Shown one piece after another: positions 1 through 55,129 of a DNA stretch of 55,129 nucleotides; positions within the stretch are counted from its first letter, which is position 1; each line of letters opens with the position of its first letter. The DNA comes from Candidatus Micrarchaeota archaeon (GTDB lineage Archaea > Micrarchaeota > Micrarchaeia > Anstonellales > J096). Under the pieces are notes generated by a model. That model ran no database searches, had not been told where the DNA came from, and was given only the letters and a program-made list of their open reading frames with translations. Location: contig CAYXNY010000038.1 of assembly GCA_964467175.1 (NCBI GenBank), positions 1 through 55,129 on the forward strand, given 5' to 3'. A program made the translations under genes and the position numbers.

Positions 1-89
1 TTACTATCGCCCGATAGTTATCTTAAAAAGAGATGATAGTTTTAAAAACAAATTCAGTAATAAACACCAAAGGACCAAAGGTGAGGCTA

Positions 90-401
90 ATGACAATGAA
101 GAAAAACAGAACCTCTTCGGCTGTGAGGAAAGTAAAGAGAAGAACGATGAAAGGGACGAAGGTTATTTACAAAAGAAGGAAGGCAAAACCCTCCGCGCTG
201 TGCATGGTGTGCGGTGCGAGGCTGGGAGGAATTGGAAAGGGAACAAAAACAAGATGCAGGCCTGAGAGAAAATTCGGCGGTGCGCTCTGCCACAGATGCG
301 CCGAAGGGATAATAAAATACTCGACAAGGGTGGGCTCCGGCGCGGTTTCAATCGAAGATGTTCCGCTGGAGTACAAAAAATACATAGAGGGAAGCAAATG
401 A
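90..401 (+). CDS. rpl34e: 50S ribosomal protein L34e (eL34)
   Basis: Basic K/R-rich protein with CxxC...CxxC (CMVCG...CHRC) as in eL34. ATG at 90 follows GGTGAGG at 80-86. Sits in the conserved archaeal L34e-cmk-L14e-cbf5 order. ORF track starts at 33. Confidence 0.8.
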   Translation: MTMKKNRTSSAVRKVKRRTMKGTKVIYKRRKAKPSALCMVCGARLGGIGKGTKTRCRPERKFGGALCHRCAEGIIKYSTRVGSGAVSIEDVPLEYKKYIEGSK

Positions 402-925
402 AAAAAAAGAAGAAAAAGAAAATAAATATAATAACCATAAGCGGTTTTGCCGGGGCTGGAAAAACAACCCTTGCGTCCCTGCTTGCGAAAAAACTCGGTT
501 ACCGTCTCATAGCCCCGACTTTCAAGGACCTCGCGAAAAAAGAAGGTGTAAGCCTGATGGAATTCCAAAAAATGGCTGAGAAGGATCCAACAATAGATAA
601 AAAGTTTGATGCGTACGTAAAAGAAAAGGCGAAAAGGGGCAGGTGCGTTATTGCAACATGGCTCGCCCCATGGATGGTGAAAAATAGTTTGAAAATTTGG
701 GTGTATGCTCCGATTGAAACAAGGGCAAGAAGGCTGGCGAAGAGGGACGGGATAGACCTCGCTGCAGCAAAAAAACATATACTCGCAAGAGAGGAGAGCA
801 ATCGGAGAAGGTATAAAAAAATATACAATATAGATATAATGGATTACAGCATATTTGATTTATGCTTCAATACAAAAACGTTCAAACCGAAACAAATGGT
901 TGATATTATAATGAAGGTGGTGTGA
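398..925 (+). CDS. cmk: cytidylate kinase, archaeal type
   Basis: P-loop ISGFAGAGKTT with archaeal Cmk-like length and context. ATG 398 overlaps the L34e stop (ATGA). N-terminus is a poly-Lys run encoded by an A-rich tract. Confidence 0.85.
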   Translation: MKKKKKKKINIITISGFAGAGKTTLASLLAKKLGYRLIAPTFKDLAKKEGVSLMEFQKMAEKDPTIDKKFDAYVKEKAKRGRCVIATWLAPWMVKNSLKIWVYAPIETRARRLAKRDGIDLAAAKKHILAREESNRRRYKKIYNIDIMDYSIFDLCFNTKTFKPKQMVDIIMKVV

Positions 926-1095
926 TGGCTGCGATAGAAAAAGGAAAAAACGCAATAATACTGAGGGGAAGGAGAGCGGGAGAGAAGGTTATAATCACGA
1001 AAGTAGAGGGAAGCTTTGCATATGTAAAGCCCGCTGGCGCGAAGGAAGGGAAGGAGAGAAAAATTTCCATAAGGCATCTCGAGCCGGTTGCTTGA
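925..1095 (+). CDS. rpl14e: 50S ribosomal protein L14e (eL14), 56 aa
   Basis: Hand-translated small ORF missing from the ORF track: MAAIEKGKNAIILRGRRAGEKVIITKVEGSFAYVKPAGAKEGKERKISIRHLEPVA. KOW-like GRRAGxKVxI motif. ATG overlaps the cmk stop (TGATG). Expected position between cmk and cbf5. Confidence 0.7.
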   Translation: MAAIEKGKNAIILRGRRAGEKVIITKVEGSFAYVKPAGAKEGKERKISIRHLEPVA

Positions 1096-1097
1096 CC

Positions 1098-1946
1098 ATG
1101 GAATATGCAATAAATGATGGATTTATAATTCTAGACAAGCCCCCAAAAATGATATGCCACGAGGTTACTTCCTGGGTTAAAAAAATTGTTGGGGCTAAAA
1201 AGGCAGGCCATGCGGGAACCCTCGACCCGGACGTTACGGGTGTTCTGCCCATAGGTTTTGGACCTTCAACAAAACTCCTCCAATTTATCGCAGGAAAAAG
1301 AAAAATTTATGTTGGGATCGCTTATTTCAAGAAAGAAAAAACAAAAAAAGAGATAGAAGAGATTTTTTCAAAATTCATAGGCGAGATAGAGCAGACCCCT
1401 CCGAAAGAAAGCGCGGTCGCAAAAATAAAACGGAAAAGAAGAATCTACGGATTGAAGCTTCTGGAGGTTGAGGCAAAAAGGGCTTTATTCTATGCAGATG
1501 TTGAAGCGGGCACCTACATCCGCGTTCTTTGCAAAGATATGGGCGGTGAGATGGCGGAGTTGAGGAGGATAAAAGTCGGGGAAATCACAGAAAAAGAAGC
1601 GGTCAGGGTTCAGGATGTAATAGATGCGATGTGGCTGTGGAGGGAAAAAAACGACGATTCGCTCATAAAAAAAATTCTCATTCCGCCGGGTGAAATGATG
1701 GCCCGGGTTATGAAAAGAATAATTATAAAAGAGGGCGCGGCGAAAGCCCTTCTGAGCGGGGCCCAGCTGATGGCGCCGGGAGTGGAAAAAATACAAGAAG
1801 AATTTGAAAAAGGAGAGAATATCGCTCTTTATACTAAGGACTCATTCGTTGGTGTTGCAAAGGCCCTGTATTCCTCGCATGAAATCAAAAATATGAAAAG
1901 AGGGCAGGTGGCAAAAACCCTCCGCATTCATCCGCCCAAGAAATGA
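1098..1946 (+). CDS. cbf5: tRNA/rRNA pseudouridine synthase Cbf5 (TruB family with PUA domain)
   Basis: Catalytic motif HAGTLDPDVTGVLPI and a C-terminal PUA-like region. First ATG is at 1098; the track ORF begins at TTG 1092. Confidence 0.9.
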   Translation: MEYAINDGFIILDKPPKMICHEVTSWVKKIVGAKKAGHAGTLDPDVTGVLPIGFGPSTKLLQFIAGKRKIYVGIAYFKKEKTKKEIEEIFSKFIGEIEQTPPKESAVAKIKRKRRIYGLKLLEVEAKRALFYADVEAGTYIRVLCKDMGGEMAELRRIKVGEITEKEAVRVQDVIDAMWLWREKNDDSLIKKILIPPGEMMARVMKRIIIKEGAAKALLSGAQLMAPGVEKIQEEFEKGENIALYTKDSFVGVAKALYSSHEIKNMKRGQVAKTLRIHPPKK

Positions 1947-1998
1947 AAAATACCCACCGCCATTCGCAAAATAAATATAATATCCCGTGTTGCCTCCC
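1946..1998. repeat. Left copy of a roughly 52-bp imperfect direct repeat (pairs with 3867..3918)
   Basis: AAAAATACC..GCCATTCGCAAAATAAATATAAT.. The 23-nt core is identical in both copies and the flanks are about 80% identical by eye. Confidence 0.7.
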
Positions 1999-2046
1999 TA
2001 GCTCTAAATAACAACAAATTTAAAACTATCCGAACATAAAAAATTT

Positions 2047-2319
2047 GTGCGCATTGCAAAAATTGGTATGGGTGTTTTTGCTATTGTGCTTGGGTGCGGT
2101 TTAGTGTTTAAACCATTTAAGCATAAAGAACCAAAAGAAGAGGTGAAAGTAATGATTGTTGCAGAAAAAAAGGAAGAAGAAAAAATTACCCTACGTGATA
2201 CACTGAAAGAAATACCGAAAAAAGCTGAGTTGGGTACAACACAAGTTCCTGATAAAATAGAGCCGTTTAAACTTTTTAAAAATTCAAAAGGAGTGACTAA
2301 CGCTCCTGGGGAGCGGTAA
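2047..2319 (+). CDS. hypothetical small membrane-anchored protein
   Basis: ORF only, with a GTG start. One N-terminal hydrophobic helix followed by a K/E-rich tail. Overlaps the 3' end of the convergent 512-aa ORF. Confidence 0.25.
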   Translation: MRIAKIGMGVFAIVLGCGLVFKPFKHKEPKEEVKVMIVAEKKEEEKITLRDTLKEIPKKAELGTTQVPDKIEPFKLFKNSKGVTNAPGER

Positions 2320-3835
2320 TCTGTTGGTACAAGTTTATAAGTTCTTCTGGGTTTGAGTAATCTAATTTTTTGGCCGCGTACATGAAAACCTGAGCCGCAT
2401 CCCGGCATAAATCCAATGCAGCATTTTTATCTTCTACAGACCTACAAGACTCAAGTGTTTTTTTGGCATGGTCAAACGATTCTCTCGCTTTTTTCATTGC
2501 AGCGTCGTATTCTATAGAATTGTAGCTCTCAATTGCTTTAAACAAGTCGATTGTTCCAGCAGCCCAATAAAATATAAATTCTTGCTTAACCGGTGCTTTT
2601 GAAGGCATCCAATCATTTGCCTTCTTGTACAAATCTAATGATCTGCTTAAATCTTGAGTAATCCTAGCAGCATTAAGATATGACAATGCGATATTTAAAT
2701 GAGTGTAGTCATCAACATGTGGTTTATGATTGCTAAAAATCTCTTCCATGACTTCGATCATGTCCGGATTTTCTAAACACAACTTTGTAAACACTCCAGT
2801 TAGGTTGTACCACGTGATGAACGTGCTGTACCCACAAGCAAGGGCTAATTGAAAATTAACAATGCTGACGTCATATTGTTCGTTCTTTGCTGCTAAAATT
2901 CCAAACTCACTGTAGTAATTCCCCCTCACTGCATTAGAAAAAGAAAAAACAAACATCTCTATTCTCTTTTCTTTAAATTCATTTGGAAGAAGACTATATT
3001 TCTTTATCTCCAAAATACTTTTTATATCCTTTTCCGTAATCTCATTCAAAACTCCAAGATCGATTGGCTCATTATCAATCTTTGAAGGATCAAAGTAAAC
3101 AACGCCCCATCCATTCTCTCTTGGAAAGCAAACAACCACTCCAGAATGCCCTTGATATTCTCCGAATGGTTCTGACGATTCAAATGAGATAAAAAAAGGA
3201 AAATAATCATATTTCTCGCTTTCTCCCAGTAATGTTCTTCCCTCCGTTATGAAAAAGAACAAACCCCTATTCAAATCATCACATTCCCCACCCCTCTCAA
3301 CAATTTCCTTATCCTTCTCCTTAATTTTTCTTTCAAGTAGCTCGTTAATGCTGTATGGTCCTCCCTTTATCCATCCTAGTTCCCTTATTGAATAGAAAAT
3401 AGCTTCAACCAAATCAACTTGTTTTCTAAAAGTTTTGTATGCTGATTGAAATCTTCTAAATCCATTTCCTTCAGCATTTACTTCAAATGGTTCTTTTATT
3501 TCAATTTTAAAAGCCGAAGAGCTTTCTCCTCCAATTCCAACAGAGTAGGATAAATTAATGGAGGCAATCGGAATTTCAGGATGATGAAGGATGGTTTTCA
3601 GTACATACTCGACAACAGGAAAACCAAAATCTTCCATAACAGTCTGAAATAAAAAATTTTCTCTCAACTCCTTAGTTATTCTTGCTACATCTTTACTTTC
3701 TATTGCACTGATTGCACTTTCTGCCATCTCTGCTCTTTTGCCTCCTTTCTCTTTGTATTTTTGAAGTTCTTTCTTTATCTCTTCCTCCTGTTTTTTGACG
3801 TATTCTTCTAATCTAATAGCCATGGTTTTCAACAT
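2297..3835 (-). CDS. hypothetical protein (512 aa, orphan)
   Basis: Long uninterrupted ORF in a visibly A/T-richer segment. No motif recognised. Confidence 0.6.
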   Translation of the reverse strand: MLKTMAIRLEEYVKKQEEEIKKELQKYKEKGGKRAEMAESAISAIESKDVARITKELRENFLFQTVMEDFGFPVVEYVLKTILHHPEIPIASINLSYSVGIGGESSSAFKIEIKEPFEVNAEGNGFRRFQSAYKTFRKQVDLVEAIFYSIRELGWIKGGPYSINELLERKIKEKDKEIVERGGECDDLNRGLFFFITEGRTLLGESEKYDYFPFFISFESSEPFGEYQGHSGVVVCFPRENGWGVVYFDPSKIDNEPIDLGVLNEITEKDIKSILEIKKYSLLPNEFKEKRIEMFVFSFSNAVRGNYYSEFGILAAKNEQYDVSIVNFQLALACGYSTFITWYNLTGVFTKLCLENPDMIEVMEEIFSNHKPHVDDYTHLNIALSYLNAARITQDLSRSLDLYKKANDWMPSKAPVKQEFIFYWAAGTIDLFKAIESYNSIEYDAAMKKARESFDHAKKTLESCRSVEDKNAALDLCRDAAQVFMYAAKKLDYSNPEELINLYQQITAPQER

Positions 3836-3866
3836 GATGTAAACCGCTTAAAATCTTTTTCGCATA

Positions 3867-3918
3867 AAAAATACCTGCTGCCATTCGCAAAATAAATATA
3901 ATCTTCCGAGTTTCCTGC
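3867..3918. repeat. Right copy of the roughly 52-bp imperfect direct repeat (pairs with 1946..1998)
   Basis: AAAAATACCTGCTGCCATTCGCAAAATAAATATAATCTTCCGAGTTTCCTGC aligned by eye to 1946..1998. Confidence 0.7.
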
Positions 3919-4015
3919 ATCCATCACTCTTTTAAATCTTTTCTGAACAAAAAGATAGAATTACTTTAGGTTTAGATGCCGGGGTGGCGGAATCCGGTAA
4001 CGCGTACGCCTGGAA

Positions 4016-4062
4016 TAAACTTTCTTCGGGTTGCCAAGAAAGTTTAATCAAAGAAAATGGAA
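4016..4062 (+). other. tRNA-Ser intron 1 (anticodon loop, nominal 37/38)
   Basis: 47-nt insert between CTGGAA and A-GCGTA. Boundaries can slide within the duplicated GGAA. Contains the hairpin ACTTTCTT-CGGGTTGCC-AAGAAAGT shared with the other inserts. Confidence 0.6.
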
Positions 4063-4094
4063 AGCGTATGCCCTCACGGGCTCATGGGTTCAAA

Positions 4095-4146
4095 GAACCT
4101 TTCTTCGGGTTGCCAAGAAAGGTTTCATCCAAAGAAGGTTTGAATA
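4095..4146 (+). other. tRNA-Ser intron 2 (T-loop, 59/60), canonical BHB
   Basis: Central helix TTCA(4089-4092)/TGAA(4141-4144). Bulges AAG(4093-4095) and TAT(4145-4147). Inner helix AACCTT(4096-4101)/AAGGTT(4135-4140). Excision restores TTCAAAT. Confidence 0.8.
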
Positions 4147-4183
4147 TCCCATCCCCGGCGATGGCAACGCTCAGTTTGGTGGT

Positions 4184-4837
4184 ATGATGGCAAAAGCAGG
4201 AAAAGCGCCTAAAAAGGAAGAGAAGCAAGAAAGAAGGGAAAAGCCTTCGATTAAGGTAGCCGAAGGCATGGAGGAGAAGGGGTTAAGGGGTATTGTTCGC
4301 ATCGCAGGAAAAGATATGCGGGGAGACCTGAAGCTCAAAAGAGCGCTCCTTTATATAAAAGGCATAAGCCATTCGCTAAGAAATCCTGTTGCAAAGCTCA
4401 TTTCAGCAGAACTCGGGATAAGCGAAGACACACTCGTGGGTTCTCTTACAGATGAGCAGATTGCTTCTATCGACAAGGTTTTGTTCAGCATGGACGACAG
4501 CAAGCTTCCGCTCCATCTTCTCAACGACCGGGCGGATATTTACGAAGGAAATAGCAAGCATGTGATAATGAACGACTTGGATTTCATAAACAGAAGGAAT
4601 GTAGAGAACAAGAAGAAGATGTGGAACTGGCAGGGAGAGAGGCTGATAAAGGGAAAGAAGGCAAGAGGGCAGAGAACGAGGAATACCGGAAGGAGAGGGC
4701 TTGCGGTTGGTGTTGCCAAGAAGAAAGAAGTGCCAGGAGCTCAGCCGGGAGCAAAGCCGGGCGCAGGTGCAGCAGCACCGGCTCCAGCGGCCGCAAAGCC
4801 CCAAGCGCCGAAACCTGAAGCTCCGGCCAAGAAATAG
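4184..4837 (+). CDS. rps13: 30S ribosomal protein S13 (uS13) with A/P/K-rich C-terminal tail
   Basis: uS13-like core (RIAGKDMRGD..., GQRTRNTGRRG). ATG 4184 follows GGTGG. The track ORF start at 4031 overlaps the tRNA and is rejected. Confidence 0.9.
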   Translation: MMAKAGKAPKKEEKQERREKPSIKVAEGMEEKGLRGIVRIAGKDMRGDLKLKRALLYIKGISHSLRNPVAKLISAELGISEDTLVGSLTDEQIASIDKVLFSMDDSKLPLHLLNDRADIYEGNSKHVIMNDLDFINRRNVENKKKMWNWQGERLIKGKKARGQRTRNTGRRGLAVGVAKKKEVPGAQPGAKPGAGAAAPAPAAAKPQAPKPEAPAKK

Positions 4838-4845
4838 GTGTTTGC

Positions 4846-5406
4846 ATGGGAGACCCGAGAAAACTCAGAAGAAAATACAAAGCCCCGAAGCGTTTGTGGG
4901 ACAAGGGCAGGATTCTGGAGCAGAGCAAGCTCAAGCAGGAGTATGGACTGAAGAATATGCGCGAACTCTGGGTGGCTGTTCAGGAACTCCGAAAAGTGAG
5001 GAGGGAAGCGAGAAGGCTGCTTTCTTTCAGTGAGGAGGAAAGGGCGACAGAATCCAAAAAAGTTCTCAACAAGCTTGCCAGGCTCGGCATTCTTTCTGAA
5101 AACGCATCCATAGATGAGGTTTTATCCCTTACAGTAAGGGATTTTCTGGAAAGAAGGCTTCAGACATTTGTTTTCAGGAAGGGGTTTGCGAAAACTCCGG
5201 CGCAGGCAAGACAGCTGATTACGCACGGGTTCATCTCTGTATCCGGCAGGAGAACAACCTCCCCTAACTATCTGATCAGAAGGGGCGAGGAAACCGCTAT
5301 CGCTTACTACAAGCCCATAAATATCCAGCCCAGGGTTCAGGAAGAGGAGGAAGCTCCAAAAGAAGGTGCTCCTCAGGAAACTAAGGAGGAGAGGGTGGAA
5401 TCATGA
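4846..5406 (+). CDS. rps4: 30S ribosomal protein S4 (uS4)
   Basis: N-terminus [20 protein letters not shown], an S4 RNA-binding domain, and position after S13. Confidence 0.9.
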
Positions 5407-5792
5407 AAGAGGGAAAAACAGCAACAATTAATGTATTTTCTTCAAAAAACGACACCATTATCACCGCAACGGACATGAGCGGCGCAGAAACGATCGCATG
5501 GGCGAGCGGCGGAATGATCGTGAAGGCAGACAGAGAGGAAGGCAGGCCCTATGCGGCCATGCAGGCCGCTGTAAAAGTGGCAAACGCGCTTAAAGAAAAG
5601 GGAATCTCAAGAGTCGTAATAAAAATAAGGGCCCCGGGCGGAAATAAATCAAAAACTCCTGGCGGAGGAGCCCAGGCGGTTGTTAGGATGATTTCAAGGA
5701 TGGGGCTGAGAATCCTGAGAATAGAGGATGTTACTCCTCTTCCGACAGACTCCATGAGGAGGAAAGGCGGAAGGAAAGGAAGGAGGGTGTAG
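5403..5792 (+). CDS. rps11: 30S ribosomal protein S11 (uS11)
   Basis: uS11-like sequence (...PYAAMQAA..., GPGG...). ATGA overlap with the S4 stop. Confidence 0.9.
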
Positions 5793-5793
5793 C

Positions 5794-6369
5794 ATGAAGG
5801 TTGAGCTTGTGAAGAAAAATCCTGAGCGGATTGAAATGGTTTTTGAAGGAGTTCCGTACTACATGGCAAATATTTTAAGGAGGTACGCGATTGCGAAAGT
5901 TCCTGTTTACGCCGTAGATTCGGTAACTTTCTATGAAAACAACTCCTCATTTTTTGATGAATACATCGCGCACAGAATAGGGATGCTTCCGATAAAAACG
6001 CCAAAGGGTTCTCCGGCGGAATCCAATATCGGTTTTTACTTAGATGCCATAGGGCCAAAAAAAGTTTATTCTCAAGAATTGAAAAGCACCGACAAGGATA
6101 TTGTCGTGGCTGTTGAAAACATCCCCATCGTAAAACTCGCAGAAGGGCAGAGCATAAGGTTGGAGGGGAAGCTGAAAAAAGGAATAGGAAGGGAGCACAT
6201 TAAATTCCAGTCCGGAATCTCTTCCTATGAAATAAAACCAGATGGAAAGATATTCTTTTTCTGCGAAAGTATGCATCACATGGATGCACTAGATGTTGTT
6301 AAAAGAGCGCTGGATGAAATAATCGGCGACCTGGAATCCTTAGAAAAGGCCATAAAAAAGGCAAAATAA
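5794..6369 (+). CDS. rpoD: DNA-directed RNA polymerase subunit D (Rpo3), short form
   Basis: Motifs ANILRRYAIAKVPVYAVD and DEYIAHRIGMLPI, and position after S13-S4-S11. At 191 aa it has no Cys-rich Fe-S domain. Confidence 0.85.
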   Translation: MKVELVKKNPERIEMVFEGVPYYMANILRRYAIAKVPVYAVDSVTFYENNSSFFDEYIAHRIGMLPIKTPKGSPAESNIGFYLDAIGPKKVYSQELKSTDKDIVVAVENIPIVKLAEGQSIRLEGKLKKGIGREHIKFQSGISSYEIKPDGKIFFFCESMHHMDALDVVKRALDEIIGDLESLEKAIKKAK

Positions 6370-6380
6370 AAATAGTTCGG

Positions 6381-6388
6381 TTTAAATT
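6381..6388 (+). promoter_or_regulatory. candidate TATA box for tRNA-Leu
   Basis: TTTAAATT centred about 29 nt upstream of the tRNA 5' end. Confidence 0.35.
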
Positions 6389-6413
6389 TTTTCTTATTCT
6401 TTAATTTATGTTT

Positions 6414-6497
6414 GCAGGGGTAGCCAAGCGGTCAAAGGCGCAGGGTTTAGGACCCTGTCTCTTAGTGGGTTCGCAGGTTCGAATCCTGCCCCCTGCA
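6414..6497 (+). tRNA. tRNA-Leu(UAG), no intron
   Basis: Acceptor GCAGGGG/CCCCTGC plus A. Anticodon stem CAGGG/CCCTG with loop TTTAGGA. Long variable arm. T arm GCAGG-TTCGAAT-CCTGC. Confidence 0.9.
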
Positions 6498-6501
6498 AAA
6501 T

Positions 6502-7290
6502 TTATTTTTTTCTAATCAATCCGCGCTGTTCAAAAATTTCTCTAACACGATGGTCTTTTGGTACCCATCCCAGCTTAGATACTGCATAGTAAAGCTTCTC
6601 TGTAATAAGTTTTTTTATTTCCTTATTCGGTACTTCACCCATCTTTATTAAAATAAAATCAGGGTCGAACATACTCAAGAATTTTGAAATCCTCTGTTTT
6701 TCGCTTTCTGTAAGTTCTGTATCTTCTCCAATCAACTTTAATAATCTAAACGCTGCCTCAGGATTGCCGACCATATTTTTTAGAATAAAATCTATCCCTA
6801 CAAATATCAGCTCTTTTCTATCGTCTTCACGCTTTGTCGTAAGCTTGAGTAGCTCAACTGCCCCATCAGCAGAATCTACATCATGTAAAGCTTTATTGAG
6901 CGATATCACTTTTATCACGTCCATGTGTAGGTCCCTCAAAGTTATCTGCACTTCTTTACTCTCAAGCAGCTCCCATAGAATCTTTTTTTCGTTCTCTGGC
7001 AACTGGCCGTAAGCACGCATTATTTTTAGAATTATGCTGATCGCCTCATCCCGAGTGATAGGGAACCTGCTTTCTGTATCCGTTCTTTGTATCTCTTCTG
7101 AAAGCAACCTAAGCCACAACTTGAACTTAGGCGCATTGGTATTTTTCAAAAATTCGTATATATCAATCTTCATTTGTATATCGAGAGCTTGGATAAAATG
7201 CCTTATCTGCCCCTCGTTCGCACCGCTTGCTTCTTCCCCGTTGATGCATATCCTTGGCTCTTTGCTTTCTCCTTCGCCCAAACCATACAT
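6502..7290 (-). CDS. hypothetical protein
   Basis: Long ORF, A/T-rich, predicted helical. No motif recognised. Confidence 0.55.
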   Translation of the reverse strand: MYGLGEGESKEPRICINGEEASGANEGQIRHFIQALDIQMKIDIYEFLKNTNAPKFKLWLRLLSEEIQRTDTESRFPITRDEAISIILKIMRAYGQLPENEKKILWELLESKEVQITLRDLHMDVIKVISLNKALHDVDSADGAVELLKLTTKREDDRKELIFVGIDFILKNMVGNPEAAFRLLKLIGEDTELTESEKQRISKFLSMFDPDFILIKMGEVPNKEIKKLITEKLYYAVSKLGWVPKDHRVREIFEQRGLIRKK

Positions 7291-7383
7291 GAAATAATTT
7301 ATGTTTTTTAGTGTTTAAATATGTTTCGCTTTCGCGGATATTTTTAAAAACCTTCACTTTGAAAAGAGGAGGAGGGTGAGAAA

Positions 7384-8031
7384 ATGGCTCTTTTGGATGA
7401 AGAAACAAAAAACCAGCTAAGGAAAATGTTCTCAGGGCTGAGCGGAAAGGTTAAGCTGATTTTTTTCAAGCCTTCTGCCGGATGCCAGTTCTGCGCTCAG
7501 ATTGAAGAGCTTTTGAGCGAGGTTGCTTCTACGAGCAGCGCAATAAGCAAAGAAGCATACATATTAGAGAACGAAGAAGAGCTCGCGGAGAAATACAAGG
7601 TCGACAAAGCGCCGGCGATAATAATAGAAGGGAAAAACAAAGGGCTCGTGAGGTATTTTGGGATTCCCTCCGGCCATGAGTTTTCCGCATTCATTCAAGA
7701 TATAATCGATTCCTCAACCGGCGAGGTTGAGCTTCCCGAGGACCTAAAACAGCAGATTCTCAGGATAGATTTTCCGGTCCATATCCAGGTTTTTGTCACC
7801 CCAACCTGTCCTTACTGCCCGCCGGCTGTGAAGCTCGCGCATGATTTTGCGATTCTCAACGAGAATGTTGTCGCGGACATGGTCGAGGCGGTTGAATTTG
7901 GGGAGCTTGCGATGAGATATGGGGTTCAGGGCGTTCCAAAGACGGTTGTGAACGATAGGATTGAGCTTGAGGGAGCCTACCCCGCGGATATTGTTGTAAA
8001 GAGAATACTTGAACTGAAAGGGAAAGGTTAA
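7384..8031 (+). CDS. protein disulfide oxidoreductase (two thioredoxin-fold units)
   Basis: Two CxxC sites (CQFC and CPYC) spaced as in the archaeal PDO/glutaredoxin-like family. Confidence 0.8.
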   Translation: MALLDEETKNQLRKMFSGLSGKVKLIFFKPSAGCQFCAQIEELLSEVASTSSAISKEAYILENEEELAEKYKVDKAPAIIIEGKNKGLVRYFGIPSGHEFSAFIQDIIDSSTGEVELPEDLKQQILRIDFPVHIQVFVTPTCPYCPPAVKLAHDFAILNENVVADMVEAVEFGELAMRYGVQGVPKTVVNDRIELEGAYPADIVVKRILELKGKG

Positions 8032-8055
8032 AAATAACCTCCCTCCTATTTTTTC

Positions 8056-9435
8056 ATGGCCTTGCCTTTCAAGACAACAGCGGAGATAAAGATACCAGAG
8101 GACCCTTTCGAAAGAATAATAGGGCAGGAAAAGGCAGTAAGGTTTGCGAAGATTGCGGCAAAACAAAAGAGGCATCTTCTTCTGGTCGGCCCTCCTGGAA
8201 CGGGAAAGAGTCTGATCGCAAAGGCGATGGCGTCTATTCTCCCAAAACCAAGATTCCAGATTTCTGTTTTTCCGAATGAAAAGAGGCCGGAAAGACCGGT
8301 TTTGAAAATCGAAACTTCTGAAGAAATCGGCGAGAAAGAGGAAAAAGAGTTCGGAAAGCTTGTCCATCCGTTCGAGGTTCCCGGCGACATTGCCGAGGAG
8401 CTGGGGTACAGGTGCAGAAGATGCTTTGAGCTCAGCGCACCTTCTCTGGATTTCTGCCCTAACTGCGGGGCAAAAAAACAGCCCGAAGCATTGCTCGATG
8501 TTTTTGGTGCAAAATCGAGAAGAAAAAAATATGTTAGCTTTAAAGGGATTGTTTATGAGGCCTACGACGAAGGAAGGATAAGGGTACTTTCAGACGAGGA
8601 GGCGAAAAGGATAAGGGAAACCGGAGTTCTTCCAAAAAAGAAGATTCTTGTTCCGCTCAACCGCCCAACATTCGTCCGCGCAGTCGGTGCAAGCGAAGCC
8701 GAGCTTCTCGGAGATGTTGAGCACGACCCGTACGGAGGCCATCCTGAGATGGGAATTCCACCCTACCTCCGCGTTGTTCCCGGAGCGATCCACGAAGCCC
8801 ACGAGGGAGTTTTGTTCATAGATGAGCTTTCCTCTCTTTCAAAAGAGTTGCAGAAGAGCATCCTTACCGCGCTTCAGGAGAAAAAATTTCCAATTGTTGG
8901 AAGAAACCCCGGAAGCGCCGGTGCGGTGGTGAAGGTTGAAGATGCCCCCTGCGACTTTCTTCTGGTTGGAGCGCTTAACATAACCGACCTGGACTCTATC
9001 CTTCCAGCACTTAGAAACAGGATAAAAGGGGACGGGTACGAAGTGCTGATGGATGTTTTCATGGAAGATAACGAGAAAAACAGGCAGAAAATTGCACAGT
9101 TCGTTGCCCAGGAGATAGTTTTTGATGGGAGGGTTCCGCATGCAAAAAGAGAAGCGGTTGAGGAAATAATAGCGTACGCAAAAAAGGTTGCAAAATCCGT
9201 CGATGGCGCGGCTGGATTAACGCTTAGGTTAAGGACGCTCAGCGGAATCGTGAGGCTTGCAGGAGATATCGCAGTTGAAGAAGGTTCAAAACTCATAGAA
9301 AAAAAGCATGTGAGAAACGCAATAGATAACGCAAAAAGCATAGAAGAGCAACTCTCTGAAAAATACTCCAACGCTTACAGGGCCGGAATCGCGGACTACG
9401 GATTAGAAGAAAAAAAACAAAGCGGAATAGAATAA
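8056..9435 (+). CDS. LonB-like AAA+ ATPase lacking the protease domain
   Basis: N-terminus matches archaeal LonB (IIGQEKAV..., Walker A GPPGTGKS, LGDVEHDP, Walker B VLFIDE). A CxxC...CxxC insert sits where LonB has TM helices. The ORF stops at the linker before the protease domain. Confidence 0.75.
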   Translation: MALPFKTTAEIKIPEDPFERIIGQEKAVRFAKIAAKQKRHLLLVGPPGTGKSLIAKAMASILPKPRFQISVFPNEKRPERPVLKIETSEEIGEKEEKEFGKLVHPFEVPGDIAEELGYRCRRCFELSAPSLDFCPNCGAKKQPEALLDVFGAKSRRKKYVSFKGIVYEAYDEGRIRVLSDEEAKRIRETGVLPKKKILVPLNRPTFVRAVGASEAELLGDVEHDPYGGHPEMGIPPYLRVVPGAIHEAHEGVLFIDELSSLSKELQKSILTALQEKKFPIVGRNPGSAGAVVKVEDAPCDFLLVGALNITDLDSILPALRNRIKGDGYEVLMDVFMEDNEKNRQKIAQFVAQEIVFDGRVPHAKREAVEEIIAYAKKVAKSVDGAAGLTLRLRTLSGIVRLAGDIAVEEGSKLIEKKHVRNAIDNAKSIEEQLSEKYSNAYRAGIADYGLEEKKQSGIE

Positions 9436-9508
9436 ACCGCTAGAACCGATTCGATACCACGTTTCCTTGGAGTTAAACTTGAAACAAAAAAGTATTTTCA
9501 AAAGTTAG

Positions 9509-9830
9509 AGGGGGCGAAGCCCCCTATGAGGTTTGTCTCGCCAGGGGGGTATTACCCCACGACTAGGGGGCTCTTAATATATCCTAAACGCCCCCTTACT
9601 CGCCTACCCCCTTATGTAATTCTTAAGCTTAGGGGGACTTCGTCCCCCTCTTACCCCCAAATGAGTTGAAAATAAGCGAAGGGGGGCGAGGCGGAATCGA
9701 GCGCAATAGCACGAGAGACTTGAGCGAAGCTCAAGTGGATAAGCGCCAGGGGGGTATTACCCTCCGGGGCTTATGGGGGAGAAAGGGGAAGGGCATTAAA
9801 AGTAGTCTGGGGGGTGAGCGCCCTTCCCCA
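9509..9830. repeat. G/C-rich hairpin repeat cluster, locus 1
   Basis: Hairpins: AGGGGGC-GAA-GCCCCCT (9509-9525), AGGGGGA-CTTCG-TCCCCCT (9631-9649), CTTGAGC-GAA-GCTCAAG (9719-9735). Core CGCCAGGGGGGTATTACCC occurs at 9539 and 9743. The 44-mer at 9654-9697 recurs at 30567-30610. Confidence 0.6.
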
Positions 9831-9839
9831 CTGCCTTGC

Positions 9840-10253
9840 CTAAATAAAGTAGTATACCTTTTTTCCTGCCTGTTTTTTCCTAAGCAGGCCTGATTCGTAA
9901 AGCCTGTTCAGCCTCTGCGAAGCGGCGTTCCTTCCTTTGTAGTTGAACTTCTTCTGCACATCCTCAGCCGTCACCTTTCCTATCTCCTTAACAAACTCCA
10001 TCATTGCTTCATCTGTTTCTGAAAGGATCGCTTCTTCCGGCCCTTCCACTCCAAGCCTTTTCTCTATCGCTTCCAATCTTGCGGTCAAAGTCTTCATCAG
10101 CCTGTTCGTGTTTTCCCTTTCTTCAGTGAGCTTCGCTAGGAGTACTGCGATCAGCAGGGGCTCTTCCTTCAGCTTCTTCGCAATTCTTTTCGCTTCATTC
10201 TCAACTTCTTCCTCGAACCGAGGAGAGAAAGTTTTATAAACATCATCCTTCAT
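9840..10253 (-). CDS. hypothetical protein with C-terminal winged-helix DNA-binding domain
   Basis: Coiled-coil N-terminal half. C-terminal segment (VTAEDVQKKFNYKGRNAASQRLNRLYESGLLRKK) resembles a MarR/TrmB-type wHTH. Confidence 0.55.
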   Translation of the reverse strand: MKDDVYKTFSPRFEEEVENEAKRIAKKLKEEPLLIAVLLAKLTEERENTNRLMKTLTARLEAIEKRLGVEGPEEAILSETDEAMMEFVKEIGKVTAEDVQKKFNYKGRNAASQRLNRLYESGLLRKKQAGKKVYYFI

Positions 10254-10267
10254 TATACCACGCGGCT

Positions 10268-10319
10268 GTCATGCAAATGCCATGACATGCTCATATTATG
10301 ATCATGATTATATCATGAT
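10268..10319. promoter_or_regulatory. palindrome-rich divergent promoter/operator region
   Basis: GTCATG-n7-CATGAC (10268-10286), palindrome ATGATCAT (10298-10305), TCATGAT repeated at 10302 and 10313. TATA-like TTTTATAA at 10324-10331. Confidence 0.35.
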
Positions 10320-10348
10320 ACATTTTATAAACCTTTCGGTTGGTCCTT

Positions 10349-10876
10349 ATGTCCATAAAAGAAATTTTCGATGAAATGGCCGGTGCATTCAGGAGAAAAA
10401 ACTCCAGGCACATGAGAAAACTTAACGATAAGATAATGATAGAAACGGCCATACAATTCTCCAAGGAGATGTACGAGCTGGCGGTTATAAGCTATGTTCT
10501 CGGAAAAATACTCTCAAAGCCACGGTTCTATTCATCCCAGTACAAGCAGAATATGAACGCGATACAGAATACTCTTGAGCTTGCGAGGAAAGCAAAGGAC
10601 CCGTTGAAATTAGTTCCGACGCTTGAAAGAGAGGTCGGAAGGCTGGAAAGCGAGGACCCGCGCTTCGTGGTGGACCTATTCACAAAAGGAAGGCTGAAGA
10701 TGGCGGCGATATTCTACGCGCAGGGCTTTTCTCTCGGAAGGGCTTCTGAGATTACGGGCATTCCAAAAAGCGAAATTCTTTCCTATGCAGGAAAGACGAT
10801 GATGTTTGAAAAGGTAAAAACCGAGATAAGCGTGGAAAAAAGGCTTCATTTTGCAAGGGAGGCCCTGGGTGCATAA
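10349..10876 (+). CDS. hypothetical protein, possible C-terminal HTH
   Basis: First ATG in the ORF. Segment GFSLGRASEITGIPKSEILSYAG looks HTH-like. Confidence 0.5.
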   Translation: MSIKEIFDEMAGAFRRKNSRHMRKLNDKIMIETAIQFSKEMYELAVISYVLGKILSKPRFYSSQYKQNMNAIQNTLELARKAKDPLKLVPTLEREVGRLESEDPRFVVDLFTKGRLKMAAIFYAQGFSLGRASEITGIPKSEILSYAGKTMMFEKVKTEISVEKRLHFAREALGA

Positions 10877-10877
10877 T

Positions 10878-11561
10878 ATGGCGAACGAAAAATACATTCT
10901 CTGCGACTCCTCTTCCCTCATATCTCTTACAGACACTTGCTTGGAGACAATCCTGCGGTTCTTCCACAGGAGCAACGTGCTTTTCATCATCCCCCCAAGC
11001 GTTGAGTACGAGATCATCACAAGACCGCTGAAAATGACGATGAAGGCATACCAGTTCTCGGCGATGAGGCTCAAAAAACTCATAGAGGACGAGGTGCTCA
11101 TGAAAGTAGAGGCGGAGACAGACGCGCCCGCGAAGGAAATTCTCGAGCTGACCAACAGCATATTCTTTGCAAAGGGAAAGCCCCTCCATATGGTTGATAT
11201 GGGGGAGGCGGAGATGATCGCTCTTGCAAAAAGTTTGAAAATCAAAACCCTGCTCATGGATGAGAGGACCACCAGAATGCTTGTGGAAGCGCCCTTCGAA
11301 ATAAAGGACCACTTGGAAGAAGAGCTTAGGGTGAATGTAATGGTTAACAGCAGCCACCTCCAGAAATTTTCGGACATTGTAAGCGGAATGAGAGTAATAA
11401 GGAGCTCTGAGCTTGTTGCTGTTGCGTATGAAAAGGGGTATTTTGACAATTTCGGAGCGGATAAAAAGAAGATGCTTGAAGCCGCCCTGTACAAAACAAA
11501 GTTCTCCGGCTGTAGCGTAAGGTTTGATGAGATTGAAGAATTTATGAGGATAGAACAATGA
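10878..11561 (+). CDS. PIN-domain-like protein
   Basis: Acidic positions in a PIN-like pattern (ILCDSSSLISL, GEAEMIALA, LLMDERTT). ATG lies 1 nt after the upstream stop. Confidence 0.55.
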   Translation: MANEKYILCDSSSLISLTDTCLETILRFFHRSNVLFIIPPSVEYEIITRPLKMTMKAYQFSAMRLKKLIEDEVLMKVEAETDAPAKEILELTNSIFFAKGKPLHMVDMGEAEMIALAKSLKIKTLLMDERTTRMLVEAPFEIKDHLEEELRVNVMVNSSHLQKFSDIVSGMRVIRSSELVAVAYEKGYFDNFGADKKKMLEAALYKTKFSGCSVRFDEIEEFMRIEQ

Positions 11562-12235
11562 GCGAGCAGACATTCATTTCAAATTCTCCCCCAAAAAACA
11601 TTACGATAGTTGTTGACTACCGCGAAGACCCAGATATCGCGATGAGTTTAAAAGAAATGGGGGCGGATGTAAAAGTTCAAACCCTTCCTGTCGGAGATTT
11701 TCTGACCTCATCCGAGACAGTGGTGGAAAGAAAAACCCGCGGGGATTTTGAGAATTCCATAATAGACGGAAGGCTTTTCAAGCAATTGGAGAACATGAAA
11801 CTAAATTACAAAAATGTGGCCGTCGTTGTAGAAGGGGCAAAGGGCGAGGAAAGGATAAGAAAGGAGGCGCTGCTCGGAGCATACGCTTCCATAATCGCGG
11901 ACTACAACGCGGCGGTGTTTTTCACCCAGAACAAATTCCGCACCGCCGAATTGATTTTTGCGATCGCAAAGCACGAGCAGCTGGTCGGAAAAAAACCCCT
12001 CCGCCTATTCGCAAAAAGAAAGGCATCCACGCTGAGAGAACAGCAGATAATGCTTGTTGAAGCCCTCCCTACTATCGGCAGAAAAAAAGCAGAAACCCTG
12101 CTGAAGCATTTCGGCTCTGTAAAAAAACTTGCAAACGCTTCGGTGAAAGAGCTTTGCGAGGTTGAAGGCATTGGCGAAAAAAGGGCAAAAATAATTTTTG
12201 ATATTTTTTCAAAGAAATTCAAAAGGAATGAATAG
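11558..12235 (+). CDS. XPF/ERCC4-type structure-specific nuclease, short form (nuclease + HhH2)
   Basis: VDYRE...GDF...ERK signature and a tandem helix-hairpin-helix (LPTIGRKKAETLL, VEGIGEKRA). ATGA overlap with the PIN gene. Confidence 0.8.
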   Translation: MSEQTFISNSPPKNITIVVDYREDPDIAMSLKEMGADVKVQTLPVGDFLTSSETVVERKTRGDFENSIIDGRLFKQLENMKLNYKNVAVVVEGAKGEERIRKEALLGAYASIIADYNAAVFFTQNKFRTAELIFAIAKHEQLVGKKPLRLFAKRKASTLREQQIMLVEALPTIGRKKAETLLKHFGSVKKLANASVKELCEVEGIGEKRAKIIFDIFSKKFKRNE

Positions 12236-13142
12236 CGGTTTCCTGGTTTTTCGTCCTTTCTAAAATTTCATCCGGCTTTGCGGCCCACAACCCGGATTCT
12301 AGGTCAAATTCAAAATATTTAGACGGTTTGTATGAATAAACAAAATGCGCGGTCGAAACACTCAGCCTCGGCCATAGATTGAGCGGCAGAAAGGCCGGAA
12401 CAATACCAACGTAGTTTTCTTTGTAGTCTTTCGCCACCATGGCTGCAATTCCGAATATTGCATCAGGCCAATGCCTGTAATGCTTTCTTATTCCGGCCGG
12501 AATATGGCTATAAACATCGCTCTGCAGTACGCTGATCCTTAGCATCCCATCGCGAATTTCCCAGTATGCGAAAGCCATACCTATATCGTAGGTGCCCGCA
12601 TAATCCGGCATTTTCTTGAGGTCTTCCTCCCTTTTCGGAATAATGTAAATCCCAGGATACGCGAATACTTCGGTGGGTTCGTTTATAAAATAAACAAAAG
12701 GCCTTTTGCCATTTAGAGAAAACTCACCATCAACTTTCGGTATTACTTTCCAGTCTTTTATATCCTCAAGGCATGTTTCGGCGTACAAAATTTTCATCCT
12801 TTCATTTAGTGTTCTCCCATCATCCAAGTAATTCTCTAATTCAGCTTCATATAACATATGCACTCTTTCCAAAATATGTCTCTTCAGAGGAAGGCCCCAT
12901 CGCTTTAGTTTTTCTTTGTATAGTTCAACCAAGGCGTTTGGGAGCCAAACCCTTTCGAGCTCCTTCATGTCCCTTCTTTTTATTTCATCATATTGCATGC
13001 CTACTGTTGAAAGCACCTGCTTTGGCGGTATATCTGGTTTGCCGGGTTTAAGTTCTTCTATTCTTTTGAGCGCTATTTTATACAAGCTGCTCATGTGTAT
13101 ATTTATAGGCAGATATGTTTTTAAAACAAACTTTTTAAGCAC
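12219..13142 (-). CDS. hypothetical protein
   Basis: Long ORF with no motif recognised. Alternative start at 13094 (MSSLYK...) would leave room for a divergent promoter. Confidence 0.55.
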   Translation of the reverse strand: MLKKFVLKTYLPINIHMSSLYKIALKRIEELKPGKPDIPPKQVLSTVGMQYDEIKRRDMKELERVWLPNALVELYKEKLKRWGLPLKRHILERVHMLYEAELENYLDDGRTLNERMKILYAETCLEDIKDWKVIPKVDGEFSLNGKRPFVYFINEPTEVFAYPGIYIIPKREEDLKKMPDYAGTYDIGMAFAYWEIRDGMLRISVLQSDVYSHIPAGIRKHYRHWPDAIFGIAAMVAKDYKENYVGIVPAFLPLNLWPRLSVSTAHFVYSYKPSKYFEFDLESGLWAAKPDEILERTKNQETAIHSF

Positions 13143-13154
13143 TTCCCCTCAACC

Positions 13155-14042
13155 TTGCATATGCCTTCCATCCCCCTGGGAGAAATAGAGGTCGGGCTTG
13201 ATTCAAAAGAAGGCGATATCTCTTTTTTGAGCCACGCCCATCTTGACCATGTCAGCCCGGTTAAAGGTGCAAAAAAAATTATATGTAGCGAGGAGACAAG
13301 GATCATTTCCGGTTTGAACGCAGAGTTTTTTTCTTCTTTGGACGGGATAAAACTTGCGAACGCAGGCCATATGCCGGGTGCGAGGCAGCTGGTTGTTGAG
13401 AACGGAAGCAAAATAGTTTACACAGGCGACATCCGCCTGAAAGATGGAATACTCGAAAAGGGCGCTGAAATTATAGAATGCGACGAGCTTTACATCGAGG
13501 CAACCTACAACAGCCCGGAGTTCAGGTTTCCGGACCCGTTTGAGGTTTATGCAGACATTCAAAAATGGTTAAAAGAGAACGAAGAAAAAATAGTCATTTT
13601 CGGCGCCTACAAGCTTGGGAAGTCCCAAGAGATAATAAGGGTGATGAACGAGGCCGGAATAGCCCCTGTTGTTGAGAAGGAAATATGGGAGATAAACAAG
13701 AGGTACGAGAAAGCCGGAATAAAACTGGATTACGAGATTATTGGAAGCGAAGAGGCAGAGGAGCTGATGAGGTCCAAATTCGCCGCTATTGTTACCCCCA
13801 AAAAAGCAAAAAGGTATTTTGCGAAGCAGATAAGCGAGGCGTTTGAAAAATCAGCAGTATGCGCGGTTGCAACCGGCTGGGCGATAAAATACAGGTTCAA
13901 TGTTGATAAGGCGTTTCCTTTAAGCGACCATGCGGATTTCTACGACATCGTGGAGTACATAAAGCAAGCCAACCCTAAGAAAGTTAATTTTGTTCATGGG
14001 GGCGAAGGAAAAATCAGAGACTATTCAAATCATCCTTATTAG
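13155..14042 (+). CDS. metallo-beta-lactamase fold nuclease, minimal beta-CASP-like
   Basis: HxHxDH (HAHLDH), later GH/GD motifs, and C-terminal SDHAD...VHGG, typical of the MBL/beta-CASP RNA-processing exonuclease family. Confidence 0.7.
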   Translation: MHMPSIPLGEIEVGLDSKEGDISFLSHAHLDHVSPVKGAKKIICSEETRIISGLNAEFFSSLDGIKLANAGHMPGARQLVVENGSKIVYTGDIRLKDGILEKGAEIIECDELYIEATYNSPEFRFPDPFEVYADIQKWLKENEEKIVIFGAYKLGKSQEIIRVMNEAGIAPVVEKEIWEINKRYEKAGIKLDYEIIGSEEAEELMRSKFAAIVTPKKAKRYFAKQISEAFEKSAVCAVATGWAIKYRFNVDKAFPLSDHADFYDIVEYIKQANPKKVNFVHGGEGKIRDYSNHPY

Positions 14043-14852
14043 TGGCTGCGTAATTGCCCTTGAGATATGCGCAGGCATCTTGAGTTTTGCATGGACCGCC
14101 TCAGCTTCCTTTAATATTTCAGATATGTTATCCGCTATTTCTCTGCTCTCAAGACCTATTCTGTACGCATCGATGAAGAGCGACGCCATCTTTTCGTCCG
14201 TTATCATTCCCAAATAGAAAGCGTTCGAGATAAACACGAGCAGGTCAAAACCATATCTCTCGCGATGCGTTTTTTGTTTTAGCCTCTGTGCTTTTTCCCA
14301 ATCTATTAATGTTAGAAGAGGCCTAGTCCCATTGTTTGGTGATACAATTATGTTGCCAAGCTTAGTATCGCCATGAACGATTGTGGGCGGATTATGCAGT
14401 CTTGCAAAAAGAAGACCTGTTTCGAGTACTAGATTTCGCAATTCTTCTTTATCTAGGCTTTCAAAACTTAAAAGGCTTAAAGGCACTCCTTCAACAACCC
14501 TTGTTATCAGAAAAGGTCCGCCTCTTTCCGCTTCTCCATATCCGATAGGCTCCGTCCCGGCTAAAGGTTTTTCCTTATATACCATATAAGTTTTTTCATA
14601 TTCTTTATCTGCTCTTTTTTTGAATTTTAGCGCACCGTAAAAAAATTCTTTTTGATGCGGCTCTTTGAGCAGTATCCTCCTGATGCGCCTTCCTTCTCCC
14701 GGCGGCATGTGTAGCTCCAGATGGTCTATAAAAATATCGCTGTTCTTGAAAGCGTTTCTTATTTTTCTCGCATAATTTTTTTTATTGCTAACCACCCGAA
14801 CATTTCCGTATTCTCCATTACTATTAACGGTCAGCTCAATTTGCGGCCTCAT
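14025..14852 (-). CDS. protein-kinase-like fold protein (atypical, Kdo/RIO/Bud32-like)
   Basis: Catalytic-loop-like VHGDTKLGNIIV followed by LIDWE (DFG-equivalent). Confidence 0.55.
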   Translation of the reverse strand: MRPQIELTVNSNGEYGNVRVVSNKKNYARKIRNAFKNSDIFIDHLELHMPPGEGRRIRRILLKEPHQKEFFYGALKFKKRADKEYEKTYMVYKEKPLAGTEPIGYGEAERGGPFLITRVVEGVPLSLLSFESLDKEELRNLVLETGLLFARLHNPPTIVHGDTKLGNIIVSPNNGTRPLLTLIDWEKAQRLKQKTHRERYGFDLLVFISNAFYLGMITDEKMASLFIDAYRIGLESREIADNISEILKEAEAVHAKLKMPAHISRAITQPLIRMI

Positions 14853-14936
14853 GCAGATATGTTATGCGAGCGCAGATATTTAATCTTTTTGGGCAAATCT
14901 CGAGAGCCCGTCCGAGCTTTTTGAACCTTACCCATA

Positions 14937-15851
14937 ATGAGATTTTTAAATCTTTCATCCATAAACCCCGTCATGGAAATTAAAGCAACATTATGTAGGC
15001 TCAGAAGAGAGCATATCTCAATATCCAGCGAAAAAACAATGTCGCAGATTGAACACCTAAAACACAGATGCGACGGCTATCGTTCTACGAAATTCTACGC
15101 GGGCATCAGCAAAATGATGTTTCATGTGCTTGAAGAGGATGCATACCGCCATTCTCAGCAGCTTGAGAAGGTGAAAAGAAAACGCATGAACAATTTTCAG
15201 GATATATACAATAAGAGCAAAGGTCTCTATGAAGAAAACAGAACAAAGATAGATAGATCCTTTTTGTTTGAAATGGCAAGACTTTCGGCGCCCGAAGTTT
15301 TTGGAAATTCCCGCATTAATAGATTCAGGCATATTCCCGCGAGAATCTGCGGGAACTTAGATTTCTACACCCCGCCTGAACCATACCTTATCAGTAGCAT
15401 TATGGAAGATTTTAATTGGGTGATGAATTCGCAGATTTTTGAGGGCTTTAGCGGTTCTGTGAACCGGGCGCTTCTTTTTCATTTCTGGTTCGTGATGATA
15501 CATCCATTGGAGGATGGGAACGGGAGAACCGCAAGGCATGTACAAAATATTATTCTTCTAAAGCACAGAATACCCCCAGTTCTTATTCCGTCTGAAGAAA
15601 GAGACGATTATTTAGACAAACTTGAACTTGCTTCGATTTCTGCGAAAAGTAGAGCGAGGGATATATGGTCTACTCTCTATGAAAAGCGCGATGAATTCAG
15701 CAGTTGCAACCCTCTCGAAAAAAACAATCTATTAGTTAAGTTGTACCTAAGCCCCACTAAGCACGAGACAACGTTTTATAACTATCTTGCCTCCAAGATA
15801 GTTGATGGTTTCCACTCTATTCTTTCTGCGCTTGAAAATAGACGTCGCTGA
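14937..15851 (+). CDS. Fic domain protein
   Basis: Fic motif HPLEDGNGRTAR, matching consensus HxFx[DE]GNGRxxR with F replaced by L. Confidence 0.8.
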   Translation: MRFLNLSSINPVMEIKATLCRLRREHISISSEKTMSQIEHLKHRCDGYRSTKFYAGISKMMFHVLEEDAYRHSQQLEKVKRKRMNNFQDIYNKSKGLYEENRTKIDRSFLFEMARLSAPEVFGNSRINRFRHIPARICGNLDFYTPPEPYLISSIMEDFNWVMNSQIFEGFSGSVNRALLFHFWFVMIHPLEDGNGRTARHVQNIILLKHRIPPVLIPSEERDDYLDKLELASISAKSRARDIWSTLYEKRDEFSSCNPLEKNNLLVKLYLSPTKHETTFYNYLASKIVDGFHSILSALENRRR

Positions 15852-15907
15852 CCGCCCGGAACCTACCCCTAAAGAAGTTTTTAAACCCTTCCCCATAAAT
15901 CTGGTTC

Positions 15908-17434
15908 ATGCGGCTTGGAACTGTAATTGCGGATGAACACATTCCGAACACTTCTGAGTTTGCGTTTGTGTTTGATAAAGGCGCGAAGGTGAGGAAAGGG
16001 CAGTATGTGCAGGCAGAGAGCGAGGACGGCCTAGTTTTCGGCTACGTTGCAGATGTTTACAGGGGCAACAGATATTTTGAGAGGGCGGAAAGTGTTTCAG
16101 AATACGAGAGGGAATCAAAAATCGCCGACCATTTTCCTGTGAAGGACTGGGAGTACATAATAGGCCAGGTTAAAATCTTGGGGAGCGCAGAAATAAACGG
16201 AAGCGAACTCAGGCAGAAAAGAACATCCATCCCGCCATTTCCGGGCGCAGAGGTGCATTCCGCAAACGAAGACTTTCTCAGGCAGTTTGTTGGCTTCGCT
16301 GACAACGGGCTTCTTCTTGGAAAGCTTCAGAACCACGAGGTTGAGGCAAGGCTGGACATGACGAGGCTTCTGCAGAAACATCTAGCCATCCTTGCCATGA
16401 GCGGTGCAGGAAAGAGCCATCTCGCGAGCGTTCTGATAGAGGAAATCCTCGATAGAAAAAAAGAGGACGGGAGGATAGCCGTGGTTGTAGTGGATATCCA
16501 TGGAGAATACTATGGGTTCAAGGAAGACCCGGCGTACAGGAGCAAAACGAAGGTTGTGAGCGGAAAGGACATAAAGATTTCTTTCAGGCGCCTCACCCCG
16601 GCAATCGTGAGGGAATTTTTTCCGGATATAGGCCAGTCGAATGCGCAGTACTCAACCCTTTCCGGTGTTCTGAAAGAAATGCAAAGAGAAATGAAAAATG
16701 AGCACAGGGAATATTCCATCAAGGATTTGATAGCAAAAATAGAAGCATCGAAATCCGCTACCGAAAATGTCAAGATTCCACTCCTGAGGGCACTGCACGA
16801 GCTTGGCAGTTACAGAATTATTTCAGGGACCGAAAACCCGAAATTTGCAAAGGACATAAAGCCGGGAGAGCTTTTAATCCTTGATTTAAGCGACCTGGAC
16901 GATTACAAAAAGAAGCAGATTCTCGTTTCCTACACCGCGAAAAGGCTTTTTAAACTCAGGAAAGAAGGGCGCATCCCGCCGTTGCTGTTTCTTGTTGAGG
17001 AGGCGCACAACTTTGCTCCGGAGAGGATAGACAAATACTCCGGAATTGCAAAGCGCGATGTTGAAAAAATCGCGAGGGAAGGAAGAAAGTTCGGTGTTTC
17101 GCTCTGCCTAATCTCCCAAAGGCCGGTCAATCTTTCAACAACCGCGCTGAGCCAGTGCAACACGCACATCATCCTTCGCGTAACAAACCCAAACGACCTG
17201 GACCATATCAAAAAGAGTAGTGAAGGTATAGATGAAAGGATGAGTAGAAGCATTACTGCCCTGCAGACAGGGGAAGCCATAGTCGTAGGGTCGGCCGTAA
17301 ACGCGCCCATATTTATAGATATACGCGAGAGAAAATCAAAAAAGAAAGAAAAAGGGAAGCCTCTGCACGAGCAGGCGCTGGAGTTTGAAAATAACCAGAA
17401 ACAAAAAGAGGAAGATGTTGAGGCGTTCTTATGA
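15908..17434 (+). CDS. herA: HerA-like hexameric ATPase/helicase (DUF87 family)
   Basis: N-terminal HAS-barrel-like segment, Walker A MSGAGKSH, Walker B LLFLVEEAH, and ISQRP/TGEAIV C-terminal motifs. Confidence 0.75.
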   Translation: MRLGTVIADEHIPNTSEFAFVFDKGAKVRKGQYVQAESEDGLVFGYVADVYRGNRYFERAESVSEYERESKIADHFPVKDWEYIIGQVKILGSAEINGSELRQKRTSIPPFPGAEVHSANEDFLRQFVGFADNGLLLGKLQNHEVEARLDMTRLLQKHLAILAMSGAGKSHLASVLIEEILDRKKEDGRIAVVVVDIHGEYYGFKEDPAYRSKTKVVSGKDIKISFRRLTPAIVREFFPDIGQSNAQYSTLSGVLKEMQREMKNEHREYSIKDLIAKIEASKSATENVKIPLLRALHELGSYRIISGTENPKFAKDIKPGELLILDLSDLDDYKKKQILVSYTAKRLFKLRKEGRIPPLLFLVEEAHNFAPERIDKYSGIAKRDVEKIAREGRKFGVSLCLISQRPVNLSTTALSQCNTHIILRVTNPNDLDHIKKSSEGIDERMSRSITALQTGEAIVVGSAVNAPIFIDIRERKSKKKEKGKPLHEQALEFENNQKQKEEDVEAFL

Positions 17435-18753
17435 AAAGAAGGGTTATAATAGTCGGCGCCGCCGGCAGGGACTTCCATAACTTCAACATGTTTTTCAGGA
17501 ACAACAAAAACTACGAGGTTGTCTGCTTTACAGCAACGCAGATTCCAGGGATAGAGGGAAGAAAATATCCTGCGAAGCTTGCGGGCAAACTCTATCCAAA
17601 AGGAATTCCGATTTACAGCGAGGAGAGGCTTGAGGAGCTCATAAAAAAACACAGTGTTGATGAAGTTGTTTTTGCGTATTCTGATGTAAGCCATGAGCAT
17701 GTTATGCACGTTGTGGCGAGGGCTCAGTCGGCCGGTGCAACCTTCGTCCTCCAAGGACCAAAGGATACGATGCTGAAAAGCAAAAAGCCGGTTATAGCTG
17801 TATGCGCGGTGAGAACGGGCGCCGGAAAGAGCCCTCTTACAAGAAAAATTGCAGAGGTTCTGCGCAAAAAGGGAAAGAGATTTGTAGTTGTGCGCCACCC
17901 AATGCCATATGGACAGCTGGAAAAGCAGGAAGTTGAGCGGTTTGAAAGGTTGGATGATCTGAAAAAATATAAATGCACTATTGAAGAGATGGAGGAGTAC
18001 GAGCACCACATAAGGAATGGAACTGTTGTGTACGCGGGAGTTGATTATGAAAAGATCCTGCGTAAGGCAGAAGAGGAAGCTGAGATAGTCCTGTGGGATG
18101 GTGGAAACAACGACATTCCTTTCTACAAACCAGATTTGCTTTTTGTTGTTGCGGATTCTTTGCGGGCAGGGCATGAGTTGGCATATCACCCGGGCGAAAC
18201 AAATTTCAGAATGGCGGATGTTATCGTTGTCAATAAATATTCCGAAAATAAAGAAGGTGGAGAGGCGATAATAGAAAACGCAAAGAGGATAAACCCAAAA
18301 GCGAGAATAATAAAATCAGATATGGTGCTGACAGTTGAAGGTGACATTCATGGAAAAACAGTTCTTGTGGTGGAGGACGGACCAACAGTAACTCACGGCG
18401 GCATGGCTTACGGAGCCGGCTATGTTGCGGCAAAAAATGCAGGCGCAGAGATAATAGACCCGAGAAAATTTGCAGCTGGGAGCATAAAAGAAACCTTTGA
18501 AAAATACCCGCACCTTAAAGAAGTTCTGCCTGCGATGGGCTATGGAAAAAAGCAGATGAAGGAGCTTGAAGAAACAATAAACAAAAGCAACGCAGAAGTT
18601 ATTGTCATCGGAACTCCAATAGACCTGAGCAGGCATTTAAGAGTCAATAAGCCATGCGTAAGGATTGCGTACAGCATAAAAGAAATAGAAGGAAGTATCC
18701 AGAAAGAGGTAGAGGGATTTTTGAAAAAAGCAACCAAACGGATTAATTTTTAA
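17431..18753 (+). CDS. COG2403-type predicted GTPase / cyclic 2,3-diphosphoglycerate synthetase-like protein
   Basis: N-terminus MKRRVIIVGAAGRDFHNFN and internal P-loop-like VRTGAGKSP. ATGA overlap with herA. Confidence 0.65.
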   Translation: MKRRVIIVGAAGRDFHNFNMFFRNNKNYEVVCFTATQIPGIEGRKYPAKLAGKLYPKGIPIYSEERLEELIKKHSVDEVVFAYSDVSHEHVMHVVARAQSAGATFVLQGPKDTMLKSKKPVIAVCAVRTGAGKSPLTRKIAEVLRKKGKRFVVVRHPMPYGQLEKQEVERFERLDDLKKYKCTIEEMEEYEHHIRNGTVVYAGVDYEKILRKAEEEAEIVLWDGGNNDIPFYKPDLLFVVADSLRAGHELAYHPGETNFRMADVIVVNKYSENKEGGEAIIENAKRINPKARIIKSDMVLTVEGDIHGKTVLVVEDGPTVTHGGMAYGAGYVAAKNAGAEIIDPRKFAAGSIKETFEKYPHLKEVLPAMGYGKKQMKELEETINKSNAEVIVIGTPIDLSRHLRVNKPCVRIAYSIKEIEGSIQKEVEGFLKKATKRINF

Positions 18754-18776
18754 GCACTTGCGCAGAATACATTCTT

Positions 18777-19952
18777 ATGGAAGAGGTAGCGGCAATCGGT
18801 CTGCTTTCGGCAATCTCCCTAGGTTTCATAGCATCCCTTCTCTCAAAAAGCGCCAGGCTTCCTTATGTTCCCCTCCTTCTCGTGGTTGCTGCGCTCATGG
18901 GTCCGTACGGTATGGAGATTGTTGATGAGGAAAGCATAGATGTATTCTCCTCTATCGGCGCCGTTCTCCTGCTTTATATAATCGGCCTTGAGATGCGCAC
19001 TGAAGGGCTTGGAAAACTCGGTCTGCTCTCGCTTTTTATTGCGGTATTAAAACTTTCTTTAGTCGGTTTGGTTATAGCTGTGGCGTCGCTTTTCTTCGGA
19101 ATACCCCTAGTCCATTCTCTTCTTTTAGGGCTTACACTCGCAATAACCAGCACTGCGATATTCGCTGCGGCGAGTAAGGATTTTAAAGTCGCCGATAAAA
19201 ACGAAGCAAAAATGATGTATGCGGAGCTGATATGGGAGGACATATTTGCGGTTCTTTTTATAGTAGTTGCGGCATCGACAACAATAACCGGGAATGTTTT
19301 GTTCATGCCCGTTTTGAATATAATTTTTTTCGGCATATTAATCGTGTTGATGAACTTTCTTGTCATGGGCATCATTGAGCTTATCCCGAAAGATGATGAG
19401 CTTTATTTTTTGTTTTTCCTTTCTTTTGCCGGGCTTGTACTTCTCCTCGGCAGCCTTTTCTCCGTTCCGCTCAGCGTCGCCGCTTTCTTTGCCGGCATCT
19501 CCTCTTCGACCCGGAAAGAAGTCGGACGTGTTAAAGAAAAAATAGAATTTTTTACTTCTCTTTTTGTGATGATGTTCTTTCTTTCTCTTGGGATGAAGGC
19601 AAATTTTGCGTCTCTTCTCGATCCTGAATTGGCATTTGCTACCTTTATGTTTCTTATACTAAGCATCGTTGCGAAGGCCGTTGTTTCTTCGGCTTCGCTC
19701 GTGCTCATGAAAACGGATGTTAAAACAGCAACTCTTATGGGAATACTCATGGTTTCCACAGGAGAGTTTTCCATGCTTATCGCCGCCTCTCTTGCGAACG
19801 TATTCCCATTTGATATACTCACCATAACAATAACAGTAGTTTTCTTCTCTTCCGTCCTTACATGGCTTTTGGCTGAACGCGCGCCCTATTATACTGCTCT
19901 TCTGTCAAATCTTATCAGTTTTTTCCGTAAATCAAAAACAAGTAAGAAGTAA
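18777..19952 (+). CDS. cation:proton antiporter (CPA/Kef-type membrane domain)
   Basis: About 11-12 hydrophobic helices. The N-terminal region resembles the Na+/H+ exchanger family. Confidence 0.7.
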   Translation: MEEVAAIGLLSAISLGFIASLLSKSARLPYVPLLLVVAALMGPYGMEIVDEESIDVFSSIGAVLLLYIIGLEMRTEGLGKLGLLSLFIAVLKLSLVGLVIAVASLFFGIPLVHSLLLGLTLAITSTAIFAAASKDFKVADKNEAKMMYAELIWEDIFAVLFIVVAASTTITGNVLFMPVLNIIFFGILIVLMNFLVMGIIELIPKDDELYFLFFLSFAGLVLLLGSLFSVPLSVAAFFAGISSSTRKEVGRVKEKIEFFTSLFVMMFFLSLGMKANFASLLDPELAFATFMFLILSIVAKAVVSSASLVLMKTDVKTATLMGILMVSTGEFSMLIAASLANVFPFDILTITITVVFFSSVLTWLLAERAPYYTALLSNLISFFRKSKTSKK

Positions 19953-19997
19953 GAACAAATAAAAAGAAAAACAAGAACAAAGGTTATTCCTTCAAAT

Positions 19998-20291
19998 TTA
20001 TTTTGCCAGGGTTATCTCTATGGATGAAACCTTGCTAGGCCTTCCATCCTCGCTTGTCAGCTCCTCAGTCCCTATCTTTATATCCTTTATCTTTGCGTCC
20101 GGCATAAATCTGTTCTTCACTACCTCCACCACATCCACAGCCCTGGAAATCAGTTTTCCTCTCGCTTTCACTGTTACCTCATTTGCACCGTTGGTAAACT
20201 GGGTAACAACTGCCAGGACATAGCCCATAAGGCCCTTCTTCCCTACATATATTGTGTTCTCCTCTCTTTCTCTTTTTTCTGTCACTGCCAT
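19998..20291 (-). CDS. albA: Alba DNA/RNA-binding protein
   Basis: MAVTEK...[21 protein letters not shown]...[20 protein letters not shown]... ATG 20291 follows GGTGA. The longer track ORF N-terminus is rejected. Confidence 0.9.
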
Positions 20292-20373
20292 ATTTTCACC
20301 CCTTTGTTTTCTGTAGTGTTCCATACATTCCTCGTTTCCATTTAAAAATCTTTCTCCTGCTTCAACTCTGTTT

Positions 20374-22089
20374 ATGAAAAGGAAAAGGATAGCAGTTGTG
20401 GACCGCGACTTGTGCATAAGAGAAAAATGCGGGTACATATGCATGAATGTCTGCCCAGTGAACAGAATGGGCGAGGAATGCATAACAAAAGAGGAAGAAA
20501 CGAACTTCCCTACGATAAACGAGTTCGCATGCATAGGATGCGGAATATGCGTGAAGAAATGCCCTGTGCATGCCATAACGGTAATAAACATTTCCGGGGA
20601 GAAGGACGACCCGGTTTTTCAGTACGGCCCAAACAGCTTTCGGCTCTACGGCCTTCCCCTTCCTAAAAAAGGCGTGGCCGGAATAGTGGGAAGGAACGGC
20701 ATAGGAAAATCAACCGCAGTAAAAATTCTTTCAAAACAGCTCAAGCCGAACTTCGGCGATTATTCAAAAGAATATTCATGGGATGAGGTGCTTCCAAATC
20801 TTTCTCCTGAGCTCAAGGAGTACTTTTCGAGCACGCAGAAGATCTCCGTGAAACCGCAGAATGTTCTGTACGTTACGGAAGCTTTTGACGGCACGGCGGA
20901 GGAGCTGCTCAAAAAAATGGACGAGCGGAATGGTTTTGAAAATGCGGTGAAAATTTTCGGGCTTGAAAAAATACTGAAAAGAAAAATAAGCCAGCTCAGC
21001 GGCGGGGAGCTGCAGAAGGTTGCGATCGCCGCGGCGTACGTTAAGGATGCGACCTTTTATTTTTTCGACGAGCCCTCCACCTACCTTGATATAGGGGAGA
21101 GGATGAACATAGGAATCTTCATGAAAGATTTTTCGGAAGAAAAAAGCGTGATGGTTGTTGAGCACGACCTCACCATCCTTGATTACATGAGTGATTATGT
21201 CTATGTCTTCTACGGAGAGGAGAACGCGTACGGTGTTGTTTCAAACGTAAAGCCGGTCCGCCGGGGAATAAACGAATATCTCTCAGGTTTTCTCTCGGAT
21301 GAAAACACGCGGTTCAGGGATCATGAGATAAAAATTTCAAAATACAGCGAAAGCGAGGTTTCTGCACCCCCGTTCTTTTCCTATGGAACGATTGAAGAAA
21401 AATTTGAAGGGTTCTCGCTGCGCGCCGAAAAAGGAGAAATAAAAAAGGGCGAAATAATCGGAATTGTTGGTAGGAATGCGCTTGGAAAAACAACATTCAT
21501 AAAAGCGCTTTCCGCTTCAAAGAATATTACTGTTTCATACAAGCCCCAGTACATAAAAGCCGAGGACGCGATCGTAAGGGATGTTTTTTCATCCCGGAAG
21601 CTTCTTCCGGATATTTTTGAGGCGGCAAAGGGGAAATTGGGGGTTGAAAAACTTCTTGAGAAAAACCTCAAAGGGCTGAGCGGCGGAGAGCTGCAGAGGG
21701 TTGCGGTGGTGCTCGCGCTCAGCACAGAGGCGGACGTCTATCTTTTCGACGAGCCGACCGGATTTTTGGATGTGGAGCAGAGGCTCGCATTCTCTGAGCT
21801 TCTCAGAAAAGTCATAGACGAACAGAAGAAAGCCGCGTTTGTTGTGGACCATGATGTTGTTTTCATAGACAGCGTTGCAAGCAGGCTGGTTGTTTTCACC
21901 GGCGAGCCATCGGTCAGCGGCTCCGCAACCTCCCCGATGAATAAAAGAGAAGGGATGAACCTTTTTTTGAAAACCATGGGGATAACGATGAGAAGGGACA
22001 AGGACAGCAACAGGCCGAGGATAAACAAGCCGGACAGCGTTCTTGATAGGGAGCAGAAACAGAACGATGCTTATTTTTATTCAGAATAA
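20374..22089 (+). CDS. ABCE1 / RNase L inhibitor-type ribosome recycling ATPase
   Basis: N-terminal 4Fe-4S Cys clusters ([12 protein letters not shown]) and two ABC cassettes (LSGGELQ twice). Confidence 0.9.
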
Positions 22090-22154
22090 AATGAAGCAAA
22101 ATTAGGCCTAAAAACAACGCACTGTTTTAAAATGTTGCCCATAAATATTCTATC

Positions 22155-22463
22155 ATGAACAATACCAAAAAAAGGATTAAAATAGCAACGCTTGCTCTCG
22201 CACTCATACTCCTTATAGGCACTGTTTTTTATCATTTCTACGAGGGTTTTACTTGGATTGATGCGTTCTATTTCACCGCGATTACGATCACAACGGTGGG
22301 TTACGGGGACTTGCACCCGACGCAAGATATAAGCAAGGTCTTCACGGTTTTTCTTTCATTTTCAGGCATAGGATTGGTTTTCTATTATTTGATGTTAAGC
22401 GCCGGCTACTACTTGGATTTGATAGAAAGGAGAATGATGATCAAGGGCAAAAAACGTTCCTAA
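22155..22463 (+). CDS. minimal two-TM potassium channel (102 aa)
   Basis: TM1, pore helix, selectivity filter TVGYGD and TM2. No cytoplasmic regulatory domain. Confidence 0.8.
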   Translation: MNNTKKRIKIATLALALILLIGTVFYHFYEGFTWIDAFYFTAITITTVGYGDLHPTQDISKVFTVFLSFSGIGLVFYYLMLSAGYYLDLIERRMMIKGKKRS

Positions 22464-22501
22464 ATTCTTCCTAAATTCTTTATAATTCTTTATTATCTTT
22501 A

Positions 22502-23065
22502 TTATTCGATTTCCGTCTGGTTCAGGCCGATGGTGAAAACTTCCGTCTCCCCTCTTTCGTTCACAACAACTTTGTAATAGTAATTGGCGTTGCCAATCCA
22601 TACCACCTCCCACCCGCCCTCAATTTTATTCACCACCGGCTCCGCCCTGAAAGAATTAATATACCCCTCCACTATTGCATTCTCCCGCCAGCTCTTTATT
22701 ATCGCCTCCTCCTCAAACGCTATGGGCAGGTCGTGCACTTCGCAGTTTTTTGTGATGTACTCCGGTGGCTGGGGTTCAAAACCCTGTTTTGGATAAAGGT
22801 AGTAGAGATGGATTCTTCTCGGGCATTTTGTATAATAGTCAAAAGTGACTCTAGTAACTATCTCATAATACCCTCCTCTATCCCTTGTTTCGACGATGCT
22901 TATTTTATCAGCATTTGAATATTTCGCCTGCAAATCCTGCAGGACGAAGTTTTCGGCATCGCCCTTCTCCACTCTCGGCGGAGTGGGTGGCATGAAGACT
23001 ATGTAAAGCACGAGCACAGAAAGTATTATTACCGACCCGAACTTTATAATTTCCTCAATTCTCAT
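22502..23065 (-). CDS. hypothetical membrane-anchored protein
   Basis: Single N-terminal TM helix. No motif recognised. Confidence 0.5.
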   Translation of the reverse strand: MRIEEIIKFGSVIILSVLVLYIVFMPPTPPRVEKGDAENFVLQDLQAKYSNADKISIVETRDRGGYYEIVTRVTFDYYTKCPRRIHLYYLYPKQGFEPQPPEYITKNCEVHDLPIAFEEEAIIKSWRENAIVEGYINSFRAEPVVNKIEGGWEVVWIGNANYYYKVVVNERGETEVFTIGLNQTEIE

Positions 23066-23251
23066 ACTGTTTTTCTATGTCGGAACAAAGGTTTAAAAAA
23101 CCTTCCCGGAAGAAATATATTCCGCTCTGTCCGGTTAAAGGCAGGGTCAAAGTGGATATTCGTATTCTGCGAATATGACAGAGGCTTCAAGGGTTTTCAA
23201 GAGAAGGTTTCCTGTCAATTCCTCCGTATGTTTAGTGCAGCGGACAACTGA

Positions 23252-24808
<1,557 letters not shown>

Positions 24809-24895
24809 AAAAAAGGAAATGCAAGGGGCCCTTCTCTGAATAAACCTTGAAGCCAAACCAAACAAACCAAAATTTCTTTTTTATTAAAACTTAAA

Positions 24896-25804
24896 CTAAG
24901 GATACTCCGGACACTTTGGGCAGATTTTTTCGCCGGTAGAACAGTTGCATTCAACATAAATCACATGTCCGCAGCAGCAGGTTTGCTCATTTTTTCCAAA
25001 TTCAAATCTTCTCTGCAGGACATATATGCATGGAGATTCGCATGTTTTATTCTTCCATTTTTCTTCTGCTTTCTTGATGCACGCGGTGTCATTTAGGTTT
25101 GTTCCTAAGTACGTTTCATACTCAGAAGCCGGGCATACCCATTCGCAATTCACAGGAGTTGGGTCGCAGTAATTTCCCTTTCCATCCCTGTCTCCGTCCT
25201 CCTGCTTTGGATTATATATGGTTGGACAATTATCTACATCTCCGCAAACCCCATCCCCGTCCTCATCATTTTTACTATCCAGCGGACAAACATCGCATGC
25301 ATCCCCGATTCCGTCCCTGTCCATATCGCTTTGGTTGCTGTTTGATATATTCACGCAATTGTCCTCTTCATCACCCACTCCATCCTCATCAATATCCCCG
25401 CATGTCTGCCCTTCGCTTTCGCATCCTGTGTAGTTGCTTCCGGGCCCAAAAACAACCGCGCATTTCAAATTCCTGCACTCAAAATGCCTTGGCCCGCATG
25501 GGTCAAACTCCTTCATGCATGTTTCATTCTCCCCGGGTCCCTCCACAAGCACGCACATGTAGTTGATGCATTCGTAGTGGTATTCCGGCGGAGGAGGAAG
25601 TTCGCATGGCTTTCCGGGCATGGTGCAGTTTCCCTGGTTTTCTCCCGGCCCGCTTACAACAGTGCATTTTTGATTTATGCATTCATAGTGATAAACAGGA
25701 TAGGTTATATTTTCAGCTTCGTTTTCTTCGGTTTTGTTCTGTATGCATCCAGAAAGAAGCAACAAAACTATCGAAAAAAAAGCATAAAATACGGCCGGCC
25801 TCAT
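24896..25804 (-). CDS. secreted Cys-rich protein with thrombospondin type-3-like Ca-binding repeats; possible lipoprotein
   Basis: Signal peptide ending LLSGC. Three roughly 30-aa Cys modules (YHYECINxxC...GPGEN). Asp-rich DxDxDGxxDxxDxC repeats. Start taken at ATG 25804. Confidence 0.65.
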   Translation of the reverse strand: MRPAVFYAFFSIVLLLLSGCIQNKTEENEAENITYPVYHYECINQKCTVVSGPGENQGNCTMPGKPCELPPPPEYHYECINYMCVLVEGPGENETCMKEFDPCGPRHFECRNLKCAVVFGPGSNYTGCESEGQTCGDIDEDGVGDEEDNCVNISNSNQSDMDRDGIGDACDVCPLDSKNDEDGDGVCGDVDNCPTIYNPKQEDGDRDGKGNYCDPTPVNCEWVCPASEYETYLGTNLNDTACIKKAEEKWKNKTCESPCIYVLQRRFEFGKNEQTCCCGHVIYVECNCSTGEKICPKCPEYP

Positions 25805-25828
25805 GCATCTCCCCCAACCCAATATTTT

Positions 25829-26758
25829 TTATATGTTTTGCGTATCGAATCGCTCAACAAATATCCTTCTGTCATACTCCTTCACCCTTCTTAAAACCTC
25901 TTCTCTGTCCGCAATCCTGTTGTACGCTTTTCCTTCTACGCAGAAAGAGCTCGCAACCGTCGCAAATCCCCCGGCCGCTTCAACATCTCCTGTTTCAAAA
26001 TAAATCGTTGCAAAAGCAGTTGCGAAAACATCTCCGGCGCCAGTTTCATCAACGGTTTCTGTTGCAAAGGCAGGGAAGAATATTGCTGTTCCGGTTCTTT
26101 TTGAGTAGATTATGCTTCCTTTTCTTCCGAGGGTAAGCTCAACAACCTCCGGCCCGCATTTCGCTATCTCTTTTATTGCTTCGATCTCCTCCTTCATGCT
26201 TCTTATCTTCACGCGCTTCTTCTTCAATCCGCTCAGAACAAATTCTATTTCTATCTCAGAGAGCTTTAGAAGGTCAACATTTTTCAAAATTTTCTCTGCG
26301 TTCTTCATAGGCCTATGCTCCATTCTTTTTCCGACCTTAGCTTTCCTCACAAAGCCCTGCACATCGAGCGAAACCATGTCTGCTTTTTTTCTTGCCTCTA
26401 TTATTGCTTTTTCTCCAACCTGCTCGGCAAAAAGAGGGTTGAAATGAACTATATCAGCCTTGAGACCAAAAGAATTTATTGCCGAACTTAGAGAAATTGG
26501 GGTCTGGTATCTCTCTTCTCCAAAATACTCTGTTTTGAGTGTTGTGGTTGCCTTATCCTCTATGCCAAAAACCTTGACCCGGTCGTTTTCAACTATGGCC
26601 TTCCATTTCTCCAAATCCTCTTTTTTTGCTTTTGTAATTGCATAAACATTTCCATTCCACATTCCCACCGCAGAAATAACGTTGTAGGTTATCCCTCCGA
26701 ATTCCTTCCTTTCCCCAAAAATATCCTTGCAGAGCCCGCCAACCACAGCGAACTTCAT
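25829..26758 (-). CDS. PfkB-family carbohydrate/nucleoside kinase
   Basis: C-terminal motif VDETGAGDVFATAF typical of the ribokinase/PfkB family. Confidence 0.75.
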   Translation of the reverse strand: MKFAVVGGLCKDIFGERKEFGGITYNVISAVGMWNGNVYAITKAKKEDLEKWKAIVENDRVKVFGIEDKATTTLKTEYFGEERYQTPISLSSAINSFGLKADIVHFNPLFAEQVGEKAIIEARKKADMVSLDVQGFVRKAKVGKRMEHRPMKNAEKILKNVDLLKLSEIEIEFVLSGLKKKRVKIRSMKEEIEAIKEIAKCGPEVVELTLGRKGSIIYSKRTGTAIFFPAFATETVDETGAGDVFATAFATIYFETGDVEAAGGFATVASSFCVEGKAYNRIADREEVLRRVKEYDRRIFVERFDTQNI

Positions 26759-26761
26759 TAC

Positions 26762-29560
26762 TCATCCCTTCACAACTGCTATCGGCCTTAATTTCGCAAC
26801 GATATTGCTTATTCCTGCAAGCTGCACCGCATGCACAACCTCATCAATATCTTTATAAGCATCCGGTGCCTCTTCAGCTGCAACGCTCCATGTAGCGGGC
26901 TTCACTACTATCCCCCTTTCTCCAAGCTCCCTTACCACCTGTTCTCCTCTATGTTTTCTTATCGCCTCATGCCTGCTCATCACTCTTCCGGCACCATGGC
27001 ATGTGGAGCCGAAGCTAACCTCAAGGCCCTTAGGATTTCCGACGAGAACATAGCTTGCGGTTCCCATGCTTCCAGGTATTATTACCGGCTGCCCTATATT
27101 CATGTATTTTTTTGGCAGTTCTTTCCTTCCAGCAGGAAAAGCCCTTGTGGCTCCTTTTCTATGCACAATCAAATTCATATTTTTCCCATCAACAATATGC
27201 TCTTCGAATTTTGCAATGTTATGCGCAACATCGTAAACTATTTGCATAGAGTCCATTACATTTGAGCCATAAACCTTTCCGAAGCTCTCCCTCACCCAGT
27301 GCATTATCATCTGCCTGTTTGTGAAGGCGAAATTCACCGCGCATTTCATCGCCTTTATATATGCCTCTCCTTCTTTGCTGTTTACGGGCGCGTATGCGAG
27401 CTCAGGGTCTGCCAACCGTACATTGTTTTTCTTCGCCCATCCCATCACAACATTTATGTAATCGCTTGCAACCTGATGGCCAAACCCCCGCGAACCGGTA
27501 TGGATCATTACAACAATCTGCCCTTCGTAAAACCCGAATGCCTTTGCAACCTCCGGCAGATGGATTTTTTCAACATACTGAATTTCTAAGAAATGGTTTC
27601 CTGCGCCGAGCGTTCCAAGCTGTGGTTTTCCCCTCTTCATTGCTGTTGGACTGATTTTTGAAGGGTCTGCACCTTCAATACAGCCGTATTCCTCTATCCC
27701 TTCTTTGTCCTCCTTCCATCCGTAGTCGTTCTCAATTGCCCAGTCCACTCCGCGCACCATCACTTCGTTGAGCTCGTCTTCGCTCAGCCTCACCTTTCCC
27801 TCGCTTCCGACTCCGCTAGGAACGTTTTTGAAAAGCTCCTGCACAATCTCCCTTATTTTCGGCTTAACTTCCTTCTGCTCCATATTCGTTAGAAGCAGCC
27901 TGACGCCGCAGTTTGAAACAACCACACCATTTGCAACGAATCTATGCGAATCCTCAACTGTGAAATCGTACACCTCTCCTTTATAATGTCCTTTGCGTAT
28001 TTCGATTATCGGTGAAACAAGCGCACCGAATATACTATAGTACCCCACCTGTTCCTTAAGGAATTCTCTAAAGCTTGGAATGGAAAGCGGCGCCCTTGGT
28101 TTTTTGTTTTCATAGTAAGCCCTTTCTATAAATCTTTTGTTCGCCCATTTTGAAGAAAACATCTCCTGCAGCTCTGCCAAGGAAAAGCCCTTTTTCTTGT
28201 ACTTTCTTATTTTTATTCTGATCTTCTCCCGCTCTTCTCTATAAAGTCTTTTCAGACCTATGTAAAGAACAGCGGCCATTGCAGCCACCATTCTCTTTTC
28301 ATTATACTCAAATCCTATTTTTCTGTAAAGCTTCTCTATGTTCTCCTCCCTTCCGCCTATGCCCATCCTCAGCCTTATTTTTTTGCCTTTCCTTTCTGCT
28401 ACCTTTATTTCTCCAACATCCACACCAAATTCATCGAGCAGTTCTGCGATATCAAGAAGGAAGGCCCTTGCGTTTTTCTCCATCCTTTTTATTTTGTTCA
28501 TGTTTATCTTTGGAATGTAAAAGCCTGTTTTTGACGAGGTGCTTGGGGAGGAAAGCTCTGCCCCAAAAAACCCTGCCAAGTACAGCCTCTTTATCCATAG
28601 AGGTGCTTTCTTTATCCACTCTGGCACTCTGAACTCTGTTTCCGTTTTGTTCCCAACCGGTGCTCCCAAATAAATCAGCTTCTCGACAAACTCTTTTGAA
28701 TACACATGAAGCTCTGCTGTTCTCGAAACAAACTCCCTGTTCTTTATTCTGTGCTTTCTTGTTCTTTCCACAAGATGCGCATGGTATCCAAGTTTTTCAA
28801 CATCCTTTTTCATTTTTTCTAAATCCGTTCTTTTGCCGAAAAATATCCCCCTCAGTTTTTTGCCGCAATGGGTTAGCGTCCCATTCCCGGTGAGGTATCC
28901 TATAAGTTTTGCATAGATCGCAAGCTCCTCCTCATTCTCAGCAAAATACTCATATTCCGCTCCTTCAAAAGGATAAACCAGAAGTTTTTCATCTTCTTTA
29001 ACTTCATGAGGCATCATCCTTCCTCTTATGGTTATGAGGGGATGGTCTTGGGTGAGCTTAACCGTTCCGGCCAGTGTTATAATCTCATACACCGCGCCGT
29101 CGTATTTTTTGTGCATAAAATAGGTCGCCCTCCCTTCTTCGTACCCCGTTAAAACATCAGCATTTCCTTCAAGAAGAACAACACCATTTTTTTGATATAT
29201 CTCATGGAAGTATTCTTTGAACTCATTTATTCTCTTCCAATACCCCAAAGGAGACAGTATTCTGCTCTCCGGTAGCAAGCAGTTTATGTCATAACCAACA
29301 CCACCGGGAGACACTATTCCATCTTCGGCAGGAAACGCAGCCACCCCTCCGATCGGAAACCCGTACCCCTCGTGCCCGTCCGGCATCAGCAGGGCATTCT
29401 TCACAATGCTTGGTAGCCCGGCGACATTCTTCAGTTGCCATATCGTCCTGTCCTTCTTCATCTGCCCCAGCATTTTTTCAGTTGCAAAAATTATGCCGGG
29501 AACTTTCATTCCCTCCTCTTTAAATTCCCATGTCGCCTTTCCAATCTCCTTAAACTCCAT
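26762..29560 (-). CDS. rtcB: RtcB RNA 3'-phosphate ligase (tRNA-splicing ligase), intein-containing precursor
   Basis: RtcB motifs (MPDGHEGYGFPIGGV, GAGNHF, HTGSRGFGHQ, CHGAGR). 932 aa in total; the exteins sum to about 475 aa. Confidence 0.9.
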   Translation of the reverse strand: MEFKEIGKATWEFKEEGMKVPGIIFATEKMLGQMKKDRTIWQLKNVAGLPSIVKNALLMPDGHEGYGFPIGGVAAFPAEDGIVSPGGVGYDINCLLPESRILSPLGYWKRINEFKEYFHEIYQKNGVVLLEGNADVLTGYEEGRATYFMHKKYDGAVYEIITLAGTVKLTQDHPLITIRGRMMPHEVKEDEKLLVYPFEGAEYEYFAENEEELAIYAKLIGYLTGNGTLTHCGKKLRGIFFGKRTDLEKMKKDVEKLGYHAHLVERTRKHRIKNREFVSRTAELHVYSKEFVEKLIYLGAPVGNKTETEFRVPEWIKKAPLWIKRLYLAGFFGAELSSPSTSSKTGFYIPKINMNKIKRMEKNARAFLLDIAELLDEFGVDVGEIKVAERKGKKIRLRMGIGGREENIEKLYRKIGFEYNEKRMVAAMAAVLYIGLKRLYREEREKIRIKIRKYKKKGFSLAELQEMFSSKWANKRFIERAYYENKKPRAPLSIPSFREFLKEQVGYYSIFGALVSPIIEIRKGHYKGEVYDFTVEDSHRFVANGVVVSNCGVRLLLTNMEQKEVKPKIREIVQELFKNVPSGVGSEGKVRLSEDELNEVMVRGVDWAIENDYGWKEDKEGIEEYGCIEGADPSKISPTAMKRGKPQLGTLGAGNHFLEIQYVEKIHLPEVAKAFGFYEGQIVVMIHTGSRGFGHQVASDYINVVMGWAKKNNVRLADPELAYAPVNSKEGEAYIKAMKCAVNFAFTNRQMIMHWVRESFGKVYGSNVMDSMQIVYDVAHNIAKFEEHIVDGKNMNLIVHRKGATRAFPAGRKELPKKYMNIGQPVIIPGSMGTASYVLVGNPKGLEVSFGSTCHGAGRVMSRHEAIRKHRGEQVVRELGERGIVVKPATWSVAAEEAPDAYKDIDEVVHAVQLAGISNIVAKLRPIAVVKG
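27911..29281 (-). mobile_element. intein (457 aa) with LAGLIDADG homing-endonuclease domain, inserted in RtcB
   Basis: Splits the conserved GVGYDIN|CGVR. Starts CLLPES and ends VVVSN, followed by +1 Cys. Block B is LTQDHPL. LAGLIDADG-like LIGYLTGNG and YLAGFFGAE. Boundary codons were checked in the DNA. Confidence 0.85.
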
Positions 29561-29577
29561 ACAAACTCCCCCTCAAC

Positions 29578-30375
29578 TCAAAAATGTATAAAATCCTTGC
29601 TTGAAGAAAGTAGCAGAACAGCAAACATCAGGAAGAAAATTCCCGAGGTTAGGCAGTTCGCTGTTTTCAAAGTTGAGAATATGTTTTCCATTTCATTGGT
29701 CATGCTCTGGATGCTCGCTTCCATCTCTTCCAGGTTTTTCTTTACATTATTAAAATTTTCCTTTACTTTTTTCATGTTATTCACAGCAGCATCCAAACTC
29801 GTTTTCGTTGCTTGCAGGTCGTTTGCGGCTTTTATAAGCTCGTCTCCGCTTTCCTCCAATCCTTCCCCTTCTTTCTTGAATGATATGACCCCGCCAAAAT
29901 CAAGCTTCTTTATTTTTTCTCCAAAACTTTTTATTTCATCCCCGCTCTGCTTTATCCCAACACCCGTTTCTTCGATACTGTTGCTAAGAGAAGCGCTTCC
30001 GCTTTCAACATCCCCAACTGCTTCAGCCATCCTTTCTACTCCTTGTTTCATGTCGCCGACGCTTTTGGTTATTGTTTCCAATCTGCCCATCACCATACTC
30101 TTTCCATTGTCAATGGCTCCGTCAATTATGAAATAAAGGGCGACGGCCGCAAGCATCCCAAAAACCGCAAAGCTGAGGAGAACGATGTTTATCGTTAATT
30201 TTACAACCGGCGCTCCTCCCTCTTCGCTTTTTTTCTTTTCTTCTTTCTTTTCTGGTCGCTTCTCTTCCTTCTTCTCTACCTGTTCTTCCTTTTCCTTTTT
30301 CTTATCTAGACGGACTCCTGGTTTTTTTTCAAATATGTCGCTTGCTATAATATGCTCCTCTTCATGCTCACCCAT
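29578..30375 (-). CDS. hypothetical two-TM protein with K/E-rich N-terminus and helical ectodomain
   Basis: ORF only, with two hydrophobic segments flanking a coiled-coil-like region. Confidence 0.5.
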   Translation of the reverse strand: MGEHEEEHIIASDIFEKKPGVRLDKKKEKEEQVEKKEEKRPEKKEEKKKSEEGGAPVVKLTINIVLLSFAVFGMLAAVALYFIIDGAIDNGKSMVMGRLETITKSVGDMKQGVERMAEAVGDVESGSASLSNSIEETGVGIKQSGDEIKSFGEKIKKLDFGGVISFKKEGEGLEESGDELIKAANDLQATKTSLDAAVNNMKKVKENFNNVKKNLEEMEASIQSMTNEMENIFSTLKTANCLTSGIFFLMFAVLLLSSSKDFIHF

Positions 30376-30472
30376 AATTTTTCTATTAATAAAAAAGGTT
30401 TAAATATGTTCTGGAATGAAGGCAGACCGCAGAATGAGAGACTACACCCATCCCACATAAACATAAGAATAT

Positions 30473-30645
30473 GCGAAGGGGGGCGAGGCGGAATAAGCGC
30501 CAGGGGGATACTTCCTCCGGGGCAATAAATATTACTAATAACCGAAAGGGGGCTTTGGGGGTATTACCCCCAAATGAGTTGAGAATAAGCGAAGGGGGGC
30601 GAGGCGGAATAAGCGCCAGGGGGGTATTACCCCCCGGGGCTTATT
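30473..30645. repeat. G/C-rich hairpin repeat cluster, locus 2
   Basis: GCGAAGGGGGGCGAGGCGGAATAAGCGCCAGGGGG occurs at 30473-30507 and 30589-30623. The 44-mer at 30567-30610 matches 9654-9697 with one mismatch. Long hairpin ATAAGCGCCAGGGGGGTATTACCCCCCGGGGCTTAT. Confidence 0.6.
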
Positions 30646-30676
30646 GATTTTAAAATTTTGCCTGCGAATAAAAACC

Positions 30677-33532
30677 ATGCCCCGCATAGAGATAAAATTT
30701 AAAGACGGAATTTTTGATGCTCATGCTGAAGGCATAAGGAAAAAACTCAACTCAAAAGGGTTCAACATTCAAAAGGTAATTTTCATGCGGGTTTTCAACA
30801 TAGGCGGCGAGTTGACAGAAGAAGAGTTGAAAAAACTCGGGCATGCATTTTCAGATTCAGTTGTCGAGGAATTCTCGTACAAATCCCCGTTTGCAATTTA
30901 CGGATGGAGGGTAGAGGTAGGCTATCTCCCTGGTGTAACCGACAACCCAGCGAGGATTGCAAAGGGGGCTGCCCGCAGGGCGATAGGAAAAGAGATAGAG
31001 GTCTATTCCTCCCGTGTATACTCTCTGATCGGAAATATAGGGGAGAGGGAGATTAAGGAGATTGCAAAAATTCTCCACAACCCGCTTGTTGAAAGGTGCA
31101 GGCCCTCCCTTCCGCTTGAAGAAAGTTTCTCTCCTTTCCTTGCGAGAGTGGAGCTGAAGGAAAAGCCAAAACTAAGATTTATCAAACCGGATTTTAAGCT
31201 CATAAAAAAGATGAGCGAGAAGGGCGCGCTTGCGCTGAGCGACAAGGAGATATCCGCGATAGTTGAATTTTTCAGCAAGCCGGAGATAACCGCCGAGAGA
31301 AAGGAAAAAGGCCTGAAAGGAATAACGGATGTGGAGCTTGAGGCAATCGCCCAAACATGGAGCGAGCACTGCAAGCACAAAATTTTCAATGCAATAATAG
31401 AGTACGAAGACGAGAGCGGAAGAAAAGAGACGATAAATTCCCTTTTCAAAACCTACATCGTGGGTGCGACAAACTCGGTTTCATCTCCATCCGTTGTTTC
31501 TGTTTTCAAGGACAATGGAGGGGTAGTATGGTTCGACGATTCCCACTATATAGTCGCAAAGGTTGAGACGCACAACGCGCCCTCAGCCCTAGACCCGTAC
31601 GGAGGCGCGCTTACAGGAATTTTAGGTGTGCAGAGGGATGTTCTTGGAACCGGCCTTGGCGCAAAGCCGTTCGCAGGTCTGGATGTTCTTTGCTTTGCCC
31701 CCTTCAACGAAAGGCCTCATCCTGGTGCAAAAAGTTCAGAGGATCTTTTTGAAGGGGTTGTTGCCGGGATAAAGGATGGAGGAAACAAAACAGGAGTCCC
31801 AACCATCAACGGATCCGTAGTTTTCGAGCCATGCTTCAACGGCAGGCCTCTTGTGTACGCAGGAACATTCGGAATCATGCCCTCAAGAATTGTTGAAAGA
31901 AAAAGCGAGAAAAAGGAAATAAAGCCGGGCTATCTGGCGGTTATGGTTGGAGGAAGGGTTGGAAAGGACGGAGTGCATGGAGCAACCGCCTCCAGCATGG
32001 CCATAAGCAAAAAAACCCCGATGGGGATGGTCCAGCTTGGAGACCCTTTCATGCAGAAAAAAGCAATCGATTTTGTTCTGGAGGCAAGGGACAGAAGGCT
32101 GTACGAAGCGATCACAGACAACGGCGCTGGCGGGCTGAGCTCGAGCATAGGAGAGCTCGGGGCAGAAGGATGCGAGATATGGCTGGATAAAGTTCCGCTA
32201 AAATATCCTGGCCTTCAGCCATGGGAGACCCTTGTTTCAGAAAGCCAGGAGAGGATGACGCTCGCTGTAAGAGAGGAGGCAGTTCCCGAGCTCAAAGAGC
32301 TTGCGAAAAAGCATGATGTTGAAATTGCCGTTGTCGGCAGGTTCACGAACACCGGAAAATTCGTTGTTAAATACCGGGAGAAGATTGTCGCGTACCTCTC
32401 TACAAGCTTTCTCCACAACCCCCCAAGGATGGTTCTAAAAGCAAAAGGAAGAAGGAGAAATTTTGAAGAAAAGCAAGTGTACATAGACGACTATTCGTGC
32501 GTTCTCCTAGACCTTCTCAAAATGCCGAACATAGCGAGTAAGGAATATGTTATAAGGCAGTACGACCATGAGGTGCAGGGAGGAAGCGTGATAAAACCTC
32601 TTGCAGGTTTTGATGGCCCGGCGGATGCAGCGGTTTTCAGGCCCCTCCTGCACAAAAAAGACGCAGTTGTCATCGGCCATGGGATATGCCCGAAATACAT
32701 CCATGACGCCTACGATATGGCTGCGATGGCTTTTGACGAGGCGGTAAGGAACGTTGTTTGCGTCGGCTCATACCCCATCGCAGCGCTTGATAACTTCTGC
32801 TGGCCAAACCCGCTTGAGAATGAGGAAAAACTTGGCGCGCTTGTAAGGGCCAATAAGGCGCTCTATGATGGTGCGGTTGCATTTTCCATCCCGTTCATTT
32901 CCGGAAAGGACAGCATGAAGAATGATTTTGTGGATAAAAAAGGAGTGAAGCACTCCATCAACCCAACGCTCCTCATCACAGCGATAGGGATAATGAGCGA
33001 TGCTTCAAAAGCAGTCAGCTCGGATTTCAAAGAATCCGGGGATTTGGTATATGTTGCCGGAATAACGAAAGATGAACTCGGAGGAAGCGAACTCTACAAA
33101 CTCTTCGGAACAATCGGAAACAAAAACCCAAAGGTGAATTTTTCATTGAACAAAAAAGTTTATTCTGCCCTCCACAACTTAGCTGTTCGGGAGTTTGTGA
33201 GGAGCATGCATGATGTAAGCGACGGCGGTCTGGCCGTTGCCCTTGCAGAATCAGCCATAGGTGGCAGCGTAGGCATAGATGTTGATGTGAGCAGGGTTGA
33301 GAGCGAAACAGACAAATTGGAATCGCTTCTTTTCAGCGAAAGTTCCGGAAGGATTGTTTTCTCCATACATCCAGAGGATAAAGAAGAAGTTGAAAAAATT
33401 TTGGGGGGCGTCCCCTACGCGCTCATTGGAAGGGTGAGGGGGGACAGCAGGTTTGTAGTACGGGCATGGGGCAGACAGATTTTGAACGAAGATGTAGCCG
33501 AGCTTGCGAGGGCCTGGAGGGTTTTTCCATGA
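30677..33532 (+). CDS. purL: FGAM synthase subunit PurL with an N-terminal tandem PurS-like extension
   Basis: QTWSEHCKHKIF and further PurL motifs. The extra roughly 210 N-terminal aa contain two PurS-like modules. First ATG is at 30677. Confidence 0.85.
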   Translation: MPRIEIKFKDGIFDAHAEGIRKKLNSKGFNIQKVIFMRVFNIGGELTEEELKKLGHAFSDSVVEEFSYKSPFAIYGWRVEVGYLPGVTDNPARIAKGAARRAIGKEIEVYSSRVYSLIGNIGEREIKEIAKILHNPLVERCRPSLPLEESFSPFLARVELKEKPKLRFIKPDFKLIKKMSEKGALALSDKEISAIVEFFSKPEITAERKEKGLKGITDVELEAIAQTWSEHCKHKIFNAIIEYEDESGRKETINSLFKTYIVGATNSVSSPSVVSVFKDNGGVVWFDDSHYIVAKVETHNAPSALDPYGGALTGILGVQRDVLGTGLGAKPFAGLDVLCFAPFNERPHPGAKSSEDLFEGVVAGIKDGGNKTGVPTINGSVVFEPCFNGRPLVYAGTFGIMPSRIVERKSEKKEIKPGYLAVMVGGRVGKDGVHGATASSMAISKKTPMGMVQLGDPFMQKKAIDFVLEARDRRLYEAITDNGAGGLSSSIGELGAEGCEIWLDKVPLKYPGLQPWETLVSESQERMTLAVREEAVPELKELAKKHDVEIAVVGRFTNTGKFVVKYREKIVAYLSTSFLHNPPRMVLKAKGRRRNFEEKQVYIDDYSCVLLDLLKMPNIASKEYVIRQYDHEVQGGSVIKPLAGFDGPADAAVFRPLLHKKDAVVIGHGICPKYIHDAYDMAAMAFDEAVRNVVCVGSYPIAALDNFCWPNPLENEEKLGALVRANKALYDGAVAFSIPFISGKDSMKNDFVDKKGVKHSINPTLLITAIGIMSDASKAVSSDFKESGDLVYVAGITKDELGGSELYKLFGTIGNKNPKVNFSLNKKVYSALHNLAVREFVRSMHDVSDGGLAVALAESAIGGSVGIDVDVSRVESETDKLESLLFSESSGRIVFSIHPEDKEEVEKILGGVPYALIGRVRGDSRFVVRAWGRQILNEDVAELARAWRVFP

Positions 33533-34302
33533 TACTTAAAGCATTGGTTCTTTGCGGAGAGGGGATAAACACCGAATACGAGATGGCGCATGCAGTAAAA
33601 ACAGTTGGAGGGATTGCAAACATCCTCCATGTAAACGCGCTCCTCAGCAATAAAAAGCTCCTTCATGACTACAACCTTCTCATATTCCCCGGCGGGTTCA
33701 GTTTCGGAGATGAACTCGGGAGCGGAAAGGTGCTGGCGGATATTTTTGCAAATGAGATGTGGAATGAACTGATGACTTTCATAAGCCAGAAAAAGCTCAT
33801 TCTTGGGGTGTGCAACGGATTTCAGGTTTTGGTGAAGATGGGGCTTCTCCCAGACCTGTCCGGCCATCAAAAAACAACCCTTTCCTATAACGACAGCGGA
33901 AGGTTTGAGGACAGATGGGTTTACCTGAAAACCAACCCGCTTTCCCCATGCATTTTTACAAAAAGAATTGACTCTCTTTATCTCCCTGTTAGGCACGGGG
34001 AAGGAAAATTCATAACAGATGAGAAAACGCTCGGATACATTGCAGAAAAAAACCTTTACGCAATCCAGTACGTTGATAGGAGCGGAAACCTTGCCGGCTA
34101 TCCCTACAACCCAAACGGCTCGCTGATGAATATTGCAGGCTTGTGCGATGAGAGCGGGCAGGTTTTTGGCCTCATGCCCCACCCGGAAGCTTACACCCAT
34201 TTCACAAACCATCCGCGCTGGACAAGGTTGGAAGGATTGCTTAAGCCGAATGGACTGAGCATTTTTGAGAACGCAAAAAAATATGTGGAAGGAAAGCTTT
34301 GA
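33529..34302 (+). CDS. purQ: FGAM synthase glutamine amidotransferase subunit PurQ
   Basis: LIFPGGFSFGD, catalytic Cys in GVCNGFQ, and MPHPE. ATGA overlap with the purL stop. Confidence 0.85.
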   Translation: MILKALVLCGEGINTEYEMAHAVKTVGGIANILHVNALLSNKKLLHDYNLLIFPGGFSFGDELGSGKVLADIFANEMWNELMTFISQKKLILGVCNGFQVLVKMGLLPDLSGHQKTTLSYNDSGRFEDRWVYLKTNPLSPCIFTKRIDSLYLPVRHGEGKFITDEKTLGYIAEKNLYAIQYVDRSGNLAGYPYNPNGSLMNIAGLCDESGQVFGLMPHPEAYTHFTNHPRWTRLEGLLKPNGLSIFENAKKYVEGKL

Positions 34303-34308
34303 TTCCGG

Positions 34309-35190
34309 CTATTTTTTCTTCGTTGCTTCCTTCCATGTATAGTATGCCACCGGCTTGAATAATACATCTGCAACTATGATTCCGATCAGCGCAATCAAGC
34401 CGCTCAGAAGAATGCCTACTGCCAGCACCCCAAAACCATAAAGAGGAAATGCTGTTGCGCCGCCTTCTATTTGTGTAAGTGCAATCCCGCCGCCCAAAAA
34501 CACGATCATTAAGCCAAAAAACACCATACTGAGCAGTATATAAAAGAGTATCGCCAAGATTACCGTAATAGCCGAGACAATTATATCCATCGCAAGAACA
34601 AAACCCAAGTTTTTCATTACTGCTGAATAGGAATTCTTTATGCTATCTATAACCCCCTTCCTGCCAACAACATACTCCCAATACGAGAACTGTATGATAA
34701 AAATCCACACAAGCTCTATTACTAAGCCGATTGCAAAAAGGAACAATCCGGCAACGCCCTCAACAAACTGCCCTATGATTCTTGGCATGTTCGCTGCAAT
34801 GCCCAGCACCGCCATCACAGCAACGTATATTGAGTTTCTTACCAAATCCTCTTTTATCGTTTTTATAAACTCAAATTTTTTGCCATTTGCGGCATTATCC
34901 ACAACTGTGTTTGAGCTCATTGCGATACCGCCGCTCAAAAGTATCAAAATTAAGGCCAACAGAATAATAGGAATGATAACGATCAGATCTAATAGCGAGG
35001 AACTTCCGGCTACTAGTGCAACTCCTCCGATTATGATAAACAAGGTGAGCAGAAGTGCAATGCTCACAGCATAAATCTTTCCAAACCCGAACAGCAACTC
35101 CCTCCATTTTTTCAAAGTCATCCCAAACCCATTTTTTAGGGTTGAGAGAACCTTTTCAACTACTGCCATGCCACCACGCGATTTTTTCAC
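34309..35190 (-). CDS. hypothetical polytopic membrane protein
   Basis: Six or more hydrophobic helices. Start is uncertain (alternative ATG at 35169). Confidence 0.55.
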   Translation of the reverse strand: MKKSRGGMAVVEKVLSTLKNGFGMTLKKWRELLFGFGKIYAVSIALLLTLFIIIGGVALVAGSSSLLDLIVIIPIILLALILILLSGGIAMSSNTVVDNAANGKKFEFIKTIKEDLVRNSIYVAVMAVLGIAANMPRIIGQFVEGVAGLFLFAIGLVIELVWIFIIQFSYWEYVVGRKGVIDSIKNSYSAVMKNLGFVLAMDIIVSAITVILAILFYILLSMVFFGLMIVFLGGGIALTQIEGGATAFPLYGFGVLAVGILLSGLIALIGIIVADVLFKPVAYYTWKEATKKK

Positions 35191-35992
35191 TCTAAAAATT
35201 TATAAATATACCACTGCTATTAAGTTCGTGAAACTTACGCTCTGGTACAATAAAAGCGTCCATGAGAACGCAGGCTATTACTTTGAGCTGGCAAAGAAAT
35301 ACAGAAAAAAAGCCCATGCGGCAAAAGAGGCTTTGAGAGAGCTTGAGAAAAAACTTGAAGAGGCAAAAAAGAAAAAAGAAAAGGAAAAACCAGCGGTTAA
35401 ACTCCTGCGCGAAAAAGAGTGGTACGAGAAATTCCATTGGTTTTTCACTTCAGAAGGAAAGCTTGCGCTTGGGGGGAGGGATGCGCAGCAAAACGATATT
35501 CTCTACTCCAGGCATATAGAACAAAACGACCTCTTCTTCCATGCAGACATACAGGGAGGGAGCGTTGTTGTTTTGAAAAACGGAAAAGAAGCCAGCGATC
35601 AGGAAAAACTAGAGGCGGCACAGTTTGCCGCGTGCTTTTCAAAGGCATGGTCCTCTGGCTTTTCCTATGTTGATGTCTACTCAGCAAAACCAGAGCAGCT
35701 TGCTAAATCTTCTCCCGGGGAATATGTTGCGAAAGGCGCCATAGTAGTCAGGGGGGAGAAGGAATGGTATAAAAGAACCCCCCTAAAGCTTAGGGTTGGT
35801 TTGGATGAGAAAGGAAGGGTTGCGGTTGTTCCGGCTTTCTCTAAGGCAAAACTAAACAATGAAATAACAATAATTCCTGGAAAAGAGGAGAAGGGGCAGA
35901 TTGCAAAAAAACTTGCGAAAATTTTAAACGTCCATCCCGATGAGCTCCTCTCTGTTCTCCCCAGCGGAAAGACAAGCGTTGTGAAAGCATGA
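35168..35992 (+). CDS. NFACT-R (DUF814) domain protein, short Rqc2/FbpA-like
   Basis: Coiled coil then WFFTSEGKLALGGRDAQQNDILY...FHADIQGGSVVV, typical of the NFACT RNA-binding module. No NFACT-N domain. Alternative GTG start at 35228. Confidence 0.6.
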   Translation: MPPRDFFTLKIYKYTTAIKFVKLTLWYNKSVHENAGYYFELAKKYRKKAHAAKEALRELEKKLEEAKKKKEKEKPAVKLLREKEWYEKFHWFFTSEGKLALGGRDAQQNDILYSRHIEQNDLFFHADIQGGSVVVLKNGKEASDQEKLEAAQFAACFSKAWSSGFSYVDVYSAKPEQLAKSSPGEYVAKGAIVVRGEKEWYKRTPLKLRVGLDEKGRVAVVPAFSKAKLNNEITIIPGKEEKGQIAKKLAKILNVHPDELLSVLPSGKTSVVKA

Positions 35993-37125
35993 ACCTCTCC
36001 TACAACCCTCAGCTCGGCAGGTATTTTACATTCGAACCCAGCAAATCCAAACCCATCTACAACTGGTTCTATTACAAAGAGGCTTTCAGCCCAGAGCTTG
36101 TTTTTTATTTTATTGAAAAATGGAAGCCAAAAAAAATCCTAGACCCGTTCTGCGGAATAGGAACAACCCTTCTTGCTTCTAAGGAAAAAAACATTCCGGC
36201 TCGGGGAATTGACGCTTCCCCGCTCGCGGTTTTTGTTAGTAAAGTAAAAACAGAGCATTATACTGAAAAGGATGCGGAAGAGGGGGAAAGAATTTTGCGC
36301 GAATTTTTTGAGGCTCGTTTTTCCCCCTCCTATGAATGGGAGTTCGAGCTTTTCTCCCCAAAAAAATTCTTCCCCCCGCGCAACTACAACGATGTTGTTT
36401 TCATCCGCGAGAAAATAGAAAAATTGGAAAACGAAAAGCTCCGGGGCCTCTTCCTTCTTGCTCTCCTCTCCATTCTTCCCCAGTGCGGGCTTTTCATAAA
36501 GGACGGCGGGGTTCTGAAATTCTCAAAGGAGAAAAGGGCGATGCCTGCGAAGGAGGCATTCAGGAGAAAGGTTAAGAGAATGCTTAAGGAAGCAAAGGAA
36601 ACAAAGCCAGGAGATGTTTTTGTTGAAGAAGGGGACGCGAGGGCCATAGAGTTTGGGGATGCCCAATTCGATGGAATAATAACCTCCCCGCCGTACCTCA
36701 ACAACATAGATTACACGAAGGTTTATGGGCTTGAGCTTTCCCTGCTCACGATGGACAAAAACATAACCTCTATTGCCAGGGCGAAAAGCTTCCGCTCGTT
36801 CATAACAAAGGAAACAAAAGCAAAAGAGACCCCGCCAGAGGTTGAGGAATACGCATCCCTGCCCATAGTTCCGGCGTATTTTGAGGACAGCAAAAGAGTT
36901 TTTGAAAACCTTTACCGGGTGCTTGAGAATGGAGGGAAGGTCGCCTATGTTGTAGGCAATGCCGTAATCCACGAAACGCACATTCCTGTTGATGAGATTC
37001 TCTGCCGGATTGCTGAAAAAATCGGTTTTGAGGCAGAAATACTCGTCGGGCTAGAGAGATGGGCCGATGTGAAGCCAGCAAAAATAAAAACAAGGGAAAG
37101 CGTTGTTATGCTTGAAAAAATTTAG
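35989..37125 (+). CDS. SAM-dependent N4/N6 methyltransferase (SPPY type), orphan
   Basis: Motif I DPFCGIGTT lies upstream of motif IV TSPPY. No adjacent endonuclease. ATGA overlap with the upstream gene. Confidence 0.65.
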   Translation: MNLSYNPQLGRYFTFEPSKSKPIYNWFYYKEAFSPELVFYFIEKWKPKKILDPFCGIGTTLLASKEKNIPARGIDASPLAVFVSKVKTEHYTEKDAEEGERILREFFEARFSPSYEWEFELFSPKKFFPPRNYNDVVFIREKIEKLENEKLRGLFLLALLSILPQCGLFIKDGGVLKFSKEKRAMPAKEAFRRKVKRMLKEAKETKPGDVFVEEGDARAIEFGDAQFDGIITSPPYLNNIDYTKVYGLELSLLTMDKNITSIARAKSFRSFITKETKAKETPPEVEEYASLPIVPAYFEDSKRVFENLYRVLENGGKVAYVVGNAVIHETHIPVDEILCRIAEKIGFEAEILVGLERWADVKPAKIKTRESVVMLEKI

Positions 37126-38201
37126 CAAACAACTTCAGTGTTTTTGACCGCCACCTCAACAACTTTCCAATCTATTTTCTTCTCCTCATTTTTCACATCT
37201 GAAAGTTTTGCCGCTGTTGCCGGCTTCTTTTTTGTGAACGCGCAGAACTCCGGGATGCTGGAGGAAAGCTCGTAGGTCCCTATATTTTTTGCTATTTCCA
37301 CTATCTCCTGCTTGTCAAAGCCGAGCAAAGGCCTGAGAATGATTTTTTCGCTCGCAGCGTCTATAACAGCAAGGTTTTTCAGCGTCTGCGAGGAAACCTG
37401 CCCTATGCTCTCCCCGGTTACTATTCCATCATACCCCTTGAACGAATTTGCAATTCTGTAAAGCACTCTCTTAAAAACAACCTGCCTGTACTTCTCTTTG
37501 CATTCTACTATCTGTTTGTTTATCTCTTTCCCATCGACAATAAAAAGCTTCGCGTTGAGGAACCATTCTCCATTAAGTTTTCTGAAAACTCTTATAACAT
37601 TTTCTTTTATGCTTTCATTGAAGGAATAGAAAAGAAAATCGACCTTCACCCCTCTCTTCGCAACCATCCATGCAGAAACGGGCGAATCTATCCCTCCTGA
37701 AAAAAGCGCGAGGGCTTTCCCCTCGCTTCCGTACGGCATCCCGCCCGGCCCCCTTTTCTCATCAAACAGAATGTACGCTCCGCCTCTTCGAACCTCCACA
37801 ACAATCTCTTCATCGTAGGATTTCACGCCGAGCTTCATTCCTTCCCCCTCAAGCTCGCGCGCTATTGCCTTTGCCGTTTCTATTGAAGTTCCAGGAAAGG
37901 TTTTGTCCGCCCTATTCACTTCTATTTTATACACCTTGTTTTTTTCGAGCGCATCAAAAATCCTAGCCGCGATCGTTTCCAAATTTTTTTCGCACATAAT
38001 AGCTTTGCAGTAACTTGAAACCCCAAAAATTCTTCGCAGGACCTCTCCATTTTCAGAATAAACAACTATCCTCCCATCCTCCCTGCCAACCCTTGCTTTT
38101 CTTTCATAAGCATTCTTTATGTTTGAGATGAGAACATTCTCCATTCTCGCCCTTACAGGTCTGCTCTTTATGCCTAGCTCAGAATATTTTACTACAAACA
38201 T
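37122..38201 (-). CDS. thiI: tRNA 4-thiouridine synthase ThiI (THUMP + PP-loop)
   Basis: PP-loop ALFSGGIDSPVSAW and an N-terminal THUMP-like region. Confidence 0.85.
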   Translation of the reverse strand: MFVVKYSELGIKSRPVRARMENVLISNIKNAYERKARVGREDGRIVVYSENGEVLRRIFGVSSYCKAIMCEKNLETIAARIFDALEKNKVYKIEVNRADKTFPGTSIETAKAIARELEGEGMKLGVKSYDEEIVVEVRRGGAYILFDEKRGPGGMPYGSEGKALALFSGGIDSPVSAWMVAKRGVKVDFLFYSFNESIKENVIRVFRKLNGEWFLNAKLFIVDGKEINKQIVECKEKYRQVVFKRVLYRIANSFKGYDGIVTGESIGQVSSQTLKNLAVIDAASEKIILRPLLGFDKQEIVEIAKNIGTYELSSSIPEFCAFTKKKPATAAKLSDVKNEEKKIDWKVVEVAVKNTEVVC

Positions 38202-39329
38202 CTACTCATACCTTTTGCTCCACATCTCGCCTGCGAGTTTTCCTTCATACATAAATTCCCCAAGCTTTTCCCGGGCCTTCTCCTTGCTCTCCCTGTGCCT
38301 TTCCAAAAATTCGCAGACCTTGTCTATCAATATCTGCTTAAGCTCTCCCGTAAGCATCTTTCCGCTCCTGTACTCCTCCTCTATTTTTTTCAGCTTTCCA
38401 TCATCCGGCTCGAAGAATATTTTCAGCCATTGGAAGGAAACATCAACATCAGGATTGCCGCCTTTTTTTCTATGCTCCTCCACGGTCGCCTGGCCTCCGC
38501 TGAATGCGTATTTCATTATTTTATTCTTAACCTTTTTCTCGTCGTCGCTAAGCCATATCGCGCTCTCTGCCTGGCTTGAGCTCATCTTACCGGCAATTCC
38601 ATGCAAAGGAGGGAAGAATTTCGAGTGGATGGCTGCGGTTTTGTAATACCCCAAACCCTCCGCAATATCCCTTTGTATTCTCCAGTACGGGTCCTGGTCT
38701 ATCGCCGCAGGTATGAGGCAGATTCTCTTCTCAAACATCGTCGGGAATACCTGGTAAGCAGGGTAGAAGATCATCCCTATGTTTGTTTCGTTCGTGAAGC
38801 CAAAAACTGCCTTTGCAGTGCTGAAAGTAATTTTCTTCGCTATTTTTATTATGAGCGGGTAGGCGTTCGCTACGTACTCCGTATCCCTGAAAATAAAAGT
38901 TCTGTCCGGGTCAAAACCGACCGCCGCGATATCCAGAATATTGTCTATCGTGTATTTCTCGATCTCATTCCATTCAGCATCTTTTTTATACAGAAATTTT
39001 TCATCATCAGTAACTTCTATGTACACGTTCACTTTGAACTTCTCCTGAAGCCACTTTGTAAAAATCATAGGGATGAGATGGCCAAGATGCATCGGCCCTG
39101 ATGGGCCTCTTCCGGTATAAAGAAAGAACCCCTTTCCTTCTTTATAATGCTTCAAAACTACATCCATGTCCCTGTGTGAATAAAAATAACCCCTCCTGAG
39201 CATTACATTATCCCCGGCAATTCTCACTATTTCAGCCTTCAGTTCAGGAGTCAGCGGATAGGTTCCGAATTCCTTTATCAGTTTATTGTAATCTATCTCC
39301 CCGCTTACCTCCCAAGGAGTTACTTTCAT
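38202..39329 (-). CDS. trpS: tryptophanyl-tRNA synthetase (archaeal/eukaryotic type)
   Basis: YTGRGPSGPMHLGHL (HIGH) and KMSSS (KMSKS). Start chosen at ATG 39329 (MKVTPWEV); the longer ORF extends to 39347. Confidence 0.8.
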   Translation of the reverse strand: MKVTPWEVSGEIDYNKLIKEFGTYPLTPELKAEIVRIAGDNVMLRRGYFYSHRDMDVVLKHYKEGKGFFLYTGRGPSGPMHLGHLIPMIFTKWLQEKFKVNVYIEVTDDEKFLYKKDAEWNEIEKYTIDNILDIAAVGFDPDRTFIFRDTEYVANAYPLIIKIAKKITFSTAKAVFGFTNETNIGMIFYPAYQVFPTMFEKRICLIPAAIDQDPYWRIQRDIAEGLGYYKTAAIHSKFFPPLHGIAGKMSSSQAESAIWLSDDEKKVKNKIMKYAFSGGQATVEEHRKKGGNPDVDVSFQWLKIFFEPDDGKLKKIEEEYRSGKMLTGELKQILIDKVCEFLERHRESKEKAREKLGEFMYEGKLAGEMWSKRYE

Positions 39330-39366
39330 AAAATAAAATGAAAACAAAAGTTTTTATTAATGGCTG

Positions 39367-40137
39367 TTATCCTCTTACTGAAATGGGCTTTTCATAAAAG
39401 CTTTTCATGGCATTTATCGCCTTATTCCTGACATTTACATTCTTTATGGTTCTAAGGTTTTTTTCTACTCTATCCCAATCAATTCCCGCATCCTTCTCCT
39501 TTGCTATCCCAACAAGATTTTTCACATCTACATAATCCTTTTCCCTACCTTTCGCGAGCTTTATTGCGATCAAATCCTCCATTCTCAAAACCCTTGCCCT
39601 CAATTCAGAGAGAGCGCGCGAATGTTTTATAGTTACCTCGACAGCACTCTCGTACATCACACCTGCTCTTTCCGGAGAGATGTGCTCCAAATCGCCCAGT
39701 TTTGTGAATATATTCAGATGGATTTCAGCACTTTTGACCTCGTTTCTACCGTTTAAGTAATCCACCTTTAGAACAGGCCTTTTCGCGCCGTTCCTTGCAA
39801 CAGTAATCGAGAAAACCGCATTGTTGGTTATAAAAGAAGCGCCACTGAGCTCGTTTATACTCTCTCCTATTTTTATGTTTTCTGCGCCAAGAACAACTAA
39901 ATCGTAGTCGTCTGTTTTTCTCAAAAACCTACCGCTCCCCTCAACCCCAACAAGGGCGATACTATGCACCTGAACCGCGACTCCGCCAACTAAAATCGGA
40001 GTATATCCAAACCTTTCAAAAGCTTCAATAACTACCCTAAGCACATCGAAGTAGTAGTCATCCAATAGTGTATATTTTTGTTCTTTCATGATAATATAGG
40101 GCGAAGAAGTATTTTTAAACATATCGTTTTTATCCAA
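39367..40137 (-). CDS. nucleotidyltransferase-fold protein (AbiEii-like)
   Basis: LVGGVAVQVHS...RKTDDYDLVV resembles the GG..A...H / R.T.D.D pattern of AbiEii-type NTases. Weak call. Confidence 0.4.
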   Translation of the reverse strand: MDKNDMFKNTSSPYIIMKEQKYTLLDDYYFDVLRVVIEAFERFGYTPILVGGVAVQVHSIALVGVEGSGRFLRKTDDYDLVVLGAENIKIGESINELSGASFITNNAVFSITVARNGAKRPVLKVDYLNGRNEVKSAEIHLNIFTKLGDLEHISPERAGVMYESAVEVTIKHSRALSELRARVLRMEDLIAIKLAKGREKDYVDVKNLVGIAKEKDAGIDWDRVEKNLRTIKNVNVRNKAINAMKSFYEKPISVRG

Positions 40138-40192
40138 AAACTATAACATATCCGCCAGATAGCGTTTAAAACTTTTGTTTTCAAAAAACCTC

Positions 40193-40660
40193 ATGGAACT
40201 ATTCACCGTAAGCAGCTCTCCGAAAAAACACCTTGCCATAATCTGGCTGGTTACCGCAGCCTTGCTTATATTCTTCCTTGCGCTTTCGAGGATTTTTGAT
40301 GCCCCCCTATGGCTTTATCTTCTTGTGCTGGTACTGGCGTTGGTTGCAAGCGCATTTGCAGTGGTATACGCAAAAACAATAACACTCGCGCTTAAAGAGA
40401 ACGAAATTCTATTCGCAAGGGGCATCCTCACCCGGAGCACCACGACGATACGCTACAACAGAATAGACAATGTAAAGAAAATAAGGAGCATTTTTGATAT
40501 GGTTCTTGGTCTGGGCACTTTGGAAATAGATACGCCTGGAAAAATAGAGCGCGAAATTTTTATAAAAAACTTGGATATAAATGACCTGCTTAAAGTTCGC
40601 GATCTCTTGTCTGAGAAGATGAAGGGAGAGTATGATTTTTACAAAACCAGAAAGGACTGA
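40193..40660 (+). CDS. membrane-flanked PH-domain protein (bPH_2 / YdbS-like)
   Basis: Two TM helices then ...RYNRIDNV...SIFDMVLGLGTLEIDT..., typical of the family. Confidence 0.6.
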   Translation: MELFTVSSSPKKHLAIIWLVTAALLIFFLALSRIFDAPLWLYLLVLVLALVASAFAVVYAKTITLALKENEILFARGILTRSTTTIRYNRIDNVKKIRSIFDMVLGLGTLEIDTPGKIEREIFIKNLDINDLLKVRDLLSEKMKGEYDFYKTRKD

Positions 40661-41075
40661 GGAGATTTTCCAGCTCGGGATCGGAAGAGAAACAGAAAAA
40701 GGGCTTGGGCTCCACAGCATAGAAGCGGCGTATCTCGTAAAAAAAGGAATAATAAAAACAAAGAAAAGTTTTGAAAAGCTTATAGCCGGCAATGAGGATG
40801 GGTACGCGGTTTACGAGGATCTGCGGAGCAAGGGATATGTTGTGAGGCTGAGCGAAGGAAGCGAATTTTTCAGGATAAACAGAAAGGGCTTCAGAAAAAA
40901 TGAGGAAAGGACAACCTATATCCTTAAAGTTATAAAATCGCCGTTTTCTCTGAGCGAAAAGGAGCTTTTCGATGACCTTCAAATTTCTGTGAAGATGAGG
41001 AAGCAGCTTGTTTATGCAATTGTAGCTGGAAAGGAAATAAAATACATTACTTTTGGGAGGATGACATTTCCTTAA
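40632..41075 (+). CDS. tRNA-splicing endonuclease-like protein, probably a non-catalytic (structural) subunit
   Basis: By-eye alignment to M. jannaschii EndA from memory. IEAAYLVKKG matches LVEALYLINLG and YAVYEDLRSKGYVV matches LVYKDLRTRGYIV. The catalytic Tyr and His positions read N and R/T; the Lys (MRKQL) is retained. Confidence 0.6.
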   Translation: MIFTKPERTEEIFQLGIGRETEKGLGLHSIEAAYLVKKGIIKTKKSFEKLIAGNEDGYAVYEDLRSKGYVVRLSEGSEFFRINRKGFRKNEERTTYILKVIKSPFSLSEKELFDDLQISVKMRKQLVYAIVAGKEIKYITFGRMTFP

Positions 41076-42000
41076 TCATCTCTTTTAATTCGGGCGAATA
41101 AACAATTCTATACGACCCCATATCTTTTTGCTCCAGCCCACTTACTAAGGTTGCGTCCCAACCATAAAAAATGTGGCTTGTATCTGAAATCTCGGCTATA
41201 ACAATATCCCACGGACTCTTTCTAAAACCTAAAAGAAAAATTGCGCTCGCCCAATCTTGCTCGAATGGGCGGGGCGGAATTCTAAAATACTTAAGATATT
41301 CCTGTGCCGGTACATAGCCTTCTTCCTCCCCTTCTCCAGCAGGATATGCCGCGTTGTTGTCATACACCTTACCATCCAAATAGACCGCCGCATGCCAACC
41401 ATAACGCATTCCACCCACTAGAATGATGCTGTCTACCTCTCCGCTTTCCTTAAAATATCCGGGGAGTATCCCGAAATACAGCGGATCTAAGCCCTTATTC
41501 TTCATCAAAGTATACATCACAACAGCGTATGGAAAACATATTGAGGAACCACCTATGGCATCGCTAAATGTTATAATTTGTTTTGTGCTATAATCATCAC
41601 TCTGCTTCCAAGCAGTTATCAGCTTCTTCCCAACATCCCCCCAGTTTCCACTCCCCTTGTACCCAAGCTCTACTAAAATACTATCTATAAGCGGTGAGCG
41701 GAGGATTTCAACTCCTTGTGAAGGCAGTTCTCTTCTCAATTCTGTTATGTAAAAAGTATCTGCAGAGTTTTTTGTTTTTTCAGCCTCCCCTGCGAGAGAG
41801 TCAAGCCGTTCAGAGAGTTTAGGGTCTATCCAGCTCCAATACGAAGGGTCGAGTTCCCTAACCCTTATTGTTTCTCCAGTAAGCACGTTAACAAGTACTT
41901 TGACTTCTGGTCCTTTTTTTATTGTGTCAGAAGAAGAATCTAGTTTGTTTGGTAAAAGAAACGAAAGAGAGGCCATGGTTGCGAGCATAAGTTTTTTCAT
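41047..42000 (-). CDS. secreted protein, possible transglutaminase-like Cys-His-Asp core
   Basis: Signal peptide. GGSSICFPYAVVMYTLMKNKG (Cys) and YGWHAAVYLDGKVYDNN (His/Asp). Pattern match only. Confidence 0.5.
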   Translation of the reverse strand: MKKLMLATMASLSFLLPNKLDSSSDTIKKGPEVKVLVNVLTGETIRVRELDPSYWSWIDPKLSERLDSLAGEAEKTKNSADTFYITELRRELPSQGVEILRSPLIDSILVELGYKGSGNWGDVGKKLITAWKQSDDYSTKQIITFSDAIGGSSICFPYAVVMYTLMKNKGLDPLYFGILPGYFKESGEVDSIILVGGMRYGWHAAVYLDGKVYDNNAAYPAGEGEEEGYVPAQEYLKYFRIPPRPFEQDWASAIFLLGFRKSPWDIVIAEISDTSHIFYGWDATLVSGLEQKDMGSYRIVYSPELKEMIKEMSSSQK

Positions 42001-42052
42001 ATGTTAGATTATGTAGATAAATATTTAAAAACTATTGCGCAAAAAGACAGTT

Positions 42053-42889
42053 ATGGAAGCAACATATGTGTTAAGGCCATATGAAGAAAAAGGGTCGTAC
42101 AAAGAAAAGATAAAAGGCGGTGAAGCGACATTCTACCCGTGCAAGGGCCGGGTGAATGGTGCTTTCGATGTTGAGGCCGGCTATCTTCTCATCACTGGCG
42201 ATAGGGAGAAACTAGAATACGAGCCGGGGTATTACAGATATATTAAAGTTAATCTAAACGGCGAGCCGTTTTTTCGTGCGCAAAAAATTTCAGATGACAC
42301 AGCCACTCAGGAGATTGAAAATTTGAAAAGTTCAAGAATCGACATTATTATAACGCCCCGGTACAAAGATTTGAAGGAGGATGATTTTTGCAAGGACTTT
42401 GTGGCGAAAGGAATAAATGTTGAAAAGAAAAATATTAGTTTCAAGATCTCGGCTTCGCATATGTCCGAACTTCCGCTTTATGATTACGGTGATTTTTATT
42501 TTGCCAATGCTGCATCATTCCATGGATATAAGGTGAAAAGTCCTGGAATGGTTGTTACTATAGATGATATAGTCAATAGTAAAAAGAACTATTACTTTGT
42601 CTGCACTTCTTACGAAGATGAAAAGGGCGGAGGGAGCAGTCTTGTTGTCCGCGGTCTTTTAGAAGGCGAAAATTTAATGTTTCTCAAAATACCAGAAGAA
42701 AAAGAACGCATTTGGGAAAACATTTTCGAAATTTACACGGCCATTGATAAATACTACTCTCTCGCAGTTTTTTCCACCAATTTGCCCACAGGTGTCACCC
42801 CCTTAAGTATTTCTAACACGATGCGCAAATTTTATGAGGGCAAAATGCTTTCGAGGGAGGAAGACCCGATCATTTTCTCAACGCGGTAA
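42053..42889 (+). CDS. hypothetical protein
   Basis: ORF taken from its first ATG. A/T-rich. No motif recognised. Confidence 0.5.
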   Translation: MEATYVLRPYEEKGSYKEKIKGGEATFYPCKGRVNGAFDVEAGYLLITGDREKLEYEPGYYRYIKVNLNGEPFFRAQKISDDTATQEIENLKSSRIDIIITPRYKDLKEDDFCKDFVAKGINVEKKNISFKISASHMSELPLYDYGDFYFANAASFHGYKVKSPGMVVTIDDIVNSKKNYYFVCTSYEDEKGGGSSLVVRGLLEGENLMFLKIPEEKERIWENIFEIYTAIDKYYSLAVFSTNLPTGVTPLSISNTMRKFYEGKMLSREEDPIIFSTR

Positions 42890-42961
42890 TGTTTTAAACT
42901 CCTCTACTCTTTAATTTTCTCAGGGCCCGTAGCTCAACTTGGACAGAGCGCTCGGCTTCGG

Positions 42962-42986
42962 ATGCACTCTCCTAAAAGCAGGAGCG
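42962..42986 (+). other. tRNA-Arg intron 1 (anticodon loop 37/38)
   Basis: 25-nt insert with hairpin CTCC-TAAAAGCA-GGAG. The boundary can slide by 1 nt. Confidence 0.65.
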
Positions 42987-43008
42987 ACCGAGCGGTTGGG
43001 GGTTCAAA

Positions 43009-43060
43009 GAACCTTTCTTCGGGTTGCCAAGAAAGGTTTCATCCAAAGAAGGTTTGAAAC
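43009..43060 (+). other. tRNA-Arg intron 2 (T-loop 59/60), canonical BHB
   Basis: 50 of 52 nt are identical to tRNA-Ser intron 2. TTCA(43003-06)/TGAA(43055-58), bulges AAG and ACT, AACCTT(43010-15)/AAGGTT(43049-54). Confidence 0.8.
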
Positions 43061-43075
43061 TCCCCTCGGGCTCGC

Positions 43076-43339
43076 ATGCAGTCGCAGAAAGAAAGGGCAG
43101 AAAAAGACATAATAATGCTTTCGAAGCTTTTAGAGTATTTTATGAATTCTGGGCTGGACAAAAAATATCCGGATGCTTTTGAATGGGCTAAAAACTACTA
43201 TGCCGATGCCGGGCACTACTACAAAAAAAAGGACTATTTCTCCTCTTTCGGATGTGCAAACTACGGATACGGAATTCTAGATTGCGTTTTGATAAACGAG
43301 AAGATAAAGGAAAAGGTTTTGAAAGAGCTAGGGCTCTAG
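43076..43339 (+). CDS. small DUF357-like protein
   Basis: Pattern ...YYADAGHYYKKKDYFSSFGCANYGYGILD resembles the archaeal DUF357 family. Weak call. Confidence 0.4.
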   Translation: MQSQKERAEKDIIMLSKLLEYFMNSGLDKKYPDAFEWAKNYYADAGHYYKKKDYFSSFGCANYGYGILDCVLINEKIKEKVLKELGL

Positions 43340-44733
43340 AGCTCCCACAATTTTTTCATATAGCTCAATCCTTTTGAAGAGACATTTTCAAACAATCTTC
43401 TATCGTAATTCAAAACTTCCTTGACATTGCTTTTGTACTCCCCCCAAGTTTTCAGCGCCTCTCTCAGCTCATTGTGATTTTTTGCATATTCTTCAAGAGA
43501 TGTTCTGTTCATAACAGCTTCAACCGCCTGCCTCATGGCCATTGCTCCGTAGTATGTCCCCCTCGGATGGCCGTGCACCCCACCGCCTGCTTGTATGTTT
43601 ACATCCCTCCCAAAAAGCTCGATTAGCGCAGGTATTCTTGTAGGGTCTATCCCGCCGCTTGCAATGGGCAGAACCGGTTTAATATGCCTTGCCCACTCGA
43701 ACTCAAGCGAACCCAAATACTCCTTTGCCTCGCCTTTTCTTTCAGCAACAATCTCCTGTATCCTTTTTACATGCAGTATTCCCCCCTCCATTTTCCCAAC
43801 GCCGGTTCCTACATGGAGCTGGTCCACGCCAATAAGCCTGTAGAATTTTGCGTATATATAGAAGCTTACCCCAAAATTTCCTCTTTCATGCGCCGCATAC
43901 CCAGCCCTATGCCCATGGATCGCAATCCCAGCCCGGTCCAATTCCTCCTTTATTTCCATAAGCGCAGAAAGCCCGAGTATATACACATCTAGCATTGCAA
44001 TTTTCCATCCATGCTCCTTCAGATAATCCACCCGCTCAACCATCCTTGAAACTTTATCCGTTATGTTTGTTGAATACAAAACCTTTCTTCCGGTCTCCTT
44101 CTCAACCTTATCAACAACCTTCATCATCTCGTCAAACCTTTCCCTCCATCTGCAGAAATTCTGGTCGATGAGGTTCTCATCATCCTTCACCAGGTCAAGC
44201 CCGCCGGAATATGCCTGATAGGCTACATGCGCGAACTCCTTCGGGCTGAGGCCCACCTTCGGCTTCACTATCGTCCCTATATGTGGCCTTCTGCTTTTTT
44301 CAGTCCCAACCATCTCCCTTATTCCCTCTATTCCAAATTTTGGCCCGTTAAAAATTTTCTGCCATTTAACCGGAAAGGAAATATCCAATATGTACAACTC
44401 TTCAAGCTCCTTCAACCCGAATATATTGCCGAGCACAGACGCCTGGAATTGAAGCGGGTTTTTCCAGTCAAAGTGTCTGAATGGGTATGCAATCTTTATG
44501 TACCCCGCATGCTCACCTACTTTTTTTATCTCAAAAACCCTCGCCTTCAGTTTTTCAAACATGTGCTGTTTCACTGTTGAGAGCGCGGTCCATGTCCCAA
44601 CAGAACTTTCAGCCGCTATCGCTTCGGCTATTTTCTCTATATTCATTTTTCCGCTTGCCCAAAGCAGAACAACAAAATCGTCTTCTTCCGGCGTGTAGTT
44701 GGGCTCCAAATAGGAATATCCTCCATATGGCAT
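43336..44733 (-). CDS. rbcL: ribulose-1,5-bisphosphate carboxylase large subunit, archaeal form III-like
   Basis: GTIVKPKVGLSP, GGLDLVKDDENL, HGHRAG and GGGVHGHP motifs. Start at ATG 44733 follows GGTGGT. The track ORF N-terminal 44 aa are rejected. Confidence 0.85.
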   Translation of the reverse strand: MPYGGYSYLEPNYTPEEDDFVVLLWASGKMNIEKIAEAIAAESSVGTWTALSTVKQHMFEKLKARVFEIKKVGEHAGYIKIAYPFRHFDWKNPLQFQASVLGNIFGLKELEELYILDISFPVKWQKIFNGPKFGIEGIREMVGTEKSRRPHIGTIVKPKVGLSPKEFAHVAYQAYSGGLDLVKDDENLIDQNFCRWRERFDEMMKVVDKVEKETGRKVLYSTNITDKVSRMVERVDYLKEHGWKIAMLDVYILGLSALMEIKEELDRAGIAIHGHRAGYAAHERGNFGVSFYIYAKFYRLIGVDQLHVGTGVGKMEGGILHVKRIQEIVAERKGEAKEYLGSLEFEWARHIKPVLPIASGGIDPTRIPALIELFGRDVNIQAGGGVHGHPRGTYYGAMAMRQAVEAVMNRTSLEEYAKNHNELREALKTWGEYKSNVKEVLNYDRRLFENVSSKGLSYMKKLWEL

Positions 44734-44749
44734 AGTACCACCAGAAAAG

Positions 44750-45367
44750 ATGGGAGGTGCGATGTTTAAAAATTTAATGGAAAAAACACCACTCATGATT
44801 AATATCTCTTTAGTGCTACAGATATTCGCGCTAATAAATCCGTTCTCCTCATTCCCGGTGCTCATGGCGGCCTACGCCAAGAAAATGAACGTTAAGGACA
44901 TCGCCATTCAATCGACCTTCATCGCATCTGTCGTTGCAATAGCCATAATTTTTGTCGGCCCTTTTCTTTTCGATATTTTCAACGTAAGCATGGATGCATT
45001 CAGGGTTGCAGGCGGAATAATCCTTCTCCTCTTAGGTATAAGCACTGCGAGGAACAGCGGAGGTGTATCTGTGCAAGCAGACACCGCAGAGGCGCTTACC
45101 TCTCTGATCGCAACCCCTCTTCTTACGGGGCCGGCGGTAATATCATTTATCACGATTAAAACATACGAACTTGGGGATGCGGTTGTTATCGCCAATACTC
45201 TTGCTGCGTTTGTACTTGTGGGTATTGTTTTCTACTTCCTTTCTTCGCTTATACCTAGAATAAATCTTCGCGTAGTTGGAATACTTTCAAGAATTTTGGG
45301 CCTATTCCTTCTTGCTGTTGCGATCGGGATGCTCGCAACAGGTATCAAAAGCATTTTTGGTATTTAG
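44750..45367 (+). CDS. MarC-family (UPF0056) integral membrane protein
   Basis: Six hydrophobic helices and an NPFSSFPV motif. Alternative start at ATG 44762, preceded by GGAGGTG. Confidence 0.65.
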   Translation: MGGAMFKNLMEKTPLMINISLVLQIFALINPFSSFPVLMAAYAKKMNVKDIAIQSTFIASVVAIAIIFVGPFLFDIFNVSMDAFRVAGGIILLLLGISTARNSGGVSVQADTAEALTSLIATPLLTGPAVISFITIKTYELGDAVVIANTLAAFVLVGIVFYFLSSLIPRINLRVVGILSRILGLFLLAVAIGMLATGIKSIFGI

Positions 45368-45490
45368 TGCCGCAGGCCGGATTTTCAAACCCTTTTCCGC
45401 TGAAACCCTTTTAGCAGCCCAAAAAGGGCTCTTTGAACCAGCAACACCTCGGTCTTCAGCCGAGTGCTCTCCCGGGTTGAGCTACTGCGG
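45368..45490 (-). tRNA. tRNA-Phe(GAA) with T-loop intron
   Basis: Reverse complement: acceptor GCCGCAG/CTGCGGC plus A. D arm GCTC/GAGC. Anticodon stem CTCGG/CCGAG with loop CTGAAGA. T arm GCTGG-TTCAAAT-CCGGC after excision. Confidence 0.85.
45382..45430 (-). other. tRNA-Phe intron (T-loop 59/60), BHB with compensatory changes
   Basis: GAGCCCTTTTTGGGCTGCTAAAAGGGTTTCAGCGGAAAAGGGTTTGAAAA. Same architecture as the Ser and Arg copies, with CCTT/AAGG replaced by CCCTT/AAGGG. Confidence 0.75.
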
Positions 45491-45531
45491 CGCAAAAGCA
45501 GATGTTTTTTATCAGCAGTCTTTTTAAAATG

Positions 45532-47106
45532 TTATTTTTTTCCTGCTTCTTTTAAAAATAATTTAAAAAGCGGAGCCGGGGCCTCCAGCCTGCTCTTGAA
45601 CTCAGGATGGCTTTGGGTCGCGATCCCAAAACTTTCTGACCACTCAACCATTTCCACAATATCCTTGTGCCACCCAGAAACAACAAGACCGCTTTTTCTA
45701 AGCTCCTCCACAAACTCCGGATTTACTTCATACCTATGCCTGTGCCTTTCATACACAACTTCCTGCCCATACGCCTCCCATGCCTTTGTTCCTTTCTCTA
45801 TTCTCATTTCATACGCCCCCAACCTCATCGTCCCGCCCATCTTTGCAATTTGCTTCTGCTCCGGCAAAATGTCTATAACAGGATGCTTTGTTTCCTTATC
45901 AAATTCTGCTGAGTTTGCGTCTTTCCATCCAACCACGTTCCTAGCCCACTCAACGACCATCAGTTGCATCCCCAAGCACAGCCCCAAATAAGGAATTTTG
46001 TTTGTTCTCGCATAGTTTATCGCAGAGATTTTTCCTTCTATCCCTCTTCTTCCAAACCCACCCGGAACGATTACTCCATCCACATCGTAAAGGTATTTCT
46101 TTGCGCCCTCCTCCTCTATGTTTGTTGATTCTACCCACTTTATTTCAGGCCTTATCCTCAGCCACGCGCCTGCATGCACAAGTGCTTCTTTAACGCTCAA
46201 ATAGGCATCCTTTACGTCGGTATACTTCCCAACTATGGCAATCTTTGATGTTTTTGTTGCGCTCTTTATATTTTCCACAAGTTTCTTCCACCCTTCCAAA
46301 TCCCCTTCTTTTCTAAGCCCAAAATACTTTGCAATTATCTCATACACCCCCTGTTTTTCAAAAACGAGCGGAAGTTCGTACAGGGTTTCTACATAAGGGT
46401 CATCTATCACATTTTCTATTGGAACGTTGCAGTACAGGCTTATCTTTTCCTTTGCCTCCTTCTTCAGCTTCTCCTCTTCCCTTGCGATTATCATATGCGG
46501 TTGTATCCCAAGGCTCTGCAGAAGACGGGTTGCATGCTGAGTGGGTTTTGTTTTCTGCTCGCCTGGAGAAACGCTCGGCACATAAGTAAGCTGGATGAAG
46601 AAAACCTGCTCTTCTAAGCTAAGCTGCCTTATCGCCTCAAGAAAATAACCGTTCTCCAAATCCCCCACGGTTCCGCCTACCTCTATCGCAACAACATCTG
46701 CCTTGCTTTCGTCATAAACCTCCTTCACCCATTTCTTTATCTCATCTGTCAAATGCGGAACGAACTGCACATCCCTCCCCAAATAGTCGCCTCTCCTCTC
46801 CTTCTCTATGATAAGCCTGAAAAGCTTTCCGCCAGTGATGCTGCACTTTCCTTGCAGAGAAATGTTTAGAAAACGCTCATATGTTCCGAAGTCCAAATCC
46901 ACTTCAGTTCCATCGTCAAGAACAAAAACCTCGCCGTGCCTAAAGGGGTTCATCGTTCCGCAGTCAACATTCAAATAGCCGTCGAATTTTATCGGAATTA
47001 CAGAATACCCCCTGCTCTGGAGAAGTTTTGCTAGGCTAGAAGTAACCATTCCCTTTCCGAGGCCGGACATTATGGAGCCTGTAATTACGATGAACTTTCT
47101 TGGCAT
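45532..47106 (-). CDS. pyrG: CTP synthase
   Basis: N-terminus GSIMSGLGKG and the GATase catalytic motif GLCLGMQ. Confidence 0.9.
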   Translation of the reverse strand: MPRKFIVITGSIMSGLGKGMVTSSLAKLLQSRGYSVIPIKFDGYLNVDCGTMNPFRHGEVFVLDDGTEVDLDFGTYERFLNISLQGKCSITGGKLFRLIIEKERRGDYLGRDVQFVPHLTDEIKKWVKEVYDESKADVVAIEVGGTVGDLENGYFLEAIRQLSLEEQVFFIQLTYVPSVSPGEQKTKPTQHATRLLQSLGIQPHMIIAREEEKLKKEAKEKISLYCNVPIENVIDDPYVETLYELPLVFEKQGVYEIIAKYFGLRKEGDLEGWKKLVENIKSATKTSKIAIVGKYTDVKDAYLSVKEALVHAGAWLRIRPEIKWVESTNIEEEGAKKYLYDVDGVIVPGGFGRRGIEGKISAINYARTNKIPYLGLCLGMQLMVVEWARNVVGWKDANSAEFDKETKHPVIDILPEQKQIAKMGGTMRLGAYEMRIEKGTKAWEAYGQEVVYERHRHRYEVNPEFVEELRKSGLVVSGWHKDIVEMVEWSESFGIATQSHPEFKSRLEAPAPLFKLFLKEAGKK

Positions 47107-47127
47107 AGCAGTTTATTGGGCAAATAA

Positions 47128-47156
47128 AATAAAAAGGTTTCTTTTGGTATTAGAAA
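47128..47156. repeat. 29-bp perfect direct repeat, left copy (pairs with 48164..48192)
   Basis: AATAAAAAGGTTTCTTTTGGTATTAGAAA. Lies in the pyrG upstream region, directly abutting the HEPN stop. Confidence 0.8.
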
Positions 47157-47158
47157 AA

Positions 47159-47599
47159 TTATGCCAACAGTTTTTTGCATGCCTCAATAATCTCCCTGGC
47201 CACTTCTACTGCTTCTTTAATTTCCTCTTCTCCTATTTCTTCGCTCTCGAAGCCATAAAGGGCGTCGTGTCTTTCCTCTTTATACGCTTCCATCGCATTT
47301 ATCAAGTGTAAAGGAAACTTCCCCTTTCTTGCGTATTTTTCGTTCATATATTTTATCAAACAATGATGCGATTTCTCCTGCACACCATCTCTGTAAAGTA
47401 CAGCCCTCGCAGCATGAAACATCGATGCGTATGCCATCACAAGTCCGGATATCAAAGCCCGGTTTTTTAAGTTTATTTCCGCTTCTTTCAAGCAAGCCTC
47501 AGCAGATTCGAGAGATTTTTTTGATTTTATAAAATCAGGCCTTGTCTTCCTTAGCTTTCTCTCTTCAAAACATCTTTCAACCTCTTCAAGCATGTTCAA
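47159..47599 (-). CDS. HEPN domain protein (toxin-like partner of MNT)
   Basis: Helical, about 146 aa, with ...HAARAVLYRDGVQEKSHHCL... Overlaps the upstream nucleotidyltransferase gene by 14 nt. Confidence 0.65.
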   Translation of the reverse strand: MNMLEEVERCFEERKLRKTRPDFIKSKKSLESAEACLKEAEINLKNRALISGLVMAYASMFHAARAVLYRDGVQEKSHHCLIKYMNEKYARKGKFPLHLINAMEAYKEERHDALYGFESEEIGEEEIKEAVEVAREIIEACKKLLA

Positions 47600-48140
47600 C
47601 TATCGGTAGATTTCCTTTTAAAACTATGGAGTTTGTGATGACCTCTATGTAGAATGCTTTGTTTTTTTCCGCAACTTTTTTCCATTCTTCAAGAGTAAGG
47701 CATTTCAGGTTTATCTCGCGCTTTAGCATTTCCGAAATCACTAACTTGTCCGCGTTGCATCCTGATGCGATGACAAGAATATCATAATCGCTGTTTTCAT
47801 CATCCTCTCCTCTTGCAGTACTCCCATAAACAAGCAGGCTTTGCAGTCCAAAGCTGTTTTTTGCTATGTACTCAATTACGCCACTCTTTTCTATTAGGTA
47901 GGTTGAGTAGGCAATTTTTAGTTTTTTAACCGTTAGGGACATGATTGGCTTTACAAAAACCCTTCCGTACGATTTCTTCCTCTCAACAAGCCCATATTCA
48001 GAAAGATGCTTAATCATTCTATAGCATGTTGAAGAGCTTGTCCCAGTTTTTCTTGCAAGTTCTCTTAAGTGAATCGCTTTATACGGATGCTCTAGAAGAT
48101 ACGGAAGCACTCTGTTCCATTTTTGAAATATATTTTTCAT
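47586..48140 (-). CDS. minimal nucleotidyltransferase (MNT) with N-terminal winged-helix domain
   Basis: LLVYGSTARGEDDENSDYDILVI (GSx..D.D NTase motif). N-terminal wHTH (LRELARKTGTSSSTCYRMIKHLSEYGLV). Confidence 0.75.
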   Translation of the reverse strand: MKNIFQKWNRVLPYLLEHPYKAIHLRELARKTGTSSSTCYRMIKHLSEYGLVERKKSYGRVFVKPIMSLTVKKLKIAYSTYLIEKSGVIEYIAKNSFGLQSLLVYGSTARGEDDENSDYDILVIASGCNADKLVISEMLKREINLKCLTLEEWKKVAEKNKAFYIEVITNSIVLKGNLPIVEHA

Positions 48141-48163
48141 ATTTAGAACATTAAAGGAAAGAG

Positions 48164-48192
48164 AATAAAAAGGTTTCTTTTGGTATTAGAAA
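48164..48192. repeat. 29-bp perfect direct repeat, right copy
   Basis: Identical to 47128..47156. Lies 24 nt upstream of the MNT start codon. Confidence 0.8.
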
Positions 48193-48197
48193 TAGGG

Positions 48198-48381
48198 CGT
48201 TGCAAATTAAACATTTTAACCGCTATTCGCTTAAATAAAAAAATAAACAAAAAAATTTTTTGCTTCGCTTCTCGGAGAAGATGAAGAGAATAGAAGAGAA
48301 AGAAAAGCGAGATGCGAGTTTTTTATTTTTATTTTTTTGTTGTTTTTGCGGCAGCGGGTTTTTCAGAGATAATTTGCAACG
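48198..48381. repeat. 184-bp imperfect palindrome with 12-bp perfect terminal inverted repeats
   Basis: CGTTGCAAATTA (48198-48209) and TAATTTGCAACG (48370-48381). The arms carry an A-run and a T-run. The centre is purine-rich. Confidence 0.5.
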
Positions 48382-48425
48382 GGCGCATTAGAAAAATCAA
48401 GAAAATTTGAAAAATAAAAAATAAA

Positions 48426-48632
48426 CTATGCAAACTGCCTGTTTTTTTCCCATTTATCATAAAGCGGGTCGTGCCCGTTGTTTTTAAACTTATTCTCTCT
48501 ATTCTGAAGCGCTTTTTCTACACGCTTTACTCCGAACCTATTCACCAACCTTTCTATTCTTTCAAGATCCCTTACACTTCCGTTCCAATGGTTATGTATC
48601 ACTGCAAACTTCCCAACTTCGTCTTTTCCCAT
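48426..48632 (-). CDS. hypothetical small protein (68 aa)
   Basis: ORF only. Confidence 0.3.
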   Translation of the reverse strand: MGKDEVGKFAVIHNHWNGSVRDLERIERLVNRFGVKRVEKALQNRENKFKNNGHDPLYDKWEKNRQFA

Positions 48633-48756
48633 ATACCCACCTCTATTTGTTTATTTTTGTGAGGGATTTTGAAAGAAGATTTATAAATCTGTCGTTGCTT
48701 AGTTCGGCAAATGACTTACTAAACTTTATTTAAATACTTTTCCTCAATCCCATTCA

Positions 48757-49149
48757 ATGGCAGTAAAATACGAGCCCGCAAAGGATATTCAAGAGATGCT
48801 TGATGATCTTCTAGATGCAATGGAATGGAGGCATCTCATAGCCCCGAGAATAATATGCATCCGGAGCAGGGGGTCGAAGTCCAGAGCGTATGCGAGGATA
48901 TGGGCGTTCCCGAAAATATGGCAGGTTGCCCTAGACCTCTCAGCCCCATTTTATGTAATAGAATTTTTGAGCGAGAATTTCGATTCTTTGAGCGAAAAAG
49001 AAAAGGTAAAAACAATTATTCACGAAATTTTGCACATCCCAAAAAGCTTCGGCGGAGGGCTTTTGAGCCATAAGCAGGGAAAAATAAACAGAAGAAGTGA
49101 AGAAGAGCTGTTTAAGGAATATAAAAAGAAAGGCGGGTTATTTGGTTAA
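48757..49149 (+). CDS. putative zinc metallopeptidase (HExxH)
   Basis: HEILH motif in a roughly 130-aa protein resembling small predicted archaeal metallopeptidases. TATA-like TTTATTTAAATA about 25 nt upstream. Confidence 0.55.
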   Translation: MAVKYEPAKDIQEMLDDLLDAMEWRHLIAPRIICIRSRGSKSRAYARIWAFPKIWQVALDLSAPFYVIEFLSENFDSLSEKEKVKTIIHEILHIPKSFGGGLLSHKQGKINRRSEEELFKEYKKKGGLFG

Positions 49150-50046
49150 AACCTCGCACCCATCCTTATTCACAAGAACAGTGTGCTCAAACTGAGCAAC
49201 TATTCCATCCCCTGCCTCTTTGAGCACAGGATAGGTTTTCAGCATTCCTTTCTCAACCATCTCCCTTATAGTTGCATTAACAATTAATTTTGATTTGAAT
49301 TCTTTGTGGAGCCATCTCTCTGCAAAAGGGAGCAGCCCATAGTTATCCAAAATATGGATGAGCACTTTCCTTCCTTGCCTCATCCTTACATTCCCAGGAG
49401 CATGCAAACTAAATATCCTCACCTCATCCGTATCATTTACATACCCCTTTCCGTTTGTTGCAAAAGGCTCTATTGCAAAAACATCCCCTTCTTTAAGTTC
49501 ATATGGGTCCGGGGTTTTTACATTTGGAATCTCCACGCCGGCGTGAAGAAGCCCTTTCTCTATTTTGTGGCCAGTTAGATTTGCAATCGGCTTAAACCCA
49601 TACTCCTTTATTGTGCTTTCTATAACCCCACCGATTTCCCCGACTTTCACGCCCGGTTTTATTGCTTGGATTGCTTTTTCGAGAGCTGCTCTGCTCGCTT
49701 CAAGAAGTTTTTCCTGCTTTCCGGACAAATCCACTGTCGTTGCAGAATCTCCTATGCAATCATTCACCCTTACCCCAATATCTATTTTGACTACGGCATC
49801 ATCAGGGACAGTTTCTTTCTCGTCTACGCCGGGTGTGTAATGGGCGGCAGTGCTGTTTATGCCTATGTTAACCGGAAATGCGATCTTCCCGCCTTCATCA
49901 ACAATCATCTTTTCAGCAGTTTCGGCTATATCAAACAGGCTTTCGCCGGCTATCACAAGCTTTTCTACTTCCTTCAGCACCTTTGCGGTTATCTTCCCTG
50001 CCTTCCTAAAATCTGAAATATCGTTATCGCTAAGCATAGGAACCAC
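49138..50046 (-). CDS. map: methionine aminopeptidase, type 2 (archaeal)
   Basis: AAHYTP, the D..D metal ligands, and an inserted helical subdomain typical of MetAP2. Confidence 0.85.
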   Translation of the reverse strand: MVPMLSDNDISDFRKAGKITAKVLKEVEKLVIAGESLFDIAETAEKMIVDEGGKIAFPVNIGINSTAAHYTPGVDEKETVPDDAVVKIDIGVRVNDCIGDSATTVDLSGKQEKLLEASRAALEKAIQAIKPGVKVGEIGGVIESTIKEYGFKPIANLTGHKIEKGLLHAGVEIPNVKTPDPYELKEGDVFAIEPFATNGKGYVNDTDEVRIFSLHAPGNVRMRQGRKVLIHILDNYGLLPFAERWLHKEFKSKLIVNATIREMVEKGMLKTYPVLKEAGDGIVAQFEHTVLVNKDGCEVLTK

Positions 50047-50087
50047 GGAGAATAATGGATAGGAAGGTTAAAAAATTATACCAATCT

Positions 50088-50645
50088 TCAACTAGGTATT
50101 CGTGGCAGTTCTAAATTCTTTGTATCTATATTTATTCCCTTCTCCTTTTTGAGATCCGCGGATAGATATGGCGGGGCGCGGTATGTTGCGTTTGGGAATC
50201 CTTTATTGTTTGCTATGTCTGTAGCAGTAGGGTTAGGTGATTCTTTAGATGCAGCCTCTATTTCTGTAGCCAGATAATTTTTTCCACTGCTCTCCACCAA
50301 CCCAATCATAATTTTTCCTTCATTATTTTTAAACAACAACAACCATACTTCCTTTTCTTTTGCAAATTTTCCCTCTTCTCTGTACTCGCCCCTCAATGCA
50401 CCAACAATATTTTCTCTGCTACCAAGCCCCATCTTTTCAGCAGTGTTTTTTCCTTCCTCCGGATATTCCCACATTTTTTCAAGTAATCTATTGAAATTTT
50501 TCTGTAACCCCTCGGTGCTTGGAGAAATAAACGACGTCCCTACAAATTCAACCCCGGAAATTGTTATCGAACCAATGTCGCCTCCATTAAGTTTTATTGA
50601 AATTGTATTTCCTTCGGTTTTAGCCGCAATTATATTCTCTACCAT
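50088..50645 (-). CDS. hypothetical protein
   Basis: ORF only. Overlaps the upstream gene by 7 nt, so probably co-transcribed. Confidence 0.5.
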   Translation of the reverse strand: MVENIIAAKTEGNTISIKLNGGDIGSITISGVEFVGTSFISPSTEGLQKNFNRLLEKMWEYPEEGKNTAEKMGLGSRENIVGALRGEYREEGKFAKEKEVWLLLFKNNEGKIMIGLVESSGKNYLATEIEAASKESPNPTATDIANNKGFPNATYRAPPYLSADLKKEKGINIDTKNLELPRIPS

Positions 50646-51424
50646 TTCGGTTCACCTCTTGTAAATATTACTACATACCCATTTTTTAAATATTTCACTA
50701 CAAATGGCCAGAGCGCTTCCCACTCGGAAGGACCAAAACCATCCGTGTTTATCTTAACAACCAAATCATTTTTCAATTTATACTTAAAATACTCGTCAAC
50801 TATGTTCTCCCGCCCTGCTCCTTCCGGCCAGTAGTCTAGAAGAGGGTACAAAACTATGTTTTTTGTCCCACCTGAATGATCCCACACCGGCCAACCATCA
50901 ACAGTATCCCCCCTCACTTCTTCCACTCCTCTTGAGCCTGCATAGACCTTCCCCTTCTCTCCAATAACAAAACAAACCATGTGGCTTTGTGTTTCGGACA
51001 CCAAAGCACTCCCTAATCCAGTAACTTTGCCTTTTTTATCCATCCAAACAGAAGCCCCCCTGATTACTGCCATCGCATACTCCAAACCAGCAGCCTTTGC
51101 AGCTGTTGCATTAAAAACAGAAAAATTCACGCATAGCCCGCCATACTCCAGCGCGTCCTTCCAGGTGATGTGTGTGTCGCTCATGTCATAATCATACGAA
51201 AACCATTTTGAAATTCTATTTACTGTTTCCAGCCAACTCTCAAAAGTTTTTCCATCCCATTCATTGCTCTTCAAAAACTTCCTCATGCTGTCTATTTCAT
51301 TGATCGTTATAGTATCCCCGCTTGTAGGTAGAAAATACCTCTCAAAATCTTTTTTTGGCTGGGTTTTTGGCTGGGCAGAAAGAATCGCAAAAGTTGCGGC
51401 CAGAGCCAAGGCAAGCTTTTTCAT
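50639..51424 (-). CDS. secreted protein, possible transglutaminase-like core (paralog of 53525..54367)
   Basis: Signal peptide. GGLCVNFSVFNATAAKAAG (Cys) and QSHMVCFVIGEKGKVY (His). Shares the N-terminal E[RQ]Y[FL][LF]P motif with 53525..54367. Confidence 0.45.
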   Translation of the reverse strand: MKKLALALAATFAILSAQPKTQPKKDFERYFLPTSGDTITINEIDSMRKFLKSNEWDGKTFESWLETVNRISKWFSYDYDMSDTHITWKDALEYGGLCVNFSVFNATAAKAAGLEYAMAVIRGASVWMDKKGKVTGLGSALVSETQSHMVCFVIGEKGKVYAGSRGVEEVRGDTVDGWPVWDHSGGTKNIVLYPLLDYWPEGAGRENIVDEYFKYKLKNDLVVKINTDGFGPSEWEALWPFVVKYLKNGYVVIFTRGEPKW

Positions 51425-51427
51425 GTT

Positions 51428-52171
51428 TCATTTTATGTTAGTAAATGTTTTTAAACCCACAGGCAAATACTCCACCAAATCCCCTGCAGAATACCAATAC
51501 CCATTTTTTTTGAATGCCATCTCCCCGGCCATTTTCAAAACATTTGCTCCAGCCAGAGCAGATTCTAACAAAGAATTTTTTGTTGCAAGGGCAGAAACAA
51601 AGCCCGCAAGCACATCTCCGGTTCCTCCCTTCGTCAGGCCGGCATTCCCTCCTTTTATTTCATAAACTTTTTTTCCGTCGCTCACAAAATCAACAGGCCC
51701 TTTTTTCAGAATAACACATCCATATTTTTTTGCCATTTCCTTAACATTCTGCTTTGTTCCTTCCTTTCCAAAAAAATACTCAAACTCCCCTTCGTGTGGC
51801 GTGATGAGGAATTTTTCGTTTAACATTTTTTTATTTATTTTTTTGAACCCATCTCCATCTATAATTATTTTTTTCACATTCTTAACAATTCTTTTTGCAT
51901 CTAATTTGGAATTTCCCAGCCCAGGCCCAAAAAGAACAGCGTCGCATTTTTCCAAAACAGAAAGGTCATAAACAACGATAACTTCCGGGATATTCTTCAC
52001 AGCATTTATCAAATAGCAGTCGTTTTCGCCCGGATAAAAATACACCAAATCCACAAACCTTTTTGCCGCGTTTATCGCGAGCAGGGCAGAGCCATGGTAT
52101 TGCTTTGAACCGGCAACTATAAGCAGTTTTCCGTTCTCCCCTTTGTGGGAATTCTTATCCGGAATGAACAT
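51428..52171 (-). CDS. nnrD: ADP/ATP-dependent NAD(P)H-hydrate dehydratase (YjeF C-terminal type)
   Basis: HKGENGKLLIVAGS and GGTGDVLAG motifs. Confidence 0.8.
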   Translation of the reverse strand: MFIPDKNSHKGENGKLLIVAGSKQYHGSALLAINAAKRFVDLVYFYPGENDCYLINAVKNIPEVIVVYDLSVLEKCDAVLFGPGLGNSKLDAKRIVKNVKKIIIDGDGFKKINKKMLNEKFLITPHEGEFEYFFGKEGTKQNVKEMAKKYGCVILKKGPVDFVSDGKKVYEIKGGNAGLTKGGTGDVLAGFVSALATKNSLLESALAGANVLKMAGEMAFKKNGYWYSAGDLVEYLPVGLKTFTNIK

Positions 52172-52211
52172 GTTTTAATCACTCTTTGAGAATTTAAAAA
52201 CGTTGCTTTTT

Positions 52212-52258
52212 ACAAATTTGCAAACTATAATTGACAAATTTGTTGAAAATTTGCAAAC
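52212..52258. repeat. 47-bp perfect direct repeat, left copy (pairs with 53479..53525)
   Basis: ACAAATTTGCAAACTATAATTGACAAATTTGTTGAAAATTTGCAAAC. Contains nested palindromes CAAATTTG (twice) and TTTGCAAA (twice). Confidence 0.9.
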
Positions 52259-52271
52259 AAATTTAAGCCTT

Positions 52272-53501
52272 ATGGTCCAAAAAATGAGCATGAACCTAAG
52301 AGAGCAGTTGTTTCTGATGAACCCCCATTGGGAGGATGGCTTTTTTTATCCATTCCCAATAAAAAGGTACGCCTTTTCTAAATTAAAGTCTGGCCTTTCC
52401 CAGCCGCTTATGCTTTCTTTAACCGGCCCGAGAAGGGTCGGAAAGACCGTCCTTATGAAACAACTCATAAACCAACTAATAGAGGATGGTTATCCCAGGA
52501 GAAACATCCTGTTTTTTAGCGCAGACGATTTCTTTGGCGAGCCGCTAGAAATAGTAAAAGAATGGGAAAAGATCCTGGGTAAAAAAATAAGTGGAAAAAA
52601 CTATTTTCTGTTCTTCGACGAGATACAAAACGTCAATGAATGGGCAAAAAAACTAAAACTCCTCTACGATAACCTCGGGATAAAAATATTTGTGAGCGGT
52701 TCTGCTTCCATGCAGATGAGAAAAGGTTCTGAAAGCCTAGCCGGAAGGATGCTTGAGTTCTACATCCCACCCCTCTTTTACAATGAATACTTACTGTTTT
52801 CCGGTAAACCAAAGAACGAACTGGAAGAGAAGAGATGGGAAGAATACCAGTTTTATATGATGCGGCAACTTCCTGAGCTTGCCATCTACCCGACTCTAGA
52901 TAGCAAAGATTACATCACAAGCATAGTAAAAAAGGTGATTTACGAAGATGTGAAGAAGTATTTTAACGTTGAGGAGACAGAAGTTATAGATGGAATATTT
53001 AAGGTTATTTGCAAGGATCCCGGCCAGATTATTTCTGTTGTTGACATTGCAAAAGATTTTGGCATAAGCAGGGTTAGTGCTTCAAATTATCTTTTTGCGC
53101 TCGAGAAAAGTTATCTTATCAGAAAACTCTACAATTACTCTAACAATCCAAGAAAAACAGAGACCCGGGCAAAGAAATACTATCCGTATTATACTTCTTT
53201 GCTTTCCTATGCTCCTCCTACCGAATTTGGAAAAATCGCAGAAACAGAAGTGGCGTGGAAAACAAACGCAGAGTTTTTCTGGAATGAAAGAGGAAAGGAG
53301 ATAGATTTTATAGTTGATAAAAAAGGAATAGAGGTAAAGATGAGAAAATCCGTAGACAATTCAGATGTTAAATGGCTTATAAAAAATCCTATTGGCCTAA
53401 AAGAAAAAATAGTTGTTGTCCTCCCGAACGCAAAATTGAACCTTAAAGAGGTTGGAAAGGTTAGTTTGGATGAAATAGACAAATTTGCAAACTATAATTG
53501 A
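52272..53501 (+). CDS. AAA-family ATPase, COG1373/DUF4143-like
   Basis: Walker A LTGPRRVGKT, Walker B FLFFDEIQ, and a C-terminal DUF4143-like region. First ATG is at 52272; the track ORF starts at TTG 52203 inside the repeat. Confidence 0.75.
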   Translation: MVQKMSMNLREQLFLMNPHWEDGFFYPFPIKRYAFSKLKSGLSQPLMLSLTGPRRVGKTVLMKQLINQLIEDGYPRRNILFFSADDFFGEPLEIVKEWEKILGKKISGKNYFLFFDEIQNVNEWAKKLKLLYDNLGIKIFVSGSASMQMRKGSESLAGRMLEFYIPPLFYNEYLLFSGKPKNELEEKRWEEYQFYMMRQLPELAIYPTLDSKDYITSIVKKVIYEDVKKYFNVEETEVIDGIFKVICKDPGQIISVVDIAKDFGISRVSASNYLFALEKSYLIRKLYNYSNNPRKTETRAKKYYPYYTSLLSYAPPTEFGKIAETEVAWKTNAEFFWNERGKEIDFIVDKKGIEVKMRKSVDNSDVKWLIKNPIGLKEKIVVVLPNAKLNLKEVGKVSLDEIDKFANYN

Positions 53502-53525
53502 CAAATTTGTTGAAAATTTGCAAAC
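53479..53525. repeat. 47-bp perfect direct repeat, right copy
   Basis: Identical to 52212..52258. Encodes the last 7 codons and the stop of the ATPase gene. Confidence 0.9.
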
Positions 53526-54367
53526 TAAAACCCTTCAATCCTGAGTTTGTATCTTATAGATGTTCCAAAATCTGTTATGGCTGCTCCCTCTTCAACGATT
53601 GATTTATACGGGTCCCTGTCCATCACCTTTCTAACTTTATCCTCAAACCACTTTATCGCGTCAAGCATTCTCATGCCATCGATCTTTCCTCCATCTGCAT
53701 TCTCCATCCAAACGCTTTTTTCTTCTCCGTCAAAATCCTCTGCTCTCGGTAGTTTTAGAATAAATATTTTTTCATCTAAGCCGGTTTTTAATCCGGATTC
53801 TTCTTCAAGCGCTTTAATATTATAAACAAATTCTTCTAGCGATTTTGCCCTATACCCGTTTATCCCCAAAATCAGCTCCTCGTTTTCGCCGATTATCCTT
53901 ACAAAAGCATGGGCCTCTTCTTTAGGTATGTTCTTTTTATCCACTAGCATCGCTACATATATCTCTGCTTTATATCCTTTTTGAACCGCAAGATTTGCCA
54001 TATACGCAGCCCATTCAATACATACACTCTTTTTTGCCCTTCCTTCTATGAAATCCATTATATCGATGTCCACACCAATTTTTTCTGCGTTCTTTATATA
54101 ATATGTTTTTACTCCTTCTTTAAAAGATCCTAATCTTGCCTTTAATTCTTTCCCAATTTCATAAAAGTCCTCAATCTTACCCTCATACCCTAAGCTATTT
54201 GCAAGGGAATCGATCTGCGGGTCTTTATAAATCGTTATCAAATTAGGCTGAGAGTCGTTCGCGTAAGGAAATAGATACTGTTCTACTTTTGTTCCGGCGA
54301 AAAGTTTTGTCGCTAAAAAAAGAGAGGAAACCGCAGTTATCACAAACCCGCATTTTCTAATGCGCAT
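53525..54367 (-). CDS. secreted protein, possible transglutaminase-like core
   Basis: Signal peptide. KKSVCIEWAAYMANLAVQKG (Cys) and EEAHAFVRIIGENEE (His). Pattern match only. Confidence 0.45.
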   Translation of the reverse strand: MRIRKCGFVITAVSSLFLATKLFAGTKVEQYLFPYANDSQPNLITIYKDPQIDSLANSLGYEGKIEDFYEIGKELKARLGSFKEGVKTYYIKNAEKIGVDIDIMDFIEGRAKKSVCIEWAAYMANLAVQKGYKAEIYVAMLVDKKNIPKEEAHAFVRIIGENEELILGINGYRAKSLEEFVYNIKALEEESGLKTGLDEKIFILKLPRAEDFDGEEKSVWMENADGGKIDGMRMLDAIKWFEDKVRKVMDRDPYKSIVEEGAAITDFGTSIRYKLRIEGF

Positions 54368-54447
54368 GGAATATATTGTGTTAGCAAATGTTTAAAAATA
54401 TATCAAAATCTTTATTTTGCAAAAATGGAATAATAGATCTACCTATT

Positions 54448-54987
54448 TTAATTCTCCCCCTTTTTTTCCTTCTGAGTTGTCGTTGGAGTTGGGATTGGCG
54501 GCTGCACAGTAGACAAATCAAACAAAGCGCTAAATTGTCCTTCTCCGATGGTAATTCTAAATTTTTTATCATCAAGAAGTTGTGCATTTAAATTAACCGT
54601 CCCTTCTTTTTGTGTGTAAGTAACATTAACTGGTTGGTTAGGACCAGCAGTTACTCCCGGTATCCCTACCTTCATCTCACCCAGTTCAGTCCATGTAATC
54701 TTTGGCTTTAGTTCTTTTTCTTTTTCACCAAGTTTTATATCTAAGCTTCGCCATTTAACTGCACCGTTTTTGTCAACTACCACTATCTCATATGATCGTT
54801 CAAGTGCCCCTGGGTTTTCACTTGTTTTTTTCCAACCCAAGAGCGTTTGCTCTTTCTCTAAGTTATTTCTTACATCCAGTGGCGCAGTACCTGGCTGATC
54901 CCACCCCTTAATTGTATATATTATACTCCCAATTGTGATGGTGTATGCCCCCCCCTTTTCTCCTAAAAGTAAACCCATTTGTGCCAT
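54448..54987 (-). CDS. hypothetical protein with P/T-rich C-terminal tail
   Basis: ATG 54987 follows GGTGGG. The track ORF begins at TTG 55014. Confidence 0.5.
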   Translation of the reverse strand: MAQMGLLLGEKGGAYTITIGSIIYTIKGWDQPGTAPLDVRNNLEKEQTLLGWKKTSENPGALERSYEIVVVDKNGAVKWRSLDIKLGEKEKELKPKITWTELGEMKVGIPGVTAGPNQPVNVTYTQKEGTVNLNAQLLDDKKFRITIGEGQFSALFDLSTVQPPIPTPTTTQKEKKGEN

Positions 54988-55029
54988 ATTCCCACCATTT
55001 TTTATTATGCCCAAACTATTTTATAAACC

Positions 55030-55129
55030 TTATACTTCCAGCCCGATCCTCCTGTACAGCGGTTTATCTTCTTTGTGAAACCGTTTTCTTCTTCTCTTTC
55101 TTTTCCAAAGCAGGTACACAGCAACCCCT
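55030..55129 (-). CDS. 3' end of a CDS truncated by the window edge
   Basis: The reverse frame reads ...GVAVYLLWKRKRRRKRFHKEDKPLYRRIGLEV then a stop. Looks like the end of a TM helix plus a basic tail. Confidence 0.25.
   Translation of the reverse strand, partial: GVAVYLLWKRKRRRKRFHKEDKPLYRRIGLEV

Follow-up and report, generated by a model that had tools for sequence, protein, structure and literature searches.

Can a tRNA gene whose T-loop is interrupted by some 50 nucleotides still supply a cell with its tRNA-Phe, and how did the interrupting sequence come to be there? These questions are raised by the tRNA-Phe(GAA) gene of a Candidatus Micrarchaeota archaeon (order Anstonellales), the draft genome of which (GCA_964467175.1) comprises 944 kb in 50 contigs, with 44% GC and an estimated completeness of 88.8%. 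The window analyzed here is one of these contigs, CAYXNY010000038.1, taken over its whole length of 55,129 nt. An earlier note on this DNA had read the insert as a T-loop intron belonging to a family with compensatory base changes. That overall reading is supported by the present analysis, with corrections to the length of the intron, the 5' end of the gene and the relationship between its helices. The insert is, very probably, a genuine protein-spliced bulge-helix-bulge (BHB) intron in the T-loop of the only tRNA-Phe gene detected in the organism, a tiny hot-spring archaeon in which a short intron family fills many of the tRNA genes.

The tRNA-Phe gene and its limits

The tRNA-Phe(GAA) gene occupies positions 45368..45491 on the minus strand and is 124 nt long with its intron; CCA is not encoded. 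Sequence reading places G1 at 45491 and the discriminator A73 at 45368, so that the 3' end of the limits given earlier (45368..45490) stands and the 5' end lies one base further out. Exon 1 (45432..45491, minus strand, 60 nt) holds tRNA positions 1-59, and exon 2 (45368..45381, minus strand) holds U60, the T-stem 3' strand CCGGC, the acceptor 3' strand and A73. The acceptor stem (GCCGCAG/CTGCGGC), a D-arm, the anticodon arm (CTCGG-CTGAAGA-CCGAG) and the T-stem (GCTGG/CCGGC) are all present, and the T-loop is broken after TTCAAA. When spliced in silico, the sequence gives a 74-nt cloverleaf of -31.7 kcal/mol, and ARAGORN identifies the intron-removed sequence as tRNA-Phe GAA.

The unspliced gene escapes the usual tools. 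ARAGORN, run on the unspliced window with or without its intron mode, reported tRNA-Leu only and did not detect tRNA-Phe, and the Rfam tRNA model reached 24.8 bits at the locus, below its 29-bit cut-off, with the 3' half mis-paired. Genome-wide, ARAGORN reported 22 tRNA genes and Rfam 23 matches above the cut-off; a genome of this kind needs about 40 or more tRNAs. For annotation, this means that standard finders overlook tRNA-Phe and most of the tRNAs of the organism. Unless T-loop introns are recognized, the genome appears to be without tRNA-Phe. A second tRNA-Phe locus was not found in this assembly, estimated to be 88.8% complete: exon 1 matches once in the genome, and ARAGORN found none either. 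The same exon matches once each, at 100% identity, in the two congeneric genomes, G001 and G002. The earlier note had considered that mature tRNA-Phe might arise only from another locus; a single match of exon 1 per genome in three genomes points instead to the interrupted gene as its source.

Bulge-helix-bulge anatomy of the intron

A bulge-helix-bulge scan at the Phe locus returned 12 candidates, only one of which has 8/8 flanking pairs. This candidate defines an intron of 50 nt at 45382..45431 (minus strand), which cuts the gene between TTCAAA and T, that is, at position 59/60, in a strict hBHBh' frame; it belongs to subfamily A of the family described below and matches the intron-only profile with an E-value of 2.7e-10. 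The insert had earlier been placed at 59/60 with a length of 49 nt; its position is unchanged and its length is 50 nt in the BHB scan. The outer helix h is formed by the T-stem, the 5' strand of which, GCTGG (45438..45442, minus strand), pairs with 45380-45376 over 5/5 bp. The central helix H consists of exactly 4 bp between TTCA, T-loop positions 54-57 (45434..45437, minus strand), and TGAA inside the intron (45384..45387, minus strand), with 45434-45437 facing 45387-45384. The 5' bulge, A58 A59 | G, covers 45431..45433 and the 3' bulge, A A | U60, covers 45381..45383, both on the minus strand. The cuts would fall at 45432/45431 and 45382/45381, the position inside each bulge following the general BHB rule. 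The bulges and the 4-bp TTCA/TGAA helix, reported earlier as retained, are thus all found in the sequence. Six genomes supplied 46 T-loop copies for comparison: AA|G stands at the 5' bulge in 33 of them and AA|T at the 3' bulge in 38, and all four positions of the central helix are paired in 46/46.

The intron 5' arm, AGCCCTTTT (45422..45430, minus strand), is common to two alternative helices. With the 3' copy of AAAAGGGTT (45388..45396, minus strand) it forms helix h' (AGCCCTTTT/AAAAGGGTT; 9 bp, one G-U among them) of the splicing-competent fold S1, and with the central copy of AAAAGGGTT (45404..45412, minus strand) it forms the alternative hairpin S2, which is paired at 9/9 positions. The paired arms described earlier, AGCCCTT/AAGGGTT and CCCTTTT/AAAAGGG, are both present, but they use one and the same 5' strand (45430-45422) and therefore cannot form together; they are alternatives and not parts of a single structure. 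The BHB-constrained fold has a free energy of -23.0 kcal/mol versus -25.0 kcal/mol for the minimum, a gap of 2 kcal/mol. Other subfamily-A copies read AAAAGCGYT at the central segment, which leaves a C/C mismatch with the 5' arm. Both pairings of the 5' arm, S1 and S2, have support, as the covariation below also indicates. With outer helices h and h', a 4-bp helix H, two 3-nt bulges on opposite strands and a removal that restores the RNA, the Phe insert shows every testable feature expected of an archaeal BHB intron of the strict type at 59/60.

Other RNA genes in the window

Three further tRNA genes lie in the window. tRNA-Ser(GGA) (3978..4160, plus strand) carries a subfamily-B T-loop intron of 52 nt at 4095-4146 and, in its anticodon loop, a family-like element at about 4005-4068; the R1 matches of this gene stand at 85.1 bits and E 3.4e-4. 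tRNA-Arg(TCG) (42923..43074, plus strand) contains a subfamily-B T-loop intron of 52 nt at 43009-43060 and an anticodon-loop intron of 25 nt. tRNA-Leu(TAG), at 6413-6498, is uninterrupted. Three of the four tRNAs in the window, Ser GGA, Arg TCG and Phe, are accordingly interrupted at 59/60, exactly as first described. Rfam, run permissively over the whole window, gave no tRNA beyond these four, and blastn-short matches at 43309 and 52117, considered as candidate tRNAs, were rejected as coding sequence.

A family element of 45 nt is also present in the 16S rRNA gene (23959..24003, plus strand; profile E 1.1e-7). It has a BHB frame with a GGCG/CGCT helix and the bulges AA|C and AA|G, and the gene contains 46 nt where the SSU model has 1. 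This element is nearly identical to the anticodon-loop intron of tRNA-Trp on contig C47.

The mini-intron family in the genome

How widespread is the family? A strict T-loop scan of the genome gave 56 rows, 16 of which were accepted as tRNA genes on a GC-rich acceptor stem, supported either by ARAGORN after in-silico splicing or by sequence reading; the other 40 were dropped, having AT-rich "stems" and no tRNA body. Looser T-loop scans had yielded 2484 and 163 rows, mostly by chance, and were superseded by the strict scan. Among the 16 accepted T-loop introns, the short family accounts for 13, of 50-53 nt except for a single one of 96 nt, and the remaining 3 measure 138-145 nt; one further long T-loop case, on contig C36, came from a splice-and-ARAGORN scan. 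The identities of Ser GGA, Ser CGA, Thr CGT, Trp and Gly TCC, which are multi-intron genes, come from reading by eye. Surveying the tRNAs of the whole genome for 59/60 introns, as the earlier note had suggested, thus finds the short family in at least 13 T-loops. Members in anticodon loops were found in Trp, Glu, Ile, Tyr, Ser GGA, Ser CGA and Gly TCC; the last two gave weak profile matches (E 0.027 and 0.099, respectively), and their assignment was made mainly by sequence reading.

A profile built from the intron only, with the T-arm, the central-helix strand and the bulges removed, gave 20 matches in the genome at E<=3.4e-4. All of them lie in tRNA genes, in an array of truncated tRNA-Arg 3' fragments that carry the family element on contig C9, or in the 16S rRNA gene, and none of the 20 lies outside RNA genes. 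The next match, at E 0.026, is also within a tRNA gene.

The 12 short T-loop copies, each in a different tRNA gene, share a mean column identity of 78%, much of which reflects recent common descent or copying and not selection. They fall into two subfamilies. Subfamily A, with CCCTTTT...AAAAGCGYTTCAKCGGAAAAGG, comprises 7 of the 12 copies and includes Phe; subfamily B, with AACCTTTCTTCGGGTTGCCAAGAAAGGTTTCATCCAAAGAAGG, includes the Ser and Arg copies of the window, and its copies in Ser GGA, Arg TCG, Arg CCT and Thr CGT are nearly identical. The Phe intron had been described as a diverged family member. It is a member, but no outlier, since across the genome it sits in the larger subfamily. In both subfamilies a conserved unpaired block, TTCAKCSRAAA, lies between the two copies of the 3' arm, and the long-form introns each hold two copies of the 3' partner.

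Covariation of the paired arms

Compensatory changes were counted in three sets of copies. In the 12 copies of this genome, 97.2% of cells are paired under fold S1, versus 85.7 +/- 1.4% in shuffled controls, none of 500 of which reached the observed value. Both sides have changed in 8 of 18 pairs (3/9 in h', 1/4 in the central helix and 4 in the T-stem), the 4 in the T-stem showing merely tRNA identity. For the S2 hairpin in the same copies, 93.8% of cells are paired versus 80.5 +/- 1.5% (0/500), with both-side changes in 3 of 10 hairpin pairs and a recurrent C/C mismatch in 6/12 copies. A covariance model was then used to search relatives, and its 65 matches, from several genomes, were aligned (alignment A2, fitted to the structure of the model). 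In these, 96.2% of cells are paired versus 82.4 +/- 0.6% (0/500 shuffles), and double changes occur in 17/18 pairs, including 8/9 in h' and 4/4 in the central helix.

The third count is alignment-free and anchored on the splice sites of the 46 T-loop introns of the six genomes, among which 22 arm haplotypes occur; it was used because some rows of a MAFFT alignment of 40 copies (A3) are shifted by one column relative to others at the 3' end, and A3 was excluded from pair counts. Over the first 7 h' pairs, 92.2% are paired versus 82.9 +/- 1.1% (0/2000 shuffles). The arm haplotypes include AGCCCTT/AAGGGTT in 8 copies, AACCTTT/GAAGGTT in 5 and AGCTTTC/GAAAGCT in 4. Exon position 57 and its intron partner read AT in 25 of the 46 copies, GC in 14 and GT in 7. 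For the central partner, the 35 long forms show 8.03 of 9 positions paired with their own 5' arm versus 7.22 +/- 0.10 with those of other haplotypes (0/500). The intron 5' arm therefore co-varies with both of its partners, central and 3', and the compensatory changes in the intron-internal helix and in the 54-57 helix are real and exceed shuffled controls. Because the copies are related, the co-varying cells outnumber the independent events behind them, and the figures stand for maintained pairing, not for a tally of such events. The earlier statement that the paired arms have co-varied is borne out by double changes in h' and the central helix in the 12-, 65- and 46-copy sets, and the signal persisted as copies were added, the 65- and 46-copy sets exceeding all shuffles. 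Selection presumably keeps the pairing that excision needs.

These data also bear on whether the insert might be a miniature mobile DNA element and tRNA-Phe a disrupted pseudogene. Such an element could well be repeated many times in a genome, as this one is; the standard tRNA detectors miss the locus, and truncated tRNA-Arg 3' fragments with the element are present on contig C9. However, the locus is the sole one found for tRNA-Phe in three genomes, with the insert at the same site and exon 1 100% identical; the BHB frame is exact and removal of the insert gives a perfect cloverleaf; 20/20 element matches lie inside RNA genes; and compensatory changes preserve the pairing. A pseudogene is accordingly regarded as very improbable, and the insert is treated below as an intron.

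Conservation among relatives

The family intron is present in the only detected tRNA-Phe of all 3 genomes of the genus, with lengths of 50, 50 and 51 nt. Thirty tRNA-Phe loci were inspected, 29 of them readable: 3 carry the family intron (the genus), 3 carry other inserts at the same place (G019, G027 and G035) and 23, among them all 14 from sister genera, have an uninterrupted T-loop. At E<=0.01, matches to the family model number 23 in this genome and 18 and 20 in its two congeners; a genome from another family has 16, and ten more genomes have a few each. In all, 15 of 41 genomes have matches, this one included, and the 16 genomes from sister genera within the same family have none. When the search was extended across the order, 16 of the 151 genomes drawn, this one among them, had a match at E<=1e-8.

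The family is not uniform across these genomes. G001 and G002 contain short forms of 29-38 nt, which retain no more than the 5' arm, a loop, a single 3' arm and the central helix. As the short forms keep a single partner, hairpin and central helix make up the indispensable core. A third subtype, CAGCTTTCTTT...GTTGGCAAAGAAAGC, which is without TTCATC, occurs in G002. This variation is informative on whether the excised intron also works as a small RNA in its own right, perhaps as a guide or as a stable circular molecule. Such a role would account for the conservation of the unpaired block TTCAKCSRAAA and for the duplication of the 3' arm, and it would fit the three-way covariation of the 5' arm with both partners. 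The 29-38 nt forms, however, occupy the same sites without the block or the second arm, the third subtype of G002 dispenses with TTCATC, and Rfam searches of the window, at the gathering threshold and at E<=0.5, gave SSU rRNA and tRNA only, with no C/D-box or other small-RNA match. A second life as a small RNA is therefore considered unlikely.

Proposed spread between genes

Have these introns been inherited in place, or do they move between genes? The family may be old and purely vertical, with one gain per tRNA and no ongoing copying between genes. Occupancy of 59/60 is common to the present genome (G000) and G001 for about nine tRNAs, as judged from T-stem and acceptor signatures, and the Phe site is occupied in 3/3 genomes of the genus, both as expected from descent in place. 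Subtypes and lengths nevertheless differ at orthologous sites, orthology being inferred from identical T-stem and acceptor strings: between G000 and G001, Arg TCG has a 52-nt B-type intron versus one of 34 nt, and Pro TGG has 138 nt versus 38 nt. The three Phe introns are less like one another than like introns of other tRNAs, which are their nearest relatives, none of them orthologous, at 88-94% identity (differences of a few bases over about 50 nt); the Phe pair of G001 and G002, 86% identical, is the sole Phe pair in the lists of nearest relatives. The near-identity of B-type copies in unrelated tRNAs (Ser GGA, Arg TCG, Arg CCT and Thr CGT) and of the 16S element and the tRNA-Trp intron also speaks against strictly vertical descent, as does the distribution of the family, which was not found in the 16 genomes of sister genera yet occurs in scattered other families of the order. 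Purely vertical inheritance is thus improbable. Non-orthologous nearest neighbors together with differing subtypes and lengths fit copying or conversion between genes, as far as short sequences that yield no supported tree can indicate. Copies would pass from gene to gene, or change in size, through gene conversion or other DNA-level copying, and because both helices on the exon side draw on nothing but the T-stem and the near-universal TTCR, the intron would fit any tRNA.

A stronger form of this proposal, in which the family is an actively spreading, self-contained "T-arm homing" mini-intron, is tentative, and on the present evidence we rather doubt it. Under the homing proposal, the intron may enter any tRNA, and a slightly changed 3' tetramer may open other RNAs to it, such as 16S rRNA; the duplicated 3' arm may provide two competing folds; and recombination between the repeats may generate the size classes observed in the genus: long at about 50 nt, short at about 30 nt and doubled at 90 nt. 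In a bolder extension, filling of the T-loop in many tRNA genes may break the segment from the T-arm to the 3' end that is commonly targeted by integrating elements, in which case the array of tRNA-Arg 3' fragments on contig C9 would be the scar of such a conflict.

Splicing enzymes and the proposed route

A 375-aa open reading frame on contig C20 matches chain A of structure 4FZ2 over its full length (residues 8-375 versus 14-387; E 7.9e-86), and Pfam assigns N- and C-terminal endonuclease domains to it. By sequence similarity, the genome is thus predicted to encode an EndA splicing endonuclease of the three-unit ARMAN-2 type. Two further genes lie in the window itself: an RtcB RNA ligase gene (26762..29560, minus strand; 932 aa; RtcB E 9.8e-167), which is interrupted by an intein, the Intein_splicing domain covering residues 119-550, and a second endonuclease gene, encoding a single-unit paralogue of 147 aa (40632..41075, plus strand).

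In the proposed route, the precursor would fold with the T-stem (49-53/61-65) as outer helix; U54-A57 of the T-loop would pair with UGAA near the intron 3' end to give the 4-bp central helix, A58-A59-G and A-A-U60 would form the two 3-nt bulges, and pairing of the intron arm AGCCCUUUU with the 3' AAAAGGGUU would close the motif. The three-unit (epsilon-type) endonuclease from contig C20 would cleave in both bulges, and RtcB would ligate the exons and give back the T-loop UUCAAAU of the mature tRNA. The geometry of this splice would be the T-arm counterpart of the canonical one at 37/38: a 5-bp stem, a 7-nt loop and a cut past loop nucleotide 6. In both cases loop nucleotides 1-4 form a 4-bp helix with the intron and the bulges are of 3 nt, within which the cut presumably follows the same rule. 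Unlike in canonical introns, the site lies in the T-arm and not the anticodon arm, and the central helix takes its exon strand from the near-invariant TTCR, independently of the anticodon, so that no tRNA-specific adaptation is needed.

Comparison with known systems

Introns at 59/60 are known from ARMAN-2 (Candidatus Micrarchaeum acidiphilum), where, in the sections of the study drawn on here, they are reported for pre-tRNA-Cys GCA and, together with an intron at 53/54, for pre-tRNA-Pro GGG, and the epsilon-2 endonuclease of this organism is reported to cleave strict and relaxed motifs (Fujishima et al., 2011; PMC3239211). The structure of this three-unit enzyme is 4FZ2, according to the portion of the structural report used (PMC3488258). 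The present case resembles ARMAN-2 in the phylum-level group, the 59/60 position, the strict hBHBh' motif and the enzyme architecture. It differs in that the host is tRNA-Phe and in that a multi-copy family occupies at least 13 T-loops, none being described for ARMAN-2 in those same sections (PMC3239211). A further difference is the 147-aa endonuclease paralogue of this genome.

Outside Micrarchaeota, paralogous tRNA intron families are reportedly known in Thermoproteales from work by Fujishima et al. in 2010, said to be in Mol Biol Evol 27:2233. In the excerpts consulted of a later source, these paralogous or "transposed" families consist of very similar introns in tRNA genes for different isoacceptors, are bounded by BHB motifs and are inferred to have spread at the DNA level (PMC4090602). 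The Micrarchaeota family shares with them the similarity of introns across isoacceptors, the BHB requirement and an inferred DNA-level spread. It differs from them in its host, a DPANN archaeon versus Crenarchaeota, in its endonuclease, epsilon-2 versus alpha2-beta2, and in being concentrated at 59/60, with a duplicated 3' arm, long and short forms and one 16S copy. In the literature searched, no account of such a paralogous family turned up for Micrarchaeota.

As 59/60 introns of Micrarchaeota and paralogous families of Thermoproteales are already known, the Phe intron is a further example, and it leaves knowledge of how such introns are cut unchanged. What is added is a richly populated set of co-varying introns at 59/60, from a second Micrarchaeota order, and, in evolutionary terms, a DPANN counterpart of the expansions of intron families in Thermoproteales. 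Combining a strict motif with an alternative fold and with forms of both lengths, the set also offers a natural panel of substrates for the broad-specificity epsilon-2 endonuclease.

Additional contigs at the locus

Some contigs cease to match the tRNA-Phe locus at 45432. They were considered as intron-less or spliced alleles, and this was rejected, as they come from relatives with an uninterrupted tRNA-Phe. In what is likely the source sample, DNA contigs span the locus; contigs of this kind bear on its presence only. A look for RNA sequencing runs containing the locus turned up none. A 244-nt contig from a different hot-spring study crosses the intron and both junctions and differs by 1 letter.

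Long T-loop introns and changes in intron length

A second type of T-loop intron is found in the window's own genome (G000) at the site between tRNA positions 59 and 60, and is long, at 138-146 nt (contigs C22, 8350-8565; C45, 40912-41123; C47, 29478-29751; and also C36). Its hosts are tRNA-Gly, tRNA-Pro(TGG), tRNA-Trp and, probably, a tRNA-Ile, and every one of these long introns ends at its 3' side in ...GTCTGGTGGAAA. The site matching tRNA-Pro(TGG) in the congeneric genome G001, identified by equal T-stem and acceptor strings, was observed to hold an intron of 38 nt. L082, a T-loop intron of 90 nt in the other congeneric genome (G002, contig C36, 26011-26117), consists of a unit of about 45 nt duplicated in tandem. 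This tandem-duplicated form, together with the forms of 29-38 nt elsewhere, suggests that the length of the T-loop introns changes through recombination between repeated arms.

Inserts in other tRNA and rRNA genes

The tRNA-Thr(CGT) gene (G000 C7, 14228-14600, minus strand) contains a very long anticodon-loop intron of roughly 300 nt, in which GGCACCTAACCCTTTTAGGTGCTGTGCC occurs twice, and in addition a T-loop intron of the B-type, the subfamily of the Ser and Arg copies of the window. The tRNA-Leu(CAA) gene located at a contig end (G000 C14, 1-200, minus strand) contains an element in its anticodon loop resembling the family of approximately 50-nt T-loop mini-introns, and a further insert in its T-loop that continues past the end of the contig. 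The 16S rRNA gene of the window (23252-24809) is also interrupted, by a 45-nt insert in a bulge-helix-bulge frame (23959-24003, plus strand) at the GGCGAA/GGC loop, the slash marking the insertion site. In its core, this insert hardly differs from the intron in the anticodon loop of the tRNA-Trp on C47.

On contig C9 of G000 (11100-11480, plus strand), an intact tRNA-Arg(GCG) without an intron is followed by three tandem repeats, each made of a spacer and the 3' part of the tRNA. Two of the three contain the T-loop intron, and the T-stem of those two is degenerate. The array may be what an integration, an excision or a recombination event left behind, or it may be an effect of the assembly.

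Splicing enzyme genes in the window

The window encodes an RtcB RNA ligase (26762-29560, minus strand) in one frame of 932 aa. Roughly 430 residues with a match to the intein splicing domain interrupt its RtcB domain. The window also encodes a single-unit splicing-endonuclease paralogue of 147 aa (40632-41075, plus strand), which may be catalytic or may serve as a partner subunit; it lies 2 kb from tRNA-Arg and is additional to the three-unit enzyme on C20, a 375-aa endonuclease of the ARMAN-2 epsilon-2 type.

Follow-up and report, generated by a model that had tools for sequence, protein, structure and literature searches.

PDC-S01 (AAA_14 plus DUF4143; COG1373) is a candidate single-gene defence system that has been surveyed in archaea, where it is enriched, and is reported to rank fourth in frequency among the defence candidates of prokaryotes (PMC12988326). 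[quoted passage not shown] The family is listed as PD-(D/E)XK (PMC3424549) and described as a fusion of an ATPase with a PD-(D/E)xK domain (PMC3424549, PMC12988326); the accessible portions of these two papers on the family make no mention of a flanking DNA element. At the locus described here, a gene of this family lies between two direct copies of a 47-mer, ACAAATTTGCAAACTATAATTGACAAATTTGTTGAAAATTTGCAAAC (hereafter R), which an exact-repeat search found precisely twice, both times on the + strand, at 52212-52258 and 53479-53525 of the window, that is, the whole 55,129-nt stretch of DNA analysed. Further copies at up to 3 mismatches were absent from the window, and shuffled sequences lead one to expect 0. 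The product matches PDC-S01 at 1.5e-55 (PADLOC assignment), and has the fusion of an ATPase to PD-(D/E)xK that marks this family, itself abundant in Archaea, but the paired R sets it apart: no flanking repeat was found around five distant DUF4143 genes of the family on plasmids, where the longest shared word is at most 10 nt.

Integrated elements of archaea carry flanking att direct repeats of 40-60 bp, encode an SSV-type or pTN3-type integrase and use tRNA targets. The present locus resembles them in its flanking direct repeats of similar length and in the overlap of such a site with a gene of the element, but it has neither an integrase nor a tRNA target, a search for an empty site found none, and R comes from the element itself, whereas in SSV- and pTN3-type elements the repeat is shared with the host. 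Integron cassettes with their attC sites, known also from archaeal integrons (PMC9668308), are comparable as units of about 1.3 kb with a single promoter-proximal ORF and a palindrome-rich 3' site; they too occur in DPANN MAGs, and the idea of a circular cassette intermediate is common to both. The R unit differs in that the 55-kb window holds no integron integrase, R has neither RYYYAAC/GTTRRRY cores on either strand nor a conserved hairpin, R overlaps coding sequence, and an integron array has one site per cassette, whereas R stands on both sides of one gene. LTR elements and integrated circular replicons in partial tandem have terminal direct copies that are identical within and different between elements, as is the case here, but the unit lacks a reverse transcriptase or Rep, R is far shorter, and its copies are homogenised in place at this locus. 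Insertion sequences and transposons are marked by terminal inverted repeats, a target-site duplication and a transposase, none of which was found for the R unit. Judged by its sequence, the DNA architecture of R-gene-R fits neither integron cassettes nor att-flanked elements nor insertion sequences, and it resembles an origin module only in part.

The locus and its genomic setting

The window is an ordinary segment of an archaeal chromosome from Ca. Anstonellales (DPANN). It carries a 16S rRNA gene at 23252-24809, one tRNA, and genes for ribosomal proteins S13, S4 and S11, RpoD, RtcB with an intein, RuBisCO and CTP synthase, and the closest homologues of its nnrD and ATPase genes bear the names Candidatus Anstonellales or Micrarchaeota (DPANN archaea). 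The features of the locus are:

51428-52171, minus strand: nnrD, left neighbour, NAD(P)H-hydrate dehydratase of the Carb_kinase family (Pfam); outside the module, marking its left border
52191-52200, minus strand: TATA-like box of nnrD, TTTTTAAATT (minus strand), just outside R
52212-52258, plus strand: left R (47 bp), between the divergent nnrD and ATPase promoter-like boxes
52214-52225, plus strand: left R box A, AAATTTGCAAAC
52235-52242, plus strand: left R box B, CAAATTTG
52247-52258, plus strand: left R box C, AAATTTGCAAAC
52259-52267, plus strand: TATA-like box AAATTTAAG, about 27 nt before ATG 52290; putative archaeal promoter of the ATPase gene
52290-53501, plus strand: ATPase-nuclease gene, 403 aa from ATG 52290 (409 aa if ATG 52272 is used)
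53479-53525, plus strand: right R, with box A at 53481-53492, box B at 53502-53509 and box C at 53514-53525
53525-54367, minus strand: hypothetical gene of 280 aa, right neighbour, with a hydrophobic segment at its N-terminus; convergent with the ATPase gene

The first-pass annotation had placed exactly one COG1373/DUF4143-like AAA ATPase gene between the repeats, and Pfam confirms this with AAA_14 (1.1e-28) and DUF4143 (6e-17), both above gathering scores. Its start is most likely ATG 52290 (MNLREQ...), matching the 403-aa homologues, which begin at this MNL/MEN position; ATG 52272 and TTG 52203 are less likely. In all six cassettes compared below, the left R ends 2-18 nt before an A/T-rich TATA-like box, and this box lies about 25-27 nt before the ATG, a spacing that suggests a leaderless ATPase mRNA with AAATTTAAG as its putative promoter. 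A Pfam scan of the non-overlapping ORFs of at least 80 aa in the 55-kb window detected no recombinase, transposase or integrase domain, and no DDE, HUH, serine or tyrosine enzymes were found among the scanned ORFs; the earlier remark that no integrase or transposase is encoded inside the cassette is agreed with, and it extends to the rest of these ORFs.

Anatomy of the repeat

The sub-motifs that had been claimed inside R are all present: CAAATTTG at positions 2-9 and 24-31, TTTGCAAA at 6-13 and 39-46, and TATAAT at 15-20. When homologous copies are aligned, they share ACAxxxTTGmAAA...CAAAwwTGyTGAAAAyTTGmAAA, in which two AAAyTTGmAAA boxes at a distance of 33 bp (three helical turns) enclose a CAAAwwTG; the best-conserved part across cassettes is the non-coding B-C half (CAAAwwTGyTGAAAAyTTG). 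The right copy encodes the end of the ATPase, (D)KFANYN followed by the TGA stop at 53499-53501, and it meets the convergent 280-aa gene at its final base, where the complement of that gene's TAG stop begins, so that two further statements of the first-pass annotation, on the last codons and on the position between convergent gene ends, are borne out. Comparison of upstream with downstream flanks for 50 window genes gave a longest shared word of 8 nt in the median and 13 nt at most, as against 47 nt for the ATPase gene. The R-gene-R arrangement recurs in independent assemblies (JGI, ENA with SPAdes and MEGAHIT contig names, and Logan) and is thus not an assembly artefact. Lone AAAYTTGMAAA boxes elsewhere in the window number 5, with about 1 expected, and lie mostly within coding regions.

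Two readings of these motifs were considered and set aside. The sigma-70 promoter reading of TATAAT/TTGACA fails because the host is archaeal, by 16S rRNA and by homologue names, which makes bacterial -35/-10 logic inapplicable to TATAAT; as a promoter element this hexamer is also not conserved, being TATGAT in lineage L015. A hairpin or attC-like structure, suggested by covariation between the window and the homologous locus L029, was rejected, as the pairing fails in three further loci (L026, L027 and L037) and the folds differ. Predicted single-strand folds vary among six homologous R, with z-scores from +0.2 to -3.1 and no conserved hairpin, and on this ground a duplex protein-binding site is favoured over an attC-like hairpin or an RNA structure.

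The ATPase-nuclease and its resemblance to replication initiators

The encoded protein consists of an AAA+ part (Walker A GPRRVGKT, Walker B FFDEIQ), a winged helix and a C-terminal PD-(D/E)xK motif (E..EIDF..IEVK). In an alignment of 15 homologues, residues E318/E320, D339 and E348-x-K350, which are of the PD-(D/E)xK catalytic type, are invariant, and so are Walker A, Walker B and the winged-helix segment; the recognition-helix region GISRxxAxNY is highly conserved among the homologues. Between the window and L015, the ATPase retains 81% amino-acid identity at 50% third-position identity, which points to purifying selection on the gene. A PDB sequence search gave no match, and a scan of a genome collection with the ATPase returned only a 32% partial relative. 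The AlphaFold (AF2) model has a pLDDT of 92.5, and its top fold match in the PDB is DNA-bound Orc1/Cdc6, 2qby_A (E 3e-7, with a low Foldseek TM of 0.35), further matches being clamp loaders, RuvB, ORC, DnaA and STAND NTPases. With a winged helix and an initiator-like AAA+ fold, the modelled protein would be suited to DNA binding.

This resemblance raises the question of whether R is akin to an origin recognition box, the ATPase being an Orc1/Cdc6-like initiator of a tiny integrated replicon and the R pair the remains of a greater-than-unit-length integration. Orc1/Cdc6 with its origin recognition boxes does offer a parallel, in that an initiator-like AAA+ is followed by a winged helix and short repeated boxes, of which R is built, lie beside the gene; the best fold match is to Orc1/Cdc6 on origin DNA, followed by ORC, DnaA and clamp loaders. 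We nonetheless regard an origin as very improbable: the Foldseek TM-scores are low, the extra PD-(D/E)xK nuclease domain is not a feature of initiators, and the boxes are direct and stand on both sides of the gene instead of being inverted around an unwinding element, neither an inverted box pair nor such an element being seen at R. No origin signal was seen either, there being no GC-skew switch near the locus, and the viral contigs contained neither an ATPase relative nor the R core.

The unit in unrelated contexts

ATPase homologues of 54-63% identity occur in four other, unrelated contexts in further MAGs, each bracketed by homologous R, which brings the independent contexts with the unit to five:

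L026: homologue P0006, 63% identical; repeat of 46 nt exact; spacing 1267
L027: homologue P0009, 54% identical; repeat of 48 nt exact, 69 nt at 91%; spacing 1282
L029: homologue P0008, 60% identical; repeat of 27 nt exact, 53 nt at 94%; spacing 1432
L037: homologue P0010, 62% identical; 25-nt exact core, about 87% over 47 nt

In each of the five contexts one gene alone stands between the two R copies, and arrays are absent; left and right R diverge by 0 to about 13%, depending on the cassette. In five of the six cassettes the right R overlaps the stop codon, and in L029 it lies 90 nt past it. Homologues of 54-63% identity retain a C-terminal motif, NEIDK(F/L)A(N/K)(Y/F)x, from which it follows that the first ~23 nt of R are native ATPase coding sequence and, these being the ATPase's own codons, that R is part of the cassette and not a chromosomal target. 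The recurrence of the site-gene-site unit in four unrelated locations means that the sites go with the gene. When 295 kb of related sequence was searched with an nhmmer profile of R, only these pairs were recovered and no solo R; a metagenome scan likewise led to R at this type of locus only. The proposal of a discrete repeat-gene-repeat cassette gains support, as the unit is absent beside nnrD in close relatives and recurs in the four unrelated contexts. Taken together, the comparisons show that selection maintains R as a cis element specific to this gene at either end of the unit, and that the unit has come to lie in different genomic contexts, its borders there being the outer edges of the two R copies.

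Local alignments in A/T-rich flanks are unreliable, and a far extension of the repeat beyond R was rejected on that ground; decayed similarity of about 140 nt beyond R looks real in L029 only. The L029 unit sits between two RNase_T paralogues that are 56% identical to each other. More distant homologues differ in their surroundings. In L030 (48% identical) there is no downstream copy, but two related palindromic 33-nt elements stand in tandem upstream of the gene, so that two operator-like sites may be a feature of the wider family, and in L033 (45% identical) an unrelated flanking repeat surrounds a HicB-like gene together with the ATPase. As far as these comparisons reach, the paired R is specific to one DPANN subfamily of PDC-S01, and it may point to the DNA sequence that members of the family recognise.

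Conservation and concerted change at the nnrD locus

The succession nnrD(-), R, ATPase(+), R, 280-aa gene(-) is also found in two more lineages. In one (L003, L018, L019) the ATPase protein is 93% identical to that of the window, in the other (L015, L016) 81%; synteny is kept in all three cassette-bearing lineages, and more than ten assemblies from them all have the unit at the same place. A metagenome scan for the double 12-mer recovered only the window's own lineage, the other 9 hits being chance matches with different spacing, and the unit is single-copy in the scan.

Between the window and L018, coding DNA is 90.4% identical and third positions 78.6%, while R shows 0 changes over 94 positions (P about 8e-5 at that rate), an identity that was counted in favour of constraint on R. 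Against L015, with 76.1% identity in coding DNA and 50.3% at third positions, R differs at 3 of 47 positions, and the substitutions, C14T, A18G and C43A, are each found in both copies. The left R is thus 100% conserved in the L003/L018 lineage and keeps 44 of its 47 positions in L015, the DNA immediately outside R is poorly conserved between lineages, and within each of the three lineages both copies stay identical. The sharing of the same three substitutions by the two L015 copies speaks for purifying selection combined with concerted evolution, and the comparison as a whole shows that R is under strong purifying selection at both positions, its copies evolving in concert. Concerted evolution of R would also be expected from cycles of excision and re-integration.

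These figures bear directly on another explanation of the pair, namely a functionless scar of a tandem duplication or an insertion, neutral and identical by chance or through gene conversion. Direct repeats 1.27 kb apart can undergo gene conversion, and the window has two other repeat-bracketed units, but a scar is scarcely credible where R is 94-100% conserved against 50-79% identity at third codon positions, where cassettes retain homologous R pairs although their proteins share only 54-63% identity, and where the intergenic DNA just outside R is poorly conserved.

Search for empty sites and circles, and possible recombination at R

The first-pass annotation had likened the two repeats to attL/attR products of the integration of a circular cassette, and had pointed to an empty site, with one repeat copy beside nnrD, and to circular forms as the traces to be looked for. 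The att picture is not supported, as the first ~23 nt of R are ATPase codons and relatives have no single-copy site. In orthologues of nnrD that are 82-87% identical (L020-L025, Anstonellales MAGs), the promoter region is kept, there is no adjacent ATPase, and no R-like sequence occurs upstream of the gene. The interval from nnrD to a patatin gene is occupied in each lineage by other genes, which are not homologous to one another. Since the relatives without the cassette lack R and have unrelated genes in its place, a clean empty site is not definable, and none with a single repeat copy was found in the related genomes searched; its junction would read GCTTTTT-R-TAAAACCC. Given this lineage-specific filling of the interval, the unit was, on the comparison of these genomes, either gained or lost along with its surroundings. 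The 280-aa neighbour, which has no Pfam match, was also tried as a guide to an empty site and proved unsuitable: among 5.8 billion proteins it has only three homologue clusters, all from the three cassette-bearing lineages, and it is not homologous to the genes at the same position in L020 or L025.

The junction GATGAAATAG-R-AAATTTAAGCC would betray a circle or a tandem copy. Two cassette-only contigs, L017 and L028, which begin at R position 17 and finish at position 30, were considered as circles and rejected, since a k=31 unitig that runs up against a 46-nt repeat on either side would have precisely such ends. The ends of the unit are direct, not inverted, and the flanks outside R show no target-site duplication.

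It is nevertheless conceivable that the two R are recombination sites, exchange between which excises a 1267-bp circle with the intact gene, its promoter and one R, and that this circle re-integrates elsewhere. Either host recombination or the PD-(D/E)xK nuclease and AAA+ ATPase of the module itself would catalyse the exchange, and a staggered cut across the R of the circle, followed by fill-in, would leave R at both ends of a new insertion. Such exchange would agree with the occurrence of the unit in five unrelated contexts with borders at the outer R edges, its absence beside nnrD in close relatives, the identity of R copies within a genome and their difference between genomes, the left-right divergence of 0 to ~13% (identity at insertion, then drift), an ORF that is intact in both linear and circular form, and an invariant nuclease motif. 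Set against this are the absence of a solo R or empty site from 295 kb of related sequence, the constant position of the unit in more than ten assemblies of three lineages, its single-copy state in the metagenome scan, the explanation of cassette-only contigs by assembly, and the lack of target-site duplications, inverted ends or a known recombinase. The conservation of R far exceeds what a short crossover core needs, and parallel substitutions at a stable syntenic locus require in-place homogenisation in any case. On balance we consider recombination sites possible but rather unlikely.

A bolder version of the same thought would make R-gene-R a minimal autonomous mobile element of DPANN archaea, whose single product recognises the 47-bp R and cuts or recombines there; cutting at R would release the 1.27-kb circle, and insertion would regenerate the direct terminal copies. 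If this were true, the very abundant PDC-S01 family of "defence candidates" would include selfish elements with cognate sites, but we think it improbable.

A proposed module with its own binding sites

The reading that we put forward, and to which we attach about even credence, is that R-promoter-gene-R is a self-contained, horizontally moved module of one DPANN-archaeal PDC-S01 subfamily, in which R serves as a protein-binding array. R is probably a double-stranded, three-box binding array of about 47 bp, and its likeliest ligand would be the module's own Orc1/Cdc6-like AAA+ winged-helix protein, though a host factor is possible. As the left R abuts the TATA-like box of the gene, protein bound there would place the gene under autoregulation. 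The right R, on or just after the stop codon, may offer a second site to an oligomeric protein and so close off the unit. Gene conversion or unequal exchange between the two direct copies would then keep them identical, and the unit, as comparison of its contexts shows, has moved between genomes as a block bounded by the outer R edges.

R is thus a concrete candidate for the cognate DNA site of PDC-S01, travelling with one subfamily, and a family of unknown function becomes open to direct experiments on binding or cleavage, autoregulation and excision. The comparisons also put on record that gene-sized units with direct terminal repeats move between small DPANN genomes without any known recombinase, a kind of movement that bears on the exchange of accessory genes among DPANN archaea.

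Other repeat-bracketed units in the window

Two further stretches of the window are bracketed by direct repeats. The pair at 47122-47156 and 48158-48192 encloses a winged-helix nucleotidyltransferase and HEPN toxin-antitoxin pair, an insert that is absent from L015; the repeat itself corresponds to the native pyrG promoter region, which is single in L015 and L022. The pair at 1943-1995 and 3864-3916, 85% identical, encloses two hypothetical ORFs between truB-like and S13 genes. A common process of cassette capture, as suggested at first, is supported only loosely by the existence of these units, because the pyrG promoter region is present once in relatives, which makes that repeat target-derived, whereas R is derived from the cassette; a shared process for the cassettes of the window may be entertained as a loose idea. 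At the spot of the 47122-48192 insert, L022 and L023 bear a fragment of a DUF4143 gene.

Strain variation and flanking DNA of the ATPase cassette

Comparison of window positions 52100-53700 with L001 and L002, the corresponding loci of near-identical strains from two other samples, reveals single-base differences in both neighbours of the ATPase cassette, nnrD and the gene for the 280-aa protein, against 0 differences in the 1.3-kb cassette itself.

At the locus of the 60% identical homologue of the ATPase (L029), two tandem RNase_T paralogues (3205-3801 and 5669-6262; 56% identical) enclose the ATPase unit, and the flanking similarity seems to be about 140 nt long, starting at the stop codon of the ATPase gene and ending with R, the 47-bp direct repeat of the cassette, with its middle part decayed. 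About 40 nt upstream of the start codon of the 48% homologue (L030) stand two tandem 33-nt palindrome-rich elements (2897-2962; AATwTGCATGTTT...CAAAC.TG.CTATTAT), which the nhmmer profile of R matches weakly (E 0.3); this homologue lacks a repeat downstream. The 45% homologue (L033) forms one unit with a HicB-like gene, adjoined by a PIN toxin pair and flanked by an unrelated 42-nt direct repeat (2702-2743 and 4207-4248; 81%, 17 nt exact), with an overlap between its right copy and the stop codon of the ATPase gene.

Other repeat-flanked units of the window

Ahead of pyrG, an insert spanning about 47147-48401 carries a toxin-antitoxin pair:

47122-47156 and 48158-48192, 35-nt direct repeat, 94% identical, flanking the toxin-antitoxin pair
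47159..47599, HEPN partner of the nucleotidyltransferase
47586..48140, winged-helix nucleotidyltransferase of the pair

The 35-nt repeat is the native upstream/promoter region of pyrG, present in one copy each in the related loci L015 and L022, and locus comparison shows that L015 lacks the nucleotidyltransferase and HEPN insert. In L022 (8731-9042) and L023 (4284-4595), a 103-aa DUF4143 fragment lies between a small ORF and pyrG, at the position of the window's insert; this shared spot suggests that the region upstream of pyrG is a recurrent insertion hotspot.

Another unit separates the S13-S4-S11-RpoD operon from the gene of a TruB/PUA pseudouridine synthase:

1943-1995 and 3864-3916, 53-nt direct repeat, 85% identical, flanking two hypothetical ORFs
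2004..2408, minus strand, hypothetical ORF
2297..3835, minus strand, hypothetical ORF of 512 aa

The repeat copy at 1943 shares bases with the stop codon of truB, and both copies contain AAAATAAATATAAT.

Dispersed repeats and an intein

A hairpin-containing element (CTTTCTTCGGGTTGCCAAGAAAGGTTTCATCC...) occurs at 4022-4058, 4086-4153 and 43000-43067 and, inverted, near 20.0 kb (20017-20040). Two tandem copies precede the S13 operon, and a single one (68 nt, 96%) precedes a DUF357 gene. The element resembles a segment within the 16S rRNA gene (23961-23997; 84%) and could represent a leader that mimics rRNA, or else a small RNA. G+C-rich repeats (GCGAAGGGGGGCGAGGCGGAATAAGCGCCAGGGGGGTATTACCCC...), up to 98% identical and partly in tandem with 116-nt spacing, occupy two intergenic regions 21 kb apart (9539-9774 and 30448-30644). 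The RtcB gene is interrupted by an intein, its product being 932 aa long:

26762-29560, minus strand, RtcB tRNA ligase gene with intein (Pfam Intein_splicing)
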